From: an uncultured Holophagales bacterium
GTDB lineage: Bacteria; Acidobacteriota; Thermoanaerobaculia; Multivoradales; UBA5704
Direction: 5' to 3'
NCBI GenBank assembly: GCA_963842525.1
Contig: CAWJGT010000001.1
Span: 160,001 to 224,000 of the forward strand
DNA: 64,000 nucleotides
The position numbers and the translations under genes are program-made. The notes beneath the pieces were generated by a model. That model searched no databases and was not told the DNA's origin. It saw only the letters and a program-made list of their open reading frames with translations. Shown here piece by piece: positions 1 to 64,000 of this stretch. The stretch's first letter is position 1. Each line of letters starts with the position of its first letter.

Positions 1-1327
1 ATGTGCGCAGGGCACTCATCAAGACCGCTTGCGCCTGGGACCCCTCGGCCGTCCGATTTCCCCCAGATGTCTTGCGGTTGATGACCGCCGGGCGAATCCC
101 TTGTTCGGCCGGCCAATTGGTCGCCTCCACATCCGTGCGTTCCAGGAAGACAAACAGCTGCTCCTGGTGACGTATCAAATGCTGAGCCAGACGCTGGTTG
201 TCGGGGTTCGTGAACTGCCCCGACAGACGCCTTTCCATCTGGAGCTCCAAGTCCTGCTTGACCTTCTCCAGCGCCTCGCCGCTGAGCTTGCCCGCGTCCC
301 GCTGATCTCGCGCCTCCAAGGCGGCCTGCAGGATCTCTTTCACCGCCCGAGGAAAGCGCACCGCACCCCCTGTCGCCTTCTCCAGCAGCTCCTCGCAACG
401 GCGCAACAGATGCGCCAGACAGGTCTGATGAGTCGCTTCTTCAAATTTCTGATAGGGAGCCCAACCATCAGCCACCAGCACGCCGACAAAGCCCTCCCCC
501 AGGACCTCAGAGGCCTCGGCATAGCCACGACCCGGCTGGATGCTGTAGACCGTCTCGCTGCGATTGGTGAACACCCACAACCACACGCTATAGCCCCCCT
601 CCCGCCAGCCCGTCTCGTCCGGGTACACCACAGGAGAGCTCCGGATCTTCGCCTTCAGCTCCTCGTACAAGGGCTCCAGCTTCTTACTCATGCGAAGCAG
701 CGCGCGGCACAGGGCCGAGCGCGACACAGACAGTCCAGCCAGCTCCTTCAGCAACGCGGCGATCTTGCCGTAGCTCAAGCCTCCGACCTTGTTGAGCCAG
801 GCGGCGAGCCCCAACACGTTTGGACCGAGTTGCACGTTGCCGACCCGGAACGCCTGGGAAGTCTGGCGCGGGTGACGCCCCACAGCTTCCCGGCCACATG
901 CCGAGCACTTCCCATAATGGAGGATGAACTCCGTCGTCACCGGCCGAATCGGCGGCAGATCGGTCTGATACTGGCGAGCTTCGCCCTGCGGAATGACCTG
1001 ACCCCCACAGTGCTCACAATACAGCGGGCACTCCACCACGATGGTTTCGTCGACGTGATCGGGCACAGCTCGAGTCGCTTGCTGACCATATTGATCCCCG
1101 GCTTTGCGCCCTGGAGACTTGGGATCCTCGCTCGGATCTCCCTTCGAGAAGGGGGCAGCCTGGCGTTTGCCCCGGCGCCGTAGCTCCTCGACAAGTTTCT
1201 CCAGATCGACGATTCGGCGCTTCAGGTGCGCAATCTGGCGCTCCTGCTCCTCCACCCGCTGGCGAAGCTCACCGTTGTCTTGGCGAAGCTCAGAGTTCTC
1301 TTGAAGGAGTTCCTCGTAAGTCGGCAT
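1..1327 (-). CDS. IS66-family transposase (partial, 3' end outside window)
   Basis: Manual minus-strand translation from ATG 1327: coiled-coil N-terminus, CxxC…CxxC zinc finger, 'YPDETGWR..WLWVF', 'HQTCLAHLLR', 'ATNWPAEQGIRPAVINRKTSGGNRT'. Open to base 1, so it is missing from the ORF track. Confidence 0.9.
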   Translation of the reverse strand, partial: MPTYEELLQENSELRQDNGELRQRVEEQERQIAHLKRRIVDLEKLVEELRRRGKRQAAPFSKGDPSEDPKSPGRKAGDQYGQQATRAVPDHVDETIVVECPLYCEHCGGQVIPQGEARQYQTDLPPIRPVTTEFILHYGKCSACGREAVGRHPRQTSQAFRVGNVQLGPNVLGLAAWLNKVGGLSYGKIAALLKELAGLSVSRSALCRALLRMSKKLEPLYEELKAKIRSSPVVYPDETGWREGGYSVWLWVFTNRSETVYSIQPGRGYAEASEVLGEGFVGVLVADGWAPYQKFEEATHQTCLAHLLRRCEELLEKATGGAVRFPRAVKEILQAALEARDQRDAGKLSGEALEKVKQDLELQMERRLSGQFTNPDNQRLAQHLIRHQEQLFVFLERTDVEATNWPAEQGIRPAVINRKTSGGNRTAEGSQAQAVLMSALRT

Positions 1328-1421
1328 GCCTGAAAGACATTAGACCATGCCGAGAAGAGAACTTACCCTTGCGGACGTGCCACCGCTCGGGGAAGGCGGC
1401 ACTAGGGCGGTAAACAGATAC
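1..1421 (-). mobile_element. IS66-family element (single-ORF type), runs off the left edge of the window
   Basis: Transposase CDS below. The likely left end GTATCTGTTTAC (minus strand, 1421-1410) coincides with the point where the upstream ORF (…VVITGTLPE) stops looking like protein. Confidence 0.75.
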
Positions 1422-1617
1422 ATCTCAGGCAGAGTCCCCGTGATCACGACCCGGTCAAAGCAGGAAAGAACTCCCAAAATCTGGTCCGTATACCGTTCCG
1501 TCAACGCAACCATCAGCGTGCCCTCCAAAGATGCCGAAACACCTGCCTCGGCAACCCCAAGAGCATACCCTCTCTCTCTTTCCGCTACTTGTTTGGTTCC
1601 GGCTCGGCCGGGTTAGG
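1422..1617 (-). mobile_element. End and N-terminal coding stub of a second putative mobile element, interrupted by IS66
   Basis: Stub 'MVALTERYTDQILGVLSCFDRVVITGTLPE' is cut at the IS66 end. Terminal hairpin CTTGTTTGGTTCCGGCTCGGCCGGGTTAGG at 1588-1617. Family recalled from memory and not confirmed. Confidence 0.5.
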
Positions 1618-1846
1618 GCTACGTGCAGGAACGGAGATGGTTTCAATGCAAGCTGGCCTCAAGCGATCTTTGAACAGTGGCGAGCTAACAATAGGGAGGT
1701 GGCAAGAAGGCGAGTTATGGACACGACGGTACCGTGGCCTGATAACGATGCGGAAGCCTTGGTGGTGGATCGACTCATCGGACAGATTCAGACTGCGCGA
1801 ATGCGGACGAATGGCGGTACGTTGTCGTTGTCCGCCACAGGCACTA

Positions 1847-3014
1847 GTGTAGTGGGTCTGATATCCGGTAACCTGTGTTACCCTCTCCTGGTCTGCCGTA
1901 CCTCCAGGAGGAAAGAAGATGCGGGTTGCGGTTGAGGTAGTTCTCTCGGCAGAGGAGAGAGAAGAGTTGGAGAGACTGGCGGGAGGCCGGAAGGTCCCTG
2001 CGCGTGTTGTGGAGAGAGCGAGGATCGTCTTGCTCGCTGCCGAGGGCAAGCAGGACCGGGAAATCGCGAGACTCTGCGGTGTGGTGCGTCAGACGGTGAG
2101 TCGTTGGCGCCGTCGATTTGTCGAGAGGCGAATCGCCGGCCTTCTGAAGGACGCTCCGCGGCCTGGACGAAGGCGGCGGATCAGCGAGGAAGTGATTCGG
2201 GAGATCGTTCGCAAGACAACTCAAGAAACGCCTAAGGGCCGGACTCATTGGAGCACCCGCAGCCTGGCTAAGGTGATGGAGTTGAGCCCGAGCACGATAG
2301 GTCGAGTGTGGAGGAGTCACGGCTTGAAGCCGCATTTGTCTCGTACCTTCAAACTGAGCCGGGATCCGAAGTTTGTGGAGAAGTTGGACGATATCATTGG
2401 TCTCTATATGAATCCTCCCGAGCACGCTTTGGTGCTCTCTGTCGATGAGAAGAGCCAGATTCAGGCGCTCGACCGAACCCAGCCGGGGCTTCCGCTTGTC
2501 CGAGGTCGTGCTGGGACAATGACCCACGACTACAAGCGCCATGGGACGACAACTCTGTTCACGGCGCTCAATACGTTGGATGGGACGGTGATTGGAACCT
2601 GTATGCCCCAACATCGTCATCAAGAGTGGATCAAGTTCCTCCGTCTCATCGACCGCGAGACCCCGAAAGACAAGGACATTCACCTGATCGCTGATAACTA
2701 CGCGACTCACAAGCACGCCAAGGTCCGGGCCTGGTTGGAGAGCCATCCGCGGTTCACCGTTCATTTCACGCCAACCAGCGCCTCGTGGCTCAACATGGTC
2801 GAGCGCTTCTTCCGCGACATCACAGAGAATCGACTGCGCCGGGGAATCTTTCGCAGTGTGGGGGATCTGATTACCACCATTGACGAGTATCTGGTTCATC
2901 ACAACCAAGATCCCAAACCCTACATCTGGACGAAGTCCGCCAAAGATATCCTGGAGAAGGTCACCCGTGCCCAGAACGCACTACTTAAGAGCGCATCTGT
3001 GTGACCCACTACAC
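1847..3014 (+). mobile_element. IS630-family insertion sequence, complete
   Basis: Terminal inverted repeats GTGTAGTGGGTC…GACCCACTACAC, flanked by duplicated TA (1845-46, 3015-16) within a CTAG target. Confidence 0.92.
1919..3004 (+). CDS. IS630-family DDE transposase
   Basis: HTH N-terminus; motifs 'SVDEKSQIQALDR', 'THDYKRHGTTTLF', 'DNYATHK', 'TPTSASWLNMVERFF'. Confidence 0.95.
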   Translation: MRVAVEVVLSAEEREELERLAGGRKVPARVVERARIVLLAAEGKQDREIARLCGVVRQTVSRWRRRFVERRIAGLLKDAPRPGRRRRISEEVIREIVRKTTQETPKGRTHWSTRSLAKVMELSPSTIGRVWRSHGLKPHLSRTFKLSRDPKFVEKLDDIIGLYMNPPEHALVLSVDEKSQIQALDRTQPGLPLVRGRAGTMTHDYKRHGTTTLFTALNTLDGTVIGTCMPQHRHQEWIKFLRLIDRETPKDKDIHLIADNYATHKHAKVRAWLESHPRFTVHFTPTSASWLNMVERFFRDITENRLRRGIFRSVGDLITTIDEYLVHHNQDPKPYIWTKSAKDILEKVTRAQNALLKSASV

Positions 3015-3141
3015 TAGTATTTGTACTTATTGCCGCAGACTCATTCGGAGCTTCTGTAGGCACTACGGGCTCACCTGGAGTAACGATCCGCAGTAGTTCA
3101 CGGATTCTCCCCCTTTCCCTCCCGCCCGAGAGAAGGAGAAA

Positions 3142-3200
3142 TTCCCCTTGACACCTTAGGGGAACCCGCCGTACCATCTCCCCTGGACATCTTAGGGGAA
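3142..3200 (+). promoter_or_regulatory. Sigma70-like promoter overlapped by two palindromic operator-like boxes
   Basis: TTGACA 3148-3153 and TACCAT 3172-3177. Boxes TTCCCCT-N9-AGGGGAA (3142-3164) and CTCCCCT-N9-AGGGGAA (3178-3200). Confidence 0.65.
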
Positions 3201-3207
3201 CGAAACA

Positions 3208-3540
3208 ATGGCCAAACTGGATCTGCTGCAAGGAACCCTCGACGTTCTTATTTTAAAGGCGCTCTCGTGGGGGCCGCTCCATGGGTATGCGGTGGTGCGC
3301 TGGATCGGCCGGCAGACGGGCGATGTGCTCCGCATCGAGGAAGGCGCCCTCTATCCGGCGCTCCACCGGATGGAGGAGCGGGGGTGGATCGAGGCGGAAT
3401 GGGGAATCTCGGAGAACAACCGGCGGGCCAAGTTCTACCGCATGACCGACCTCGGCCGGCGCCAGCTCCATACTGAAGCCGAATCCTGGCAGCGCTACGC
3501 CGATGCGGTCGGCAGAGTCCTTCAGGCCGCCGCGGCCTGA
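3208..3540 (+). CDS. PadR-family transcriptional regulator (acidobacterial type)
   Basis: 'LLQGTLDVLILKAL..GPLHGY…EEGALYPALHRME…WGISENNRRAKFY'. Confidence 0.93.
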   Translation: MAKLDLLQGTLDVLILKALSWGPLHGYAVVRWIGRQTGDVLRIEEGALYPALHRMEERGWIEAEWGISENNRRAKFYRMTDLGRRQLHTEAESWQRYADAVGRVLQAAAA

Positions 3541-3554
3541 GAACGGAGACGATC

Positions 3555-6257
3555 ATGGCAATCTGGCGGCGCGCTTTCCGTCTCCACATCAAGGGCGGCA
3601 CGGTCGATCGGGACGTCGACGACGAGATCGCCTTCCATGTCGAAACACTGACCGAGGAGCTGGTCGAGGAAGGGATGGCCCCGCATACGGCGCGGGAGGA
3701 GGCCGTGCGGCGGTTCGGCGACCTGGCGCGAGTGCGCCGGGACTGCGTCGAGATCGGCCGGCGCCGGCAGAAGGCGAAGCGGCGCGTCGAGGTCTTCTCG
3801 GAGCTGAAACAGGACGCTGTCTTCGCCTTCCGGCAGCTTTGCCGGGCGCCCGGGCTCACCCTGGTCGCCGTCCTCACCCTGGCCCTGGGTATCGGCTCGA
3901 CGGCCGCGATCTTCAGCGTCCTTCATGCCGTGGTGCTGCGCCCGCTGCCGTTCCCGCACCCGGAGCGCATCGTCCATCTCTGGTCCCTGGAACGGGGCGA
4001 GGAGCGCTCTCTCTCGCCCGGCAACTTCTTCGCGTTCCGCAACGAGGCACAGTCGCTCGAGCACCTCTCGGCCTTGCAGAACGCGAGCTTCAACCTGACA
4101 GGAGACGGCCTGCCGGAACGCATCCTCGGCGCCCGCGTCTCGGCCGGCTACTTCGCGGCGTTCCAGGCACGGCCGGAGCTCGGCCGCGTCTTTTCCGAGG
4201 CGGAAGACCAGCCCGGCCGCGAGCAGGTCGTGGTGCTCTCCTCGCAGCTCTGGCATGACCGTTTCGGGGCAGACCCTCGCGTCGTCGGGCGCCCCATCCT
4301 TCTCAACGGGCTGCCCTATACGGTGGTTGGCGTCATGCCCGCCTCCTTCAGCCTGCGCGCGGACGGCCCGCAAGTGTGGGCGCCCATGGCCCTGGAGACC
4401 GAGAAGGCGACGGAATTCGGCCATAACTATCTGCAGGTGTTCGGCCGCCGGCGGCCCGGCATCTCCCTGCAGGAGGCCCAGAGCGAGGTCACGGCGCTCG
4501 CCCGGCGGCTGGAGGAGCGCGCTCCGGACGACAACCGGGGCAAAGGTGCGCTGCTCGAAGGTTTTGGAAACCGGCTCGTCGGCGGCTACCGCCAGCGGTT
4601 CCTTATCCTCCTGGGCGCGGTCGGGTGCGTCCTGCTGATCGCCTGCGTCAACGTGTCCAACCTGCTCCTCGCGCGCGGCGCGGCCCGGTCGCGGGAGATC
4701 GCGATCCGCGCCGCCCTCGGCGCCGGACGCGGGCGGATCGTCCGCCAGCTCTTCACCGAGAGCCTCGTGCTGGGCCTCGCCGGGGCCGCCGCGGGCCTGG
4801 CGCTGGCTTACGGAGGCGTGCGCTTCCTGGTGGCGATCAGCCCGCCGGGCGTGCCGCGCCTGGAGCAGGCGGCGATCGACGGCACGGTGCTGGCCTTCCT
4901 GCTCGCCGTATCACTCGCTGCGAGCCTGGCCGTCGGGTTGATGCCGGCGCTGCGGACCACGCGGCCCGACCTTCAGGGCATGCTCAAGGAAGGCGGCAGG
5001 AGCCTCGGCGGCTCACCGCGCGACCGTGTGCGCTCCACGCTCCTGGTGACCGAGGTGGCCCTCGCCCTGGTGCTCCTGGCCGGCGCGGGCCTGCTGATCC
5101 GTAGCGCCATCCGCCTCCAGCAGGTCGAGATGGGCTTCGACCCCGAGGGTGTCCTCACGGCGCAGATCTCGCTGCCGTCGAGCGACTATCCCGACAACAG
5201 CCGGATCGTCGCCACGGCCCTGAGGATCATCGAAGAAGTCGAGCACCTGCCGGGGGTCGAGTCGGCAGCGGCCGCCTCGATCCTTCCGTTCTCGCGCTGG
5301 AACACCTCCTCGACCTTGACGATCGAGGGCCACGTCACGCAGGACCGAAGCGAGCAGATCGACGGCAACACCCGGGTCGTCACCCCCGGTTACCTTCATA
5401 CGCTGGGGGTCCCGCGGCTGCGCGGGCGCGACTTTACACCGGCGGACCGCGAGGACGCTCCCGGCGTTGTCGCGATCAACGCCACCCTGGCCCGCATGGC
5501 CTGGCCGGGGGAGAACCCCATCGGCAAGCGCCTCGCCTACTCCGCCACGGACGACGAGCCCGACTGGCTGGAGGTCGTCGCGGTCGTAGGGGACTTCCGG
5601 CAGGGCCGGGTCGAGCGGGCGGTGCAGCCCGAGCTCTACCTCCCGTTGCCCCAGGCGGTCGGCTTCCTCCAGAACGGCAACGGCGCCTCCGTCGCAATTG
5701 TGGCCAAAGCATCGGCCCGAGCGCCGGCCAAACCCTGGGCGCGTCGAAGGAGCGACCCCTCCACCCTCGCGGAGCCGCTGCGCCGGGCCGTCCAGGCAGT
5801 CGATCCCCGGCTGCCGGTCTTCGACCTCAAGACCCTCAACGAGATCCGCGCCGCCTCGGTGGCCATAAACCGTTTCAACACGCTGCTGCTGACGGCGCTC
5901 GGGGTGATCGGCCTGGTGCTCGCGGCAGTGGGGATCTATGGAGTGATCGCCTACTTCGTCAGCCAGCGCACGTCAGAGATCGGCGTGCGGATGGCTCTCG
6001 GCGCCACCAAGGGACGGGTTCTGGTGATGGTCGTGCTGGAGGCCATGCGCCCGGTGGTGGTCGGCCTGGTCCTGGGCCTCGCCGGCGCCTTCGCCGCAAC
6101 CCGTGCGATGGCCAGCCTCCTCTTCGGCGTCACCGCGACCGACCCGGCGACCTTCGCAGGCGTGCTCGTGGTCCTGGCCGCCGCGGCGCTCCTGGCGAGC
6201 TGGCTGCCGGCCCGGCGGGCGGCCGAGGTGGACCCCACGCGGGCGCTGGCGCCTTAG
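3555..6257 (+). CDS. ADOP-type duplicated ABC permease (two MacB/FtsX modules)
   Basis: 'DDEIAFH' prefix, 'TLALGIG', 'LLIACVNVSNLLLAR', 'EIGVRMALGA'; directly follows PadR. Confidence 0.92.
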   Translation: MAIWRRAFRLHIKGGTVDRDVDDEIAFHVETLTEELVEEGMAPHTAREEAVRRFGDLARVRRDCVEIGRRRQKAKRRVEVFSELKQDAVFAFRQLCRAPGLTLVAVLTLALGIGSTAAIFSVLHAVVLRPLPFPHPERIVHLWSLERGEERSLSPGNFFAFRNEAQSLEHLSALQNASFNLTGDGLPERILGARVSAGYFAAFQARPELGRVFSEAEDQPGREQVVVLSSQLWHDRFGADPRVVGRPILLNGLPYTVVGVMPASFSLRADGPQVWAPMALETEKATEFGHNYLQVFGRRRPGISLQEAQSEVTALARRLEERAPDDNRGKGALLEGFGNRLVGGYRQRFLILLGAVGCVLLIACVNVSNLLLARGAARSREIAIRAALGAGRGRIVRQLFTESLVLGLAGAAAGLALAYGGVRFLVAISPPGVPRLEQAAIDGTVLAFLLAVSLAASLAVGLMPALRTTRPDLQGMLKEGGRSLGGSPRDRVRSTLLVTEVALALVLLAGAGLLIRSAIRLQQVEMGFDPEGVLTAQISLPSSDYPDNSRIVATALRIIEEVEHLPGVESAAAASILPFSRWNTSSTLTIEGHVTQDRSEQIDGNTRVVTPGYLHTLGVPRLRGRDFTPADREDAPGVVAINATLARMAWPGENPIGKRLAYSATDDEPDWLEVVAVVGDFRQGRVERAVQPELYLPLPQAVGFLQNGNGASVAIVAKASARAPAKPWARRRSDPSTLAEPLRRAVQAVDPRLPVFDLKTLNEIRAASVAINRFNTLLLTALGVIGLVLAAVGIYGVIAYFVSQRTSEIGVRMALGATKGRVLVMVVLEAMRPVVVGLVLGLAGAFAATRAMASLLFGVTATDPATFAGVLVVLAAAALLASWLPARRAAEVDPTRALAP

Positions 6258-6297
6258 CATCCCCAAGGGTTGGGCCATCATGGCCAAACCGCCTCCC

Positions 6298-6405
6298 GTA
6301 GGGGCAACCCTTGTGGTTGCCCTGCATCGCCTGCCCCTGCGGTGGGAAAATGCGCAGCGGCCGCCACGTGGCAAGACCGTGGGCAACCACAAGGGTTGCC
6401 CCTAC
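6298..6405. repeat. GTAG-type REP doublet (REPIN-like inverted repeat)
   Basis: GTAGGGGCAACCCTTGTGGTTGCCC…GGGCAACCACAAGGGTTGCCCCTAC, located between convergent genes. Confidence 0.8.
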
Positions 6406-6463
6406 AGGAGGGGATCGGATGCACCCCACCCCCTGCCAGGCATACCCGGGCAAAGGTGAGGGC

Positions 6464-7557
6464 TCACCCCCGATCTGCATGAAGCTGACGAGGTTGCCGT
6501 AGTTGCCCTGGGTGAGCATGTGCTCGGCCGGCTTCTCGGCCAGGACGCGCAGGATCTCGGCTTCGAGCGCCGCCTCCGGGTCGTCCGCGGCCAGGAGGTG
6601 GCGCAGGGGGTGGACCCGGTCGGCGAAGAGGCAGAGGCGCAGCTCGCCGCGGGCGGTCAGGCGCAGGCGGTTGCAGTCGGCGCAGAAGGTGTGGGAGAGC
6701 GGGGTGATGAAGCCCACGGTGCCCTGGGCCCCCGGCAGGCGGAAGGCCTTCGCCGGGCCGGTGCGTGGGCCCGCCTCGGCCTCGCTCACCGGTGTCAGGG
6801 CTCCGAAGCGCTCCTCGATCCGGGCGCGCACCTCGTCCGACGAGACGTATTCGGCCGCGTGCAGGTGCTCGGTGCTCGCCGTCGGCATCAGCTCGATGAA
6901 GCGGACGGCCAGCGGCCGGTCGAGGGTCAGGGCGACCAGCCGCTCGACGTCCTTCTGGTTGGTCCGCAGCAGCACGGTGTTGAGCTTGACCGGCTCCAGG
7001 CCGATGGCGAGGGCCGCCTCGACGCCGCGCCAGACCTGCTCCACGTCGCCCGTCCGGGTGATCTGCCGGAAGGTCTCGGGGTCCAGGCTGTCGAGGCTGA
7101 CGTTGACGCGGTCGACGCCGGCCTCCTGGAGCGCGGGCGCGAGGCGCTCGAGCTCGGTGCCGTTGGTCGACAGGGCCAGGTTCTCGATCCCGGGCAGCGC
7201 CTTGATGCGGCGGGCGATCTCCAGGATGTCCTTGCGCACCAGCGGCTCGCCGCCGGTGAGGCGGACGCGGCGGATGCCCAGGCGCGCCAGAGCGCCGACC
7301 AGGGTGCCGATCTCTTCCGCCGTGAGGAGGTCGCGGTCGCCGAAAGGAAACTCGGCGTCGGCCGGCAGGCAATAGGTGCAGCGCAGGTTGCAGCGGTCGG
7401 TCACCGACACCCGCAGGTAGGTCAGGCGCCGGCCGAACGAGTCGACGAGACGGCTGCCTCCGGCCTCTCCAGGAAAAATCCGGACAGGGATGGGCGGCGG
7501 CTTCTCGGGAAGGTCAGGAAGGATCGCGGCGGATCCGATCGTCACCAGGCGGTCCAT
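6464..7557 (-). CDS. moaA: GTP 3',8-cyclase MoaA (apparent 1-nt deletion at the stop codon)
   Basis: 'LRVSVTDRCNLRCTYC', 'RLTGGEPL', 'FCADCNRLR…C', and the usual C-terminal 'MQIGG'. A run of 5 G instead of 6 before TGA causes the read-through to 6130 seen in the ORF track. Confidence 0.93.
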
Positions 7558-7583
7558 GGTCTCCTCGGTTTCTCCTCATAGGA

Positions 7584-7710
7584 CCACCGAGCCGCACGGG
7601 TGAGCGGATCGGCCCGCCTTTCCAAGCACGGGAGGCGACCCGGTTTCCCGGGCCACCCTATCGGCCTGCCCTCCCGCCGTTGTCCGGGTAGGGTCGAGCA
7701 GGCTCGGTGG
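7584..7710 (-). ncRNA. Moco RNA motif (molybdenum cofactor riboswitch candidate)
   Basis: Minus strand reads CCACCGAGCC…CCCTA…TAGGGT GGCCCGGGAAACCGGGTC GCCTCCCGTGCTTGGAAAGG…GGCTCGGTGG. A 10-bp closing stem sits just upstream of the moaA RBS. Confidence 0.75.
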
Positions 7711-7788
7711 GCCTGGGCCTCATTCTACTCCAGGGGAGGCGGGAGGGCGAGACCCTCCCATGGCTCCATGCCTCCGGATCTCGCGGGC

Positions 7789-8097
7789 TCAGTCGCAGTC
7801 GCAGCCGCAGGTGTCGAGGTTGCAGGCGCAGTTCCAGCCGACGTGCCTCTGGCAGAACATCGGGTCCCAGTAGTAGCAGTAGCATTCGTTGGCGGTCTCG
7901 ATCTGGGGGCTGAAGATGTCGGCCAGTTGCACCGGCCGGGCAGCGTCCTGGCCTGGGGAGGCGGGGGTGGCGAGGGTCTGGTCGATCGAAGGCGTGTCCG
8001 CAGGGAGAGAGGGGGCCGCGCTCTCCGCGGCGGCCGGGATCGCGGCGAGCAGCCCGGCGAGGGCCATTCCGAGAACGTATGCCTGGATCTTTTTCAT
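7789..8097 (-). CDS. Secreted small protein with an 8-Cys C-terminal domain
   Basis: RBS GAGGAG; signal peptide MKKIQAYVLGMALAGLLAAIPAAA; Pro/Ala-rich linker; tail ECYCYYWDPMFCQRHVGWNCACNLDTCGCDCD. Confidence 0.75.
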   Translation of the reverse strand: MKKIQAYVLGMALAGLLAAIPAAAESAAPSLPADTPSIDQTLATPASPGQDAARPVQLADIFSPQIETANECYCYYWDPMFCQRHVGWNCACNLDTCGCDCD

Positions 8098-8277
8098 GCT
8101 CTCCTCTCCTTTCGCGAGGAGCCTCTCCGCAGCCATTGCGAGGAGGCGTGGTTGAGCAGACAAGGAATTCTAAGACAGCTCCGGAAGCGCTTCGCTTGAT
8201 TCCCGGGTACTCTCTTCTTAGAATCTCAGCGCCGATCCGACGTTTCCACGGGCGAGTCGTGCGCCGCGACGCCGCGA

Positions 8278-9081
8278 ATGATCACCGGGTACAACACAGA
8301 CGTCCGCCACAACGAGGTGGTCTTCCATGTCCAGACCGAGGACAAGGGACTGGCCAACCCGTTCATCGAGAGCCTGGTCTACGTCGGCGGCCAGGTGCTG
8401 GCGAGCAAGCGTGCGGGCTATGCCGAGCTTCTCGCCGAGGGCAAGGAGGAGAGGGACATCGTGGCGCTCATGGACCACCAGCACCGGACCATGATCGCGG
8501 CGATCCGGCACGGCAAGCTCGACGCCCGGTTGGCGGAGCTCTTCACCAAGAGCCAGACGGGCCCGCACCCGAGGACCTCCACGGGCGCGTCGACGGCCGT
8601 CCCCGAGCCGACGGAGGTCGTCAGGGCGCAGCCCGCGACGGCGGTCCGGCCTGCCACGCCGCCGCCTCCGGTGCTCCCCCCACCCCTCCAGCCACCGCGC
8701 CCGGCCCCGGTGCCGGCGTCCGCTCCGGCGCGGGAGCGCACGCTCGACCAGGTCATCCTGGAATACCTCACCAGCGAGGCCGACCAGGAGCAGCTCGTCC
8801 TGATGGTCGAGGGGGAGCCCGACCTGGGCCTCGGCCGCCAGGCGGCGATCACGCTGCGCACCAGCTCGAGCAAGAGCGGCGCGCCGGTGGTGGATGCCCA
8901 GGTCTCGGTGCGGATGATCTCGACCGTCACCGAGCCGCGCATCCTGGCCACCGGCCGGACCAATGATGACGGGCTCCTCCCTCTCGCCTTCGAGATCCCG
9001 CACCTGGGCCGCGGCACCGCCGCCCTGATCATCACCGCCAGCAGCCAGATCGGCCGGGCGGAATTGAAACACCTCCTGTAA
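8278..9081 (+). CDS. Conserved hypothetical protein
   Basis: GC3-biased ORF: 'MITGYNTDVRH..VFHVQTEDKG' N-domain, Pro-rich linker, beta-rich C-domain. Confidence 0.75.
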   Translation: MITGYNTDVRHNEVVFHVQTEDKGLANPFIESLVYVGGQVLASKRAGYAELLAEGKEERDIVALMDHQHRTMIAAIRHGKLDARLAELFTKSQTGPHPRTSTGASTAVPEPTEVVRAQPATAVRPATPPPPVLPPPLQPPRPAPVPASAPARERTLDQVILEYLTSEADQEQLVLMVEGEPDLGLGRQAAITLRTSSSKSGAPVVDAQVSVRMISTVTEPRILATGRTNDDGLLPLAFEIPHLGRGTAALIITASSQIGRAELKHLL

Positions 9082-9139
9082 CCGCCCTCCCCGACCGGGC
9101 AGGTCCCTCTTCCCGGCGCGTGTGATATAGCCTTGGGCG

Positions 9140-9367
9140 ATGGACGTTGAAATGGAACGGGCCGTCCTCGACATCTACCTCAACGGGGAGCCGCGCCGGC
9201 TGTCGCAGGGCGCCACCGTTCTCGACCTGCTCTCCGAGCTGGGACAGGACCCGCGGACCGTGGCCGTCGAGCGTAACGGCGACATCGTGCGGCGCGCCGA
9301 CTATGGTGTGACCGGGCTCGCGCCGGGCGACCGGCTCGAAATGGTCCACTTCGTTCAGGGCGGATAA
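9140..9367 (+). CDS. thiS: Sulfur carrier protein ThiS
   Basis: 'LNGE…VAVERNGDIV…GDRLEMVHFVQGG' with C-terminal GG. Confidence 0.9.
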   Translation: MDVEMERAVLDIYLNGEPRRLSQGATVLDLLSELGQDPRTVAVERNGDIVRRADYGVTGLAPGDRLEMVHFVQGG

Positions 9368-9471
9368 GCAGACGTGGGACCGGCGTTGGAATGTCCGGAG
9401 GGCCTGGAATGTTCCAGGAAGGCGAGAGGATGACGGGAGCCCTGCCGGGAGCATCGAGGGTGGAGGGGGCG

Positions 9472-9501
9472 TTGTCATCCGGGCTCCTCTTTGAGTATCA
9501 T
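9472..9501 (+). promoter_or_regulatory. Putative sigma70 promoter for the tRNA-tig operon
   Basis: TTGTCA-N18-TATCAT, ending 12 nt before tRNA-Lys. Confidence 0.5.
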
Positions 9502-9513
9502 CCGTCACGTCAC

Positions 9514-9589
9514 GGGCCGCTAGCTCAACTGGCAGAGCAGCAGACTCTTAATCTGCGGGTTGAAGGTTCGATTCCTTCGCGGCTCACCA
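9514..9589 (+). tRNA. tRNA-Lys(CTT)
   Basis: Cloverleaf with anticodon arm GCAGA-CT-CTT-AA-TCTGC, GGTTCGATTCC T-arm and CCA end. Confidence 0.95.
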
Positions 9590-9621
9590 TCTTCCTTCTT
9601 CATCTCCCCAGCGAACCCTCG

Positions 9622-9710
9622 GCGAAAGTGGCGGAACTGGTATACGCGCTAGACTTAGGATCTAGTCCCGAGAGATCGGGTTGGGGGTTCGAGTCCCCCC
9701 TTTCGCACCA
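9622..9710 (+). tRNA. tRNA-Leu(TAG)
   Basis: Anticodon arm CTAGA-CT-TAG-GA-TCTAG, long variable arm, GGTTCGAGTCC T-arm and CCA end. Confidence 0.95.
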
Positions 9711-9728
9711 GGAGAGGACGACGAGCGC

Positions 9729-11075
9729 ATGAGCGTTGTGGTTTCCCTCGAGGATGTCGGCCCCTGCCGCAAGCAGCTCACCGTCGAGGTGCCTGCCCCT
9801 GCGGTCGAGGCCGAAGAGCAGCGTGTGATCCATGAATACGGCAGCAAGGCGCGCATCCCGGGCTTCCGCAAGGGCAAGGTGCCGACCAAGCTGGTCCGCC
9901 AGCGGTTCGCCAAGGAGATCGAGCGCGAGGTCGTCGACCGCCTCCTGCCCCGCTATTGGCGGCAGGCCCAGGCCGAGAGCTCGATCGAGCCGCTGCTGCC
10001 GCCCGAGGTCGACGAGGTCCGCGAGCGCCAGCCCGGCGAGCCGCTGACCTTCGTGGCCACCGTCGAGACCCGCCCGCAGATCGAGCTGCGCAACATCAGC
10101 GACTTCGACCTGCCCAACCCGTCGATCGACCCGGGCGATATGGAGATCGACGATGCCGTGAACGACCTGCGGCGCCGCATGGGCAACTGGGTGACGGCCG
10201 ACCGCTCCGCCGTGCGGGGCGACCGGGTGGTGACCGAGATCACCTCGCTCTCGGGCGCGCACGGCGAGCCCTCCGAGGGAGCCGAGCCGCCGACCAACAC
10301 GATCACCGTCGAGCTGGGCGACGAAGCGGTCTGGGAGGAGCTCACCCTGGCCCTCTCCGGCCTCGCCGCCGGCCAGGAAACCACCTTCACGCGCCGCCAC
10401 GAGCATCCCGCACCCCAAGGAGGGGATCAACCGGAGGGCGGCGAGCCCGTCGTCCACGAGCAACCGTTCCGCGTCCGCGCCAAGGAGGTCCAGGAGCGCG
10501 AGCTGCCGCCGCTCGACGACGACTTCGCACGCAAGGTGAGCCCGCAGCTCGAGAGCGTCGAGCAGCTCCGCGAGGCGATCATCCGCGAGCTGCGGCGCGG
10601 CAAGACCGAGCAGCGCGACGAGGTGCGCCAGCGCGCCCTGCTCGACCAGCTCCGCGAGCGCCACCCGCTCGACCTCCCCCAGGGGGTCGTGCGCAAGGAG
10701 GTGGAGGGCCTGGTCCAGGACTACGCCGAGTCGCTGGCGCGGCGCGGCGTCGATCTCGACAAGGCGCAGCTCGACTGGAACCGCATCGGCGGCGACATGC
10801 TCCCCCTGGCCGAGCGGCGGGTGCACGCCCGCCTCCTGCTCGACGCCATTGCCGACGCCGAGGCGCTCCAGGTCTCGGAGGAGGAGTTCGAGCGCACCCT
10901 CGCCGCGGTGGCGCGCGCCCAGAACACCACGACGCCGGCGCTGCGCCGCTCGCTGGACGAGAACGGACGGCTGACCGCCCTGCGCCAGCAGCTCCGTCGC
11001 GACAAGACGATCCGGCACCTGCTCGGGGAAGAGCCTGCCGCGGCGGCGGCCCCCGAAGTGCCCGAGGAAGCTTAG
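9729..11075 (+). CDS. tig: Trigger factor
   Basis: '[11 protein letters not shown]' ribosome-binding motif; tRNA-Leu–tig–clpP–clpX synteny. Confidence 0.93.
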
Positions 11076-11089
11076 GAGACTCTGTGAAC

Positions 11090-11686
11090 ATGCTGATTCC
11101 GATGGTGGTGGAACAGACGAACCGGGGCGAGCGCGCGTATGACATCTACTCGCGCCTGCTCAAGGACAACATCATCTTCCTGGGGCGGGCGATCGACGAC
11201 GACGTCGCGAGCCTGCTCATCGCCCAGATGTTGTTCCTGGAGGCGGAGAACCCGGAGAAGGACATTTCGATCTACATCAACTCGCCGGGCGGCTCGATCA
11301 GCGCCGGCATGGCGATCTATGACACGATGCAGTACATCAAGCCGGACGTGTCGACCTACTGCGTGGGACAGGCGGCCTCGATGGCAGCGGTCTTGCTGGC
11401 GGCTGGCGCCAAGGGGAAGCGGACCGTTCTCCCCAACAGCCGCGTCCTCATCCACCAGCCGTGGATGCAGGGCCTGGGGGGCCAGCAGAGCGACATCGAG
11501 ATCCATGCCCGGGACATGTTGATGATGCGGGACCGTCTGGATGAAATCCTGGCCTTCCATACCGGCAAGTCGAAGGAGGACATCCACCGGGACACCGACC
11601 GCGACAGGATCCTGAGCGCGACGGAAGCGGTCGAATACGGGATGGTGGACCGGGTGATGCTGCGGCGGCAGTTGGCGCCGCGGTGA
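11090..11686 (+). CDS. clpP: Clp protease proteolytic subunit
   Basis: '[24 protein letters not shown]', 'YINSPGG', 'GQAASMA', 'IHQP'. Confidence 0.97.
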
Positions 11687-11892
11687 CCCCTTTCGGGGCT
11701 CTCCGCGCACCTCTGAAGGTAAGGAGGAGCTCTCGAAACAGCAGTCCGGCCGGCCGTTTGAAGCAGCGGGCGGGTGCCGCGGAATAGGTTTCCCCGTGGC
11801 CCCTGTTTTCACTGGCAAGGTTGACACGGGTTTCGTTTGCTCCTTAGCATGACCGCAGATTCCGGTCACCAAGGCCCGCCAACGGAGGAGAA

Positions 11893-13131
<1,239 letters not shown>

Positions 13132-13154
13132 CGGCCGGAGAGATTCAGACGGAC

Positions 13155-15572
<2,418 letters not shown>

Positions 15573-15674
15573 CCTAGAGCGGAGCCGCGGAGGCCCGGCG
15601 CCGGCGCCTGCCGGCGCAACCTTCGCGGCCCCGAAACCGTTGAAAAGTCCGTTGCGGTCGGCCGGACAGGTCGC

Positions 15675-16296
15675 TTGAAGATCGAGACCGCGGAATTCGT
15701 CCGCTCCGCTCACACGAGCGGAGACTTCCAGCGGGACGGGCGTCCTGAGGTCGCCTTCGTCGGGCGTTCCAACGTCGGCAAGTCGAGCCTGATGAACCGG
15801 CTGCTGGGGCGCCGCGGGCTGGCCAAGACCAGCTCGACGCCGGGCCGGACGCGGTCGATCAACTACTTCCTGGTCAACCGGCGCTTCTGGTTCGTGGACC
15901 TGCCGGGCTACGGCTACGCCAAGGCCGGGAAGGACGAGCGGCGGGAGTGGGCGGCGCTGGTGGAGGCGTATCTCCACGCGGAGCAGCCCGAGGCCCTCCG
16001 GAAGCACCGGAAGACGGTGGTGCTGCTCGTCGACGGGAAGGTCGGGGCGACGCCGCTCGACGTGCAGGCGTACGGGTACCTGGGCAGCCTGGGAGCCGCG
16101 ATCATCGTCGTGGCGACCAAGATCGACCAGGTGCCCCGCGGCCGCAGAGTGCGCGCTCTGCGCCAGGTCCGGGAGGCTCTCGGCCTGGAGGAGACAACCC
16201 CCCTCATCGCCGTGTCCGCGCTTTCGGGCGATGGGATGAAGGAGCTTCTGGGGCGCCGTCGCGTCCCAGTTGGAATCGAGCACAAGAGAAGGATGA
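15675..16296 (+). CDS. engB: Ribosome biogenesis GTPase YihA/EngB (apparent +1 indel near 16246)
   Basis: 'GRSNVGKSS', 'DLPGYGY', 'TKID'. Removing one T at GAGCTTCTGG gives '[19 protein letters not shown]' with the stop at 16294-16296. Confidence 0.9.
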
Positions 16297-16316
16297 TTCA
16301 AAGGACGAGGAACAAC

Positions 16317-17618
<1,302 letters not shown>

Positions 17619-17627
17619 GGGGCGGCC

Positions 17628-18422
17628 TTGCCGAAGCTGCGCGTCGGCATCGTCAACTTCCTGAACAGCAAGCCGCTGGCCTGGGGCTTCCTCAAGGGGC
17701 ACCACGCCGATTTGTTCGCGCCGAGCTATCACCCGCCGGCGCAGGTGGCCCGGATGCTGAGTCAGGGGAACCTCGATGTCGGCCTCATTCCCTCGATCGA
17801 GGTGCAACGGATCCCGCGGCTGCGGGTGCTGCCGGACCTCTGTGTCGCCGCGCGGCACGAGGTGCGGAGCGTCCTGCTCGTCTCCCGCTGCGCCCCCGAG
17901 GAGATCCGCAAGGTCGCCCTCGACCAGAACAGCCGGACCTCGGTCACCCTGCTGCGCATCCTGCTGCGCGAGCGCTGGGGTCTCGACCCGGAGTACATCC
18001 ACGAGCGCCCCGACCCCGAGCGGATGCTCGCCGAGGCGGACGCCGCCCTGGTGATCGGCGACCCGGCGTTGCGGGTCGACCGCGACCGCTACCACATCGT
18101 CGATCTGGCGGCCGAGTGGCACACCCTGACCGGCCTCCCCTTCGTCTTCGCCGTCTGGGCGGTGCGGCCGGATGTGGAGCTGCCCGATCTCCCCTTCTAC
18201 TTCAAGAGCAGCCTGCGCTACGGCCTCTCGTCGCTCGACACCCTGGTGCGCGAATCGGCCGCCGAGCTGGGGCTCGACAGCGACGAGGTGCGCGCGTACC
18301 TGACCGACAACCTGAGCTTCTTCCTGCGCCGCGAGGAGATCGACGGCCTGGAGGAATTCTACCGGCGGGCCCACGCCCACGGCCTGATCCTGGAGCCGAA
18401 ACCCATCGAGTTCTGGGAGTGA
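17628..18422 (+). CDS. mqnA: Chorismate dehydratase (futalosine pathway)
   Basis: 'VNFLNSKPL', 'SRTSVTL', 'LVIGDPAL', 'TGLPFVFAVW'. Confidence 0.9.
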   Translation: MPKLRVGIVNFLNSKPLAWGFLKGHHADLFAPSYHPPAQVARMLSQGNLDVGLIPSIEVQRIPRLRVLPDLCVAARHEVRSVLLVSRCAPEEIRKVALDQNSRTSVTLLRILLRERWGLDPEYIHERPDPERMLAEADAALVIGDPALRVDRDRYHIVDLAAEWHTLTGLPFVFAVWAVRPDVELPDLPFYFKSSLRYGLSSLDTLVRESAAELGLDSDEVRAYLTDNLSFFLRREEIDGLEEFYRRAHAHGLILEPKPIEFWE

Positions 18423-18454
18423 TCCCGTCGCCTTTGAGGTAAAGTAAGGCTGTT

Positions 18455-19642
<1,188 letters not shown>

Positions 19643-19752
19643 GTAAGGGGAGCGTCGAGAAAGTTCCGGGCGACCAGTCACGGCCCTTGTCCCGGCGGAG
19701 TTGGAGTATAGCCGCCAGCTAGCTGCGGAGTTCGAGGCTACGGGCCCGCCAC

Positions 19753-22700
19753 ATGAATCTTTCCATCAGTGCCAGCGACATTGAAAAGGCCTTGGCTGAC
19801 CTTGTCTCACACGAGGAGGGGACGAGATTCCAGCGTCTGGCGGTTGTCCTCGCAAGGCAGAGGTGGAGTGAACTCATTGCGTGTGAACGCAAGTGGGATC
19901 TTGGGTTGGATGCGTACGCAGAATCCGTGCTCTCTCCTGATGGAGTCGGCAAAGGCCTTGCGTGCTCACTGACGGCCAAAATTCAGAAAATCAAGGGCGA
20001 CGCTGCCAAGATCCATAAGAACTACCCAGACGTGAAGATTTTGATCTTCGCGACGCCATCCCCCGTCACTCAGCACACAAAGAGTAAGTGGGAGAAGGAT
20101 GTCTTAAAAGAATTTGGCTACAAGCTGGTTGTCCTCTCTCGCGAGGCATTCATCGCCGATTTATTGAATCCCTCCAACGCATCGATCTGCCGAACCCTGT
20201 TGCGCATCAATGTCCCTTTTCAAGAATCAGACGGGGAGATCCTCGAGAGAGCGAGGCTTGCAGCCTACGCAGTGACAGAATCCTGGACTGCACATAGGCG
20301 ACTTGCTGGGAAGCCGATAATTGCGCTTCAAGCTGTCAAGCTCGATGAAGCAGGCAAAGAGACCATAGGTACGCTGTCGGACGAAAACATCTATGCCGCA
20401 TTGATGGAAGGTCGTCGGGTAGTGCTCGAAGCTCCTGCGGGGCGAGGCAAGACAACGACACTAATCGAACTCGCAAAACGCAGCGATTCTAAAGTTGTAA
20501 CGCTCCTAGTAGATCTGCCTGCCTGGATACACTCGCATAGAAACGTTCTTGAGTATATAGCATCATCGCCCCAATATAGGTCCCAGAGCGTCGATGTTGA
20601 CGCACTCTCCAAGCTTTCTGCGGGAACTCACTTCATCTTTCTTCTGAATGGCTGGAACGAAGTTGCGGACGCCAATGAAGCCACGAGGGTTTTGATGGAA
20701 CTAGACCGGGACTTCCCAGCAGCTGGGATCATCGTCGCAACGCGTACTCACTATGTAAGCCCGCCGCTCCCGGGATCACTCCGGGCCAGGCTTCTTCCCC
20801 TCAATCGCTCGCAGCGACGAGAGTACTTGACGCGATCACTAGGCAGCCAAGCAGAAACACTCGATTCGAAAATCGCCAATGATCCGGTGCTGGATGACCT
20901 AACTAGAACTCCGTTGTTTCTTGCGGAGGTCACGACGATCTTCCGTTCAGGTGGTTCAATACCAACAACAAAGAGGGGGGTCCTTGATGCAGTGATACGC
21001 TTGTTGGAAGGGTCTGCGGAGCACAGAGATGGACTTCATGGGCCTCCACTTACGGGCCACGCCGCTTACTATCTCGCTGAGCTAGCGACCCAAATGACAA
21101 CCCTGGGGGAGGTGTCTCTTTCAGCGGAGGAAGCGCGCCGGGCTTCTCGCATGGTGAGTGTTAGATTGCGTGATGATGGACAAATTGCGACGTTGCCAGA
21201 GCCGGCATCTGTTCTAGGCACACTTTGTGCGCATCATGTCCTGGAGAGATTCGATTATCCTCGCGTCGAGTTTCGATTCGAGCATCAACAATTCCAAGAG
21301 TTCTATGCCGCATCACTATTGAAGTCTCAACTCTTGGAAGCTATTAGAAACGACGATGAGGACGGAACTCGACGATTTGTAAGGAAATATCTGAACGAAC
21401 CGCGTTGGGAGGAGCCGCTTCTTATGATCGCCGAAGAGATCGGGGCGGCAAGTCGCGAGGCACCTGGAGACGCCGAGCTCCTCAGAGTGGGGAAGGCTCT
21501 GGTTGAAAGAGCGCTCAGCGTAGATCCTATATTTAGTGCGAAGCTTTCACGGCGCTGCGGCGCCCGCGTATGGGACAAGCTTAAAGGCCTAGTTGGCGCG
21601 CGCTTGCGTTCATGGTATCGCGTGCCCGATGCGCGTCATCGGGAGTGTGCGTTGGCAGCTATGCTTGCCACTGGTTCTGACGACTTCGCGGATGTAAGTA
21701 TACCGCTCCTCACTAGCGATAATGAACAAACGCGGCTGGCTGCATATCGTGCTGCGGGGGAATTTTACGTCTCTAGCTTGGGCTCAAACTGGAAGAATGT
21801 AGTGAGCAGATGGGGTGAGGGAGCACGCATCACGTTCGTTACTGAGTTGATCTATAGTCGTTGGGACCTTGAACCGGTTGTGCGCTTTGCCGAAGGTGAC
21901 CCAAGTCCAAGAGTTCGAACTGGCAGCGGTTGAGGCGCTAAGGTGGGTTGGATCTGAGACAGATATAACACGTCTCTTGTTCGCTCTGAATGCGGAGGAC
22001 TTTGAGGCCGCTGTTCAGCGGCTGTTGCTAGAAAGAGTACCAGTCGCTATGAGAGGCCGTGCAATTGCGATCTACCTCAAGGGATTAGAGGATTCGGCGG
22101 ATGCACCAGCGCGCCTCCGTATCATGCTCGCTCTTGACCGAGCTGGTGTTGCAAGTACTCCAGAGAAGTGGCAGGAAGAATTAAACCAGCTACAAGGCGG
22201 CCGTATGGTTGCCGACCTCGAGCCACTACTCGTAGCTTGTCTGGATATTCTTCTAAAGACAGACCCACAATGGGTCAGTCACTGGGTAGCGAGTCGGATC
22301 GTGGAGGGATCTCTATGGTGTGAAAGATGGATACACCTCGTAACGAGTGTTCCGGATTCTTTGAAGGAGCACCTCCTCGAAAGGCTAAGCGGAGAGGGGC
22401 TTCAACATCGAGAAGCGTCGGATGCGATCGCAGTTCTGGCGACAACTGCAGACGTTTCTCTAGTGAAGCATGCGTTCGGCAAGCTTCGCAATATCAGGAG
22501 TGGCCTCTCTCTCGATGATGCAGGTAATGAAGCTCGATGGGCGGTTGTCAGGCAGTTGGATGATCTAATCAGAGCTCTGCCGGCCGCCGTTGCTGTTGAG
22601 GGTTCTTTAGAGTGCCCGGCAGAGACTTTTGATGGAGTCGACTTTCTTGTATTGATCGAATTGCTAAGTTCATTTGGCCGGGATTCCCCTGATCTTAGAG

Positions 22701-24313
22701 ACGAATTGCCCGAGGAGCTGCGTGAAGACCTGCGGAGATCTTTGAAAGCAGGCATGCCGTTTGTTCTGAGCCAAGAAGACTTCAGTGGCAAGATGAAGGC
22801 GGATTTGGTATCCGCGCTGGCCCGCGTAGGGCGGCCGGAAGACATGGTCGATTTGCGCGAGCTTATCTGGGCCGATGTAGAACGGGTCCGGACAGGGCGC
22901 GAAGCCTATGCTCGTGGCGAGCGCAGCGCTATGACGAACGGCTCTTCTATGAGCTATGCTAATTGGAACGTCAGAGCCACAGTTCACCTGGATAGGGAGA
23001 CGGCCGAAGCCGTACTTGTAGAGCTCCTTCAGGCGCCCGAGTATGAGGGGGATGCTGCCCGAGCGCTTCTACTCTTGGCTAGTAGGGGTAAGTACGGTGA
23101 GGAGCGAGCGGTCTACAGGAAGGATTATAGCGGCATTTGGGAGGCGCGATCTAACAAACAGCTTGTCGGGTTTGACGAGGAACTCCGTCAACGTGCTGCG
23201 GGCGCCCTCAAGAACCGCATGCTGGCGCTTTTGGGAGAGCGGGAGGCCCAGGGACAGATTGGGGCACTCGATCATCGATTGAAACAGCTAGCCAAAGTGC
23301 TTGCTGCGCTTGATCCGCGTGACTCAGCTCAACTAGTCATGGACGTTTTAGCTTTGCCTGGCGATTGGGATGGCTGGACACGTGCCGATGCACTTAGCGC
23401 TCTACTGTTCGGCGGCGCTTCATTACCAGCAGGTCGTGTCTTTGCCGTCCTGCGTCCGACCATCGAGATGTTGCATGAGCGCTTGTACGAGAGCACCCAA
23501 AACATGGATCTACTAACGAGGTGCCTCTGTTTGCTACCGTTTGTTGACACCCCCTCCACTGGCATCGAGAGGTTACGCAGTGTCCTGTCGGAAATCAGGC
23601 TTCCGCCGTATGAGGTTCGAGAGATAGTGACAGCGCTCGGATATAGCCGCTGCAACGAGGCCTTGGCTCTGCTCCGAGAACTCGCGTGCGCTGACGGAAG
23701 TGGTCTGCGAGGTATATCGAGAGAGTGGATAGATGCTGTTGCTACAATCTCCGCCCCGGGTTCGACGGAACTATTAATGAGCTTTATAGATGCTGCAGAA
23801 ACAGGCCTCGATTGCGAGTTGGATATAGACAACTACAGCGACGAGCTGTTGGCTCGACGGCTAGCTGACGTGGTGCGTTCAGAAGCATCCATCTTGACGC
23901 GTCTATTACAACTGTGCGAAATGGAACTATCGCTAGCAAGGCGCCTGCTGCTTTCAAAGGTGATCGCGCAGGTGGGAGCCCCGGATGCGGTTTTGGCCGG
24001 CCTTAACCTAATCGACGATAATCTAACTCCGTCTGTTCCGCATGATCTAGGAAGAGCAATCGAAACAGTTGTCCTTGAGAGGCGTCCGTATGGCCAGGCG
24101 GGCAGCTTCACTCTTAGTCCACGAGAATCCAGCCAGATTAGGGCTCGGCTTTTTGCTATGGCCTTAGACGACGATAGGAGAAAGCAGTCAGCTTTTGTGC
24201 TGTTGGGACAAATTGAAGCTTGGCGCCTGCGGTTGGGAAGACCAATGGCTGAGAGTCGGCATCCGGCGTTCGATTCAGGTGAACCATGGCCGCCACTCAG
24301 GGAAGGCGAGTAA
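19753..24313 (+). CDS. Large NACHT/STAND NTPase with a nuclease-like N-terminus and helical repeats (one frameshift near 21918)
   Basis: N-terminal 'FQRL…DLGLDA…ACS'; Walker A 'APAGRGKTT'; Walker B-like 'FLLNGWNE'; 'TPLFL'; 'FEHQQFQEFYAA'. Deleting one A joins the two ORFs as 'DPSPRVRLAAVEAL'. GC is lower than the flanks. Confidence 0.75.
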
Positions 24314-24539
24314 CAGCGAGTGCCTGAGGTCGGCTTGCAGAAGGCTCACCATGGCCAATGGACTTGACGCAAAGCAATCCAAGGCTGGCTGAGATCGAAG
24401 CCGCGGCTGCCAGGGTGCGGGAGCAGGCCGGCATCCCCTCGCTGAGACCGAAGGCGATCCTGCGTCAGAGGTTCGACACCTCCGGGGAGAGAGTGCCCTG
24501 CTGACGTGGCTTGCCTGCCATGATAGTTTACCTTGTGCG

Positions 24540-25403
24540 ATGAGCATCTACGCCACCCTTTGGCGGCTCAAGTTCCCTCGCTATGGGGACGACCACACGG
24601 ACTGCGAGTGGATCGGGGTCATAGCTCAGGGCGTCCCGGCTCATATAGGCACCCCCACGCCTGGCTACGGCTACGAAGAGGGGGACCCTTATTCGAGCTT
24701 CCTGCCGCCCGCCATAGAGGCTTCCCCCAATGAGGAGGGCCGCTTACTTCGTGCGGTGGTGATCGTCACCGAGGGAACACCCAAGGGGACGGAGCGTTCC
24801 GTACAGGAGTACGTCAACCCGCTCCTGACCCTGTCCGGAAAGGCATATGCCACCCTGTTGTTCGGGGAACTCCACGAGAGGATCTGCAACGCACTGCGAG
24901 GCGGCCAGCCGCGCTGGATCGCGGAGTCATGGAACTCGGACGGCAACGTCCAGCTCTTGTTCGAGGACGGCTCGTCGAAGGTCATCCGGCCGAGGCCTGA
25001 GAGACCGCGGAACCAGACCAACTCCCTCGCGGCCCTCCCTAAGCCGTCCCCAGGCGCCCCTCTCCAGCAACTGCACGACCCTGTGACTGGTCGCCTGGAC
25101 GCTTCGAAAGTGGCGGACTATCTCAGTGTGCCACTCAACCAGCTCTCGGGAGCACTGGGGAAGAATTATTCGTCGGTCCACAAGACCCCGGCGGCCGTGT
25201 CCCTCCAGCCCCGACTGCGCTCGATCAAGAGAATCCTCGAAATCCTGGAGCAGGTCTTTCCAAGTCGTTCCTCGGTGCTCGCCTGGCTCAACTGTCCGCA
25301 CCCGGACCTGGGAGGGCGGACACCTCTTGCAGTGATCCTCGAAGGATATCCTGATGCCGTCGAGGACATGCTTGAAGGGGCGCTACTGGGAATCCCCTCC
25401 TGA
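24540..25403 (+). CDS. Hypothetical N-domain fused to an Xre/MbcA/ParS-type antitoxin domain
   Basis: C-terminal 'AWLNCPHPDLGGRTPLAVILEG…V..MLE' (DUF2384-like), preceded by an HTH-like segment. Confidence 0.65.
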   Translation: MSIYATLWRLKFPRYGDDHTDCEWIGVIAQGVPAHIGTPTPGYGYEEGDPYSSFLPPAIEASPNEEGRLLRAVVIVTEGTPKGTERSVQEYVNPLLTLSGKAYATLLFGELHERICNALRGGQPRWIAESWNSDGNVQLLFEDGSSKVIRPRPERPRNQTNSLAALPKPSPGAPLQQLHDPVTGRLDASKVADYLSVPLNQLSGALGKNYSSVHKTPAAVSLQPRLRSIKRILEILEQVFPSRSSVLAWLNCPHPDLGGRTPLAVILEGYPDAVEDMLEGALLGIPS

Positions 25404-25473
25404 GTGCTTCCTGAACGCGACCTCCGGGACGCTCTGCTTTGTTTGCCGCTCAGGTGCCCCTCAGGGCCTTTGT

Positions 25474-25542
25474 TGTCCTGTGCGACGGCCGGCTCGCTGC
25501 TGATAGGCCGCACGGAGCACCTCGACGAGCCGATCGTCCACC
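25474..25542 (-). repeat. Diverged copy of the 3' end of the DUF1028 gene (27677-27745)
   Basis: Encodes VDDRLVEVLRAAYQQRAGRRTGQ versus VDDRLVEALRAAYQQRAGRRAGQ. Confidence 0.85.
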
Positions 25543-25614
25543 TTGGCGAGATCTGTCCGCAATAGTTGACGGCTGGCGTCACGGCGGAGTAGGGTTCCCG
25601 GCCAGACTCCGGCC

Positions 25615-27660
25615 ATGCCGAACTGCGCGTCTCTCGTCGTCAATCTCGCCCTGCTTGCGTCTCCGCTGAGTGCCGCGGTGCGCCCGGTCACCGTGGGCGA
25701 TCTGATGGCTTTGCGCTCTATCGCGGACGTGCGGATCTCGCCGGACGGCCGCCAGGTCGCCTACGTGGTTTCTCAGCCGTCGTTCGAGAAGGACGAGCAC
25801 GAGGCCGTGCTCTACCTGGTGCCCGCCTCCGGCGGCACGCCGGTGCGCCTCACCTACGGCACGCGCATCTTCAACAAGCCGCGGCCAGCTCCTCAACTGC
25901 GCTGGTCGCCCGACGGCACCCAACTCTCCTTCCTCGCCTTCGCCGGCGACTTGCCTCAAGTCTTCGCCCTCGACGTGCGGGCCGGCGAAGCGCGGGCCCT
26001 CACCGCCAATCCGCAGGGCGTCTCCGACTACGTGTGGTCGCCCGACGGCACGCGGCTAGCCTACCTGGCGCCTGACGCGCCTTCGGCGGAGGAAGAGCGG
26101 CAGCGCAAGGAGAAGTCTTTCGTCATCGAGGTGGACCGCCAGGAGCGCCCGGCGCGGGTGTGGGTGCAAGACCTGGCCGGAGGCGCGGCCCGAGCCTTGA
26201 GCCCGCCGCACCACTTCGCCGCCGCCCTCGACTGGTCGCCCGACGGCGCGACCATCGCCTATGCCGCTTCGCTGCAGCCCGGCTTTGTGGGCCAGTTCCA
26301 TACACGCCTCTACGCGCTCCCCGCCTCCGGCGGCGAGCCGCGCGCGATTCGCGCAATTGTCGACCGCGACGGCGTGAACACGTCGCCTCAATACTCGCCC
26401 GACGGCCGGTGGATCGCCTTTCTCTCGACCGGCGGCCGGCCGGAGATGGTCGCGAGTTGGGAGCTCTATCTGGCGCCGGCCGAGGGCGGCGATCCGCAGC
26501 GCCTCCGGAGCCTCACGCCCGATACCTGGGTGGCCGAATTCGTTTGGGCGCCGGACAGCCGCTCGCTTTTCGTGGTGCCCAACATGAGCCCATTGCAACG
26601 CGGCGCACGCATGTTTGAGCAGCCGCTGCTCCGCGTGGGCCTGGATGGCCGCATCGCGGAGCTGCATCCGGGCCCATTCGTCGATTTTTCGCCCTCGCTG
26701 AGCCGCGACGGGCGGCGGATTGCGTTCCGGTCGGTCGAAGCGGCGACCATGGGCGACGTCTTCGTCCTCGATCTCGGCGATCGGAATGATCGGGACGGTC
26801 GCACGCCGCGGCGTCTGACCGAGGTGAACCCGGAGCTCCGGGAGCTGGCGCTGGGGAAGCTTGAGCCCGTCCACTGGACCTCCTTCGACGGCATGGAGAT
26901 CTGGGGTCTGCTGCTCACGCCGCCCGGCACCGGCGGTCTCCGGGACCGCCTGCCGCTGGTGGTCTACGTACACGGCGGCCCGGGCGGCGGCTTCACCTAT
27001 GGGATGTTCCCGCAGTTCATGCACTCCGTGGGACAAGTGGAGCCTTATCCGCTCCAGGCCATGGCGAGCGCCGGGATGGCGGTCCTGCTCCCCATGCCGC
27101 GCGGCGGCGCGGGATACGGCGAGGCCGGCCTCCGCATGATCAAGAACGGCTGGGGCGAAGGCGACTACCGGGACATCATGGCCGGCGTCGACCACCTGGT
27201 GAAGGAGGGCGTGGCTGATCCCGACCGCCTGGGCGTGATGGGCGCCTCCTACGGCGGCTACATGACGGACTGGATCGTCACCCAGACGAGCCGCTTCAAG
27301 GCGGCCTCCGCGATGTGCAGCATCAGCGACCTCGCCGACCTCTACTACCTCTCCGACGGCGGGGACGCCACCGAGGAGTACTTCGGCCTGCCCTGGGAAG
27401 CGCCGGAGGCCTATGCGCGGCATTCGGCCATCACCTACGTCTCCAGGGTCACGACGCCGCTGCTCATCCAGCACGGCGAGAACGACCGCCGCGTGCCGAT
27501 CGCGGGAGCCACCAAGTTTTACAAGGCCCTCAAGAACCAGGGAAAGATCGTGGAGATGGAGATCTACCCCCGCGGCGGGCACGTCATCTACGAGCCCGAC
27601 CTCCAGCAGGAGATCATGCGCCGCAACCTCGAATGGTTCCAGCGGTGGCTCCGGCCCTGA
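25615..27660 (+). CDS. S9-family (prolyl oligopeptidase / acylaminoacyl) peptidase
   Basis: Signal-like N-terminus, 'WSPDG' propeller repeats, 'HGGP', 'GASYGG', 'HGENDRRVP', catalytic His in 'GGH'. Confidence 0.92.
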   Translation: MPNCASLVVNLALLASPLSAAVRPVTVGDLMALRSIADVRISPDGRQVAYVVSQPSFEKDEHEAVLYLVPASGGTPVRLTYGTRIFNKPRPAPQLRWSPDGTQLSFLAFAGDLPQVFALDVRAGEARALTANPQGVSDYVWSPDGTRLAYLAPDAPSAEEERQRKEKSFVIEVDRQERPARVWVQDLAGGAARALSPPHHFAAALDWSPDGATIAYAASLQPGFVGQFHTRLYALPASGGEPRAIRAIVDRDGVNTSPQYSPDGRWIAFLSTGGRPEMVASWELYLAPAEGGDPQRLRSLTPDTWVAEFVWAPDSRSLFVVPNMSPLQRGARMFEQPLLRVGLDGRIAELHPGPFVDFSPSLSRDGRRIAFRSVEAATMGDVFVLDLGDRNDRDGRTPRRLTEVNPELRELALGKLEPVHWTSFDGMEIWGLLLTPPGTGGLRDRLPLVVYVHGGPGGGFTYGMFPQFMHSVGQVEPYPLQAMASAGMAVLLPMPRGGAGYGEAGLRMIKNGWGEGDYRDIMAGVDHLVKEGVADPDRLGVMGASYGGYMTDWIVTQTSRFKAASAMCSISDLADLYYLSDGGDATEEYFGLPWEAPEAYARHSAITYVSRVTTPLLIQHGENDRRVPIAGATKFYKALKNQGKIVEMEIYPRGGHVIYEPDLQQEIMRRNLEWFQRWLRP

Positions 27661-27672
27661 GGCCAGCGCACC

Positions 27673-28752
27673 TTACTGTCCTGCGCGGCGGCCGGCTCGC
27701 TGCTGATAGGCCGCGCGGAGGGCCTCGACGAGCCGGTCGTCCACCAGGCCGCGCGGGTTGCCCTCGAAGACGAGGTTGTGGTCCTTGCGGAAGGCGTCGA
27801 CCGCATCCATCGTGGCGGCGTCATAGAGGCCGAAGTCCTTCATGTAGCTCTCCAAGGCTCGGCGCCGCTCGTCGATCTCCTTCTGGTAGCGCTCGGGGTC
27901 GCTGCGCTGGAGCGCCGGGTCCGCCCGTACGACCGGCTCGCGAGGAAATTCCGCGAGGTCCTTCCGCCAGTAGCCGAGGGCGTGGAGCATCCGCTTCAGC
28001 TCGACGACGTCGCGGCCCTGGATCTCCGAGAAGGTCCGGTAGCCCAACCGCCGCTGCGTCGTCCAGTAGATCCGGCGCAGCTCCGCGACCGGATCGGGGC
28101 TCTCGCCGACGTCGATCGAGACGCTCAGGTGGTCGCCGCCGCGGCCGGGGTCGTTGGGGTCCGCGACACGCAGCGCCGCCGACTGAAGGAGCCCCCAGCG
28201 CCGGTCGCCGCCTTTCTCCTGGCCTGCTGCGAGCGCCAGGATCAGCCGCTCGGCGAGCGGCATGCCGGTGCCCTCGGTGCTCTCGAAGTGGTCTGCCACC
28301 GCGTCGATGACCTCGCGTCCGACAAGGATGTTGCCCTGGACCGTGTAGTTGCGCCCCTGGCGGCTCCCAGCCCACGCGCCGTTCTCCGTGCCGGTATGGG
28401 CGGCGGTGCGGCCCTGCATGTCGATCATGCCGAGCTGCCGGCGCTCGCGCCCCTTGTCGTCGGCGAGGAGCCGCTCGATCGCCTCGCGCGGCGCCACACC
28501 CTGCTCGAGCAGGTCGAGCCCCTGCCGGCCGTACTCGACCACGGTCCAGGACTGCGTCGCAACGGCACCGACTCCCGCGCGCGCCCAGGGTACGGCGCGG
28601 CCGACGAAGGGCACACGAGTCGTGACGATCACGCCGGCTTCGCCGGTGGCCGGGTCGATGGCGCATAGGGAGAAGGTGGCCTGCGCGGCGCGCGGCGCCA
28701 AGCCGAGGACCAGCAGGAGCGACAGGGTGATGCGTTGGAGAGTCACAGCCAT
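27673..28752 (-). CDS. DUF1028 (Ntn-hydrolase-like) secreted protein with a peptidoglycan-binding-like tail
   Basis: Signal peptide followed by 'TFSLCAIDP…GVGAVATQS', 'QGNIL', 'GGDRR…QSAAL'. Confidence 0.85.
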   Translation of the reverse strand: MAVTLQRITLSLLLVLGLAPRAAQATFSLCAIDPATGEAGVIVTTRVPFVGRAVPWARAGVGAVATQSWTVVEYGRQGLDLLEQGVAPREAIERLLADDKGRERRQLGMIDMQGRTAAHTGTENGAWAGSRQGRNYTVQGNILVGREVIDAVADHFESTEGTGMPLAERLILALAAGQEKGGDRRWGLLQSAALRVADPNDPGRGGDHLSVSIDVGESPDPVAELRRIYWTTQRRLGYRTFSEIQGRDVVELKRMLHALGYWRKDLAEFPREPVVRADPALQRSDPERYQKEIDERRRALESYMKDFGLYDAATMDAVDAFRKDHNLVFEGNPRGLVDDRLVEALRAAYQQRAGRRAGQ

Positions 28753-28790
28753 CAGGGACCTCCTCGGCAACGGGCTGGGATTTCGGGCAC

Positions 28791-29063
28791 TCAAGCTTTG
28801 ACGAGGGAGCCGCGAGGTGCGGGAGCCCCGCGCAAAAGGCCCTCGGTCGAGAGGTCCTCGTCTATCGCAGGCCAGTGAATGCCATAGCCGCCACCGCTGA
28901 TCTGCCAATCCTGGCGCTGCTCGACCGAGGCATGGAGCAGTCGCGGGAACCAAGCGAGGGGCGTGGTGATGGCACGCCCATCCATCAGCTCGACGGTGAA
29001 GGAATCCTCCGAAAAGGAGATGTCGCGGACTCGCTCGTCAGCTCTTATCGCCATGATGCCCAT
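28791..29063 (-). CDS. DUF2442 protein (putative antitoxin)
   Basis: 'L.DGR.I..PLAWFPRL…GIHWPAIDEDLS.EGLL'. Confidence 0.85.
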   Translation of the reverse strand: MGIMAIRADERVRDISFSEDSFTVELMDGRAITTPLAWFPRLLHASVEQRQDWQISGGGYGIHWPAIDEDLSTEGLLRGAPAPRGSLVKA

Positions 29064-29280
29064 GCCATGCCTCCAGAAATGTACCCTGCCTTGCTGCTAC
29101 GATCCGTTCGATGTCGCGAAGCTCGTGGGCCTTGAATCCCAGGTTCCGAGCGAGCACCACCGGGCTGAGCCAGAACTTCGCAGAAAAGTCGTCTCTGTCA
29201 ACATGAACATGAGGCGGCTCATTCGGCTCATGGCTGTGGAAGTAGAAGCGATAGGGTCCGTCCCTCAGGATCGTCGGCAT
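29038..29280 (-). CDS. DUF4160 protein (putative toxin)
   Basis: 'MPTILRDGPYRFYFHSHEPNEPPHVHV…AKFWL'; overlaps the DUF2442 gene. Confidence 0.85.
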   Translation of the reverse strand: MPTILRDGPYRFYFHSHEPNEPPHVHVDRDDFSAKFWLSPVVLARNLGFKAHELRDIERIVAARQGTFLEAWHGHHGDKS

Positions 29281-29352
29281 CGAGAGAGTTATCTTACTAC
29301 GTTCTCTTTGGCCTACGGGAGCATCATCCCAGCCCTGCCCACAGGGCAGCCA

Positions 29353-29849
29353 CTCACTCCCACGGAATATCCGGCATCCGCAACCGCTCGACCTGCCGCC
29401 CCTCTCCCAAAACGGTGGCCTGCAGGATCTCCTCGACATCCTCGACGGTCACCTGCCGGTACCAAAGGTTGTAGGGCCAGACGGCGACCGTGATGCCCTG
29501 GCTGCAGTGCTTGAGGCAGCCGGTGCGGTTGACCATGACGCGGCCGCGGATGCCCAGCTCCTTCACCCGGTCCTTGAAGCGATGGTAGACGTCCATCGAG
29601 CCGCGCGGGCCGCAGCTCGGCTTGGCGGAGCCCGGGGGACGCTCGTTGGTGCAGACGAGGATCTGGATCTGGGGCTTGGGCATGGCGGGATCATACCGGA
29701 GGGGCGGTTCGGTATGATCGCGGCCTGGAGGGACTCTTGCCCAGCCGATTCGCTCTCGCCCTGCTGGCGCTCTGCGCGCCGGCGACGCTCCTCGCTTTCT
29801 GCGTGGATGCCGCGCCTCTGCGGTGGATCGCGGCGCTGGCGGTCTTTCC
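29353..29849. repeat. ~500-bp diverged direct repeat, copy 1 (copy 2 at 34294-34796)
   Basis: Both copies contain the ferredoxin gene, the intergenic region and the 5' part of the membrane-protein gene. Confidence 0.9.
29354..29683 (-). CDS. Thioredoxin-like [2Fe-2S] ferredoxin
   Basis: 'ILVCTNER…SC…RTGCLKHC…WY'. Confidence 0.88.
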   Translation of the reverse strand: MPKPQIQILVCTNERPPGSAKPSCGPRGSMDVYHRFKDRVKELGIRGRVMVNRTGCLKHCSQGITVAVWPYNLWYRQVTVEDVEEILQATVLGEGRQVERLRMPDIPWE

Positions 29850-29901
29850 TGTGATCTCCATGGACCTGTCGGTCGTCTGAGACACTAATACAGCTTGCGC
29901 C

Positions 29902-32900
29902 ATGGCCAAGATCTTCATCAGCCATTCCAGTGTCGACAATGCTGCGGCCTTGGCGGTCGCGCAATGGCTTGCTGAGAACGGTTGGGACGACTTCTTCCTC
30001 GACATCGAGCCTGCCCGGGGTCTGTCGCCGGGCGAGCGGTGGCAGGAAGCGCTCAAGGCCGCCTCGGACCGTTGCGAAGCGGTGCTCTGCCTGATCTCGC
30101 CCGCTTGGCGCGATTCGCCGTGGTGCATTGCTGAACTCTTTTTCGCGAAGCAGCTTGGCAAGGCCATCTTCGGCGCGTTTATCGAGCCTACGCCGCTGGA
30201 GAGCCTGCCGCGGGAGATGACCGCCGAGTGGCAGTTCTGTGACTTGGTCGAGGGCTCTGCCCGCCGTGTCTTCCAGGTCTGCTCGGACCCCGTCGTTCCT
30301 GCGACCGAGGTCTCGTTCGCCGTTCCAGGCTTCGAGCGCCTCAAGCGTGGCTTGCAGAGGGCGGGCCTCGATGCGGCGACCTTCCCCTGGCCTCCGCCTG
30401 GCGATCCGGACCGCGCGCCCTACCGCGGCTTCAAGGCGCTGGCGGCGGAGGACGCGGCAGTGTTCTTCGGCCGCGAGGCGGACATGGTGCGCGGGCTCGA
30501 CAGCCTGCGCCGGCTGCGCGAGCGGGATGTCGAGCGGATGCTCGTCCTCCTCGGCGCATCCGGGGCGGGGAAGTCCTCGTTTCTGCGGGCGGGACTGTGG
30601 CCGCGCCTCGGCCGCGACGACCGCCGCTTTCTTCCGCTCCCAGTCATCCGGCCGGAGAGGGCCGTCATCGCCGGTCCCTCCGGTCTGGCCGCGAGTCTCG
30701 AAGCCGCCTTCCGCAGACTGAAGCAAGCCCGCAGTCGCGCCGGCATCCGATCGGTGCTGGCCGAGCCGGGAGGGTTGGATCGCCTCCTCGCCGAGCTGCA
30801 ATCGCTCGCCAGCCACCGGCTCGGTCCCGACGCTCCTCCGCCTACCGTGGTCCTCGGGATCGATCAAGCGGAGGAGATGCTCAGCGCGGAGGGGCGGGCG
30901 GAGGCGGAAACCTTTCTGTCCCTGCTCGCACGAGCGCTCGACCCGGCGGGGAGACGTGTGATGGCTGTCCTCGCCATCCGTTCCGACTCCTTCGAGCGGC
31001 TGCAGGCCGAGCCGCTCCTGGCGCGCGCCCAGTGGGCCCTATTCGATCTCCGGCCTCTGGCCCGGGCTGAATATAAAGCGGTCGTCGAAGGGCCGGCCGC
31101 CCGGGCCACCGCCGCCGGGCGGCCGCTGCGCATCGATCCGGAGCTAATTGAACGCCTCCTCGGCGAGGCGGAAGGCGCCGATGCGCTGCCGCTCCTGGCC
31201 TTCACCCTGGAGCGGCTGTTCGTCGAGCATGGGGGGGACGGTGCGCTGAACCTCCCGGAGTACGAGGCCCTGGGCGGTCTCCGCGGCTCTATTGAGGAGG
31301 TAGTCAAGGCCGCCTTCGCCGAGCCCGGGCGCGAGCCCGCCATCCCGGCGGATGAGGCGGAGCGCACACGGCGATTGAAGGAAGGCTTCATCCCCTGGCT
31401 AGCCCGCATCGATCCCGACACCGAGGAGCGCAAACGCCGCGTTGCCCGCAGGGAGGAGTTGCCAGCGGAGTCCCGTCCCCTGATCGAGCGGCTCATCACA
31501 GCGCGCCTTCTCCTCAGTGATCGGCGCAGGGTCGGGGGCCACGACGGCGAAGTGGTGATCGTCGAGGTGGCGCACGAGGCGCTGCTGCGCCAGTGGCCCA
31601 CGCTCACCGCATGGCTCGACGAGGACGCCGCCGAGTTGAAGGCTCTGGAAGCGACGAGGCGGGCGGCCGGCGAGTGGAGGAAGAACGGAGACAAGGCTGA
31701 TTGGCTCACCCACACTGGTGATCGGCTTCGAGCAGCCGAGGTCCTGCGCCAGCGTCCGGACTTCGACCGCCTTCTTGGAGAGGAGGGGAGAGCCTATCTC
31801 AAAGCCTGCCGCCGGCGCGACGACCAACTACAGGAGGAACGGGAAATACAAGCGCGCCGCGTTGCTCGGGCGCAGCGCCGCACGTGGGTACTCCAGGCCC
31901 TCATCACAGTCATTATCCTCTGCGCTGCCATCTCGATCGTCAACCAGACGCGAAGGGTGGCGCGCCAGACCTCTTTGGTACTGGCTGCCAATGCCCTGGC
32001 GGCGAACGACGCCGGTCATCACGATCGGGCCCTGCGCCTGGCGGTCCTCGCTGCGCACGAAGGCTGGCTTTCCCCCGCGGCACCGGAGGCCGAAGCGCAA
32101 CTCGCCCGGGCAGCGCACGCATCCTCGTTGATAGCGCAGACCCGGCACATTGTCGGGGTAGACTCAGCGTCATTCAGTCCCGACGGCCGGTGGGTGGTGA
32201 GCGCCTCCTCGGACAGCGCGCGCGTGTGGGACGCGGCGACGGGAAAGGTCGTCTTCGAGGTTAACGCCGATGTTATGAATTCGATTTCGACCGCATTCTT
32301 GAGTCCTGATGGCCGGCGAGTGGTGAGCAGCTCTTTTCTCGGCGCGGTGCGTGTTTGGGACGCGGCAACGGGGAAGGCCCTCTCCGAGGTGAAAAACGCC
32401 GACGGGAGGCCCCTCTCGTTCAGTCTGGACGGGCGCCGGGGGGTCAGCGCCTCTTTAGACGGCACAGTGCGTGTGTGGGATGCGGCGACGGGCCAGACCT
32501 TTGCCGAAGTGAAGCACGAAAAGTTGGTAAAAGTGGCTTCGTTCAGCCGGGACGGGTCTCGGGTGGTCAGCGCTTCTTTAGACGGCATAGTGCGTGTGTG
32601 GGACGCGGCGACGGGCAAGACCTTTACCGAAATGAGGCACGATAAGTTGGTAACCTCCGTTTCGTTCAGTCGAGACGGGTCTCAGGTGGTCAGCGCTTCT
32701 TTGGACGGCACGGTGCGGGTATGGGCCGCCACAACGGGGAAAGTCCTCAGCGAGGTGCGTTACCATGGGACGAGCACCTTCGCCTTTTTCAGTCCGGATG
32801 GGTCTCGGGTAGTCGGCGCTTCAGAAGATGGCACAGTGCGGATATGGGATGCGGCAACGGGAGAGCCCTTGGCTGAGGTGAAGCATGATGGAAGCGTGAG

Positions 32901-34203
32901 CGCCGCATCGTTTAGCCTGGACGGTCGGTGGGTGGTCAGTGCTTCTGAGGATGGGGCGGTACGTGTGTGGGATGCGTCAACGGGAAGGACCCTGATCGAG
33001 GTAAAGCATGATGCGAGGGTAAACTCCGCATCGTTCAGCCCGGACGGGAAGTGGGTAGTCAGTGCTTCTGAGGATGGTACGGCGTGTGTGTGGAGTGCGT
33101 CGCCGGGGAGTCCCCTGGCCGAGGTGAAGAACTCTTCCGCAATGCTGTCGGTGACGTTCAGTCCGGACGGCAGGAGCGTGGTAAGTGGCTCCGATGACGG
33201 CACTGTGCGTGTGTGGGACGTGGTGACGAGGAAGCCCTTGGCCGAGGTGAAGAACTCTTCCGCAGTGCTTTCTGTGTCGGTCAGTCCAGATGGCCAAAGG
33301 GTAGTTAGCGGCGCCAATGACGGCACTGTGCATTTCTGGGACAGGTCGAGACATTCCCTTCGCGAAGCGAAGCACGAGAAGAGAGTGGGTTCTGTCTCTT
33401 TCAGCCCGGATGGCCAATGGGTGGTCAGCGCGGCTGCTTTCGGCACTGTGCGCGTGTTGGATGCAGAGACGGGAAAGTCCATCGCCGAAAACAGGAACCG
33501 GGATTTATTGTTGGTTCGAGCGTTCGCATCGTTTAGTCCAGATGGGCGGCGGGTGGTCAGCGCCGCTGCTTTCGGCACTATGCGTGTGTGGGACGCTAGC
33601 CAGTCCAATGGACAAAGGCAGGCCGACCTGCTGTTAGGCGGGAATGGCCCATCGTCCAGAGGGGGGATAGCCTCACCGATCGATCCAGTGATTTCTGCGG
33701 CGTTCAGCCTGGATGGCCTGAGGATCCTCGGTGTCACCAAGAAAGGTAGAGTGGGCGTGTGGGACGCTGGCGCGGGGAGACTCATTGCCGAAGTGAAAAA
33801 CGACGCTCAAGTGTCCTCCGCGACCCTCAGTCGTGACAATCGAAGAGTGGTTGGCGTGTTTGACGCTTTCGCGAGAATTTGGGACGCTGCCACTGGGCAG
33901 ACCCTCACCGAAATGAAGCACGAACATGAGGTGAATACTGCGTCGTTCAGTCTGGACGGTCGTAGGTTAGTCACTGCTTCGGAGGATCGCACCGCAAGGG
34001 TATGGAACACCCAGTGGCTTGCGCTTCACGGGCAGAATCTAATCGATGCCGTTTGCCGGGAAAAGCTGAACGGTGCGAAAGTCCTCTCATCTCGAGACAT
34101 CGAAGTAGCACCTGTTCTCCGTGGCCGAGAAGGCAAAGAGGTCTGCGCGCCCGCTACCTGGCTAGACCGTCTGAGAGGCTTTCTTGGCGAGCGCACCCAC
34201 TGA
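29902..34203 (+). CDS. TIR – STAND (nSTAND1-like) NTPase – TM – WD40-repeat protein
   Basis: 'KIFISHSS…SPWCIAE' (TIR); 'PYRGF..L…FFGRE', 'GASGAGKSS', 'IDQAEE', 'VAHEALLRQW'; one TM helix; more than 10 'FSPDG..VVSAS.DG.VRVWD' repeats. Confidence 0.92.
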   Translation: MAKIFISHSSVDNAAALAVAQWLAENGWDDFFLDIEPARGLSPGERWQEALKAASDRCEAVLCLISPAWRDSPWCIAELFFAKQLGKAIFGAFIEPTPLESLPREMTAEWQFCDLVEGSARRVFQVCSDPVVPATEVSFAVPGFERLKRGLQRAGLDAATFPWPPPGDPDRAPYRGFKALAAEDAAVFFGREADMVRGLDSLRRLRERDVERMLVLLGASGAGKSSFLRAGLWPRLGRDDRRFLPLPVIRPERAVIAGPSGLAASLEAAFRRLKQARSRAGIRSVLAEPGGLDRLLAELQSLASHRLGPDAPPPTVVLGIDQAEEMLSAEGRAEAETFLSLLARALDPAGRRVMAVLAIRSDSFERLQAEPLLARAQWALFDLRPLARAEYKAVVEGPAARATAAGRPLRIDPELIERLLGEAEGADALPLLAFTLERLFVEHGGDGALNLPEYEALGGLRGSIEEVVKAAFAEPGREPAIPADEAERTRRLKEGFIPWLARIDPDTEERKRRVARREELPAESRPLIERLITARLLLSDRRRVGGHDGEVVIVEVAHEALLRQWPTLTAWLDEDAAELKALEATRRAAGEWRKNGDKADWLTHTGDRLRAAEVLRQRPDFDRLLGEEGRAYLKACRRRDDQLQEEREIQARRVARAQRRTWVLQALITVIILCAAISIVNQTRRVARQTSLVLAANALAANDAGHHDRALRLAVLAAHEGWLSPAAPEAEAQLARAAHASSLIAQTRHIVGVDSASFSPDGRWVVSASSDSARVWDAATGKVVFEVNADVMNSISTAFLSPDGRRVVSSSFLGAVRVWDAATGKALSEVKNADGRPLSFSLDGRRGVSASLDGTVRVWDAATGQTFAEVKHEKLVKVASFSRDGSRVVSASLDGIVRVWDAATGKTFTEMRHDKLVTSVSFSRDGSQVVSASLDGTVRVWAATTGKVLSEVRYHGTSTFAFFSPDGSRVVGASEDGTVRIWDAATGEPLAEVKHDGSVSAASFSLDGRWVVSASEDGAVRVWDASTGRTLIEVKHDARVNSASFSPDGKWVVSASEDGTACVWSASPGSPLAEVKNSSAMLSVTFSPDGRSVVSGSDDGTVRVWDVVTRKPLAEVKNSSAVLSVSVSPDGQRVVSGANDGTVHFWDRSRHSLREAKHEKRVGSVSFSPDGQWVVSAAAFGTVRVLDAETGKSIAENRNRDLLLVRAFASFSPDGRRVVSAAAFGTMRVWDASQSNGQRQADLLLGGNGPSSRGGIASPIDPVISAAFSLDGLRILGVTKKGRVGVWDAGAGRLIAEVKNDAQVSSATLSRDNRRVVGVFDAFARIWDAATGQTLTEMKHEHEVNTASFSLDGRRLVTASEDRTARVWNTQWLALHGQNLIDAVCREKLNGAKVLSSRDIEVAPVLRGREGKEVCAPATWLDRLRGFLGERTH

Positions 34204-34294
34204 GCGCCGTTTCAAAACCTTGAGGCGGCGACATACCGGATGTCGGCGGGTAGCGAGAACAAGTCGCGAAGGGTCGTCGGGCACTATGCCGGCC

Positions 34295-34623
34295 TCACTC
34301 CCACGGGATATCCGGCATCCGCAGCCGCTCGACCTCCCGCCCCTCTCCCAGGACGGTCGTCTGCAAGATGTCCTCGACATCCTCGACGGTGACCTGCCGG
34401 TACCACAGGTTGTAGGGCCAGACGGCGACCGTGATGCCCTGGCTGCAGTGCTTGAGGCAGCCGGTGCGGTTGACCATGACGTGGTCGCGGATGCCCAGCT
34501 CTTTCACCCGGTCCTTGAAGCGGTGGTAGACGTCTATCGAGCCGCGCGGGCCGCAGCTCGGCTTGGCCGAGCTCGGGGGCGCTCGTTGGTGCAGACGAGG
34601 ATCTGGATCTGGGGCTTCGGCAT
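34295..34623 (-). pseudogene. Second ferredoxin copy with a 1-nt frameshift (real or sequencing error)
   Basis: Near-identical to 29354-29683 but one base shorter around 34570-34578. Confidence 0.7.
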
Positions 34624-34677
34624 GGCGGGATCATATCCGAGCGGGTCCGGTAGAATGCCCGGGCCTGGAGACGCCCC

Positions 34678-35082
34678 TTGCCCAGCCGCTTCGCCCTTAC
34701 GCTGCTGGCGCTCTGCGCGCCGGCGACCCTGCTCGCGTTCTGCGTGGACGCCGCGCCCCTGCGGTGGATCGCGGGACTGGCGGTCGCGGTCTTTCCAGCG
34801 GCCCTCATGGCCCTGGGCGCCGGCAGCCGGCCGCGCTGGCTGCCGGCGGTTTTCATCCTCCTGGGGATCCTCCTGGCGACGGGTTTCCTGCTCCTTCTTG
34901 CGTTGCCCCGGGGGGGACCCGACGTGGGCGGGCTCCCGCTCGGCACCGCGCTGATGCTGTTCGGGTTGGTCCCGGTCCCCTTCGCCCTTGCCTGTTGGGC
35001 CTATATCGCCGGCTTCGATCGCTGGCTGCGGGACGAGGACCTGGAGCGGCTCCGCCGGCTGCGCGACGGTGGGGAGGCCTGA
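34678..35082 (+). CDS. Small membrane protein (possible symporter accessory subunit)
   Basis: About four hydrophobic segments; lies directly upstream of the SSS symporter. Confidence 0.7.
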   Translation: MPSRFALTLLALCAPATLLAFCVDAAPLRWIAGLAVAVFPAALMALGAGSRPRWLPAVFILLGILLATGFLLLLALPRGGPDVGGLPLGTALMLFGLVPVPFALACWAYIAGFDRWLRDEDLERLRRLRDGGEA

Positions 35083-35083
35083 C

Positions 35084-36619
35084 GTGCCTCTCCTCGACCG
35101 GCCGCTGATCGCCGTCTCGGCGCTCGTCTATCTCCTGGTCACACTCGCCATCGGCGTCTGGTCAGTGCGGCGGACGCGGACCCCTCGCGATTTCTGGATC
35201 GCCGGGCAGGGGCTGGGGGTGCTGGTCACCGGGCTGGTCACCATGGCGGCGGCGTTCAGCGGCTTCGTGTTCCTGGGGGGGCCGGGGCTGACGTATCGGA
35301 TGGGCCTCACGTCGCTCTTCATCAACCTGCCGATCGGATTCACCTCCGCCCTGCTGGGCTGGGCCGTGGCGAAACGTCTGCGCCTCCTCGCCGAGGTGCG
35401 TGAGGTCTATACGGTCCCGGACGCGATCCTCTGCCGGTTCGGCAGCCGGTTGACGTCGGGCACGGCGGCCGTGGCGATCCTGGTGGGGACGGTCGGCTAT
35501 CTCGGCACGCAGCTCCTGGCTCTCGGACGGCTCCTCGAAACCGTGCTCGGCTTGCGCGGCCTCGCAGGCGGCTGGAGCCTCGCAGCCGGCGTGGCCATCG
35601 GCCTCGGCGTCCTCCTCTTCTACAGCGTCGCAGGGGGGATGATCGCCGGGGTGTACACCGACGTGTTCCAGGGCACCTTGATGATCCTGGCCGCCTGCAC
35701 CATCTTCTACTACGCCATGGAGGCGGGGGGTGGCCTGGGATCGATCGCGGCGAGCATCGCCGGCTCGGAGCGGTTCGGCCGGGCCTTCCTGGAGCCGTTC
35801 GGCACGACGCCGGTCCTCACGGCCCTGGGCTTCTATTTCGTCTTCGGGGTCGGCGTGCTCGGCCAGCCGCACATGCTTCACAAATTCTTCATGCTGAAGG
35901 ACCCGCGGCGCCTCAAATGGCTGCCGGTGACCCTCGGCGCCTCCCAGATCCTCTGCCTGCTGATCTGGTTCGGCGTGGGGATCGCGGTGCCGGCGCTGGT
36001 GGCCCAGGGCAAGCTCCCTCCTCTGGCTCAGCCGGACGACGCTGCGCCGGCCTTCCTCCTGCGGTTTGCGCCGGAGGCCGTGACCGGGCTGGCCATCGCG
36101 GGCATCCTGGCGGCAATCATGTCCACGGCGGACTCCTTCATGAACATCGGGGCCGCCGCGCTGGTGCGCGACCTGCCGCGGGCGTTCGGGAAGCGGACGG
36201 CGGACGAGCTGCTCTGGGGCCGGATCGCGACGGTGGGCGTCACCCTGGCCGCCGCCGGGCTGGCCTTCCTCTATGGCGACCTGATCGCCTTGCTCGGCAC
36301 GTTCTCCTTTGGCACGTTCGCTGCCGCGCTGGCGCCCGCGCTGGCCGTGGGGCTCAACTGGAAACGGGTGCCGGCCGTGGCGGCGACGGCGTCGATCGCG
36401 GTGGGAACGGTCCTCAATGTGGGTCTCGAATTCCTGGGGCGGCAGACCTTCTTTCCTTCCTGGCCGAAGCCGCCGCTGCCCCCCGGCGCTCTTCCCACGG
36501 CCGTCTCTCTCGCCGCCTCGTTCACGGTGCTGTTCGCCGTGACCGCCTGGGTGGGCCGGCGCGGAGAGGCTGCGATTCCATCCATCCCCCCCGACATCGC
36601 TGCGGTGATGGAGGTCTGA
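35084..36619 (+). CDS. Sodium:solute symporter family protein
   Basis: GTG start; 'DFWIAG', 'FSGFVFLGGPG', 'GVYTDVFQG', 'AAIMSTADS'. Confidence 0.9.
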   Translation: MPLLDRPLIAVSALVYLLVTLAIGVWSVRRTRTPRDFWIAGQGLGVLVTGLVTMAAAFSGFVFLGGPGLTYRMGLTSLFINLPIGFTSALLGWAVAKRLRLLAEVREVYTVPDAILCRFGSRLTSGTAAVAILVGTVGYLGTQLLALGRLLETVLGLRGLAGGWSLAAGVAIGLGVLLFYSVAGGMIAGVYTDVFQGTLMILAACTIFYYAMEAGGGLGSIAASIAGSERFGRAFLEPFGTTPVLTALGFYFVFGVGVLGQPHMLHKFFMLKDPRRLKWLPVTLGASQILCLLIWFGVGIAVPALVAQGKLPPLAQPDDAAPAFLLRFAPEAVTGLAIAGILAAIMSTADSFMNIGAAALVRDLPRAFGKRTADELLWGRIATVGVTLAAAGLAFLYGDLIALLGTFSFGTFAAALAPALAVGLNWKRVPAVAATASIAVGTVLNVGLEFLGRQTFFPSWPKPPLPPGALPTAVSLAASFTVLFAVTAWVGRRGEAAIPSIPPDIAAVMEV

Positions 36620-36620
36620 C

Positions 36621-37520
36621 ATGGACCGAGACCCGAACGTCCGTTTCCTCGTCAATCCAGCGGCCGGGCGCGGCGCGGCCCGCGACTGCATCGACCGCCT
36701 CCGCGTTCTGGCGTCCCAGGCGGGCGCCGGCCTGGTGATCACCCGTAGGGTGGGCGACCTCGCCGAGCAGGCCCGCAAGGCGGCCGAGGACGGGGTCGAG
36801 CGGCTGCTGGTCGTCGGCGGGGACGGCACGGTGCATCAGGCGATCCAGGGGCTGGCCAACACCTCCTGCGCCCTGGGTGTGGTGCCGTTGGGCTCCGGCA
36901 ACGACCTTGCCGCGACGCTGGGAGTTCCCCGCGACCTCGAGGTGGCGGTCCGACAGGCGCTGATGGGACCGCTCCTGTGGATGGATCTGCTCCGCCTGGG
37001 GGAGACCTTCTCCGCCAGCTACTTCGGGCTCGGCTTCGACTCGGAGGTGACCCGGGTCGCGAATCAGGTGAAGCGGCTGCGCGGGCCGCTCATCTACCCG
37101 TATGCGGTCTTCCGCACCCTCGCCTCCTTCGAGCCGCCTTCCTTGAAGATCGTCCACGACGAGGGCACCTTCGAAGGGCGCGTGATGTTCACAACGGTGG
37201 CCAACATCCCCCGCTTCGGAGGGGGCATGCAGATCGCCCCCATGGCCGACTTCGACGACGGCCTGCTGGACCTGGTGATCGTCAAGGCGATCTCCAAGCT
37301 CAAGCTGCTCACGGTTTTCCCCAAGGTCTACGGCGGGAAGCACGTCGGCCATCCGGCCGTGACCTTCGCCCGTACGCAACGGGTGGAGATCACGGCCGAT
37401 CGGGAGTTGGAGATTTATGGCGGCGGCGAGCCGGTGCGGCCGATTGCGGCGGGAGAAACTGCCGTCGTGGAGGTCGTGCCGGGTGGGCTGCGGGTGGTAG
37501 GTCGCCCCTCACCCCCCTGA
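36621..37520 (+). CDS. Diacylglycerol/lipid kinase family protein (YegS/BmrU-like)
   Basis: 'NPAAG', 'GGDGT', 'PLGSGNDLA', 'FGGG', 'DDGLLD'. Confidence 0.9.
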   Translation: MDRDPNVRFLVNPAAGRGAARDCIDRLRVLASQAGAGLVITRRVGDLAEQARKAAEDGVERLLVVGGDGTVHQAIQGLANTSCALGVVPLGSGNDLAATLGVPRDLEVAVRQALMGPLLWMDLLRLGETFSASYFGLGFDSEVTRVANQVKRLRGPLIYPYAVFRTLASFEPPSLKIVHDEGTFEGRVMFTTVANIPRFGGGMQIAPMADFDDGLLDLVIVKAISKLKLLTVFPKVYGGKHVGHPAVTFARTQRVEITADRELEIYGGGEPVRPIAAGETAVVEVVPGGLRVVGRPSPP

Positions 37521-37562
37521 CCCCCCTCTCCCATCCGCACTCACACCCACCGGGAGAGGGGG
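37505..37562. repeat. CCCCTCACCCC…GGGAGAGGG palindromic repeat
   Basis: Same motif as 51914-51972 and 55785-55941; supplies the kinase stop codon. Confidence 0.65.
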
Positions 37563-37571
37563 GAAAAGTCT

Positions 37572-37941
37572 CTAGGGTGCGACCTTGAACTCCACGCCCT
37601 GGGCCAGCGGGAGGTCGGCGCCCCAGTTGATCGTGCAGGTCTGCCGGCGCATGTAGGCCTTCCAGGAGTCGGAGCCCGCCTCGCGTCCGCCGCCGGTCTC
37701 TTTTTCGCCGCCGAAGGCGCCGCCGATCTCAGCTCCCGATGTGCCGATGTTGACGTTGGCGATGCCGCAGTCGCTGCCGGTCGCCGCCAGGAAGCGCTCG
37801 GCGTGCCGCATGTTGAGCGTGAAGATCGCCGAGGAGAGCCCCTGCGGCACGCTGTTGTGGATGCGGATGGCCTCGTCGAGGTCGTCGAACTCGAAGACAT
37901 AGAGGATCGGCGCGAAGGTCTCCTCGCAGGTGATCGGCATC
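37572..37941 (-). pseudogene. Duplicated 3' fragment of the aldehyde dehydrogenase gene
   Basis: [11 protein letters not shown]…QGVEFKVAP* is nearly identical to the last 122 aa of 42953-44494. Confidence 0.9.
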
Positions 37942-38195
37942 TGCCGTCAGCGCCCAGTCCTCTCCGGCGCTCCTCAGGAAGACCATGATGGCCTTTCATG
38001 AGCTTCGCTCCTCCTCCGGCGCAGACTAGAGGAGCGAAACTTACAGAAGCATTACAGTGGAGCCGGACCGATCCCTCGGTGGCTGCGGGCATGTGAGCAG
38101 GAAACGTGAAAAAGGCCGCACCTGCTCGATTCACAGAGCATTGGGCCGCTGCCTCTGAATTTCACCACCAGTGCGATCCAGAGAAGGCGAAAAAA

Positions 38196-38410
38196 GGCCC
38201 CGGAGGGGCCCATGGCATGTAGCCCGGGGCCAGAGCGAGGAACGAGCGGCGGCCCCGGGTCTGGAAACGAAAATATTCCCAAGCCCCGGAGGGGCGGCAG
38301 CAGACCGATAAGGCACAGGCTTGCTGCCGCCCCTCCGGGGCTTGAAGATTTTTGGGCCTCTCTACCCGGGGCCGCCGCTCGTTCCTCGCTTTGGCCCCGG
38401 GCTACACGCC
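38196..38410. repeat. Long nested-hairpin element (REP/PATE-like)
   Basis: GTAGCCCGGGGCCA…GGCCCCGGGCTAC outer arms enclosing AAGCCCCGGAGGGGCGGCAGCA…TGCTGCCGCCCCTCCGGGGCTT. Confidence 0.75.
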
Positions 38411-38440
38411 TGAGCCTCTCTAAGGCTCTTTTTTTGCAAC

Positions 38441-38656
38441 AACCGTCTTCACTCACGACCTCGACTTCGGCCACCTGCTCGCGCTCACGCATGCTGCCGG
38501 CCCCAGCGTTATCCAGGTCCGAGCCGAGGACGTGTTGCCCGCGAGCATCGGCTCGGTCGTCCTCCGCGCATTGCGCCAGCACCACGAGCTATTGGCATCA
38601 GGGCGCTTGTAGTCATAGAGCCTGCCGATTTCAGAGTCCGTATCCTACCAATCTAA
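38441..38656 (+). pseudogene. DUF5615 (PIN-like toxin) C-terminal remnant
   Basis: 'VFTHDLDFGHLLAL…PSVIQVR' then a frameshift then 'ALVVIE…RVRILPI*'. The 5' part is lost at the hairpin element. Confidence 0.7.
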
Positions 38657-38673
38657 AGTCAATCTCCTTTGCC

Positions 38674-38732
38674 GCCGAACGTGGTTGGTGCTCACCGGCG
38701 GCGTCAGCCGTCCCCTGCATGCCCTGGTAGGC
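38674..38732 (-). other. attC-like site (59 bp)
   Basis: On the minus strand after the stop: CCGATCGCCTACC…imperfect hairpin…GTTCGGC. Confidence 0.6.
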
Positions 38733-38747
38733 GATCGGTTGAGATAT

Positions 38748-39305
38748 TTACATTGGTCTTAGGTCCTCGGGACCATTGACTGCCATTCCGATGGCGAAAA
38801 GCTGCGCCGAGCGTTCGCCGGCCAGTTTGGCGAGCGATGGGTTTTGCTTAAGGTCACGGCAGAACTGGTTCGCGGCATCATGAATAGCCTCGAGGAGCGT
38901 TGTTAAAGGTACAACTACGATACTGGCGGCTTCACCTGAGCCTGCCAATAAGCGATGCATGGTGGGCTCGTCCTCGGGTGTTCCGACGAGGAAGATACGC
39001 CGCGCTTGAGCCGACTCGCTGTAGCGAGACCGTGGGGATTGCGTGTGAAGCAACCCACAACGGAAGGCGTAGAGTTCGAGTGACGTACAGGCTAGATTTG
39101 AGAGTGGGTGGAGATATGCGTCGCACCAAGCGACGAAATGCTCCGGTTTAACCTTCGGAGCGCTCAAAGGCCGGGACAGCCACGCCATGGTGTCGATGGC
39201 CATGAGAGAGAGTGAGAGCGCCGGCAGCCATTTCCCGGATCTGCTACAAAGTTCAGAGCCATCGATGAGATCTAGGATCCGATCTTCTGCAGTCTGAAGG
39301 GACAT
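38748..39305 (-). CDS. Cassette gene: putative HEPN-domain protein
   Basis: Helical protein with an R-x4-H motif 'LYAFRCGLLH'; lower GC; bounded by attC-like sites. Confidence 0.65.
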   Translation of the reverse strand: MSLQTAEDRILDLIDGSELCSRSGKWLPALSLSLMAIDTMAWLSRPLSAPKVKPEHFVAWCDAYLHPLSNLACTSLELYAFRCGLLHTQSPRSRYSESAQARRIFLVGTPEDEPTMHRLLAGSGEAASIVVVPLTTLLEAIHDAANQFCRDLKQNPSLAKLAGERSAQLFAIGMAVNGPEDLRPM

Positions 39306-39321
39306 GATTATTTACCCGGTC

Positions 39322-39392
39322 GCCTAACCACTGTTGCTGCTCAGCAGCCAGGAAGCGAAGCTTTCTGGTCCGCTGGAGCAGCCTGGGTAGAA
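39322..39392 (-). other. attC-like site (71 bp)
   Basis: R' GTTAGGC. The bottom (plus) strand folds GCTGCTC-AGC…CCAGGAAGC-GAA-GCTTTCTGG…GCT(G)GAGCAGC with an extrahelical G. Confidence 0.75.
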
Positions 39393-39402
39393 GGTGCGCC
39401 AC

Positions 39403-39918
39403 TCATTGGTACGCCTTCCACACTCGTGCAGACAGAAGGAGCAGGAAACCAAGCATGAGGAGGTAGTACCGAACCGCATACCAGCGTTCGGCTTTCTTGC
39501 CGATGTCCTTCTCAACTGTCCTGGCGATCTCCAAGATCGTCTGCCGATTCTCGAGCAAGGCCCCGATCTTCTCAACATTCATGACCTCGCCAGTATCGGA
39601 GTCGGCTACGGGAATGCCTCCTTGCAGCGCCGTCGAAAGTCTCTCGACAGACTCCAGGTTTTTGAGTTTCTCGACGCCGACACGCTGAAGGTGCACAGTG
39701 GACTCAATTCTCTTGAATGCAGCAAACGCGGCGCCCACGAGCGTCAGCATGGCTACTAGCTCTAAAGTCGTTGAATTCCAGCCCAGTTTGGCCGGCTGGA
39801 GCATTGGCGCTAGGTACCCCAACACAGCGGTGGATAGACCTGCCATGAAGTAGTCGAACTTCTCGGCTGAGTCTCGCCAGAACTCGTAAGCTCGGTTGCT
39901 CCCATTCTCGGTCATCAA
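39403..39918 (-). CDS. Cassette gene: ~3-TM membrane protein
   Basis: RBS AGGAG; three hydrophobic segments; bounded by GTTAGAAGG at the start and the attC-like site at the end. Confidence 0.7.
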   Translation of the reverse strand: MMTENGSNRAYEFWRDSAEKFDYFMAGLSTAVLGYLAPMLQPAKLGWNSTTLELVAMLTLVGAAFAAFKRIESTVHLQRVGVEKLKNLESVERLSTALQGGIPVADSDTGEVMNVEKIGALLENRQTILEIARTVEKDIGKKAERWYAVRYYLLMLGFLLLLSARVWKAYQ

Positions 39919-40078
39919 TTGCTCCTAGCCCTAGCCCAGCCCGCGCCTTCTAACCTCATCGTGAACTTCTACCCACCCCGCCGGCAGTTTGCCTCGGGCC
40001 TGCTTCCGGCTTCCAAATCCGCGGGAACGAGGTGCATCGCCATGCCTCTATGTGCTTTACCTAATTATACTTAGGGCA

Positions 40079-40107
40079 AGCCTACGTTGTTCCACGATTT
40101 TCGTCAA
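40079..40107 (-). promoter_or_regulatory. Pc-like promoter facing the cassette array
   Basis: Minus strand TTGACG-N17-TAGGCT, plus a TATAAT at 40069-40064, upstream of the first GTTAGAA site (39954-39948). Confidence 0.5.
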
Positions 40108-40442
40108 TGGCTCAGTGATTGGCCGCCTATGGGAGTCGGGCCATAGATGGCCCGGTTTGCTTTGGAATTGGGAGAGCGGTGCGTGCGGCTCCGGGGTTGG
40201 AAGGCGCTGCTGCCAAAGAGCTTACAGGCATCGGCCCCACCTCTGGGGCGGCGGCATGGACGGTCACCGGCCGACCGCCCATGCCGCAGGGGACTGGTTT
40301 TACGCAAAGACTTCCAGAGAGTTGAGGCGGACAGGCGCAGCCCTCTTGACATCCTGCCTTCCTCATCCCTATCATGTGCTGCGGGTCGATTTCGATCCAG
40401 AGTATCATCAAAGACCGATGAGGAACGAGAGGAGAGAAGAGA

Positions 40443-40748
40443 ATGACTGAATTCGCCTATGTAGGGACGCTGGGAGCACTGCCGTGGCTCATCGCCGCGC
40501 TGGCAGGCATGTGCGTCCGCAACGAGGCGATCCAGGCAATTCCTTCAGGAGCAGCCCTTCCGTGGCCGCAACCGCGCCAGCAGCGCTGCAATGCCGTCGT
40601 CTGTTCCCGCCACTTCCGCAGTCGATCTGCTGGGGCTCCGTTCCCCCAAAGCCAGGCGGCGGCGCAGCGGCGCAGCGGCGCAGCATCCCTCCGGCTGCAG
40701 GCAATCAGCCCGTATCCACTGCAGAGACCGTTACCGGCGCCAGCGTAA
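40443..40748 (+). CDS. Hypothetical or degenerate ORF upstream of the 19-bp repeat array
   Basis: Preceded by TTGACA-N18-TATCAT (40346-40375) and a GAGGAG RBS; no recognisable domain. Confidence 0.3.
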   Translation: MTEFAYVGTLGALPWLIAALAGMCVRNEAIQAIPSGAALPWPQPRQQRCNAVVCSRHFRSRSAGAPFPQSQAAAQRRSGAASLRLQAISPYPLQRPLPAPA

Positions 40749-40769
40749 GTCTTCCGGCGCGGATCAGCG

Positions 40770-41188
40770 TATCCGCTACAGCTCAGCGTATCCGCCGCAG
40801 AGAACGCTATCCGCCGCAGATACCCTTATCCGCCGCAGATACCCTTATCCGGCGTAGATAGCGTTATCCAGCCCAGATAAGCTTATCCAGCCCAGATAAC
40901 GCTATCTGCGGCGGATAAGCGTATCTGCCGCAGATAAGCTTATCCAGCGCAGATAACACTATCCGCCGCGGATAACGTTATCCGCGGCGGATAAGCTTAT
41001 CCGGCCCAGATAAGGCTATCTGCCGTAGATAAGCTTATCTGCCGTAGATAACGCTATCCGCCTCGGATAAGCTTATCCGCCGCAGATAAGCTTATCCGGG
41101 CCAGAATAAGCTTATCCGGCGTAGATAAGCTTATCCGCCGCAGATAACGCTATCCAGCGCGGCCAGGCTTATCCGGAACAGATAACAT
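40770..41188. repeat. Tandem array of ~22 palindromic 19-bp units
   Basis: Consensus TATCYGCCGCAGATAAGCT (TATCY-N5-RGATA-N4). Degenerate units extend to about 40713 and 41260. Confidence 0.92.
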
Positions 41189-41292
41189 CCTCTGCCGTAG
41201 ACACGCCTATCCATGCCGTCCAAGCTCATCCGTGCCGCTGCAAGCTTATCTGGAGAAGCTACCGAAATCGTGCCGGGAGAGCACCGGTTGAA
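41173..41292. repeat. ~120-bp direct repeat (copy 2 at 42812-42931)
   Basis: ACAGATAACATCCTCTGCCGTAGACACGCC…GAGCACCGGTTGAA occurs in both places with few mismatches. Confidence 0.9.
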
Positions 41293-41415
41293 GGTGCCGA
41301 CCGCGGCGAAAACGACGGCGCGCAGGGCGAGGTCGGCGTCGTCCATGACCAGGATGCCGTTGTTGCCGCCGAGCTCCAGGAGGGCGCGGTCGAGGCGGTC
41401 GGCCAGGACCTTGCC
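41293..41415 (-). pseudogene. Internal fragment of the aldehyde dehydrogenase gene
   Basis: 'GKVLADRLDRALLELGGNNGILVMDDADLALRAVVFAAVGT' matches 43604-43732. Confidence 0.85.
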
Positions 41416-41461
41416 CCCTTGCCGCAAAGTCCGCAAAGAGCTAGCTCTCCGAGGCCTTGCA

Positions 41462-41506
41462 TGTAGCTACAGGGGACTTGACGCCGGATCTTTTTGTAGC
41501 TACATT
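41462..41506 (+). promoter_or_regulatory. brnTA promoter with two TGTAGCTACA palindromes
   Basis: TTGACG(41478)-N17-TACATT(41501); perfect palindromes at 41462-41471 and 41495-41504. Confidence 0.7.
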
Positions 41507-41512
41507 CGGCGC

Positions 41513-41791
41513 GTGGCCGCTTGGGATGAGCAGAAACGGCAAGCCAACCTCCGCAGCCACGGGCTGGATTTCGACGGATGCGAAGCGGTGTTCGACCATC
41601 CTGTCGTTACCCAGGAGGACTCCCGCATGGCCTACGGCGAGCAGCGGATCAACCTGCTCGGCTGGTTGCGCGATCGAGTCGTCCACATGACCTATACGGA
41701 GCGCGGGGAGGAGCTACACGTGATCTCCCTGCGGGAGGCAACCAAACATGAAGTCCGGTACTACTTCAAAGCCATTTCCGATGAAGCCTGA
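41513..41791 (+). CDS. brnT: BrnT-family toxin
   Basis: 'WDEQKRQANLRSHGLDF…YGEQR…TERG…ISLREATKHE'. Confidence 0.88.
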   Translation: MAAWDEQKRQANLRSHGLDFDGCEAVFDHPVVTQEDSRMAYGEQRINLLGWLRDRVVHMTYTERGEELHVISLREATKHEVRYYFKAISDEA

Positions 41792-42068
41792 AGAAATCAC
41801 CTCTGCAATCGCGATGGCGCCGGAGCGAGTTGACGACCCGGAATGCCCTTATGACCCCAACGACCCTGCAGCAGTGGAGGCGTTTTGGAAGAACGCTACC
41901 GTGCTTCGACCCGGGCAGCGCGGACCGGGAAGAAGAGCCAAGAAGATCCTGCTCTCAGTGCGGTACAGCCCAGAGGTCGTAGAGTATTTCAAGTCAACTG
42001 GCGAAGGGTGGCAGACACGCATGGACGAGGCGCTCAAGGAATGGATGACATCTCATCGCGCGGAATGA
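41781..42068 (+). CDS. brnA: BrnA-family antitoxin
   Basis: 'RGP…K…SVRYSPEVVEYFKSTGEGWQTRMDEAL'. Confidence 0.88.
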   Translation: MKPEEITSAIAMAPERVDDPECPYDPNDPAAVEAFWKNATVLRPGQRGPGRRAKKILLSVRYSPEVVEYFKSTGEGWQTRMDEALKEWMTSHRAE

Positions 42069-42165
42069 TCGTTGTACTCAGTCGCGGTGGAGCATCCAGG
42101 TCTTGGCTGCGCCCAACGCCCTTCAAGCTGAGCGACCGGCGCAGCCGGATCGCTCCGGCGCGGGG

Positions 42166-42405
42166 TTAAACGGCCACTCGCACGTGCTCACGGAGAAACT
42201 CAGGAGCGAGATCGGCACCGTTCTCCCACCCCAGCGTGTGATAGGAAAGCGTGAAGCGCTTGAATAGCTCGACGTCCCGGAGAGGACCGAAGACCGGACC
42301 ATCCAGCTCTTCACTCAGATCGACCTCGCCACAAGTGCCATCGTTGAAACGCAACCAGACTATGTGGTCACGCACATACCGCGCTTCTAAGACATGCAGA
42401 AACAT
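42166..42405 (-). CDS. DUF2442 protein
   Basis: 'ARYV…LRFNDG…VDL…GPVFGPLRD…TLGWENGADLAPEFL'. Confidence 0.85.
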   Translation of the reverse strand: MFLHVLEARYVRDHIVWLRFNDGTCGEVDLSEELDGPVFGPLRDVELFKRFTLSYHTLGWENGADLAPEFLREHVRVAV

Positions 42406-42408
42406 AAG

Positions 42409-42543
42409 CTACTCCAGCGGGTTAATCGGCTTCAGCGGAAGCTTGTGCTGCGCGAGCCGCCAGTCTTCCGCAAGCTACTCCTGACTCGATCTCAACGGTA
42501 ACCTCGAACTCCCCGTACTCCGCGTGGAAGTGACCTGGAGCAT
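42409..42543 (-). pseudogene. DUF4160 remnant
   Basis: 'HAPGHFHAEYGEFEVTVEIESG' then an internal deletion then 'EDWRLAQHKLPLKPINPLE*'. Confidence 0.65.
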
Positions 42544-42549
42544 GATCCC

Positions 42550-42770
42550 GCCCCGAAGGGGCAAAGGCGTAAAGCCTGGGGTTTCAACCCCAGGACCGCG
42601 ACCCAATCCAATCCTCAGCCCCGAAGGGGCGACGGCATGGGCGAGGGGCGCGAGCCCCGCTGTCGGGTGGCTGGTGGAGAATGCCTGCGCCCCTTCAGGG
42701 CTCCCAGGAAATTTGGGGGCGCCAACCTGGCGCTGAAGCGCCAGGCTTTATGCCCAGGCCCCTTCGGGGC
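42550..42770. repeat. Long nested-hairpin element (REP/PATE-like)
   Basis: GCCCCGAAGGGGC…AAAGCCTGG…AGCCCCGAAGGGGCG…CGCCCCTTCAGGGCT…CCAGGCTTT…GCCCCTTCGGGGC. Confidence 0.75.
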
Positions 42771-42952
42771 CTCCCAACCGAAGCCGAGCGAATCTGACAA
42801 AGTAGAATTAGCCGGTACAGATAACATCCTCTGCCGTAGACACGCCTTTCCACGCCGTCCGAGCTCATCCGTGCCGCTGCAAGCTTATCTGGAGAAGATA
42901 CCGAAATCGTGCCGGGAGAGCACCGGTTGAACCCGCTTTGCCAAGCCGGGAC

Positions 42953-44494
<1,542 letters not shown>

Positions 44495-44560
44495 GGATCA
44501 GATCTCTCCTGGTGGGGGAATTCCTGGGCTCGGGACAAGAAAGCATATCGTAGAACCGCG

Positions 44561-46546
44561 ATGGTCCGCTTCGTCCCTGCTCTATTGCTTGTTTTTACGG
44601 CCGCCTGGTGCGGCACGCAGGATGGGGGTGCGACGTTCGCCGGCAGCGCCACGGCAGCGGCCTCGCTTCTTGCAGTCCTTGTCTGGAAGGGCTGCTCCTG
44701 GCGCGATCCCCTGCGGCTCGGCAGGGCCGGCCGCTGGCTGTTGCCAGCCCTGTGGGTGGCTGCTGCGCTGAGCGCCTGGGCCTCCCCCGTCCCCCGGGCC
44801 GGGCTGGGCGGCCTGATCCTCCTGCCGGCCTTCTTCGGGCTGCCGGATGCGATTGCCCGCTGCTGGCCCGGCGAAGCGCAGAGGAGGCAGGGGATCCGGG
44901 CGGTCTCGGGGTTGGTCGGCGCGATCGCCCTGTGGGCCCTTCTCGGCGTGATCCTGGGGGATACACCCCGCGCCGCCTTGCCGCTCGGCCATCACAATCT
45001 GCTCGCCGCCTGGCTGGTGATCACGCTGCCGTTGGCCGTGCTGCCGGCCCGGGAGCGCGGGCCTTGGCGCCTCCTGGGAATCGGGAGCGGCCTGCTGGGC
45101 ATCGCGGCGGTGCTGGCGAGCCGGTCGCTGCTCGGGGGCGCCGCCCTGGCCGTCGAGGTCGTTGGCGCCGCATTCATCCTCCGCCGGCGGTCGTGGGGAA
45201 GGGCGTTGCTGGGGGTCGTTGCCCTTTCCTTGGTCCTTGTCCTCGTGCTCCAGGGGCCACGGCTTCTACGGATCGCGGCAGGAGAGGACAGCTCGTCCCA
45301 GGCGCGCGCGGTCTATGCGGAAGCGGGGTGGAGAGGCTTCCTGGCCCGGCCGCTCGTGGGCTGGGGACCGGGCTCGGCCGGTTGGACGGCCGCCCTGTTC
45401 CTGGCTCCCCGGCCCGGGGTCAACCCCTGGGGAGAGGCGGTCGGCGAGCTCCACTCGCTCCCCCTCCAGCTCGCCTACGAGCTGGGCCTCGCCGGCCTTC
45501 TGCCCGCCCTGGGAGCCGTCGGGCTTTTCCTCCGGCGGCGGTTCCGCGAGCGGCGGGAGGCGGCCGACCCCGCCCTGCTCGCGGCGGGGCTGCTCGGGCT
45601 TGCGGGGGCCGCGATCGCGGCGCTCGGCACGGCCGCCCTCCACGTGCTGGCGCTCCCGGTGGCCGCGGCCGTCGCTGCCGGGGCCTGCCTGGCCGCACGG
45701 TCTGGAGATGCAGCCGGGGAGAGCGCCGTGCCGGTGCGCGTCTACGCCCTCGCGGCCGTCCTGGCCCTCGCGCCGCTGCTGGCCGCGCAGAGGAGCTACG
45801 ACCGGGCGGTCGCCGCCGACCTGTCCGGCGACCGGGACCAGGCCCGGCAGGCGCTCGCGCAGGCGGTTCGGCTCGATCCCGCCTTCCCCCTGTACCGCAT
45901 GCGGCTGGCTCTACTTCGGGGGACTGAGGCGGCCGAGCTGGCGCGGCGGGCGGCCGAGGATGGGCATGCGGTGGCCGCGGCGTGGACCGTGGCCGGCATC
46001 CTGGGCGAGGCGGAGGGCCGTCCCTGGGCTCCGGCCGCCCTGCAGACCGCCTGCTCGCTGGACCCTCTCGCCCCCTTCCCGCCGTTCTACCGGATGCTCG
46101 CCGATCCCGCCGCGCCCGAAGCCGCCCGCCACGGAGCGCACGCCCTGCTCGCCGAGCCCCGGCTGGCTGCGGCGGTGTTCTGGAAGCGGCATCCGGACCT
46201 CTTCACGCGCGCCCTCGAGGAGGTCCGCACCTGGCCGGGTGTCGATCCGGGTTGGAAAGAGGCCCTGCTCGCCTCCGCCCCCGCGCCGGGAATGCCGGGA
46301 GACGAGGGCGAGCGCGCCCGCCTCGCCCTGGAGATCGACGCCGAGCGCAGCACCTCGCTCTCCCTCTTCCTCTTTCATCGCCGGCCGTGGCCGGCCCAGT
46401 GGCCGCTCGTCGCGGTCGCGCGAGGCGCGCTGGAGCGCCTCGATCTGCCGGCCGCGACGGCGCTCGCGACCACCGCCCCGTCGGCCTTCACAGCGTTCGT
46501 CTGCCGTCCCCGGTCAGTCCCTGAGCGCCCCCTGCCCACCCGCTGA
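44561..46546 (+). CDS. O-antigen ligase family membrane protein with a TPR-like C-terminus
   Basis: Multiple TM segments; 'GHHNLLA', 'ASRS', 'RPLVGWGPG', 'LHSLPLQLAYELG'. Confidence 0.75.
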   Translation: MVRFVPALLLVFTAAWCGTQDGGATFAGSATAAASLLAVLVWKGCSWRDPLRLGRAGRWLLPALWVAAALSAWASPVPRAGLGGLILLPAFFGLPDAIARCWPGEAQRRQGIRAVSGLVGAIALWALLGVILGDTPRAALPLGHHNLLAAWLVITLPLAVLPARERGPWRLLGIGSGLLGIAAVLASRSLLGGAALAVEVVGAAFILRRRSWGRALLGVVALSLVLVLVLQGPRLLRIAAGEDSSSQARAVYAEAGWRGFLARPLVGWGPGSAGWTAALFLAPRPGVNPWGEAVGELHSLPLQLAYELGLAGLLPALGAVGLFLRRRFRERREAADPALLAAGLLGLAGAAIAALGTAALHVLALPVAAAVAAGACLAARSGDAAGESAVPVRVYALAAVLALAPLLAAQRSYDRAVAADLSGDRDQARQALAQAVRLDPAFPLYRMRLALLRGTEAAELARRAAEDGHAVAAAWTVAGILGEAEGRPWAPAALQTACSLDPLAPFPPFYRMLADPAAPEAARHGAHALLAEPRLAAAVFWKRHPDLFTRALEEVRTWPGVDPGWKEALLASAPAPGMPGDEGERARLALEIDAERSTSLSLFLFHRRPWPAQWPLVAVARGALERLDLPAATALATTAPSAFTAFVCRPRSVPERPLPTR

Positions 46547-46569
46547 GCGCTCTCCCGGAGGGAGCCCGA

Positions 46570-46814
46570 ATCTCCACAACCTCTGTGGAAAACCCTGTGG
46601 GAAAGTGCCTGGCGGAGGGCCGGAAAACGCGGTACCACAGGGGTTTGGTCCTCTTTGCCCAGATTTTTGTGCAACCAAGTTAAGTCGTTTGGAATGAGAA
46701 GTTTGAAAAATTAGGTCCGCTTGATGATTGACGTTTTGTGACGGCACACCCCTCGCGGGAGTGACATTTTTTCCCCCAGACGGAGAGGCGAATTTCAAGC
46801 GCAAGTTTTCCGCA
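46570..46814. other. AT-rich intergenic region with DnaA-box-like 9-mers
   Basis: ATCTCCACA 46570, TGTGGAAAA 46584, TGTGGGAAA 46596, GGTACCACA 46631, TTTCCCCCA 46770, TTTTCCGCA 46806; lies between convergent genes. Confidence 0.5.
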
Positions 46815-46840
46815 GGCCGAAGCCTGGGGGAGGGGGTCGA

Positions 46841-47981
46841 TCAGCCGTAGATCTTGCCGACGAACGGGCCGGCCATGAACTCCTGCGCGTCGATCTGGCT
46901 CTGCAGGCAGACGCCCTGGAGGCCCCTTTCGAGGAGGAGCCGCGCCGACTCGGCGAGCCCGGCGGAGGTGGTCGACTGGATGGCTTTCAACCGGTGGCCG
47001 GCGATCTCGATGGGACGCACCACCTTCGAGGCTCTCATGCCGCCGGAGCACGCCGTCCGGATCGCGGCCCTCGACCGCGGCGAAGATCACCACCAGGTCG
47101 TCGTTGTCGACCAGCGGGACCGTCTCGAGCATCCGCCGGTGGAGGTACTCGATCTGATCGACCCCTGCGGGCGCTTCGGCCAGCAGCGCCTTCACCCAGG
47201 CGTAGTGGCCGGGGTAGCGGAGGGTCTTGTAGTCCAGGTTCCGGACGCGTCCCTGGAGGGCGGTCGGGAGGTCTGCCGCCCCCCCGGAGGTCAGCGCCTC
47301 CTCGTAGAGGACGCCGTTGATCAGGATCGGGCGGACGCCTTCGAGCGACGGGACGGCGATCGTCTCGAAGTCCTGCACCACGCGCGAGGGTTGGACGTAC
47401 TCCGTCGCCACGCCGATCGTGCTCCAGGTGAAGGCGTAGTAGTGGGGCGGCTCGGCCACCGAGGTCAGGGCTCCCACCCGCATAGCGATCCGGTCGACCG
47501 ACGAGACCCCGTGCTGGCGGCAGAAATCCTGGAAGAGCCGGTGCGCCAGGACGTTGACGAAACCGGGGGCAAGGCCGGTCTGGAGGATGTAGCCCTGCTC
47601 GGCGCCCGCGGCGATGCGCTGGATCTCCTCCGTCTCCTCGACGTGCTCGGTGAGGTTGGCATAGTGCAGCCGGTGCCGGCGGGCGAGGCCGGCCATGCGG
47701 GGCGCCTCCTCACCCGGCAGGCAGTCGAGGAGGATGTCCGCGTCGTCCAGCACGCGCTCGAGCTCCGGCCCCGAGCCGTCGGCCGGCAGGTGGAAGGGCT
47801 CGACAGGGTCATCCTGGGAGGAGCCGCTGCGGATCCAGTCGACGGCCTCCCGGGCGGCCTCGTCCCGGGCGTCGCCGATGTGGAGGGCCATCCGCGCGTC
47901 CCAGAGCTCGCGCAGGAGCAGGCCGGTCGCCCTTCCCATGCCGCCGGCTCCCGCGATGACGATCTTGTAGGGTCTGCTCAT
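46841..47981 (-). CDS. Saccharopine / lysine 6-dehydrogenase family protein (frameshift near 47030)
   Basis: 'IAGAGGMG', 'TGLAPG', 'RVGAL', 'TSGG', 'YKTLRYPGH'. The C-terminus 'AIQSTT…FGKIYG'-like segment is in a second frame (46841-47038). Confidence 0.82.
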
Positions 47982-48121
47982 GCTCGCACACAATCGAGCC
48001 CGGCCCCTCGTCCCGACTGGTCCGGACCCGCCTCTCGCTGTCTCTCGCGGTGGGAGATGACTGAGAATGGGGACGTTGCCCCCGAAAGCCGGGGCATCCT
48101 AGCACCCGCCGTCCCGAGGGG

Positions 48122-49300
48122 TCAACGAACCGGGTCGGGCACCCTCCGGCGCACCACCTGGCCGGCCATGGCCGTGCGGTTGCGGCCGGTCTCCTTGGCG
48201 ACGTACATGGCCGCGTCCGCCAGCCGCAGCAGGGCGCTCTTCATGTCCTCCAGGGACAGGTCGTCGGCCAGGTGGCGCCGCAGGGTGGCGACGCCGATCG
48301 AGCAGGTCTGCCCCTTGAGGTGCAGGGCCTCGGGCTGGATCTCGCCCGGCTGGGAGCAGAAGGTGGTGCCGATCACCCGGTCCCGGATCTCTTCGGCGAC
48401 GTCGATGGCGGTCTCCAGGTCGCACCCCGGGAGCAGCAGCACGAACTCGTCGCCGCCGTAGCGGGCCGGGATGCCGTTGCGCTTGGCCACCGAGGAGCGC
48501 AGGAGGTGGCCGACCTCGCGCAGGACCTGGCTGCCCGCCAGATGGCCGTGCGCGTCGTTGACCCGCTTGAAGTAGTCGAGGTCGATGAAGAGCACGGCGA
48601 GGTCCTGCTCCTCGGCCTGGCAGCGGCGGATGGTCTCCGACAGCGCGATGTGCAGGTAGCGGTCGTTGTAGAGGCCGGTCAGGTTGTCGCGCTTGGCGAT
48701 CTCCTGCGCCTGCCGGCCGTCGAGCACGTTCTGGATGGAGATCGAGATGTAGCCGGCGAAGATCTCCAGGAGGTTGCGGTCCTCGCGGCTGTAGTCGGGG
48801 GCGTCGGTGCGGTTGATCAGCTCCAGGACGCCGCAGACCTCCTGCTCGATCCGGATGGGGACGGCGATCAGCGAGTGGGTCTGATACCTCGTCTCCTCGT
48901 CCATCTGGCGGTAGAAGAACCGGTCGGTCGGGGCGTTCGAGGTGACATAGGTCTCGCCGGTCAGATAGACGCGCCCGGCGATCCCCTGGTCGGCCGGGAT
49001 CGTCCGGCCCACCAGGCCGGTCGACTTGTCCCCGAAGGCGGCGATGAAGGTCAGGAGGTTCTTGCGCCGGTCTTCCTGCTTCTCGGCCGGGTTGTCGAGC
49101 AGGATCGATCCTGCCGCCGAGGGGACGAAGCCGTTGGCCCGGCGCAGGACCTCGAGCAGGTTCTCCGCCAAGCTGAGCTCCAGGGGGAAGACGGGGGTGG
49201 CCCGCCTCCGCTCGAGGAAACGGACGAGCTGGATGTGGTCGAGGCTGTGGCACTCGATCGCCGTAGGCAGTCCGGGAGCGGGTTGTTCGGACCTCTTCAA
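48122..49300 (-). CDS. GAF-sensor diguanylate cyclase
   Basis: GAF domain ('GIAGRV', 'GVLELIN') plus 'DNLTGLYN', 'DLDYFKRVND', 'RYGGDEF'. Confidence 0.92.
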   Translation of the reverse strand: MKRSEQPAPGLPTAIECHSLDHIQLVRFLERRRATPVFPLELSLAENLLEVLRRANGFVPSAAGSILLDNPAEKQEDRRKNLLTFIAAFGDKSTGLVGRTIPADQGIAGRVYLTGETYVTSNAPTDRFFYRQMDEETRYQTHSLIAVPIRIEQEVCGVLELINRTDAPDYSREDRNLLEIFAGYISISIQNVLDGRQAQEIAKRDNLTGLYNDRYLHIALSETIRRCQAEEQDLAVLFIDLDYFKRVNDAHGHLAGSQVLREVGHLLRSSVAKRNGIPARYGGDEFVLLLPGCDLETAIDVAEEIRDRVIGTTFCSQPGEIQPEALHLKGQTCSIGVATLRRHLADDLSLEDMKSALLRLADAAMYVAKETGRNRTAMAGQVVRRRVPDPVR

Positions 49301-49333
49301 GACGGTGCTCCTGCGGCGGCGCTCGTCACGGCG

Positions 49334-50137
49334 TCACCGGGTCGATCGATGTAGTGTCCCCTCCGTCCGGGAACCCATGCGCGCTGGACCGGCAGTGCTG
49401 ACGATACCAGAACTTCCGGTACGGCGGAATGCGGGATCCACCAGACCGACCGCCTCCGCCGGGCACCGCTGGTCTTCGCGGCCCAGGACGCGCCACCCGT
49501 CTTCCGCCGCGGGCAGCACCCAGAGCTCGCTGCCGGCCGGGAGGCTGGCTTCGACGCCGGCGCAGTCGCGGAGCAGCACGGCGGCGCGCGGGCCGCGCAG
49601 GAGCAGGAGCATCCCTGCGAGGAAGGTGACGCAGGAGAGGAGGGCGAGCGAGATCGTCAGCCCCTGCCGGACGGCGAGGGAGACGCGCGGCGGGAGCGGC
49701 ACCAGGAGCAGCGCGAGGGCCGCCCAGGCGAGACAGGCGCCGGCGAGCACCATCCGGCGGCGGTTCTCCAGCCAGAAGCCCCAACCGGACGGGGAGCTCT
49801 CCGGCTCTACCACCCCGCCAGACACCCCGAGCTGCTGCCGGACCAGCTCCAGGTTGTCCTTCAGCCAGGGGTCCCGGCCGAGCGAGCCCTCGGCCCGGCG
49901 GTACCAGAGGAGAGCTTCGGGCAGCCGGCCGAGGTGGTGCGCGGTCGTCCCCAGGTTGTAGGCCAGGAGGGGGTCCGATCCGTCGTAGCCCGCGGCATAG
50001 ACCTCCAGGGCCTCTTCGAGATCCCCGTTCCGGAACAGGCGGTTGCCCTCGCGCAGGGCCGAGGAGGCATCCGTGGCGCCGGGGGGCGCCGCGCCCGTGA
50101 CGAGCAGGAGGGCGAGCCAGAGAGGGGCCGCTCGCAT
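49334..50137 (-). CDS. BatE-like TPR membrane protein
   Basis: Signal peptide, TPR 'YNLG', two TM segments; last gene of the Bat operon. Confidence 0.7.
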   Translation of the reverse strand: MRAAPLWLALLLVTGAAPPGATDASSALREGNRLFRNGDLEEALEVYAAGYDGSDPLLAYNLGTTAHHLGRLPEALLWYRRAEGSLGRDPWLKDNLELVRQQLGVSGGVVEPESSPSGWGFWLENRRRMVLAGACLAWAALALLLVPLPPRVSLAVRQGLTISLALLSCVTFLAGMLLLLRGPRAAVLLRDCAGVEASLPAGSELWVLPAAEDGWRVLGREDQRCPAEAVGLVDPAFRRTGSSGIVSTAGPARMGSRTEGTLHRSTR

Positions 50138-50144
50138 CGCGGCC

Positions 50145-51977
50145 TCACCGCAGCCGCTGCAGGAGCCGGCGGGAGCGGGAGACCGCCTCCGAGATCAGGT
50201 CCCCGGTCGCCGAGAGCTGCGGCGCATAACGGAGGTAGTGGAGGTCGTCGGCCAGACGGACGAGCTCCTCGGCCGCGGCCGGGTCGGCGCTACGGGCTAC
50301 CAGCAGCTCGCGCCAGCGGGTCGAGGGGGTCCCGGGCGGGATGTCCCACCGCGCGGCCAGGTGCTCGCGCCAGACCTCCTCGATGCGCGCTGCGGCCTGC
50401 CGTGGCCGGCTCTCGGCCGCCGCCTCGCCGAGCTTGCGGTCGAGCCCGTGCAGGGATGGCCGCGCCGTCGCCGTCGCCGCCGTCGCTCCCGTCGCCTCCG
50501 TCGCAGACACCGCCGGGTGGCGCCGCCGCGCCAGGGTGACGACCAGGGCGATCCCCCACGGCAGCGCGAACAGCCAGGGGAGCGTCCGGTCCCAGGAGAG
50601 CAGTCCGCTGACAGGGGTCAGGGCGGCGCTGCGGATCGGGTGGGGCTCGCCTTTCGCCGTCGGGCCGGAGATCCGCGGCAGGGCGCGGATCGCGAGCGGC
50701 GGCACCGCGGCGCGGCGGTATTGCCGGCTCTGGGGATCGAAGTAGGAGATCTCCGGCACCTGCAGCTCGATCCGGCCGGCCCGGTCGGGGACGACCACGT
50801 AGCTCCAGGTACGCTTGCCCTGGAGCACCGTCCCGGCGAATTTCTCGTCCCCCTGCTGCTGGGGCGGATGGACGGTCAGGCCCGGCGGCGCGTCGATTTG
50901 CGGCTCCGGCACGGTCTGCAGATTGCCCTGGCCGGAGAGCGTCACCGTCAGCGTGGCCGCCTCGCCCATGTGGAGCTCGGGCGGCTCGACGTGTGCAGCG
51001 AGCGACATCCGGCCGACCGCGCCGCCGAAGCCGGCCGGCGCCGGAGGGAGCGGCTGGACGTCCACCGAAACCGGGTTGGTCCGCAGGCGGGCCTGCTCGG
51101 GCCGCGCCAGCGGAGGACCGAAGAAGCGCCGCTCGAGGACGCGCACCAGGAGGTCCATCTCGGTCGGCTCGAGCGTGCTCCGCCCGGCGCGCAGCGGGAA
51201 GATGGCGCGCTGGAGCAGGGGCATCCGCCCGTACCGCTGGCCGCCGACGTCGACCATCTCGGTCGTCAGGCGCTGCGGCAGCGGGAGGTCGCGCACCCAG
51301 AACCCCCGGAAGGTGGGCAGCTCGCGCGGCTGGACGGAGCTCACGTCGTCGCGCGTGTAGAGATAGACCGTGTAGACCGCCTGCTGGCCGACGAACGGCC
51401 GCTCCGGCTCGACGGTGGCGCGGAGGAACACCGCGGGATCGCGCGGGGCCGGGCGCCAGGGGGGCCGAATGCGGCCGAAGAGCTGCTCGAAGGGGTCCGT
51501 GGCGTGGTCCCGCGGATCACTGCCGAGGCCGGTCGGCTCTTCCTGGACCGAGACCTCGCGGTCCCGCAGGCGCACGGTCTCGTCGCGCATCCGCAGGACC
51601 ACCGAGCGTACCCGTGCCTTGCCGGTGGTGACGGGGCGCAGCCGCCACGAGATGCGGGACGCGCTGGAGAGGGCGCCATTGACGAGACGGAAGTCATCGG
51701 ACTGATAGGGGCCGCCGACGACCTCAAAGTTCTCCAGCTCGAAGGAAGGGCGGAAGCGCAGCCGCCCGAGGCCGTTGCTGCGGACCTCGATGGTGAAGGA
51801 GACCGTCTCGTCGATGCCGATCACCTCCGGCTCCAGGGCCGCCTTCACGATCACCTCGCCGGCGTGGCCGGGCACGGCGAGGACCGTCAGCAACACGAGA
51901 AGGAGGGCGAGCGTCCCCCCTCTCCCGGCGGGGGGTGGAAGGGAGACGGGAGAGGGGGCCAGGGGGTGAGGTTTCAC
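50145..51977 (-). CDS. BatD-family protein
   Basis: GTG start overlapping the upstream stop (GTGA); beta-sandwich repeats; 'FGGAVG', 'G.GNL', 'YFDP'. Confidence 0.82.
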   Translation of the reverse strand: MKPHPLAPSPVSLPPPAGRGGTLALLLVLLTVLAVPGHAGEVIVKAALEPEVIGIDETVSFTIEVRSNGLGRLRFRPSFELENFEVVGGPYQSDDFRLVNGALSSASRISWRLRPVTTGKARVRSVVLRMRDETVRLRDREVSVQEEPTGLGSDPRDHATDPFEQLFGRIRPPWRPAPRDPAVFLRATVEPERPFVGQQAVYTVYLYTRDDVSSVQPRELPTFRGFWVRDLPLPQRLTTEMVDVGGQRYGRMPLLQRAIFPLRAGRSTLEPTEMDLLVRVLERRFFGPPLARPEQARLRTNPVSVDVQPLPPAPAGFGGAVGRMSLAAHVEPPELHMGEAATLTVTLSGQGNLQTVPEPQIDAPPGLTVHPPQQQGDEKFAGTVLQGKRTWSYVVVPDRAGRIELQVPEISYFDPQSRQYRRAAVPPLAIRALPRISGPTAKGEPHPIRSAALTPVSGLLSWDRTLPWLFALPWGIALVVTLARRRHPAVSATEATGATAATATARPSLHGLDRKLGEAAAESRPRQAAARIEEVWREHLAARWDIPPGTPSTRWRELLVARSADPAAAEELVRLADDLHYLRYAPQLSATGDLISEAVSRSRRLLQRLR

Positions 51978-52795
51978 CAGTCCTTCCCCTGAACGGCCTT
52001 CTGGCGGGACCGCTTGGCCGCCTGCTGGCGCCGCTGCTGGCGCTCGAGGTTCTCGACGGCCTGGAGGAGGGCCGCCGCTTCCCGTGCGTTCATGTCCGGC
52101 TGGTTCTGGAAGCGCGGGGCTTGCGAGCCCTGGCCTCCCTGCTGCGGAGGCTGCTGTCCCTGGCCTTGCGACTTGTCCTGCCGGTCGCCGGGCTCGTTCG
52201 ACCGGCTGGGGTCCTTCTGTGGCGAGCCCTGGTCGCCGCCGCGGCCCGAGGGTTGCCTCTGCCCCTGCGGGCGCCGGCCGCGCGAGCCCTCGCCCGGACC
52301 CCGCATCCGCTGCTTCTGCTTCTCGCGCTCGCGCAGGGCGAGCTCGAGGTTGTGCTTGGCGTCCGCATCGCCGGCGGTCCTGCGGAGCGTCTGCTTGTAG
52401 GCCTCGACCGCTCCGGCGGCGTCGCCTGAAGCGAGGCGCGAATTGCCGAGGTTGTACCAGGCCGCCGGGGCGAGCTCCGGATCGGCCCCGCGCACCGACT
52501 TCTCGAGCTGTCTGATGGCCCGCCGCCCATGGCGGGCCGCGAGGTGCGCCGTGCCGTTGTTGAACTGGGCCCGCGGATCCTCGGGTGCGATCCGCAGCGC
52601 CGTGTCCGCCAGGTCCGCCGCCTCGTCCATCTCGTCCTTTTCGTAGGCTTCGATCGCCTTGCCGGTCCGCTCGCGCGGGTTGTACAGCCAGCGCTCGGCC
52701 CAGGCAGGGAGGTGTGGCTTCCATGGCAGGGCAGGCAGGGAGGGCAAGGCGGCCCAGCCGGCGAGCAGGAGAATGGGGACGATCTTAGGAGACAT
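51974..52795 (-). CDS. BatC-like TPR protein
   Basis: TPR repeats, 'DAKHNLELAL', Q/G-rich linker, C-terminal 'KDW'. Confidence 0.82.
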   Translation of the reverse strand: MSPKIVPILLLAGWAALPSLPALPWKPHLPAWAERWLYNPRERTGKAIEAYEKDEMDEAADLADTALRIAPEDPRAQFNNGTAHLAARHGRRAIRQLEKSVRGADPELAPAAWYNLGNSRLASGDAAGAVEAYKQTLRRTAGDADAKHNLELALREREKQKQRMRGPGEGSRGRRPQGQRQPSGRGGDQGSPQKDPSRSNEPGDRQDKSQGQGQQPPQQGGQGSQAPRFQNQPDMNAREAAALLQAVENLERQQRRQQAAKRSRQKAVQGKDW

Positions 52796-53816
52796 GGCTC
52801 TTCCGCATGAGGGGTGTGAGGGGGGACCAGGGGGCTACGGCGAGGTAGAGCACCAGGGCCGCCACCGCGGCGGCGAGCGGCCACTGGAACCGCTCCTCCA
52901 GCGTGCTCAGGCTCTGGCTCTCCAGCGTCCGCTTCTCCATGCCGTCGATCCGCTGCAGGATCGGCGTCGGGTCGGCGGCGGCGCTGGTGACCCGCAGATA
53001 GGAGCCGCGAGTGGCACGGGTGAGCCCTTCGAGCACCTCCTCGTGGAGCTTGGTGACGACGAGGCTGCCGTCCGCCTGCCGCTTGAAGCTGCGGCTGCCC
53101 GCCCCGGCGGAGATCGGCACGTAGCCGCCCTCGGGAGTCCCGACCCCCAGGGCGTGGACCACGACCCCCTCCTCCTTGAGGCGTGCGATCCGTCCGTCGA
53201 TCCCGCCGCCGTGATCCTCCCCGTCCGAGAGCAGGACCAGGACCCGGTGCTTGTCGCCTCCCTCGCCGAACAGGCGGAGGGCGGCTTCCAGCCCGGGAGC
53301 GAGCTCGGTCCCGGGGGTCGGCAGGGAGCCCGGCTCGATCGTGTCCAGCAGCAGGTCGATCACGGCGCCGTCGAGCGTGAGGGGAGCCAGCACGACGCCC
53401 GTCCCCTCCGTCTGCACCAGGCCGATCCGGTTGCCTGGCATGGCGCGGGCCATTCGCCGCACCAGGCTCTTGGCCACGAAGAGCCGCGACGGAGCGACGT
53501 CGTAGGCCCCCATGGACAGCGACGAGTCGACGAGGAAGACCACGTCGACCCCCTGCCGCTCGACCTCCTGCGTCCCGGTCCCCCAGCGCGGCCGGGCGAG
53601 GGCGAGCGAGGCGCCCAGGGCGGCGACGGTCAGGCAGACGACCGAGATCCGCATCCGGCGCGGCGAGTAGGTGGGGAGCAGCCGGCTCCACAGGCCGCGC
53701 GAGGCCCATGCCGCGTCCGCGGCGAGCCGGCGCCTCCACAGCAGCACGGCCGCCGCCGCGACCGCGAGGGGGATCGCCAGGGCCAGCCAGAGGAAGCGGG
53801 GGTCGGCGAAGGTCAT
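52785..53816 (-). CDS. BatB-like vWA protein
   Basis: 'ALARPRWG', MIDAS 'DSSLSM', 'LSDGED'. Confidence 0.85.
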   Translation of the reverse strand: MTFADPRFLWLALAIPLAVAAAAVLLWRRRLAADAAWASRGLWSRLLPTYSPRRMRISVVCLTVAALGASLALARPRWGTGTQEVERQGVDVVFLVDSSLSMGAYDVAPSRLFVAKSLVRRMARAMPGNRIGLVQTEGTGVVLAPLTLDGAVIDLLLDTIEPGSLPTPGTELAPGLEAALRLFGEGGDKHRVLVLLSDGEDHGGGIDGRIARLKEEGVVVHALGVGTPEGGYVPISAGAGSRSFKRQADGSLVVTKLHEEVLEGLTRATRGSYLRVTSAAADPTPILQRIDGMEKRTLESQSLSTLEERFQWPLAAAVAALVLYLAVAPWSPLTPLMRKSHVS

Positions 53817-54829
53817 GGCTCGGCCGTGATCCTCGCGCCCGCGGCGGCAAAGGGGAGGAGCAGGAAGCCCAGGCCCGCCCAGACAAGCGGCGGAAAAGCC
53901 TCGCGGTAGCGGACGTAGCGCTTCACCTGGAGCGGCGTCTTCTCCAGCCGGTCGATCTCGTGGAAGACCCGCTGCAAGCTCTCGGGATCGGTCGCCATGA
54001 AGAGCTCGCCGCCCGTGCGCTGCGCAATCTGGCGCAGCAGCTTCTCGTCGACCGGCAGGTGCATCAGGACCCGCCGGGTCTCCGTCCGGCCGGTGACCGG
54101 ATCGGGGGCGGGGAAGGAGACCGGCACGAGCCCCGCGCTTCCCCCGACGCCGACCGTATAGACCTTGATCCCGAGCCCCTTGCAGACCGCGGCCGAGGAG
54201 AGCGGGTCGATCTCGCCGGCGTTGTTGATGCCGTCGGTGACCAGCACGATGACCTTGCTCTTGGCCGCGCTCTCCTCGAGGCGCGCCGCGGCATTGGCGA
54301 GGGCGACGCCGATCGCCGTGCCGTCCGGCAGGGTGTTGAGCTCGACCGAGTCGATCAACAGGTCGAGCATCTGCCGGTCGGTGGTGAGCGGCGCCCGGGT
54401 CATGGCGCTGCCCGCGAACACGATGAAGCCGATGCGGTCCCCGGGCCGGCCCGCCACGAAGTCGCGGACCACGCGCTTGGCCACGGTCAGCCGGTCCTTG
54501 GGCTGGAAGTCCTCGGCCCCCATGCTGCCGGAGATGTCGAGCACGATCTCGATGTCGATCCCTTCTGTGAGGCTCTCTTCCCAGGCATAACCGAGCTGCG
54601 GCCGGGCGAGCGCCAGGATCAGGCAGGCGAGCGCCACCAGGCGCGCGTAGAACGGGAGGTGCAGGCGCCAGGAGCCGCTGCCCCGGGTGCCCCGCGATCC
54701 CGCGGGAAGGCGGCTGTAGGTCAGCTCGCCCAGGGCCGGCTGCCGGTGGTGCCGCCAGGCGAGCAGGGGCAGGATGGCGAGCAGGAGGAGCCACCAGGGA
54801 CTGGCGATATGAGGGAAGAGGTCGCTCAT
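53813..54829 (-). CDS. BatA-like vWA protein
   Basis: 'ALARPQ', 'DISGSM', 'GTAIG', 'VTDG', 'IDRLEK'. Confidence 0.88.
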   Translation of the reverse strand: MSDLFPHIASPWWLLLLAILPLLAWRHHRQPALGELTYSRLPAGSRGTRGSGSWRLHLPFYARLVALACLILALARPQLGYAWEESLTEGIDIEIVLDISGSMGAEDFQPKDRLTVAKRVVRDFVAGRPGDRIGFIVFAGSAMTRAPLTTDRQMLDLLIDSVELNTLPDGTAIGVALANAAARLEESAAKSKVIVLVTDGINNAGEIDPLSSAAVCKGLGIKVYTVGVGGSAGLVPVSFPAPDPVTGRTETRRVLMHLPVDEKLLRQIAQRTGGELFMATDPESLQRVFHEIDRLEKTPLQVKRYVRYREAFPPLVWAGLGFLLLPFAAAGARITAEP

Positions 54830-55944
54830 CCCGCCTTCTCCAGCCGCTCGGGCAGATCGACCGGCTCGACCGGCCGCAGGTGCTGCTCCATCACGCGCGC
54901 GATCTGGCGCGCCGCGGCGACGCGCTCCCGTGTCCGTTCCTGGCCGACCTCCTGCCGCGCGAACTTCACCAGGTCGCAGGCCCTCAGCAGCTCCGCCGCC
55001 GGCCGCACCAGGGCCCCGGGCAGGCGGAGAGCGAGCCGGCGCTGGATCTCGCTCGTGGTGCTCTCAAGGGCCGGGATGTCGAGGCTGCGGCCCAGGTACT
55101 GCCGGAGCGCCCGGCTGAGGCGCGTGTGGAGCCTGACCGTGGACGGCTCATCGCCCAGGCGGTCGAGCTCGCCCAGCAGCTCGTCGAACGGAGGCAGCGG
55201 CGGCCGGGCCGCCTCGGTCGCCGCGACGGTCCGGCGCCCCTGCCGCCAGACGGCCCAGAGGGCGAGGAGTGCCACGGCGGACAGGGCCGCCAGGGTCCAC
55301 CAGAACGCGGCGCCGATCGGCAACTGGCGCGGCGGCGCGGCCGGCTTCGGCTTGGGGTCCTTTTCATTGGATGGGAAGACCGACCGGACCTGGACCGCCA
55401 GGCCCGCGGGGGTCTGCACCTGGAGCGTCCGGTCGCGCAGAGGGACGGCCACCGCGACCGGCGGCAGCTCGACCCGGCCGGTGCGGAACGCCGCGAGGAC
55501 GACCCGCTGCCGCCAGACCGCCGCGCCATTCTCCTCGCCGGTCCTCTGGGCCTGCCCCTTCTCCAGGACCTCCGCCTCGCCCCAGGTCCGGCCCCGCTGT
55601 TCCCAGACCGGGAACCGCGGATCGCCCGCGAGGCTCGCCGGGTCCACCCGCAGGGTCAGGACGGCCTCGATCCGGTCCCCCACCGTGACCTGCCGCGGGT
55701 TCAGGGTGACGTCGAGGCGGGGAGCGGGTTGGGCCAGGGCAGGGAGGGACAGGAGGACCAGCAGGCATCCCAGGGCCGCCCGGAGCCCCTCACCCCCCGG
55801 CCCCCTCTCCCAACCGCCCTCCCTTCCTCCGGGAGAGGGGGAGGAAAAACGCACAGATCCGGATGAGGCTGCCTCCTGCGAGGCTCCCCTCGCCCGGTGG
55901 TGGGGGAGGGCGGACTGGGAGAGGGGTCGGGGGTGAGGGCTCAC
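54826..55944 (-). CDS. Bat-operon membrane protein with a palindromic-repeat-derived N-terminus
   Basis: GTG start coupled to the DUF58 stop; signal-like segment, Ig-like domain, TM helix, 'ESTTSEI', 'DLVKFA'. Confidence 0.72.
   Translation of the reverse strand: MSPHPRPLSQSALPHHRARGASQEAASSGSVRFSSPSPGGREGGWERGPGGEGLRAALGCLLVLLSLPALAQPAPRLDVTLNPRQVTVGDRIEAVLTLRVDPASLAGDPRFPVWEQRGRTWGEAEVLEKGQAQRTGEENGAAVWRQRVVLAAFRTGRVELPPVAVAVPLRDRTLQVQTPAGLAVQVRSVFPSNEKDPKPKPAAPPRQLPIGAAFWWTLAALSAVALLALWAVWRQGRRTVAATEAARPPLPPFDELLGELDRLGDEPSTVRLHTRLSRALRQYLGRSLDIPALESTTSEIQRRLALRLPGALVRPAAELLRACDLVKFARQEVGQERTRERVAAARQIARVMEQHLRPVEPVDLPERLEKAG
55785..55941. repeat. CCCCTCACCCC…GGGGTGAGGG palindromic element inside a reading frame
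   Basis: Long inverted repeat GCCCCTCACCCCC…CCCTCTCCC / GGGAGAGGGG…GGGGTGAGGGC. Confidence 0.75.
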
Positions 55945-56915
55945 CGCTGGAACCTCCGGCGCCTCTGCTCGAAGAAGGCCAGGATGGTCTGGAGATACGG
56001 CCGGTCGGTCCGCAGCTCCAGGTGGTCCACCCCCAGGCGGCGGGTCAGGCGGGCGAGATCCTCGCGCTCGCGGCGCCGGCGCTCGGCGTGGTGGCGGCCC
56101 TGCTTGCGGCCGTCGACGAGGGCGACCCGGCCCGTCTCGGCATCGCGCAGCACTACCGGGCCGACCGCGGGCAGCTCCTGGTCCCGCGGATCGACGATCT
56201 CGACCACGATCACGTCGTGGCGGGCCGCCGCGGCCTTGAGCGCGCGCGTGCAGGGAGCGCCCAGGAAATCGGAGATGATGAAGAGCACCGAACGCCGCTT
56301 GAGCGTGGCAAGGACCGCGTCGAGCCCGCTCTCCAGGTCGGTCTGCCCGTGCGACGGCCGGTCGAGCACCTCGCGGACCAGGCGCAGCACGTGCGTGCGG
56401 CGGCGGCGCGGCTCCAGGAACAGCTCCAGCCGGTCGCTCATCAGGGCGGCTCCGACCCGGTCCTGGTTGCGCAGCGCCGCGAAGGCGAGGAGCGCCGAGA
56501 TTTCGGCCGCCAGCTCCCGCTTGAGGATCGCCCGCGAGCCGAAGCTCAGGCTCCCCGACACGTCGATGGCCAGGAAGATCGTGAGGTCCCGTTCCTCGAC
56601 GTACTTCTTGACGAACGGCGTGCCCATACGGGCGGTGACGTTCCAGTCGATCGTGCGGACGTCGTCGCCCGGCTGATAGGGGCGGACCTCGGCAAATTCC
56701 ATCCCGAGACCCTTGAAGACCGCGTGGTAATCGCCGGCCACCCCCTGGTCGACCAGACGGTTGGTGGCGATCTCGATCCGCCGCACCTTGCGCATGAGGT
56801 CGGCAGGCAGGCGCGAGGCCTTCCTCTCGGCGGGGACGTCGATCCGCCGGGCCGGCTCTCCTGCCGCTTCGCTCCGGCGGGACAGCGGCTTGCGCGGTGC
56901 GAAAAGACCGAACAT
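55941..56915 (-). CDS. DUF58 protein
   Basis: 'GMEFAEVRPYQPGDDVRTIDWNVTAR', 'DVSGS', 'ISDF'. Confidence 0.92.
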   Translation of the reverse strand: MFGLFAPRKPLSRRSEAAGEPARRIDVPAERKASRLPADLMRKVRRIEIATNRLVDQGVAGDYHAVFKGLGMEFAEVRPYQPGDDVRTIDWNVTARMGTPFVKKYVEERDLTIFLAIDVSGSLSFGSRAILKRELAAEISALLAFAALRNQDRVGAALMSDRLELFLEPRRRRTHVLRLVREVLDRPSHGQTDLESGLDAVLATLKRRSVLFIISDFLGAPCTRALKAAAARHDVIVVEIVDPRDQELPAVGPVVLRDAETGRVALVDGRKQGRHHAERRRREREDLARLTRRLGVDHLELRTDRPYLQTILAFFEQRRRRFQR

Positions 56916-56927
56916 GGGCTTCGCCTG

Positions 56928-57917
56928 CTAGGGAACGGGAATGCGATCGAGCAGCTTCGCGACCATATGATCCGTTGTGATCTCCTCCGCCTCGGCCTCA
57001 TAGGTCGGGATGATCCGGTGGCGCAGGACGTCGGCCGCCAGCTCCTTGATGTCCTCCGGGATCACGTAGCCGCGTCCGCGCACCAGGGCCATGGCCTTGG
57101 CGGCGCGGGCCAGGAACAGGGTCGCCCGCGGCGAAGCGCCGAAGGCGATCAGGTCGGTCAGCTCGCCGAGGCCGGCCGCGCGCGGCTCGCGGGTGGCCAT
57201 CACCAGATCCAGGACGTAGTTGCGGATCTTGTTGTCCAGGTAGACGGAGTCGACCACCCCGCGCAGGGCGAGCAGCCGGTCGCGGTCGACGACCGGGCTC
57301 GGCCGCAGGTCGTGCTCGACCAGCATGCGGTCGAGGATCTCCGCCTCCTCGGCCCGGCTCGGATAGGAGATCTTGAGCTTCATCATGAAGCGGTCCACCT
57401 GGGCCTCGGCCAGCGGATAGGTCCCCTCCTGCTCGATGGGGTTCTGCGTGGCGAGCACCATGAACGGCTCGGGGAGCTTCCACGTCCGGTCGCCGAGGGT
57501 GACCTGGCGCTCTTCCATCGACTCCAGCAGCGCCGACTGCACCTTGGCCGGCGCGCGGTTGATCTCGTCGGCGAGCAGCAGATGGGTGAAGACCGGGCCC
57601 TTCCGGGGGAGGAACTCGCCGCTCCGCTGGTCATAGATCAGCGTGCCGACGAGGTCGGCCGGCAGCAGGTCGGGGGTGAACTGGATGCGCTGCGAGTCGA
57701 TCGCGAGCGTCTGCGCGAGGGTCTTGACCGCCAGGGTCTTGGCGAGGCCCGGCACCCCTTCGATGAGGATATGGCCGCGGGCCAGAAGGCCGACCAGCAG
57801 GCGGTCGAGCAGGTAGTCCTGCCCGACGATGACCTTGCGCAGCTCGGCTTCGATCCGCTTGACGGTGAGCATCTCCCGCTCGAGATCACGGTTCAGGGTG
57901 GCGACGTCGACGTTCAT
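56928..57917 (-). CDS. MoxR-family AAA ATPase
   Basis: 'EGVPGLAKT', 'RIQFTPDLLPAD', 'DEINRAPAKVQSALLE', 'ATQNPIEQEGTY'. Confidence 0.95.
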   Translation of the reverse strand: MNVDVATLNRDLEREMLTVKRIEAELRKVIVGQDYLLDRLLVGLLARGHILIEGVPGLAKTLAVKTLAQTLAIDSQRIQFTPDLLPADLVGTLIYDQRSGEFLPRKGPVFTHLLLADEINRAPAKVQSALLESMEERQVTLGDRTWKLPEPFMVLATQNPIEQEGTYPLAEAQVDRFMMKLKISYPSRAEEAEILDRMLVEHDLRPSPVVDRDRLLALRGVVDSVYLDNKIRNYVLDLVMATREPRAAGLGELTDLIAFGASPRATLFLARAAKAMALVRGRGYVIPEDIKELAADVLRHRIIPTYEAEAEEITTDHMVAKLLDRIPVP

Positions 57918-58081
57918 AGGCCGATGGCCGGAGGTGCAAGTGAGGTGCCATGGAAAGTGCTCGCCGGCTCCCTCACAAGCGCCGGGTAAATATATGGCGG
58001 CATAGGCCTCTACGGCGCCCAACCGGTCGTCGCTCGGCCAATTTGGCACCTGTCCTTCATCCTTCTGATAGTTTGCTCCTC

Positions 58082-58858
58082 GTGCGTCCGCCGATCCTCA
58101 AGAAATCCCTGGGCCAGCACCATCTGGTGGATGGGTCCCTCTGCCATCCCCTGATCCGGTTCCTGGCGCCGACGGGGCAGCGGGTCCTGGAGATCGGCCC
58201 CGGAGGAGGAGTGCTGACGGCCGAGCTGCTCGCTGCCGGTGCCTGGGTGATCGGTTGGGAGCTGGACCTCGACTGGGCCGCGGAGCTGCACCGCCGTCTC
58301 CCGGACCAGGATCTCCGACTGGTGATCGGCGATGCTTTGGAGATCGCATGGGACCGCCTGCCGTCGCCGACCCTGGTCGCCGGCAACCTCCCCTACAACG
58401 TCGCGACCGCCATCCTCGAGAGGCTGCTGCCGCATCACGACAGGGTGCCGCTCGCCGCCGTCCTGGTCCAGAAGGAAGTCGCCGACCGCCTGGTGGCCGG
58501 CCCCCGGGATGAAGCCTACGGCTCGCTGAGCGTGATCATCGCCGCCTACGCAAAGGCGAAGATCCTCAGCCGGGTCCGCCCCGGCAGCTTCCGTCCGCCC
58601 CCCAAGGTCGAGAGCGCCTTCGTCGGCTTCGAGCTCCAACTCCCGCCACTGCCGGCCGAAGAGATGCCCTCCTTCATCAAGATGGTCCGCCTCGCCTTCG
58701 GGCAGCGGAGGAAGACCCTCCGGAACGCGCTGGCGGCCGGCTGGGGAAGGGAGAAGGCTGAAGCCGTGCTCCGGGCGGCGGGAGTGCCCGATCGGGTGCG
58801 GGCGGAGGAGCTCGGCCTGGAGAGATTTTTAGAGATTTACCGGGCCTCTCGGTATTGA
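58082..58858 (+). CDS. rsmA: 16S rRNA adenine dimethyltransferase
   Basis: 'KKSLGQH', 'EIGPGGG', 'GNLPYN', 'QKEVA', 'F.PPPKVES', 'QRRKTL'. Confidence 0.92.
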   Translation: MRPPILKKSLGQHHLVDGSLCHPLIRFLAPTGQRVLEIGPGGGVLTAELLAAGAWVIGWELDLDWAAELHRRLPDQDLRLVIGDALEIAWDRLPSPTLVAGNLPYNVATAILERLLPHHDRVPLAAVLVQKEVADRLVAGPRDEAYGSLSVIIAAYAKAKILSRVRPGSFRPPPKVESAFVGFELQLPPLPAEEMPSFIKMVRLAFGQRRKTLRNALAAGWGREKAEAVLRAAGVPDRVRAEELGLERFLEIYRASRY

Positions 58859-58906
58859 CGGTTGGTTCTACCGGAAGTCATACTAAACAGGAGGAAGAGA
58901 TGTACC

Positions 58907-59164
58907 ATGCCGACCGTCAAAACCGCGATCTCAATCCCAGAGCCCCTGTTCAATCGCGCCGAGAGCGTGGCACGGGAGCTTCAGATCTCTCGCAGCCAAC
59001 TCGTCGCCAAAGCATTGGACGAGTTCGTTAAGCGATTCGAGAGACAAACGTTGATCGAGGCCATCAACCGGGCCTACGCGGACGACCCGCCGAATGCAGA
59101 GGAGAAGCAGTTGTTGCAGGGAATCCGAGAGAAGCAGCGGAAGTTGCTGGAGTCCGAGAGTTGA
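58907..59164 (+). CDS. Ribbon-helix-helix antitoxin
   Basis: 'KTAISIP..LF…SRSQL..AL'; overlaps the toxin start. Confidence 0.8.
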   Translation: MPTVKTAISIPEPLFNRAESVARELQISRSQLVAKALDEFVKRFERQTLIEAINRAYADDPPNAEEKQLLQGIREKQRKLLESES

Positions 59165-59517
59165 TCCGGCAGGGGGATGTTTATTGGTTCGATTTCGGAA
59201 AACCCTCGGGATCTGGACCTGGGTTTCTTCGTCCCTGCGTTGTGGTGCAGGCCGATGCTTTCAACGAGAGCCTTCTCAATACAGTTGTGGTTTGCGTTTT
59301 GACGTCCAATCTCCTCCGAGCTCGGATTCCGGGTAATGTTCTTTTGGATGCAGGCGAAGCAGACTTGCCGGAGCGGAGCGTCGTTGTTGTCTCTCAACTC
59401 TTTACCGTGGATAAGGAAGATCTGCTGGACAAGATCGATACAGTCTTACCTGAGCATATTCGACAGATCTTCGAAGGCGTCTATCATCTCTTAAAGCCGG
59501 AGGACTTCCCCCTCTGA
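59161..59517 (+). CDS. PemK/MazF-family toxin
   Basis: 'QGDVYW…GS..RPCVVVQ…N…LTSN…GNV…SQ.FTVDK'. Confidence 0.9.
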   Translation: MIRQGDVYWFDFGKPSGSGPGFLRPCVVVQADAFNESLLNTVVVCVLTSNLLRARIPGNVLLDAGEADLPERSVVVVSQLFTVDKEDLLDKIDTVLPEHIRQIFEGVYHLLKPEDFPL

Positions 59518-59636
59518 CCGGCCGGCAGCCTCCATGAAGCGGCGGATCTCCGCGCGGCGTGCCTCCAAGCTTGCCGTGCCCGCTGTGCTAGACTTTATGC
59601 CTACTTGAAGGCGAAACCTTCAACCAGGACCTCAAC

Positions 59637-62177
59637 GTGTCTGTGGCCATTACCAAGACGACGAAGCCGCGCGAGCGGGCGAGGATCTCGCCGGAGAAGG
59701 GGAGCGAGCTGCTCGGCCTGCTGCTGTTCTGCGTCGGCCTCTTCCTCGCGCTCAGCTTCGCCAGCTACCGGCCGGACGACCCGAGCGTCTTCCACCAGGT
59801 CGCCGAAGCGGTCAAGGCGAAGAACTGGACCGGCGCCGCCGGGGCGCACGTCGCGGCGGTCGCCTTCGGCTTCCTTGGCCTGACCTGCCTGCTCATCCCC
59901 TTCTTCCTGCTGGCCACCGGCTGGCGGCGGCTGCGGCGGAAGGGGGCCCAGAAGGTCGTCGGCCGCGGCTTCGGGGCCGTCCTCCTCCTGGCGGCCACTC
60001 CGGCCCTGCTGCAGCTCACCCTGGGCCGGATCTCCTGGCGGGAGGGCTCCGTCGCCACCGGCGGCGCCTTCGGCCAGCTCCTGGCCGAGCTGCTCGACAA
60101 GCGCTTCAACTTCATGGGGACCATCGTCATTCTCCTGACCGGGGTCGCCTGCGGCACCGCCCTCGTCGTCCAGTCGACGCTCGGCGACCTGCTGGCGGCC
60201 TGGCGGGAGAAGCTCCGCCAGATCTGGCAGGAGCACGTCCTGGCGCGGGAGCGCCGGCGGGAGCGCCGGGAGAAGGAGCGCGTCCGGCGGCGGATCATCA
60301 CCAAGCACCTCCAGCGCGTGGTCGAGGAGAAGCAGAAGAAGGAAGAGGCGCCGATCCGGACCGGCGCGGTCCCGGTCAGCCGCTCGGTATCTCCGGCATC
60401 CCCGGCACCGCCGGAGCCGCCGCCCGGGCGCCTCGACCTCCCCCTCCGGGCCGGCCGGGTCGCCGAGCGGTGGGGAGATGCGGACCCCGGCATCCGCCGC
60501 GTGAGCGCCTCGGAGCTCCAGGAGGACGAGGAGTTCCACGCCGTCCGCGCCGCCTACGAATCCCTGCAAGAGGGGCCTCGGCCGTCTGCGTCACCGTCCA
60601 CGTCGTCCCCGTCTCCACGTTCTGCCCGGTCTCCGAAAGCGGCCCCACAGCCGCAGCTCTTCACTCCGACCGAGATCGCGCCGGGTACCCTGCCGCCGGT
60701 CAACCTCCTCCAGATGGGGGACGGCAAGAACGCGATCGATCAGGCCGAGCTGGTGCGCCTGGGCGAGGTGATCCGGACCCGCTGCGAAGAGTTCGGCGTC
60801 GAAGGGACTATCGAAGGCATCAGCCCCGGCCCGGTCATCACCGTCTTCGAGCTCCAGCCGGCCCCGGGCGTCAAAGTCAGCCAGGTCGTCAACCTCCAGG
60901 ACGACCTCGCCCTGGCGCTCAAGGCCGAGTCCGTGCGCATCGACCGCATGCCGGGTCGTTCGACGCTGGGGATCGAAGTGCCGAACCGCGAGCGCGCCAT
61001 GATCCGCCTGGGTTCGCTTCTCTCCGACGACCGGTTCCGGAAGGCGCCTTCGGTGCTGACCATGGCGATCGGCACCGACATCCACGGCGAGCCCTTCTAC
61101 GCCGACCTCGCCACCATGCCGCACCTGCTGGTGGCCGGCGCCACCGGAGCGGGCAAGAGCGTGGGCCTCCAGAGCATGATCACGTCGATCCTCTACAAGG
61201 CGACGCGCGAAGAGGTCCAGTTCATCTTCATCGATCCCAAACGGATCGAGCTGGGGGTCTACGCGGACATACCGCACCTGAAGTGCGAGGTCGTGGTCGA
61301 TCCCAAGAAGGCGGCCAACGCGCTGCGCTGGGCGGTGGCCGAGATGGAGCGGCGCTACCGCCTGCTGGCCGAGGTCCACGTCCGCTCGATCGCCTACTAC
61401 AACCGGGCGATCCAGGACCCGCAGGTGCAGCAGCGCCTCGCGCTGACTGAAGAGGGCGAGAGCGTCTTCACCGCGGCGGACCTGAAGCCGCTGCCCTACT
61501 ACGTCGTGGTCATCGACGAGCTGGCCGACCTGATGATGGTGGCGTCCTCGGATGTCGAAACCTCGATCGCCCGGCTCGCCCAGATGGCCCGTGCCGTCGG
61601 CATTCATCTGATCATCGCGACCCAGCGGCCGTCGGTCGACGTGCTGACCGGCACGATCAAGGCGAACTTCCCGTGCCGCATCTCCTTCGCCACCGCCAGC
61701 CGGCACGACTCGCGGACCATCCTCGACCAGGTGGGCTCCGAGAAGCTCCTGGGCAAGGGCGACATGCTGATGATGCCGCCCGGCTCCTCGCGCATCACGC
61801 GCCTGCACGGCGCCTACATCTCCGAGCAGGAGACCGCGGCGCTGATCCGCTGGCTCAAGAAGCTCGGCAAGCCCGATCTCGATCCCGACGTGCTCAAGGC
61901 GCCGGACAGCGAAGGCAGCAGCGCGAGCGGCGACGGCGACAACGACGACGAGCTCTACGACGAGGCGGCCCATCTGGTCGTGGCCGAGCGCCAGGCCTCG
62001 GCGAGTTTCCTCCAGCGCCGCATGCGCGTCGGCTTCTCCCGCGCCGCCCGCCTCATCGACATGATGGAGCGCGACGGCCTCCTCGGTCCCGCTCAGGGCA
62101 GCAAGCCCCGCGAGGTCCTCGTCAAGCCCGACTACTTCGAAGAGATCGACGGGGCGCGGCTGGGGGTGGAGGAGTAG
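59637..62177 (+). CDS. ftsK: DNA translocase FtsK
   Basis: 4-TM N-terminus, 'PHLLVAGATGAGKS', 'IDELADLMM', 'ATQRPSVDV', gamma domain 'SFLQRRMRVGFSRAARLID'. Confidence 0.96.
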   Translation: MSVAITKTTKPRERARISPEKGSELLGLLLFCVGLFLALSFASYRPDDPSVFHQVAEAVKAKNWTGAAGAHVAAVAFGFLGLTCLLIPFFLLATGWRRLRRKGAQKVVGRGFGAVLLLAATPALLQLTLGRISWREGSVATGGAFGQLLAELLDKRFNFMGTIVILLTGVACGTALVVQSTLGDLLAAWREKLRQIWQEHVLARERRRERREKERVRRRIITKHLQRVVEEKQKKEEAPIRTGAVPVSRSVSPASPAPPEPPPGRLDLPLRAGRVAERWGDADPGIRRVSASELQEDEEFHAVRAAYESLQEGPRPSASPSTSSPSPRSARSPKAAPQPQLFTPTEIAPGTLPPVNLLQMGDGKNAIDQAELVRLGEVIRTRCEEFGVEGTIEGISPGPVITVFELQPAPGVKVSQVVNLQDDLALALKAESVRIDRMPGRSTLGIEVPNRERAMIRLGSLLSDDRFRKAPSVLTMAIGTDIHGEPFYADLATMPHLLVAGATGAGKSVGLQSMITSILYKATREEVQFIFIDPKRIELGVYADIPHLKCEVVVDPKKAANALRWAVAEMERRYRLLAEVHVRSIAYYNRAIQDPQVQQRLALTEEGESVFTAADLKPLPYYVVVIDELADLMMVASSDVETSIARLAQMARAVGIHLIIATQRPSVDVLTGTIKANFPCRISFATASRHDSRTILDQVGSEKLLGKGDMLMMPPGSSRITRLHGAYISEQETAALIRWLKKLGKPDLDPDVLKAPDSEGSSASGDGDNDDELYDEAAHLVVAERQASASFLQRRMRVGFSRAARLIDMMERDGLLGPAQGSKPREVLVKPDYFEEIDGARLGVEE

Positions 62178-62219
62178 GGGCGGCTGCGGATCGTGTAGGC
62201 TGTGGCGGGGAGGACACCC

Positions 62220-62465
62220 ATGCTGACCATTGAGACCATCGCCACGGTGACAGAGGACGGCACGATCATGGCCAAGGCGCCGGGGTCCGTACCCAAGGGA
62301 CGGCACCGAGCCGTCATTGTTCTCGAGGATGCACCTGTCGAGGGAGCGTCTGATCGAGAGGCGCGTCAAAAATTTCCAAACATGGCCTCCTTCCGCGAAG
62401 GCCTCGGCGTGCCGGTCCATCCGGGCAACACGGTCCTTGAGATGCGCGAGGACGAGAGATCGTGA
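62220..62465 (+). CDS. Small antitoxin-like hypothetical protein (orphan)
   Basis: 81 aa with RBS GGAGG. The stop overlaps GTG-ATT-TAC ('MIY'), which resembles a PIN toxin start but does not continue as one. Confidence 0.55.
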   Translation: MLTIETIATVTEDGTIMAKAPGSVPKGRHRAVIVLEDAPVEGASDREARQKFPNMASFREGLGVPVHPGNTVLEMREDERS

Positions 62466-62575
62466 TTTACGCAATCGGAGTCGAGGTCATTCCGTAGTTT
62501 CTTTGCCGCCTCTTTCTTTACCGTCTTTGGGAGCAGCGTCGGTATAATCGAGGCTACTGAACTCCTTCGGTCGCG

Positions 62576-64000
62576 ATGGCGAGCTCTCCGGCATCACGCC
62601 CTCCCAAGGTCTTCATCAGCTACAGCCACGATTCCCCGGAACAGATGGATCGTGCGCTGGCGCTCTCCGACCGTCTGCGTTCGCACGGAGTCGATTCCTG
62701 GATCGACCAGTACGAGACCTCGCCCGCGGAGGGATGGCCTCGGTGGTGCGCGAGACAGGTCCGGGAAGCGGACTTCGTCCTCGTCATCTGCACGGAGACC
62801 TACGAGCGTCGCTTTCGTGGCATCGAAAATGGAGGCCGTGGGCTTGGCTCCGTCTGGGAAGGATACCTCGTCACGCAGGAGCTTCATGACGCGTCGGCCC
62901 GCAATACGAAATTCGTTCCTGTTGTCTTTCCCGGTGCTGTTTCGGAGCACATCCCGGATCTCCTGCGCGGAGTGACCCGCTACGAGGTGGGAGGCGACGG
63001 AGGCTACTGGCAACTCTACCGTCGACTGAGCGGTCAGGCCGAAACCCCTGCGCCACCTCTGGGGGCTCGTGTCCCTCTGCCCGCCCGGGAACGTCGTGCG
63101 GAGCGGTTCACGCTGATTCCCGACCCGCGATACGAGAACGAACAGATGAGAGCCCTGGCCGAGAACCTGGAGAAGGCCTACCGGCGTCTCGAGGAGCAGA
63201 CCGTCGCAGGTGGTGAGACGAGCACCGTCCGTGAAGAGATCCTGCGCCTCAGGCGGGAGATCCGGGACAGCGGAAGGCTTCAGGCCGGAGATTTCCTGGC
63301 TGAAGGTCGCTTCAAGCTCCTCGAGCCGCTGGGCCGCGGCGGTTTTGCCATCGTATGGAAGGCCTACGATCGGCAGCGTCATGAATTGGTCGCGGTCAAG
63401 GTGCTCCACGGTCTCCATGCCGAAGACCGTACGCGGCGAGAGCGTTTCTTTCGGGGTGCCCGGAAGATGGCCGAGCTTCACCACCATGGGATCGTGCGTG
63501 TGCTCGAAAGCCACCTGGAGGACGCGGGCAACCACTTTTTCGTCATGGAGCATGTAGACGGCGGAGATCTCCGCCAGGCAGTGCTCGAAGGCCATCTGCG
63601 GCGGGGCGAGATCCTGCCCCTGATCCTTGCCGTGGGAAGGGCCCTGAGCTTCGCGCACGATCAGGGCGTCATCCATCGGGACGTAAAACCCGCCAACGTC
63701 CTGTTGAACGGGCATGTCCCCAAGCTCACGGACTTCGACCTGGTCCGTGCCTTCGATACGACCGGAGGGACGCAGACCCAGGGCCTTCTGGGCACCTTTC
63801 TTTATACGGCTCCTGAGGTGCTGAGCAACGCCAAGGACGCAGGCATCGCGGCGGACGTCTATTCGCTTGCCATGACGGCGGTGTTTGGGTACTACGGTCG
63901 CGATCTTCCTGCGGACGTCTGGCGCCGGCCGGAGATCTTCCTGGAAAGGATTTCCTGCCCACCGGGGGTACGGGAGGCGCTCTGCCATGGGATCGCCTGG
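62576..64000 (+). CDS. SEFIR/TIR-like domain fused to a Ser/Thr protein kinase (partial, runs off the right edge)
   Basis: Manual translation: 'KVFISYSHDS…DQYE…GWPRW…ADFVLVICTETY…G.VWEG', then 'LGRGGFAIVW', 'VAVK', 'HRDVKPAN', 'DFD', 'GTFLYTAPE'. Confidence 0.9.
   Translation, partial: MASSPASRPPKVFISYSHDSPEQMDRALALSDRLRSHGVDSWIDQYETSPAEGWPRWCARQVREADFVLVICTETYERRFRGIENGGRGLGSVWEGYLVTQELHDASARNTKFVPVVFPGAVSEHIPDLLRGVTRYEVGGDGGYWQLYRRLSGQAETPAPPLGARVPLPARERRAERFTLIPDPRYENEQMRALAENLEKAYRRLEEQTVAGGETSTVREEILRLRREIRDSGRLQAGDFLAEGRFKLLEPLGRGGFAIVWKAYDRQRHELVAVKVLHGLHAEDRTRRERFFRGARKMAELHHHGIVRVLESHLEDAGNHFFVMEHVDGGDLRQAVLEGHLRRGEILPLILAVGRALSFAHDQGVIHRDVKPANVLLNGHVPKLTDFDLVRAFDTTGGTQTQGLLGTFLYTAPEVLSNAKDAGIAADVYSLAMTAVFGYYGRDLPADVWRRPEIFLERISCPPGVREALCHGIAW

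Follow-up and report, generated by a model that had tools for sequence, protein, structure and literature searches.

The window, by which we mean the whole stretch of 64,000 nucleotides analysed (C1:160001-224000), carries a cluster of cassette genes and attC sites. The cluster lies in a variable islet of 5.4 kb, flanked by a diacylglycerol-kinase-like gene on one side and an aldehyde dehydrogenase gene on the other. To locate sites, we trained a covariance model, R1, on 23 attC sites that adjoin true intI genes in three genomes of the same family. The three sites that it found in the 64-kb window share the minus strand and a 3.5-kb stretch, and an ORF has its 3′ end at each of them; nothing else in the window scored below E 0.38. 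Along the minus strand, a truncated DUF4160 gene and a DUF2442 gene lead to the first of these sites, followed by a reversed BrnT/BrnA pair and about 2 kb of non-cassette DNA, after which ORF171 leads to attC site A, ORF185 leads to attC site B, and a reversed and truncated DUF5615 toxin gene closes the series:

42953..44494, minus strand: full-length aldehyde dehydrogenase gene, right border of the islet
42425..42547, minus strand: DUF4160 gene, 5′-truncated, first gene of the DUF4160-DUF2442 cassette (PF13711, profile positions 12-47 of 65, E 2.6e-5)
42166..42405, minus strand: DUF2442 gene, 79 aa (PF10387, E 2.7e-11), with its stop codon inside the R″ box of the next attC
42111..42171, minus strand: third attC, with canonical R″ GTTTAAC and R′ GTTGGGC (R1 21.5 bits, E 6.8e-4)
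41522..42068, plus strand: BrnT toxin and BrnA antitoxin genes, reversed relative to the cassettes (PF04365, E 5e-22; PF14384, E 1.4e-17)
39966..39975, plus strand: perfect inverted 10-mer copy, CTTCTACCCA, of the site A R″ box, including its odd ACC
39942..39954, minus strand: start of the ORF171 cassette, an R′ half-site (GTTAGAAGGCGCG) with no attC body upstream, at the junction with non-cassette DNA
39403..39918, minus strand: ORF171, cassette gene for a predicted membrane protein of an uncharacterised family
39322..39392, minus strand: attC site A, with R″ TTCTACC (ACC for AAC), R′ GTTAGGC and L boxes GCTGCTC[C]AGCG / CGCTGAGCAGC (R1 34.8 bits for 39323-39392, E 5.1e-8)
38748..39305, minus strand: ORF185, cassette gene of an uncharacterised family
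38674..38732, minus strand: attC site B, degraded, with R″ GCCTACC and R′ GTTCGGC (R1 18.0 bits, E 7.9e-3)
38439..38609, plus strand: 3′ half of a DUF5615 (PIN-like) toxin gene, reversed (PF18480, profile positions 50-103 of 110, E 4.9e-7)
37572..37940, minus strand: second copy of the aldehyde dehydrogenase 3′ end, marking the islet's left border (PF00171, profile positions 362-460; 96% identical to 42961-43260)

The two low-GC minus-strand genes with attC-like ends reported in the first-pass annotation correspond to ORF171 and ORF185, and GC content is 0.56-0.58 across 38550-40200 against 0.65-0.73 in the flanks. ORF171 matches no Pfam, PADLOC or NCBIfam family significantly, and a SLATT_1 hint below threshold (E 0.039; 13.9 bits, where the cut-off is 41) and a PycTM hint in the Atlas (0.78, next to 0.97 to hypothetical-protein clusters) are leads only. 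Its homologues are patchy: of 300 genomes of the order, 4 have one, counting G000; its alignment gave only two relatives, both already known, and the metagenome contig collection yielded no related locus when searched with the ORF171 protein alone. Next to the homologues in G242, G170 and G182 we could detect no attC, the best scores being 11.7 and 11.3 bits. ORF185 matches no Pfam, PADLOC or NCBIfam family, reaches 0.96 to hypothetical-protein clusters in the Atlas and is similarly patchy (3 of 300 genomes, G000 included), and a search of the genome contig collection with the ORF185 protein alone found no related locus; its homologue in G157 lies one ORF upstream of a 43.5-bit attC.

Further along the array, the GTTCGGC start given for a third cassette is present at 38680-38674 on the minus strand, and the reversed PIN-toxin remnant was also borne out, matching the C-terminal half of DUF5615; this gene is truncated by an inverted-repeat element at 38214-38410 (repeat I8), and the DUF4160 gene at the other end is cut off by another at 42550-42770. 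The array extends past the bounds first drawn for it, as the third attC and further cassette genes lie at 41522-42547, and in between, a 101-aa ORF (40443-40748) has no significant PADLOC, Pfam or NCBIfam family. Within the genus, the islet border genes are about 0.2 kb apart in G295 and are separated by unrelated inserts of about 2.9 kb in G297 and 4.2 kb in G296, and G299 has attC sites at a distance of about 6 kb from each border gene.

The four strings quoted earlier as cassette starts and ends all lie on the minus strand (GTTAGAAGGCGCG at 39954-39942, GCGCACCTTCTACC at 39399-39386, GTTAGGCGACCGG at 39328-39316 and CCGATCGCCTACC at 38738-38726), and the proposed reciprocity stands, with 11 of 13 positions complementary between start and own end in both cassettes versus 6 of 13 in both cross-pairs. 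Each site is an imperfect palindrome with an extrahelical base in the L″/L′ helix and has homology to intI-linked sites. Site A is identical at 57 of 71 positions (80%) to L041:5959-6027, an attC of an intI-linked array, and at 56 of 71 to L044:14157-14226, while site B matches L042:12473-12533 at 49 of 63. In the 23-site alignment, the L-box helix covaries: 8 of the 13 predicted pairs show compensatory changes, and all 10 L-box pairs are unbroken. Judged by sequence, the attC sites of the window are of the same sequence and structural type as those of true integrons of the same bacterial family, with which they share a layout of R″ ending in AAC, 4 nt of spacer, an L″ of 11 nt whose single extrahelical base precedes GAC, 7 nt of spacer and GTT; this homology upholds the earlier view of integron-type cassettes in an integrase-less array.

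The AAC/GTT pair is where the window sites depart from this pattern: GTT is present in all three, but AAC is found only at 42111-42171, as sites A (TTCTACC) and B (GCCTACC) both carry the TACC noted previously. We therefore refer to sites A and B as decaying attC. In site B, the L″ box is also mutated, leaving two L-box pairs broken (non-standard pairs in the R1 alignment). Public reads contributed only short contigs from two soil-metagenome runs on this stretch, with the R″ of site A unbridged; one X1 contig covers 38511-38888 without any difference and reproduces site B, an agreement that is not independent as X1 may be the source sample.

The long L′-R′ spacer, also remarked on in the first-pass annotation, is real, at 7 nt with an R″-L″ spacer of 4 nt, compared with 6 and 5 nt in our canonical controls (the class 1 sites of aadA2, aadB, dfrA12, gcuF and blaVIM-4, and the Gemmatirosa and Kovacikia plasmid integrons), and the L stem is 2 bp longer here. 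The controls share with the lineage AAC/GTT in R″/R′, an L box in which GAC follows an extrahelical base, and a variable loop. The 7-nt spacer is typical of the lineage, and arrays of relatives with 4/7 spacing adjoin integrases that score 468-481 bits on TIGR02249 (cut-off 265), and 64 of 201 genomes of the order have a match above that cut-off. In G090, G166, G097 and G058 the arrays are found on the 3′ side of intI and share its strand (17, 9, 13 and 4 R1 matches, respectively), which corresponds to the layout that Cury et al. (2016; PMC4889954) call the inverted integron-integrase. This position explains why the region 5′ of intI gave no arrays with our attC heuristic in five relatives, and a direct-repeat search beside intI revealed none because the sites are too heterogeneous.

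Cross-detection between canonical controls and lineage sites was weak both ways. R2, a proxy canonical model made from 20 canonical sites, 11 of them from one array, and distinct from the model of IntegronFinder, gave 13.4 and 12.6 bits on the window sites (E ~0.1 in 10 kb, not significant) and found 12 of 43 family sites at E up to 0.05, whereas R1 found 16 of 36 Gemmatirosa sites and none in three class 1 loci. The suggestion that standard attC models could miss the window sites is thus plausible, as judged with this proxy.

As stated earlier, no intI lies in the window, and the TIGR02249 matches on the contig, at C1:401508-402362 (the nearest) and C1:591489-591689, fall outside it. Across the whole genome, no IntI reaches the TIGR02249 cut-off; since the assembly is 96.4% complete, a working intI may lie in the missing part. 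The only intI found is a pseudogene on contig C9, split by an IS21 element (IstA/IstB) and also hit by a deletion, and its remnant keeps the IntI-specific patch and sits directly upstream of five attC sites. The genome has at least 54 R1 matches in 34 loci, made up of 12 clusters of two to five sites and 22 single sites, and group II introns lie at the R′ end of two of these loci. A patch-bearing intI, an attI and a Pc promoter beside the array, as in a complete integron, are lacking in the window. The Pc-like promoter that had been described as facing the array did not hold up, because a consensus scan found no sigma-70-type site upstream of 39954 on the minus strand; a perfect TATAAT at 40069-40064 on that strand has no acceptable -35 at 16-18 nt. 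Without attI or Pc, any expression of the cassettes would need read-through or promoters within the cassettes.

Taken together, these results make it very likely that the region is a decaying CALIN, with integron cassettes and attC sites and no integrase. Cury et al. (2016; PMC4889954) define CALINs as clusters of attC sites lacking an integron integrase and propose origins for them. The locus resembles the clusters they describe in having three attC sites on the same strand with gaps under 4 kb (at least two are expected; the largest gap here is 2.7 kb) and no intI nearby, in combining cassettes of unknown function with toxin-antitoxin genes, and in being one of several such clusters in a single genome. 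It differs from them in the lesion of the R″ triplet in two of three sites, in the interruption of the array by non-cassette DNA and small inverted-repeat elements, and in that, of our two models, only the lineage-specific one detected its sites significantly. It differs from integrons of the same family in having no intI or attI, and the genome's own integron, on contig C9, has a destroyed intI. Some observations weigh against a CALIN: two of three sites are without the AAC triplet, the R1 score of site B is a low 18 bits, no window site is significant with R2, the ORF171 homologues in G242, G170 and G182 have no detectable attC beside them, non-cassette DNA interrupts the array for about 2 kb, and no attC follows the BrnTA pair. 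An integrase-less cluster is a known kind of locus and a routine annotation in a lineage where integrons are common; what we observed at this one is site homology, covariation of the L boxes, cassette geometry, the lack of a working intI, and lesions in the sites.

We propose that an IntI once delivered or shuffled the cassettes, either by insertion at secondary sites or before the fragmentation of an array, that the genome's intI would have died afterwards, and that small repeat elements and rearrangements may then have broken up the array. In this view the ACC in the R″ boxes of sites A and B would be a private point lesion, either an A-to-C change or the loss of one A, and because it affects a conserved triplet, the ORF171 and ORF185 cassettes are now probably frozen. 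Genomic insertion of cassettes at attG sites has been described by Loot et al. (10.1101/2022.09.11.507474), and our locus is like the SALINs or small CALINs that arise from attC × attG recombination in that the ORF171 cassette has at its left border a bare GTT half-site that abuts non-attC DNA; the single sites at 22 of the 34 attC loci of this genome are likewise SALIN-like. Upstream of 39954, R1 has no match at E up to 10, and the attI regions of G090 and G166 have no similarity evident by eye to this sequence. Because truncation has removed the right border, no attG junction can be demonstrated, and the breaking up of an earlier array would account for the data just as well.

An alternative, which we consider unlikely but worth weighing, is that the cluster is still a usable reservoir, in which ACC is tolerated, for example through a bulged T in the folded R box, so that an IntI acting in trans could excise ORF171 and ORF185. 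GTT is kept in the R′ of all three sites, and in site A the L boxes are intact, the extrahelical base is present and the bases adjoining R″ and R′ can pair, CA with TG. The ACC mismatch, however, adjoins the position that we take to be the attC cleavage point, site B is further damaged by its two broken L-box pairs, and no intact intI was found in the genome. Mobilisation of CALIN cassettes in trans has been argued for by Cury et al. (2016; PMC4889954), but the same source describes AAC/GTT as the most conserved part of attC.

The frozen, decaying CALIN that we favor offers no explanation for the inverted 10-bp copy of the mutated R″ of site A, which lies 12 nt upstream of the start of the ORF171 cassette (two matches in the window versus 0.06 expected). 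Together with the same lesion in two neighboring sites, this perfect copy is not the simplest expectation under random decay. The shared ACC could instead reflect templated remodelling of the R box, through quasi-palindrome correction or compensating one-base losses, or selection for lesions that lock useful cassettes after the integrase has been lost; this reading, based on the perfectly complementary 10-bp partner of the site A R″, with GGT in place of GTT, is a doubtful one.

Less probable still is the proposal of the first-pass annotation, that TACC...GTT with a long L′-R′ spacer marks a divergent integron type with an unrecognised recombinase. The ACC common to both neighboring sites and the perfect 10-bp partner of an ACC-type R″ upstream of the ORF171 cassette would fit such a type, but site B has no ACC-type partner. 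Among array sites of relatives, R″ ends in AAC in 42 of 43 and in ACC in none, and of the 54 R1 matches in the genome 47 have AAC by position (48 after one register offset) and only site A has a true ACC, leaving the other 53 without it; an R″-blind L-box scan of the genome agrees, with no other ACC site. The spacing is common to sites beside canonical IntI. Three identical XerC/IntI-like recombinases without the IntI patch (238.9 bits on TIGR02249, cut-off 265) do lie within ~3 kb of attC sites elsewhere in the genome, but their gene is the companion of an IS91-family transposase (Y2_Tnp + Zn_Tnp_IS91), and the three copies are thus most simply insertion-sequence copies. The novelty fails the refutation test that the annotation had set for itself, since no further TACC...GTT site recurs in the genome or its relatives, and with TACC private and the only intI of the genome a pseudogene, a new integron or recombinase family is not supported.

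We reject the remaining idea, that the likeness to attC arose by chance in unrelated hairpins, for example terminators or REP-like repeats. In its favor, GC-rich palindromic repeats are abundant in the genome (a 65-nt element at 37504-37568, for example, makes up almost all of the 76 matches that were listed for G000), and folding of the sites alone gives modest z-scores (-1.8 and -1.2). Against it, the three sites have R1 E-values of 5.1e-8 to 7.9e-3 and are all found at ORF ends on the same strand, site A shares 80% identity with attC of intI-linked arrays, and each cassette start specifically complements its own end.

With one dead integron and at least 54 attC sites in 34 loci, this genome is a possible case study of how arrays fragment and sites decay after the loss of the integrase. 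If selection for locking lesions did follow that loss, it would be a route by which cassettes give rise to fixed chromosomal genes. The lineage-specific attC geometry documented here, with its 4/7 spacers, is poorly detected by a model made from canonical sites, and the cassette content of such soil lineages may therefore be under-counted.

The cassette region is a genuine, ordinary and partly degraded integrase-less cluster of a known kind. The first-pass annotation had read it as the array of a divergent integron or recombinase family; its observation was confirmed and its cassette call is supported, but a new family is not.

Integron integrases are common in the order (64 of 201 sampled genomes exceeded the curated cut-off of the IntI profile TIGR02249, 265 bits), and four genomes of the same family, G090, G097, G166 and G058, score 468-481 bits. 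The structure scan was calibrated on class 1 cassettes from four plasmids, a Gemmatirosa plasmid array of 36 sites and a Kovacikia plasmid integron, and these controls showed that an array can sit 3′ of intI. While a first scan of the opposite side of intI found no arrays in the relatives, they were clear on the 3′ side, on the same strand as intI. A covariance model built from 23 of the family sites (R1) gave 17, 13, 9 and 4 matches in G090, G097, G166 and G058, respectively. The family design runs from an R′′ ending in AAC through a 4-nt spacer, an 11-nt L′′ with one extrahelical base, GAC, a variable loop, L′ and a 7-nt spacer to GTT, and the L-box helix covaries strongly among the 23 aligned sites, with compensatory changes in 8 of 13 predicted pairs and none of 10 L-box pairs broken.

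An R1 search of the whole window, with filters off, returned three matches below E 0.01, every one of them on the minus strand and located at an ORF 3′ end (next best E 0.38). The features of the region are as follows.

39403-39918, minus strand, ORF171 cassette gene
38748-39305, minus strand, ORF185 cassette gene
39323-39392, minus strand, attC site A, closing the ORF171 cassette (R1 34.8 bits, E 5.1e-8)
38674-38732, minus strand, attC site B, closing the ORF185 cassette (R1 18.0 bits, E 7.9e-3)
42111-42171, minus strand, third attC site (R1 21.5 bits, E 6.8e-4)
38214-38410, inverted-repeat element with 89-nt arms, truncating a DUF5615 cassette gene
42550-42770, inverted-repeat element with 55-nt arms, truncating a DUF4160 cassette gene

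Site A is identical to an attC of the G097 array at 57 of 71 positions and to one of G090 at 56 of 71, and site B to a G166 site at 49 of 63. The third site, with a canonical R′′ (GTTTAAC), closes a cassette carrying a 5′-truncated DUF4160 gene and DUF2442, after which comes a reversed BrnT/BrnA pair. Since it has three attC sites on one strand inside 3.5 kb and lacks an integrase, the region is a CALIN, defined in the accessible part of Cury et al. 2016 (PMC4889954) as an attC cluster without integrase, and the homology of its sites to those of intI-linked arrays bears out the call of integron-type cassettes. A motif resembling the 42550-42770 element also lies near the G166 integron (L022:10340-10389 and 11126-11175).

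Reading the window sequence placed every string quoted in the first-pass annotation where it had been reported on the minus strand: GTTAGAAGGCGCG at 39954-39942, ahead of ORF171; GCGCACCTTCTACC at 39399-39386, ten bases past its stop; GTTAGGCGACCGG at 39328-39316, ahead of ORF185; CCGATCGCCTACC at 38738-38726, 3′ of ORF185; and GTTCGGC at 38680-38674. Each cassette start does pair with the end of the same cassette, 11 of 13 positions being complementary in both cassettes against 6 of 13 in both cross-comparisons, so the complementarity is cassette-specific and not merely a shared consensus. The lower GC ascribed to the genes (0.56-0.58 over 38550-40200, against 0.65-0.73 on both flanks) and the reversed PIN-toxin remnant, which is the C-terminal half of DUF5615 on the plus strand at 38439-38609, were likewise found. 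The Pc-like promoter said to face the array was not: a consensus scan reported none upstream of 39954 on the minus strand, where a lone TATAAT at 40069-40064 is the only promoter-like element visible by reading.

The longer L′-R′ spacer noted at sites A and B is real, although not special to them: family sites use 4- and 7-nt spacers whereas the canonical controls (class 1, Gemmatirosa, Kovacikia) use 5 and 6 nt, making it a property of the lineage. It was also reasonable to expect that standard attC models could miss such sites, as a proxy covariance model from 20 canonical sites (R2) recovered only 12 of 43 family sites at an E-value of 0.05 or less and scored the window sites at 13.4 and 12.6 bits, not significant. 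The cause is lineage-specific spacing together with decay, not a new recombinase.

The remaining peculiarity is the R′′ of sites A and B, which reads TACC instead of TAAC and had been taken to mark a new site geometry. This did not hold up among array-strand sites of the four relatives, where the triplet is AAC in 42 of 43 and ACC in none, nor within the genome itself, which has at least 54 R1 sites (a lower bound, 150 of the first-look candidates having been scored). Of these 54, 47 carry AAC at the expected position and one more does after a one-base register shift, and site A is the sole true ACC. A scan blind to R′′ and R′, with the L-box motif and its complement as the only criteria, gave 27 candidates, 19 with GTT, 17 of which have AAC, the exceptions being site A and one CAC site. 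Either an A-to-C change or the loss of one A from TAACC would yield the ACC; pairwise alignments favour substitution at site A and deletion at site B, where the R1 alignment shows two L-box pairs lost. Because attC is conserved best in its AAC/GTT triplets, according to the accessible part of Cury et al. 2016 (PMC4889954), both sites are most simply damaged attC sites. A non-random origin of the lesion retains a small probability, kept alive by the 10-mer CTTCTACCCA, the R′′ of site A with its odd ACC, of which the window contains two exact copies where 0.06 would be expected; besides the one in site A there is an inverted one that lies 12 nt upstream of the GTT opening the same ORF171 cassette. 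Duplication of an R′ box together with a compensating one-base loss, a templated quasi-palindrome mutation and chance could each account for the pair, and no inverted partner of this kind was found for site B.

Neither ORF171 nor ORF185 matches a family significantly in Pfam, NCBIfam or PADLOC; both are probably real genes, resembling sizeable hypothetical-protein clusters in the ESM Atlas (0.97 and 0.96). ORF171 is a predicted membrane protein, for which SLATT and PycTM effector hints are both sub-threshold and too weak to rely on. Both genes are distributed patchily: of 300 genomes of the order, 4 carry ORF171 and 3 carry ORF185, this genome included. In G157, one more ORF and then a 43.5-bit attC come after the ORF185 homologue. 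No attC was detectable beside the ORF171 homologues of G242, G170 and G182, which argues against strict cassette linkage for ORF171.

The islet that houses the cassettes spans 5.4 kb and is bordered by a duplicated aldehyde dehydrogenase gene 3′ end (37580-37879 and 42961-43260, 96% identical). A third copy of the aldehyde dehydrogenase region, internally deleted, at 41169-41415 (95-98% identical to 42808-42931 and 43641-43732), points to repeated rearrangement of the islet. The flanking genes are ~0.2 kb apart in G295 of the same genus, enclose unrelated inserts of ~2.9 kb in G297 and ~4.2 kb in G296, and are on separate contigs in G299, with attC sites of 62.3, 30.8, 49.9 and 24.3 bits ~5.4-6.8 kb from each gene. 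Since arrangements differ among these genomes, the gap is a variable spot in the genus, with cassettes detectable in at least two of six genomes. At its left border, the ORF171 cassette has just a GTT half-site, abutting DNA without attC signal under R1, which breakage of an older array fits as well as insertion at a secondary genomic site, a process described in the accessible part of Loot et al. (10.1101/2022.09.11.507474). A 65-nt palindromic repeat at 37504-37568 is REP- or MITE-like in look; in a search with 36621-37940, its copies account for almost all of the 76 listed matches in this genome and for the majority of the 46-72 listed in each same-genus genome. The stretch 40715-41150 holds ~23 19-bp units in tandem, in both orientations and rich in the palindrome GATAAGCTTATC, and resembles an array of protein-binding sites; the adjacent ORF (40443-40748) has no family match. 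Elsewhere, 29902-34203 encodes a 1433-aa protein with an nSTAND1 NTPase domain and a WD40 beta-propeller (N-terminus TIR-like by eye only), a candidate defence or signalling NTPase, and an Rfam scan placed a molybdenum-cofactor riboswitch at 7599-7721 and tRNA genes at 9514-9586 and 9622-9707.

No IntI above the cut-off was found in this genome (assembly 96.4% complete). Its former integron is a locus on contig C9 (C9:1070692-1077562), where an IstA/IstB (IS21-type) element divides an intI remnant into pieces covering model positions 94-174 and 168-215, the second with the IntI-specific motif around ...KYPRAAAEWGWQ; the remnant terminates in a frame-disrupted stub, with five attC sites directly after it on the same strand. 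A 284-aa XerC/IntI-like recombinase that has no IntI patch and, at 238.9 bits, falls short of the TIGR02249 cut-off of 265 occurs in three identical copies (C3:356782-358800, C9:1900160-1900969 and C25:538791-539600), each paired with an IS91-family transposase and within ~3 kb of attC sites. Group II introns (RF02005 D1-D4 plus RF00029 domain V/VI) start at the R′ end of two attC sites (C3:360398-362500 and C25:512276-514400), which resembles what attC-targeting group IIC introns do, and their occupation of R′ ends is an independent sign that the sites of this genome are genuine attC. The intron/attC junction string also occurs at C11:179877-179937. The 54 R1 sites are spread over 34 loci, of which 12 are clusters of 2-5 sites and 22 hold one site each; the integron is dead and the cassettes lie scattered widely across the genome.
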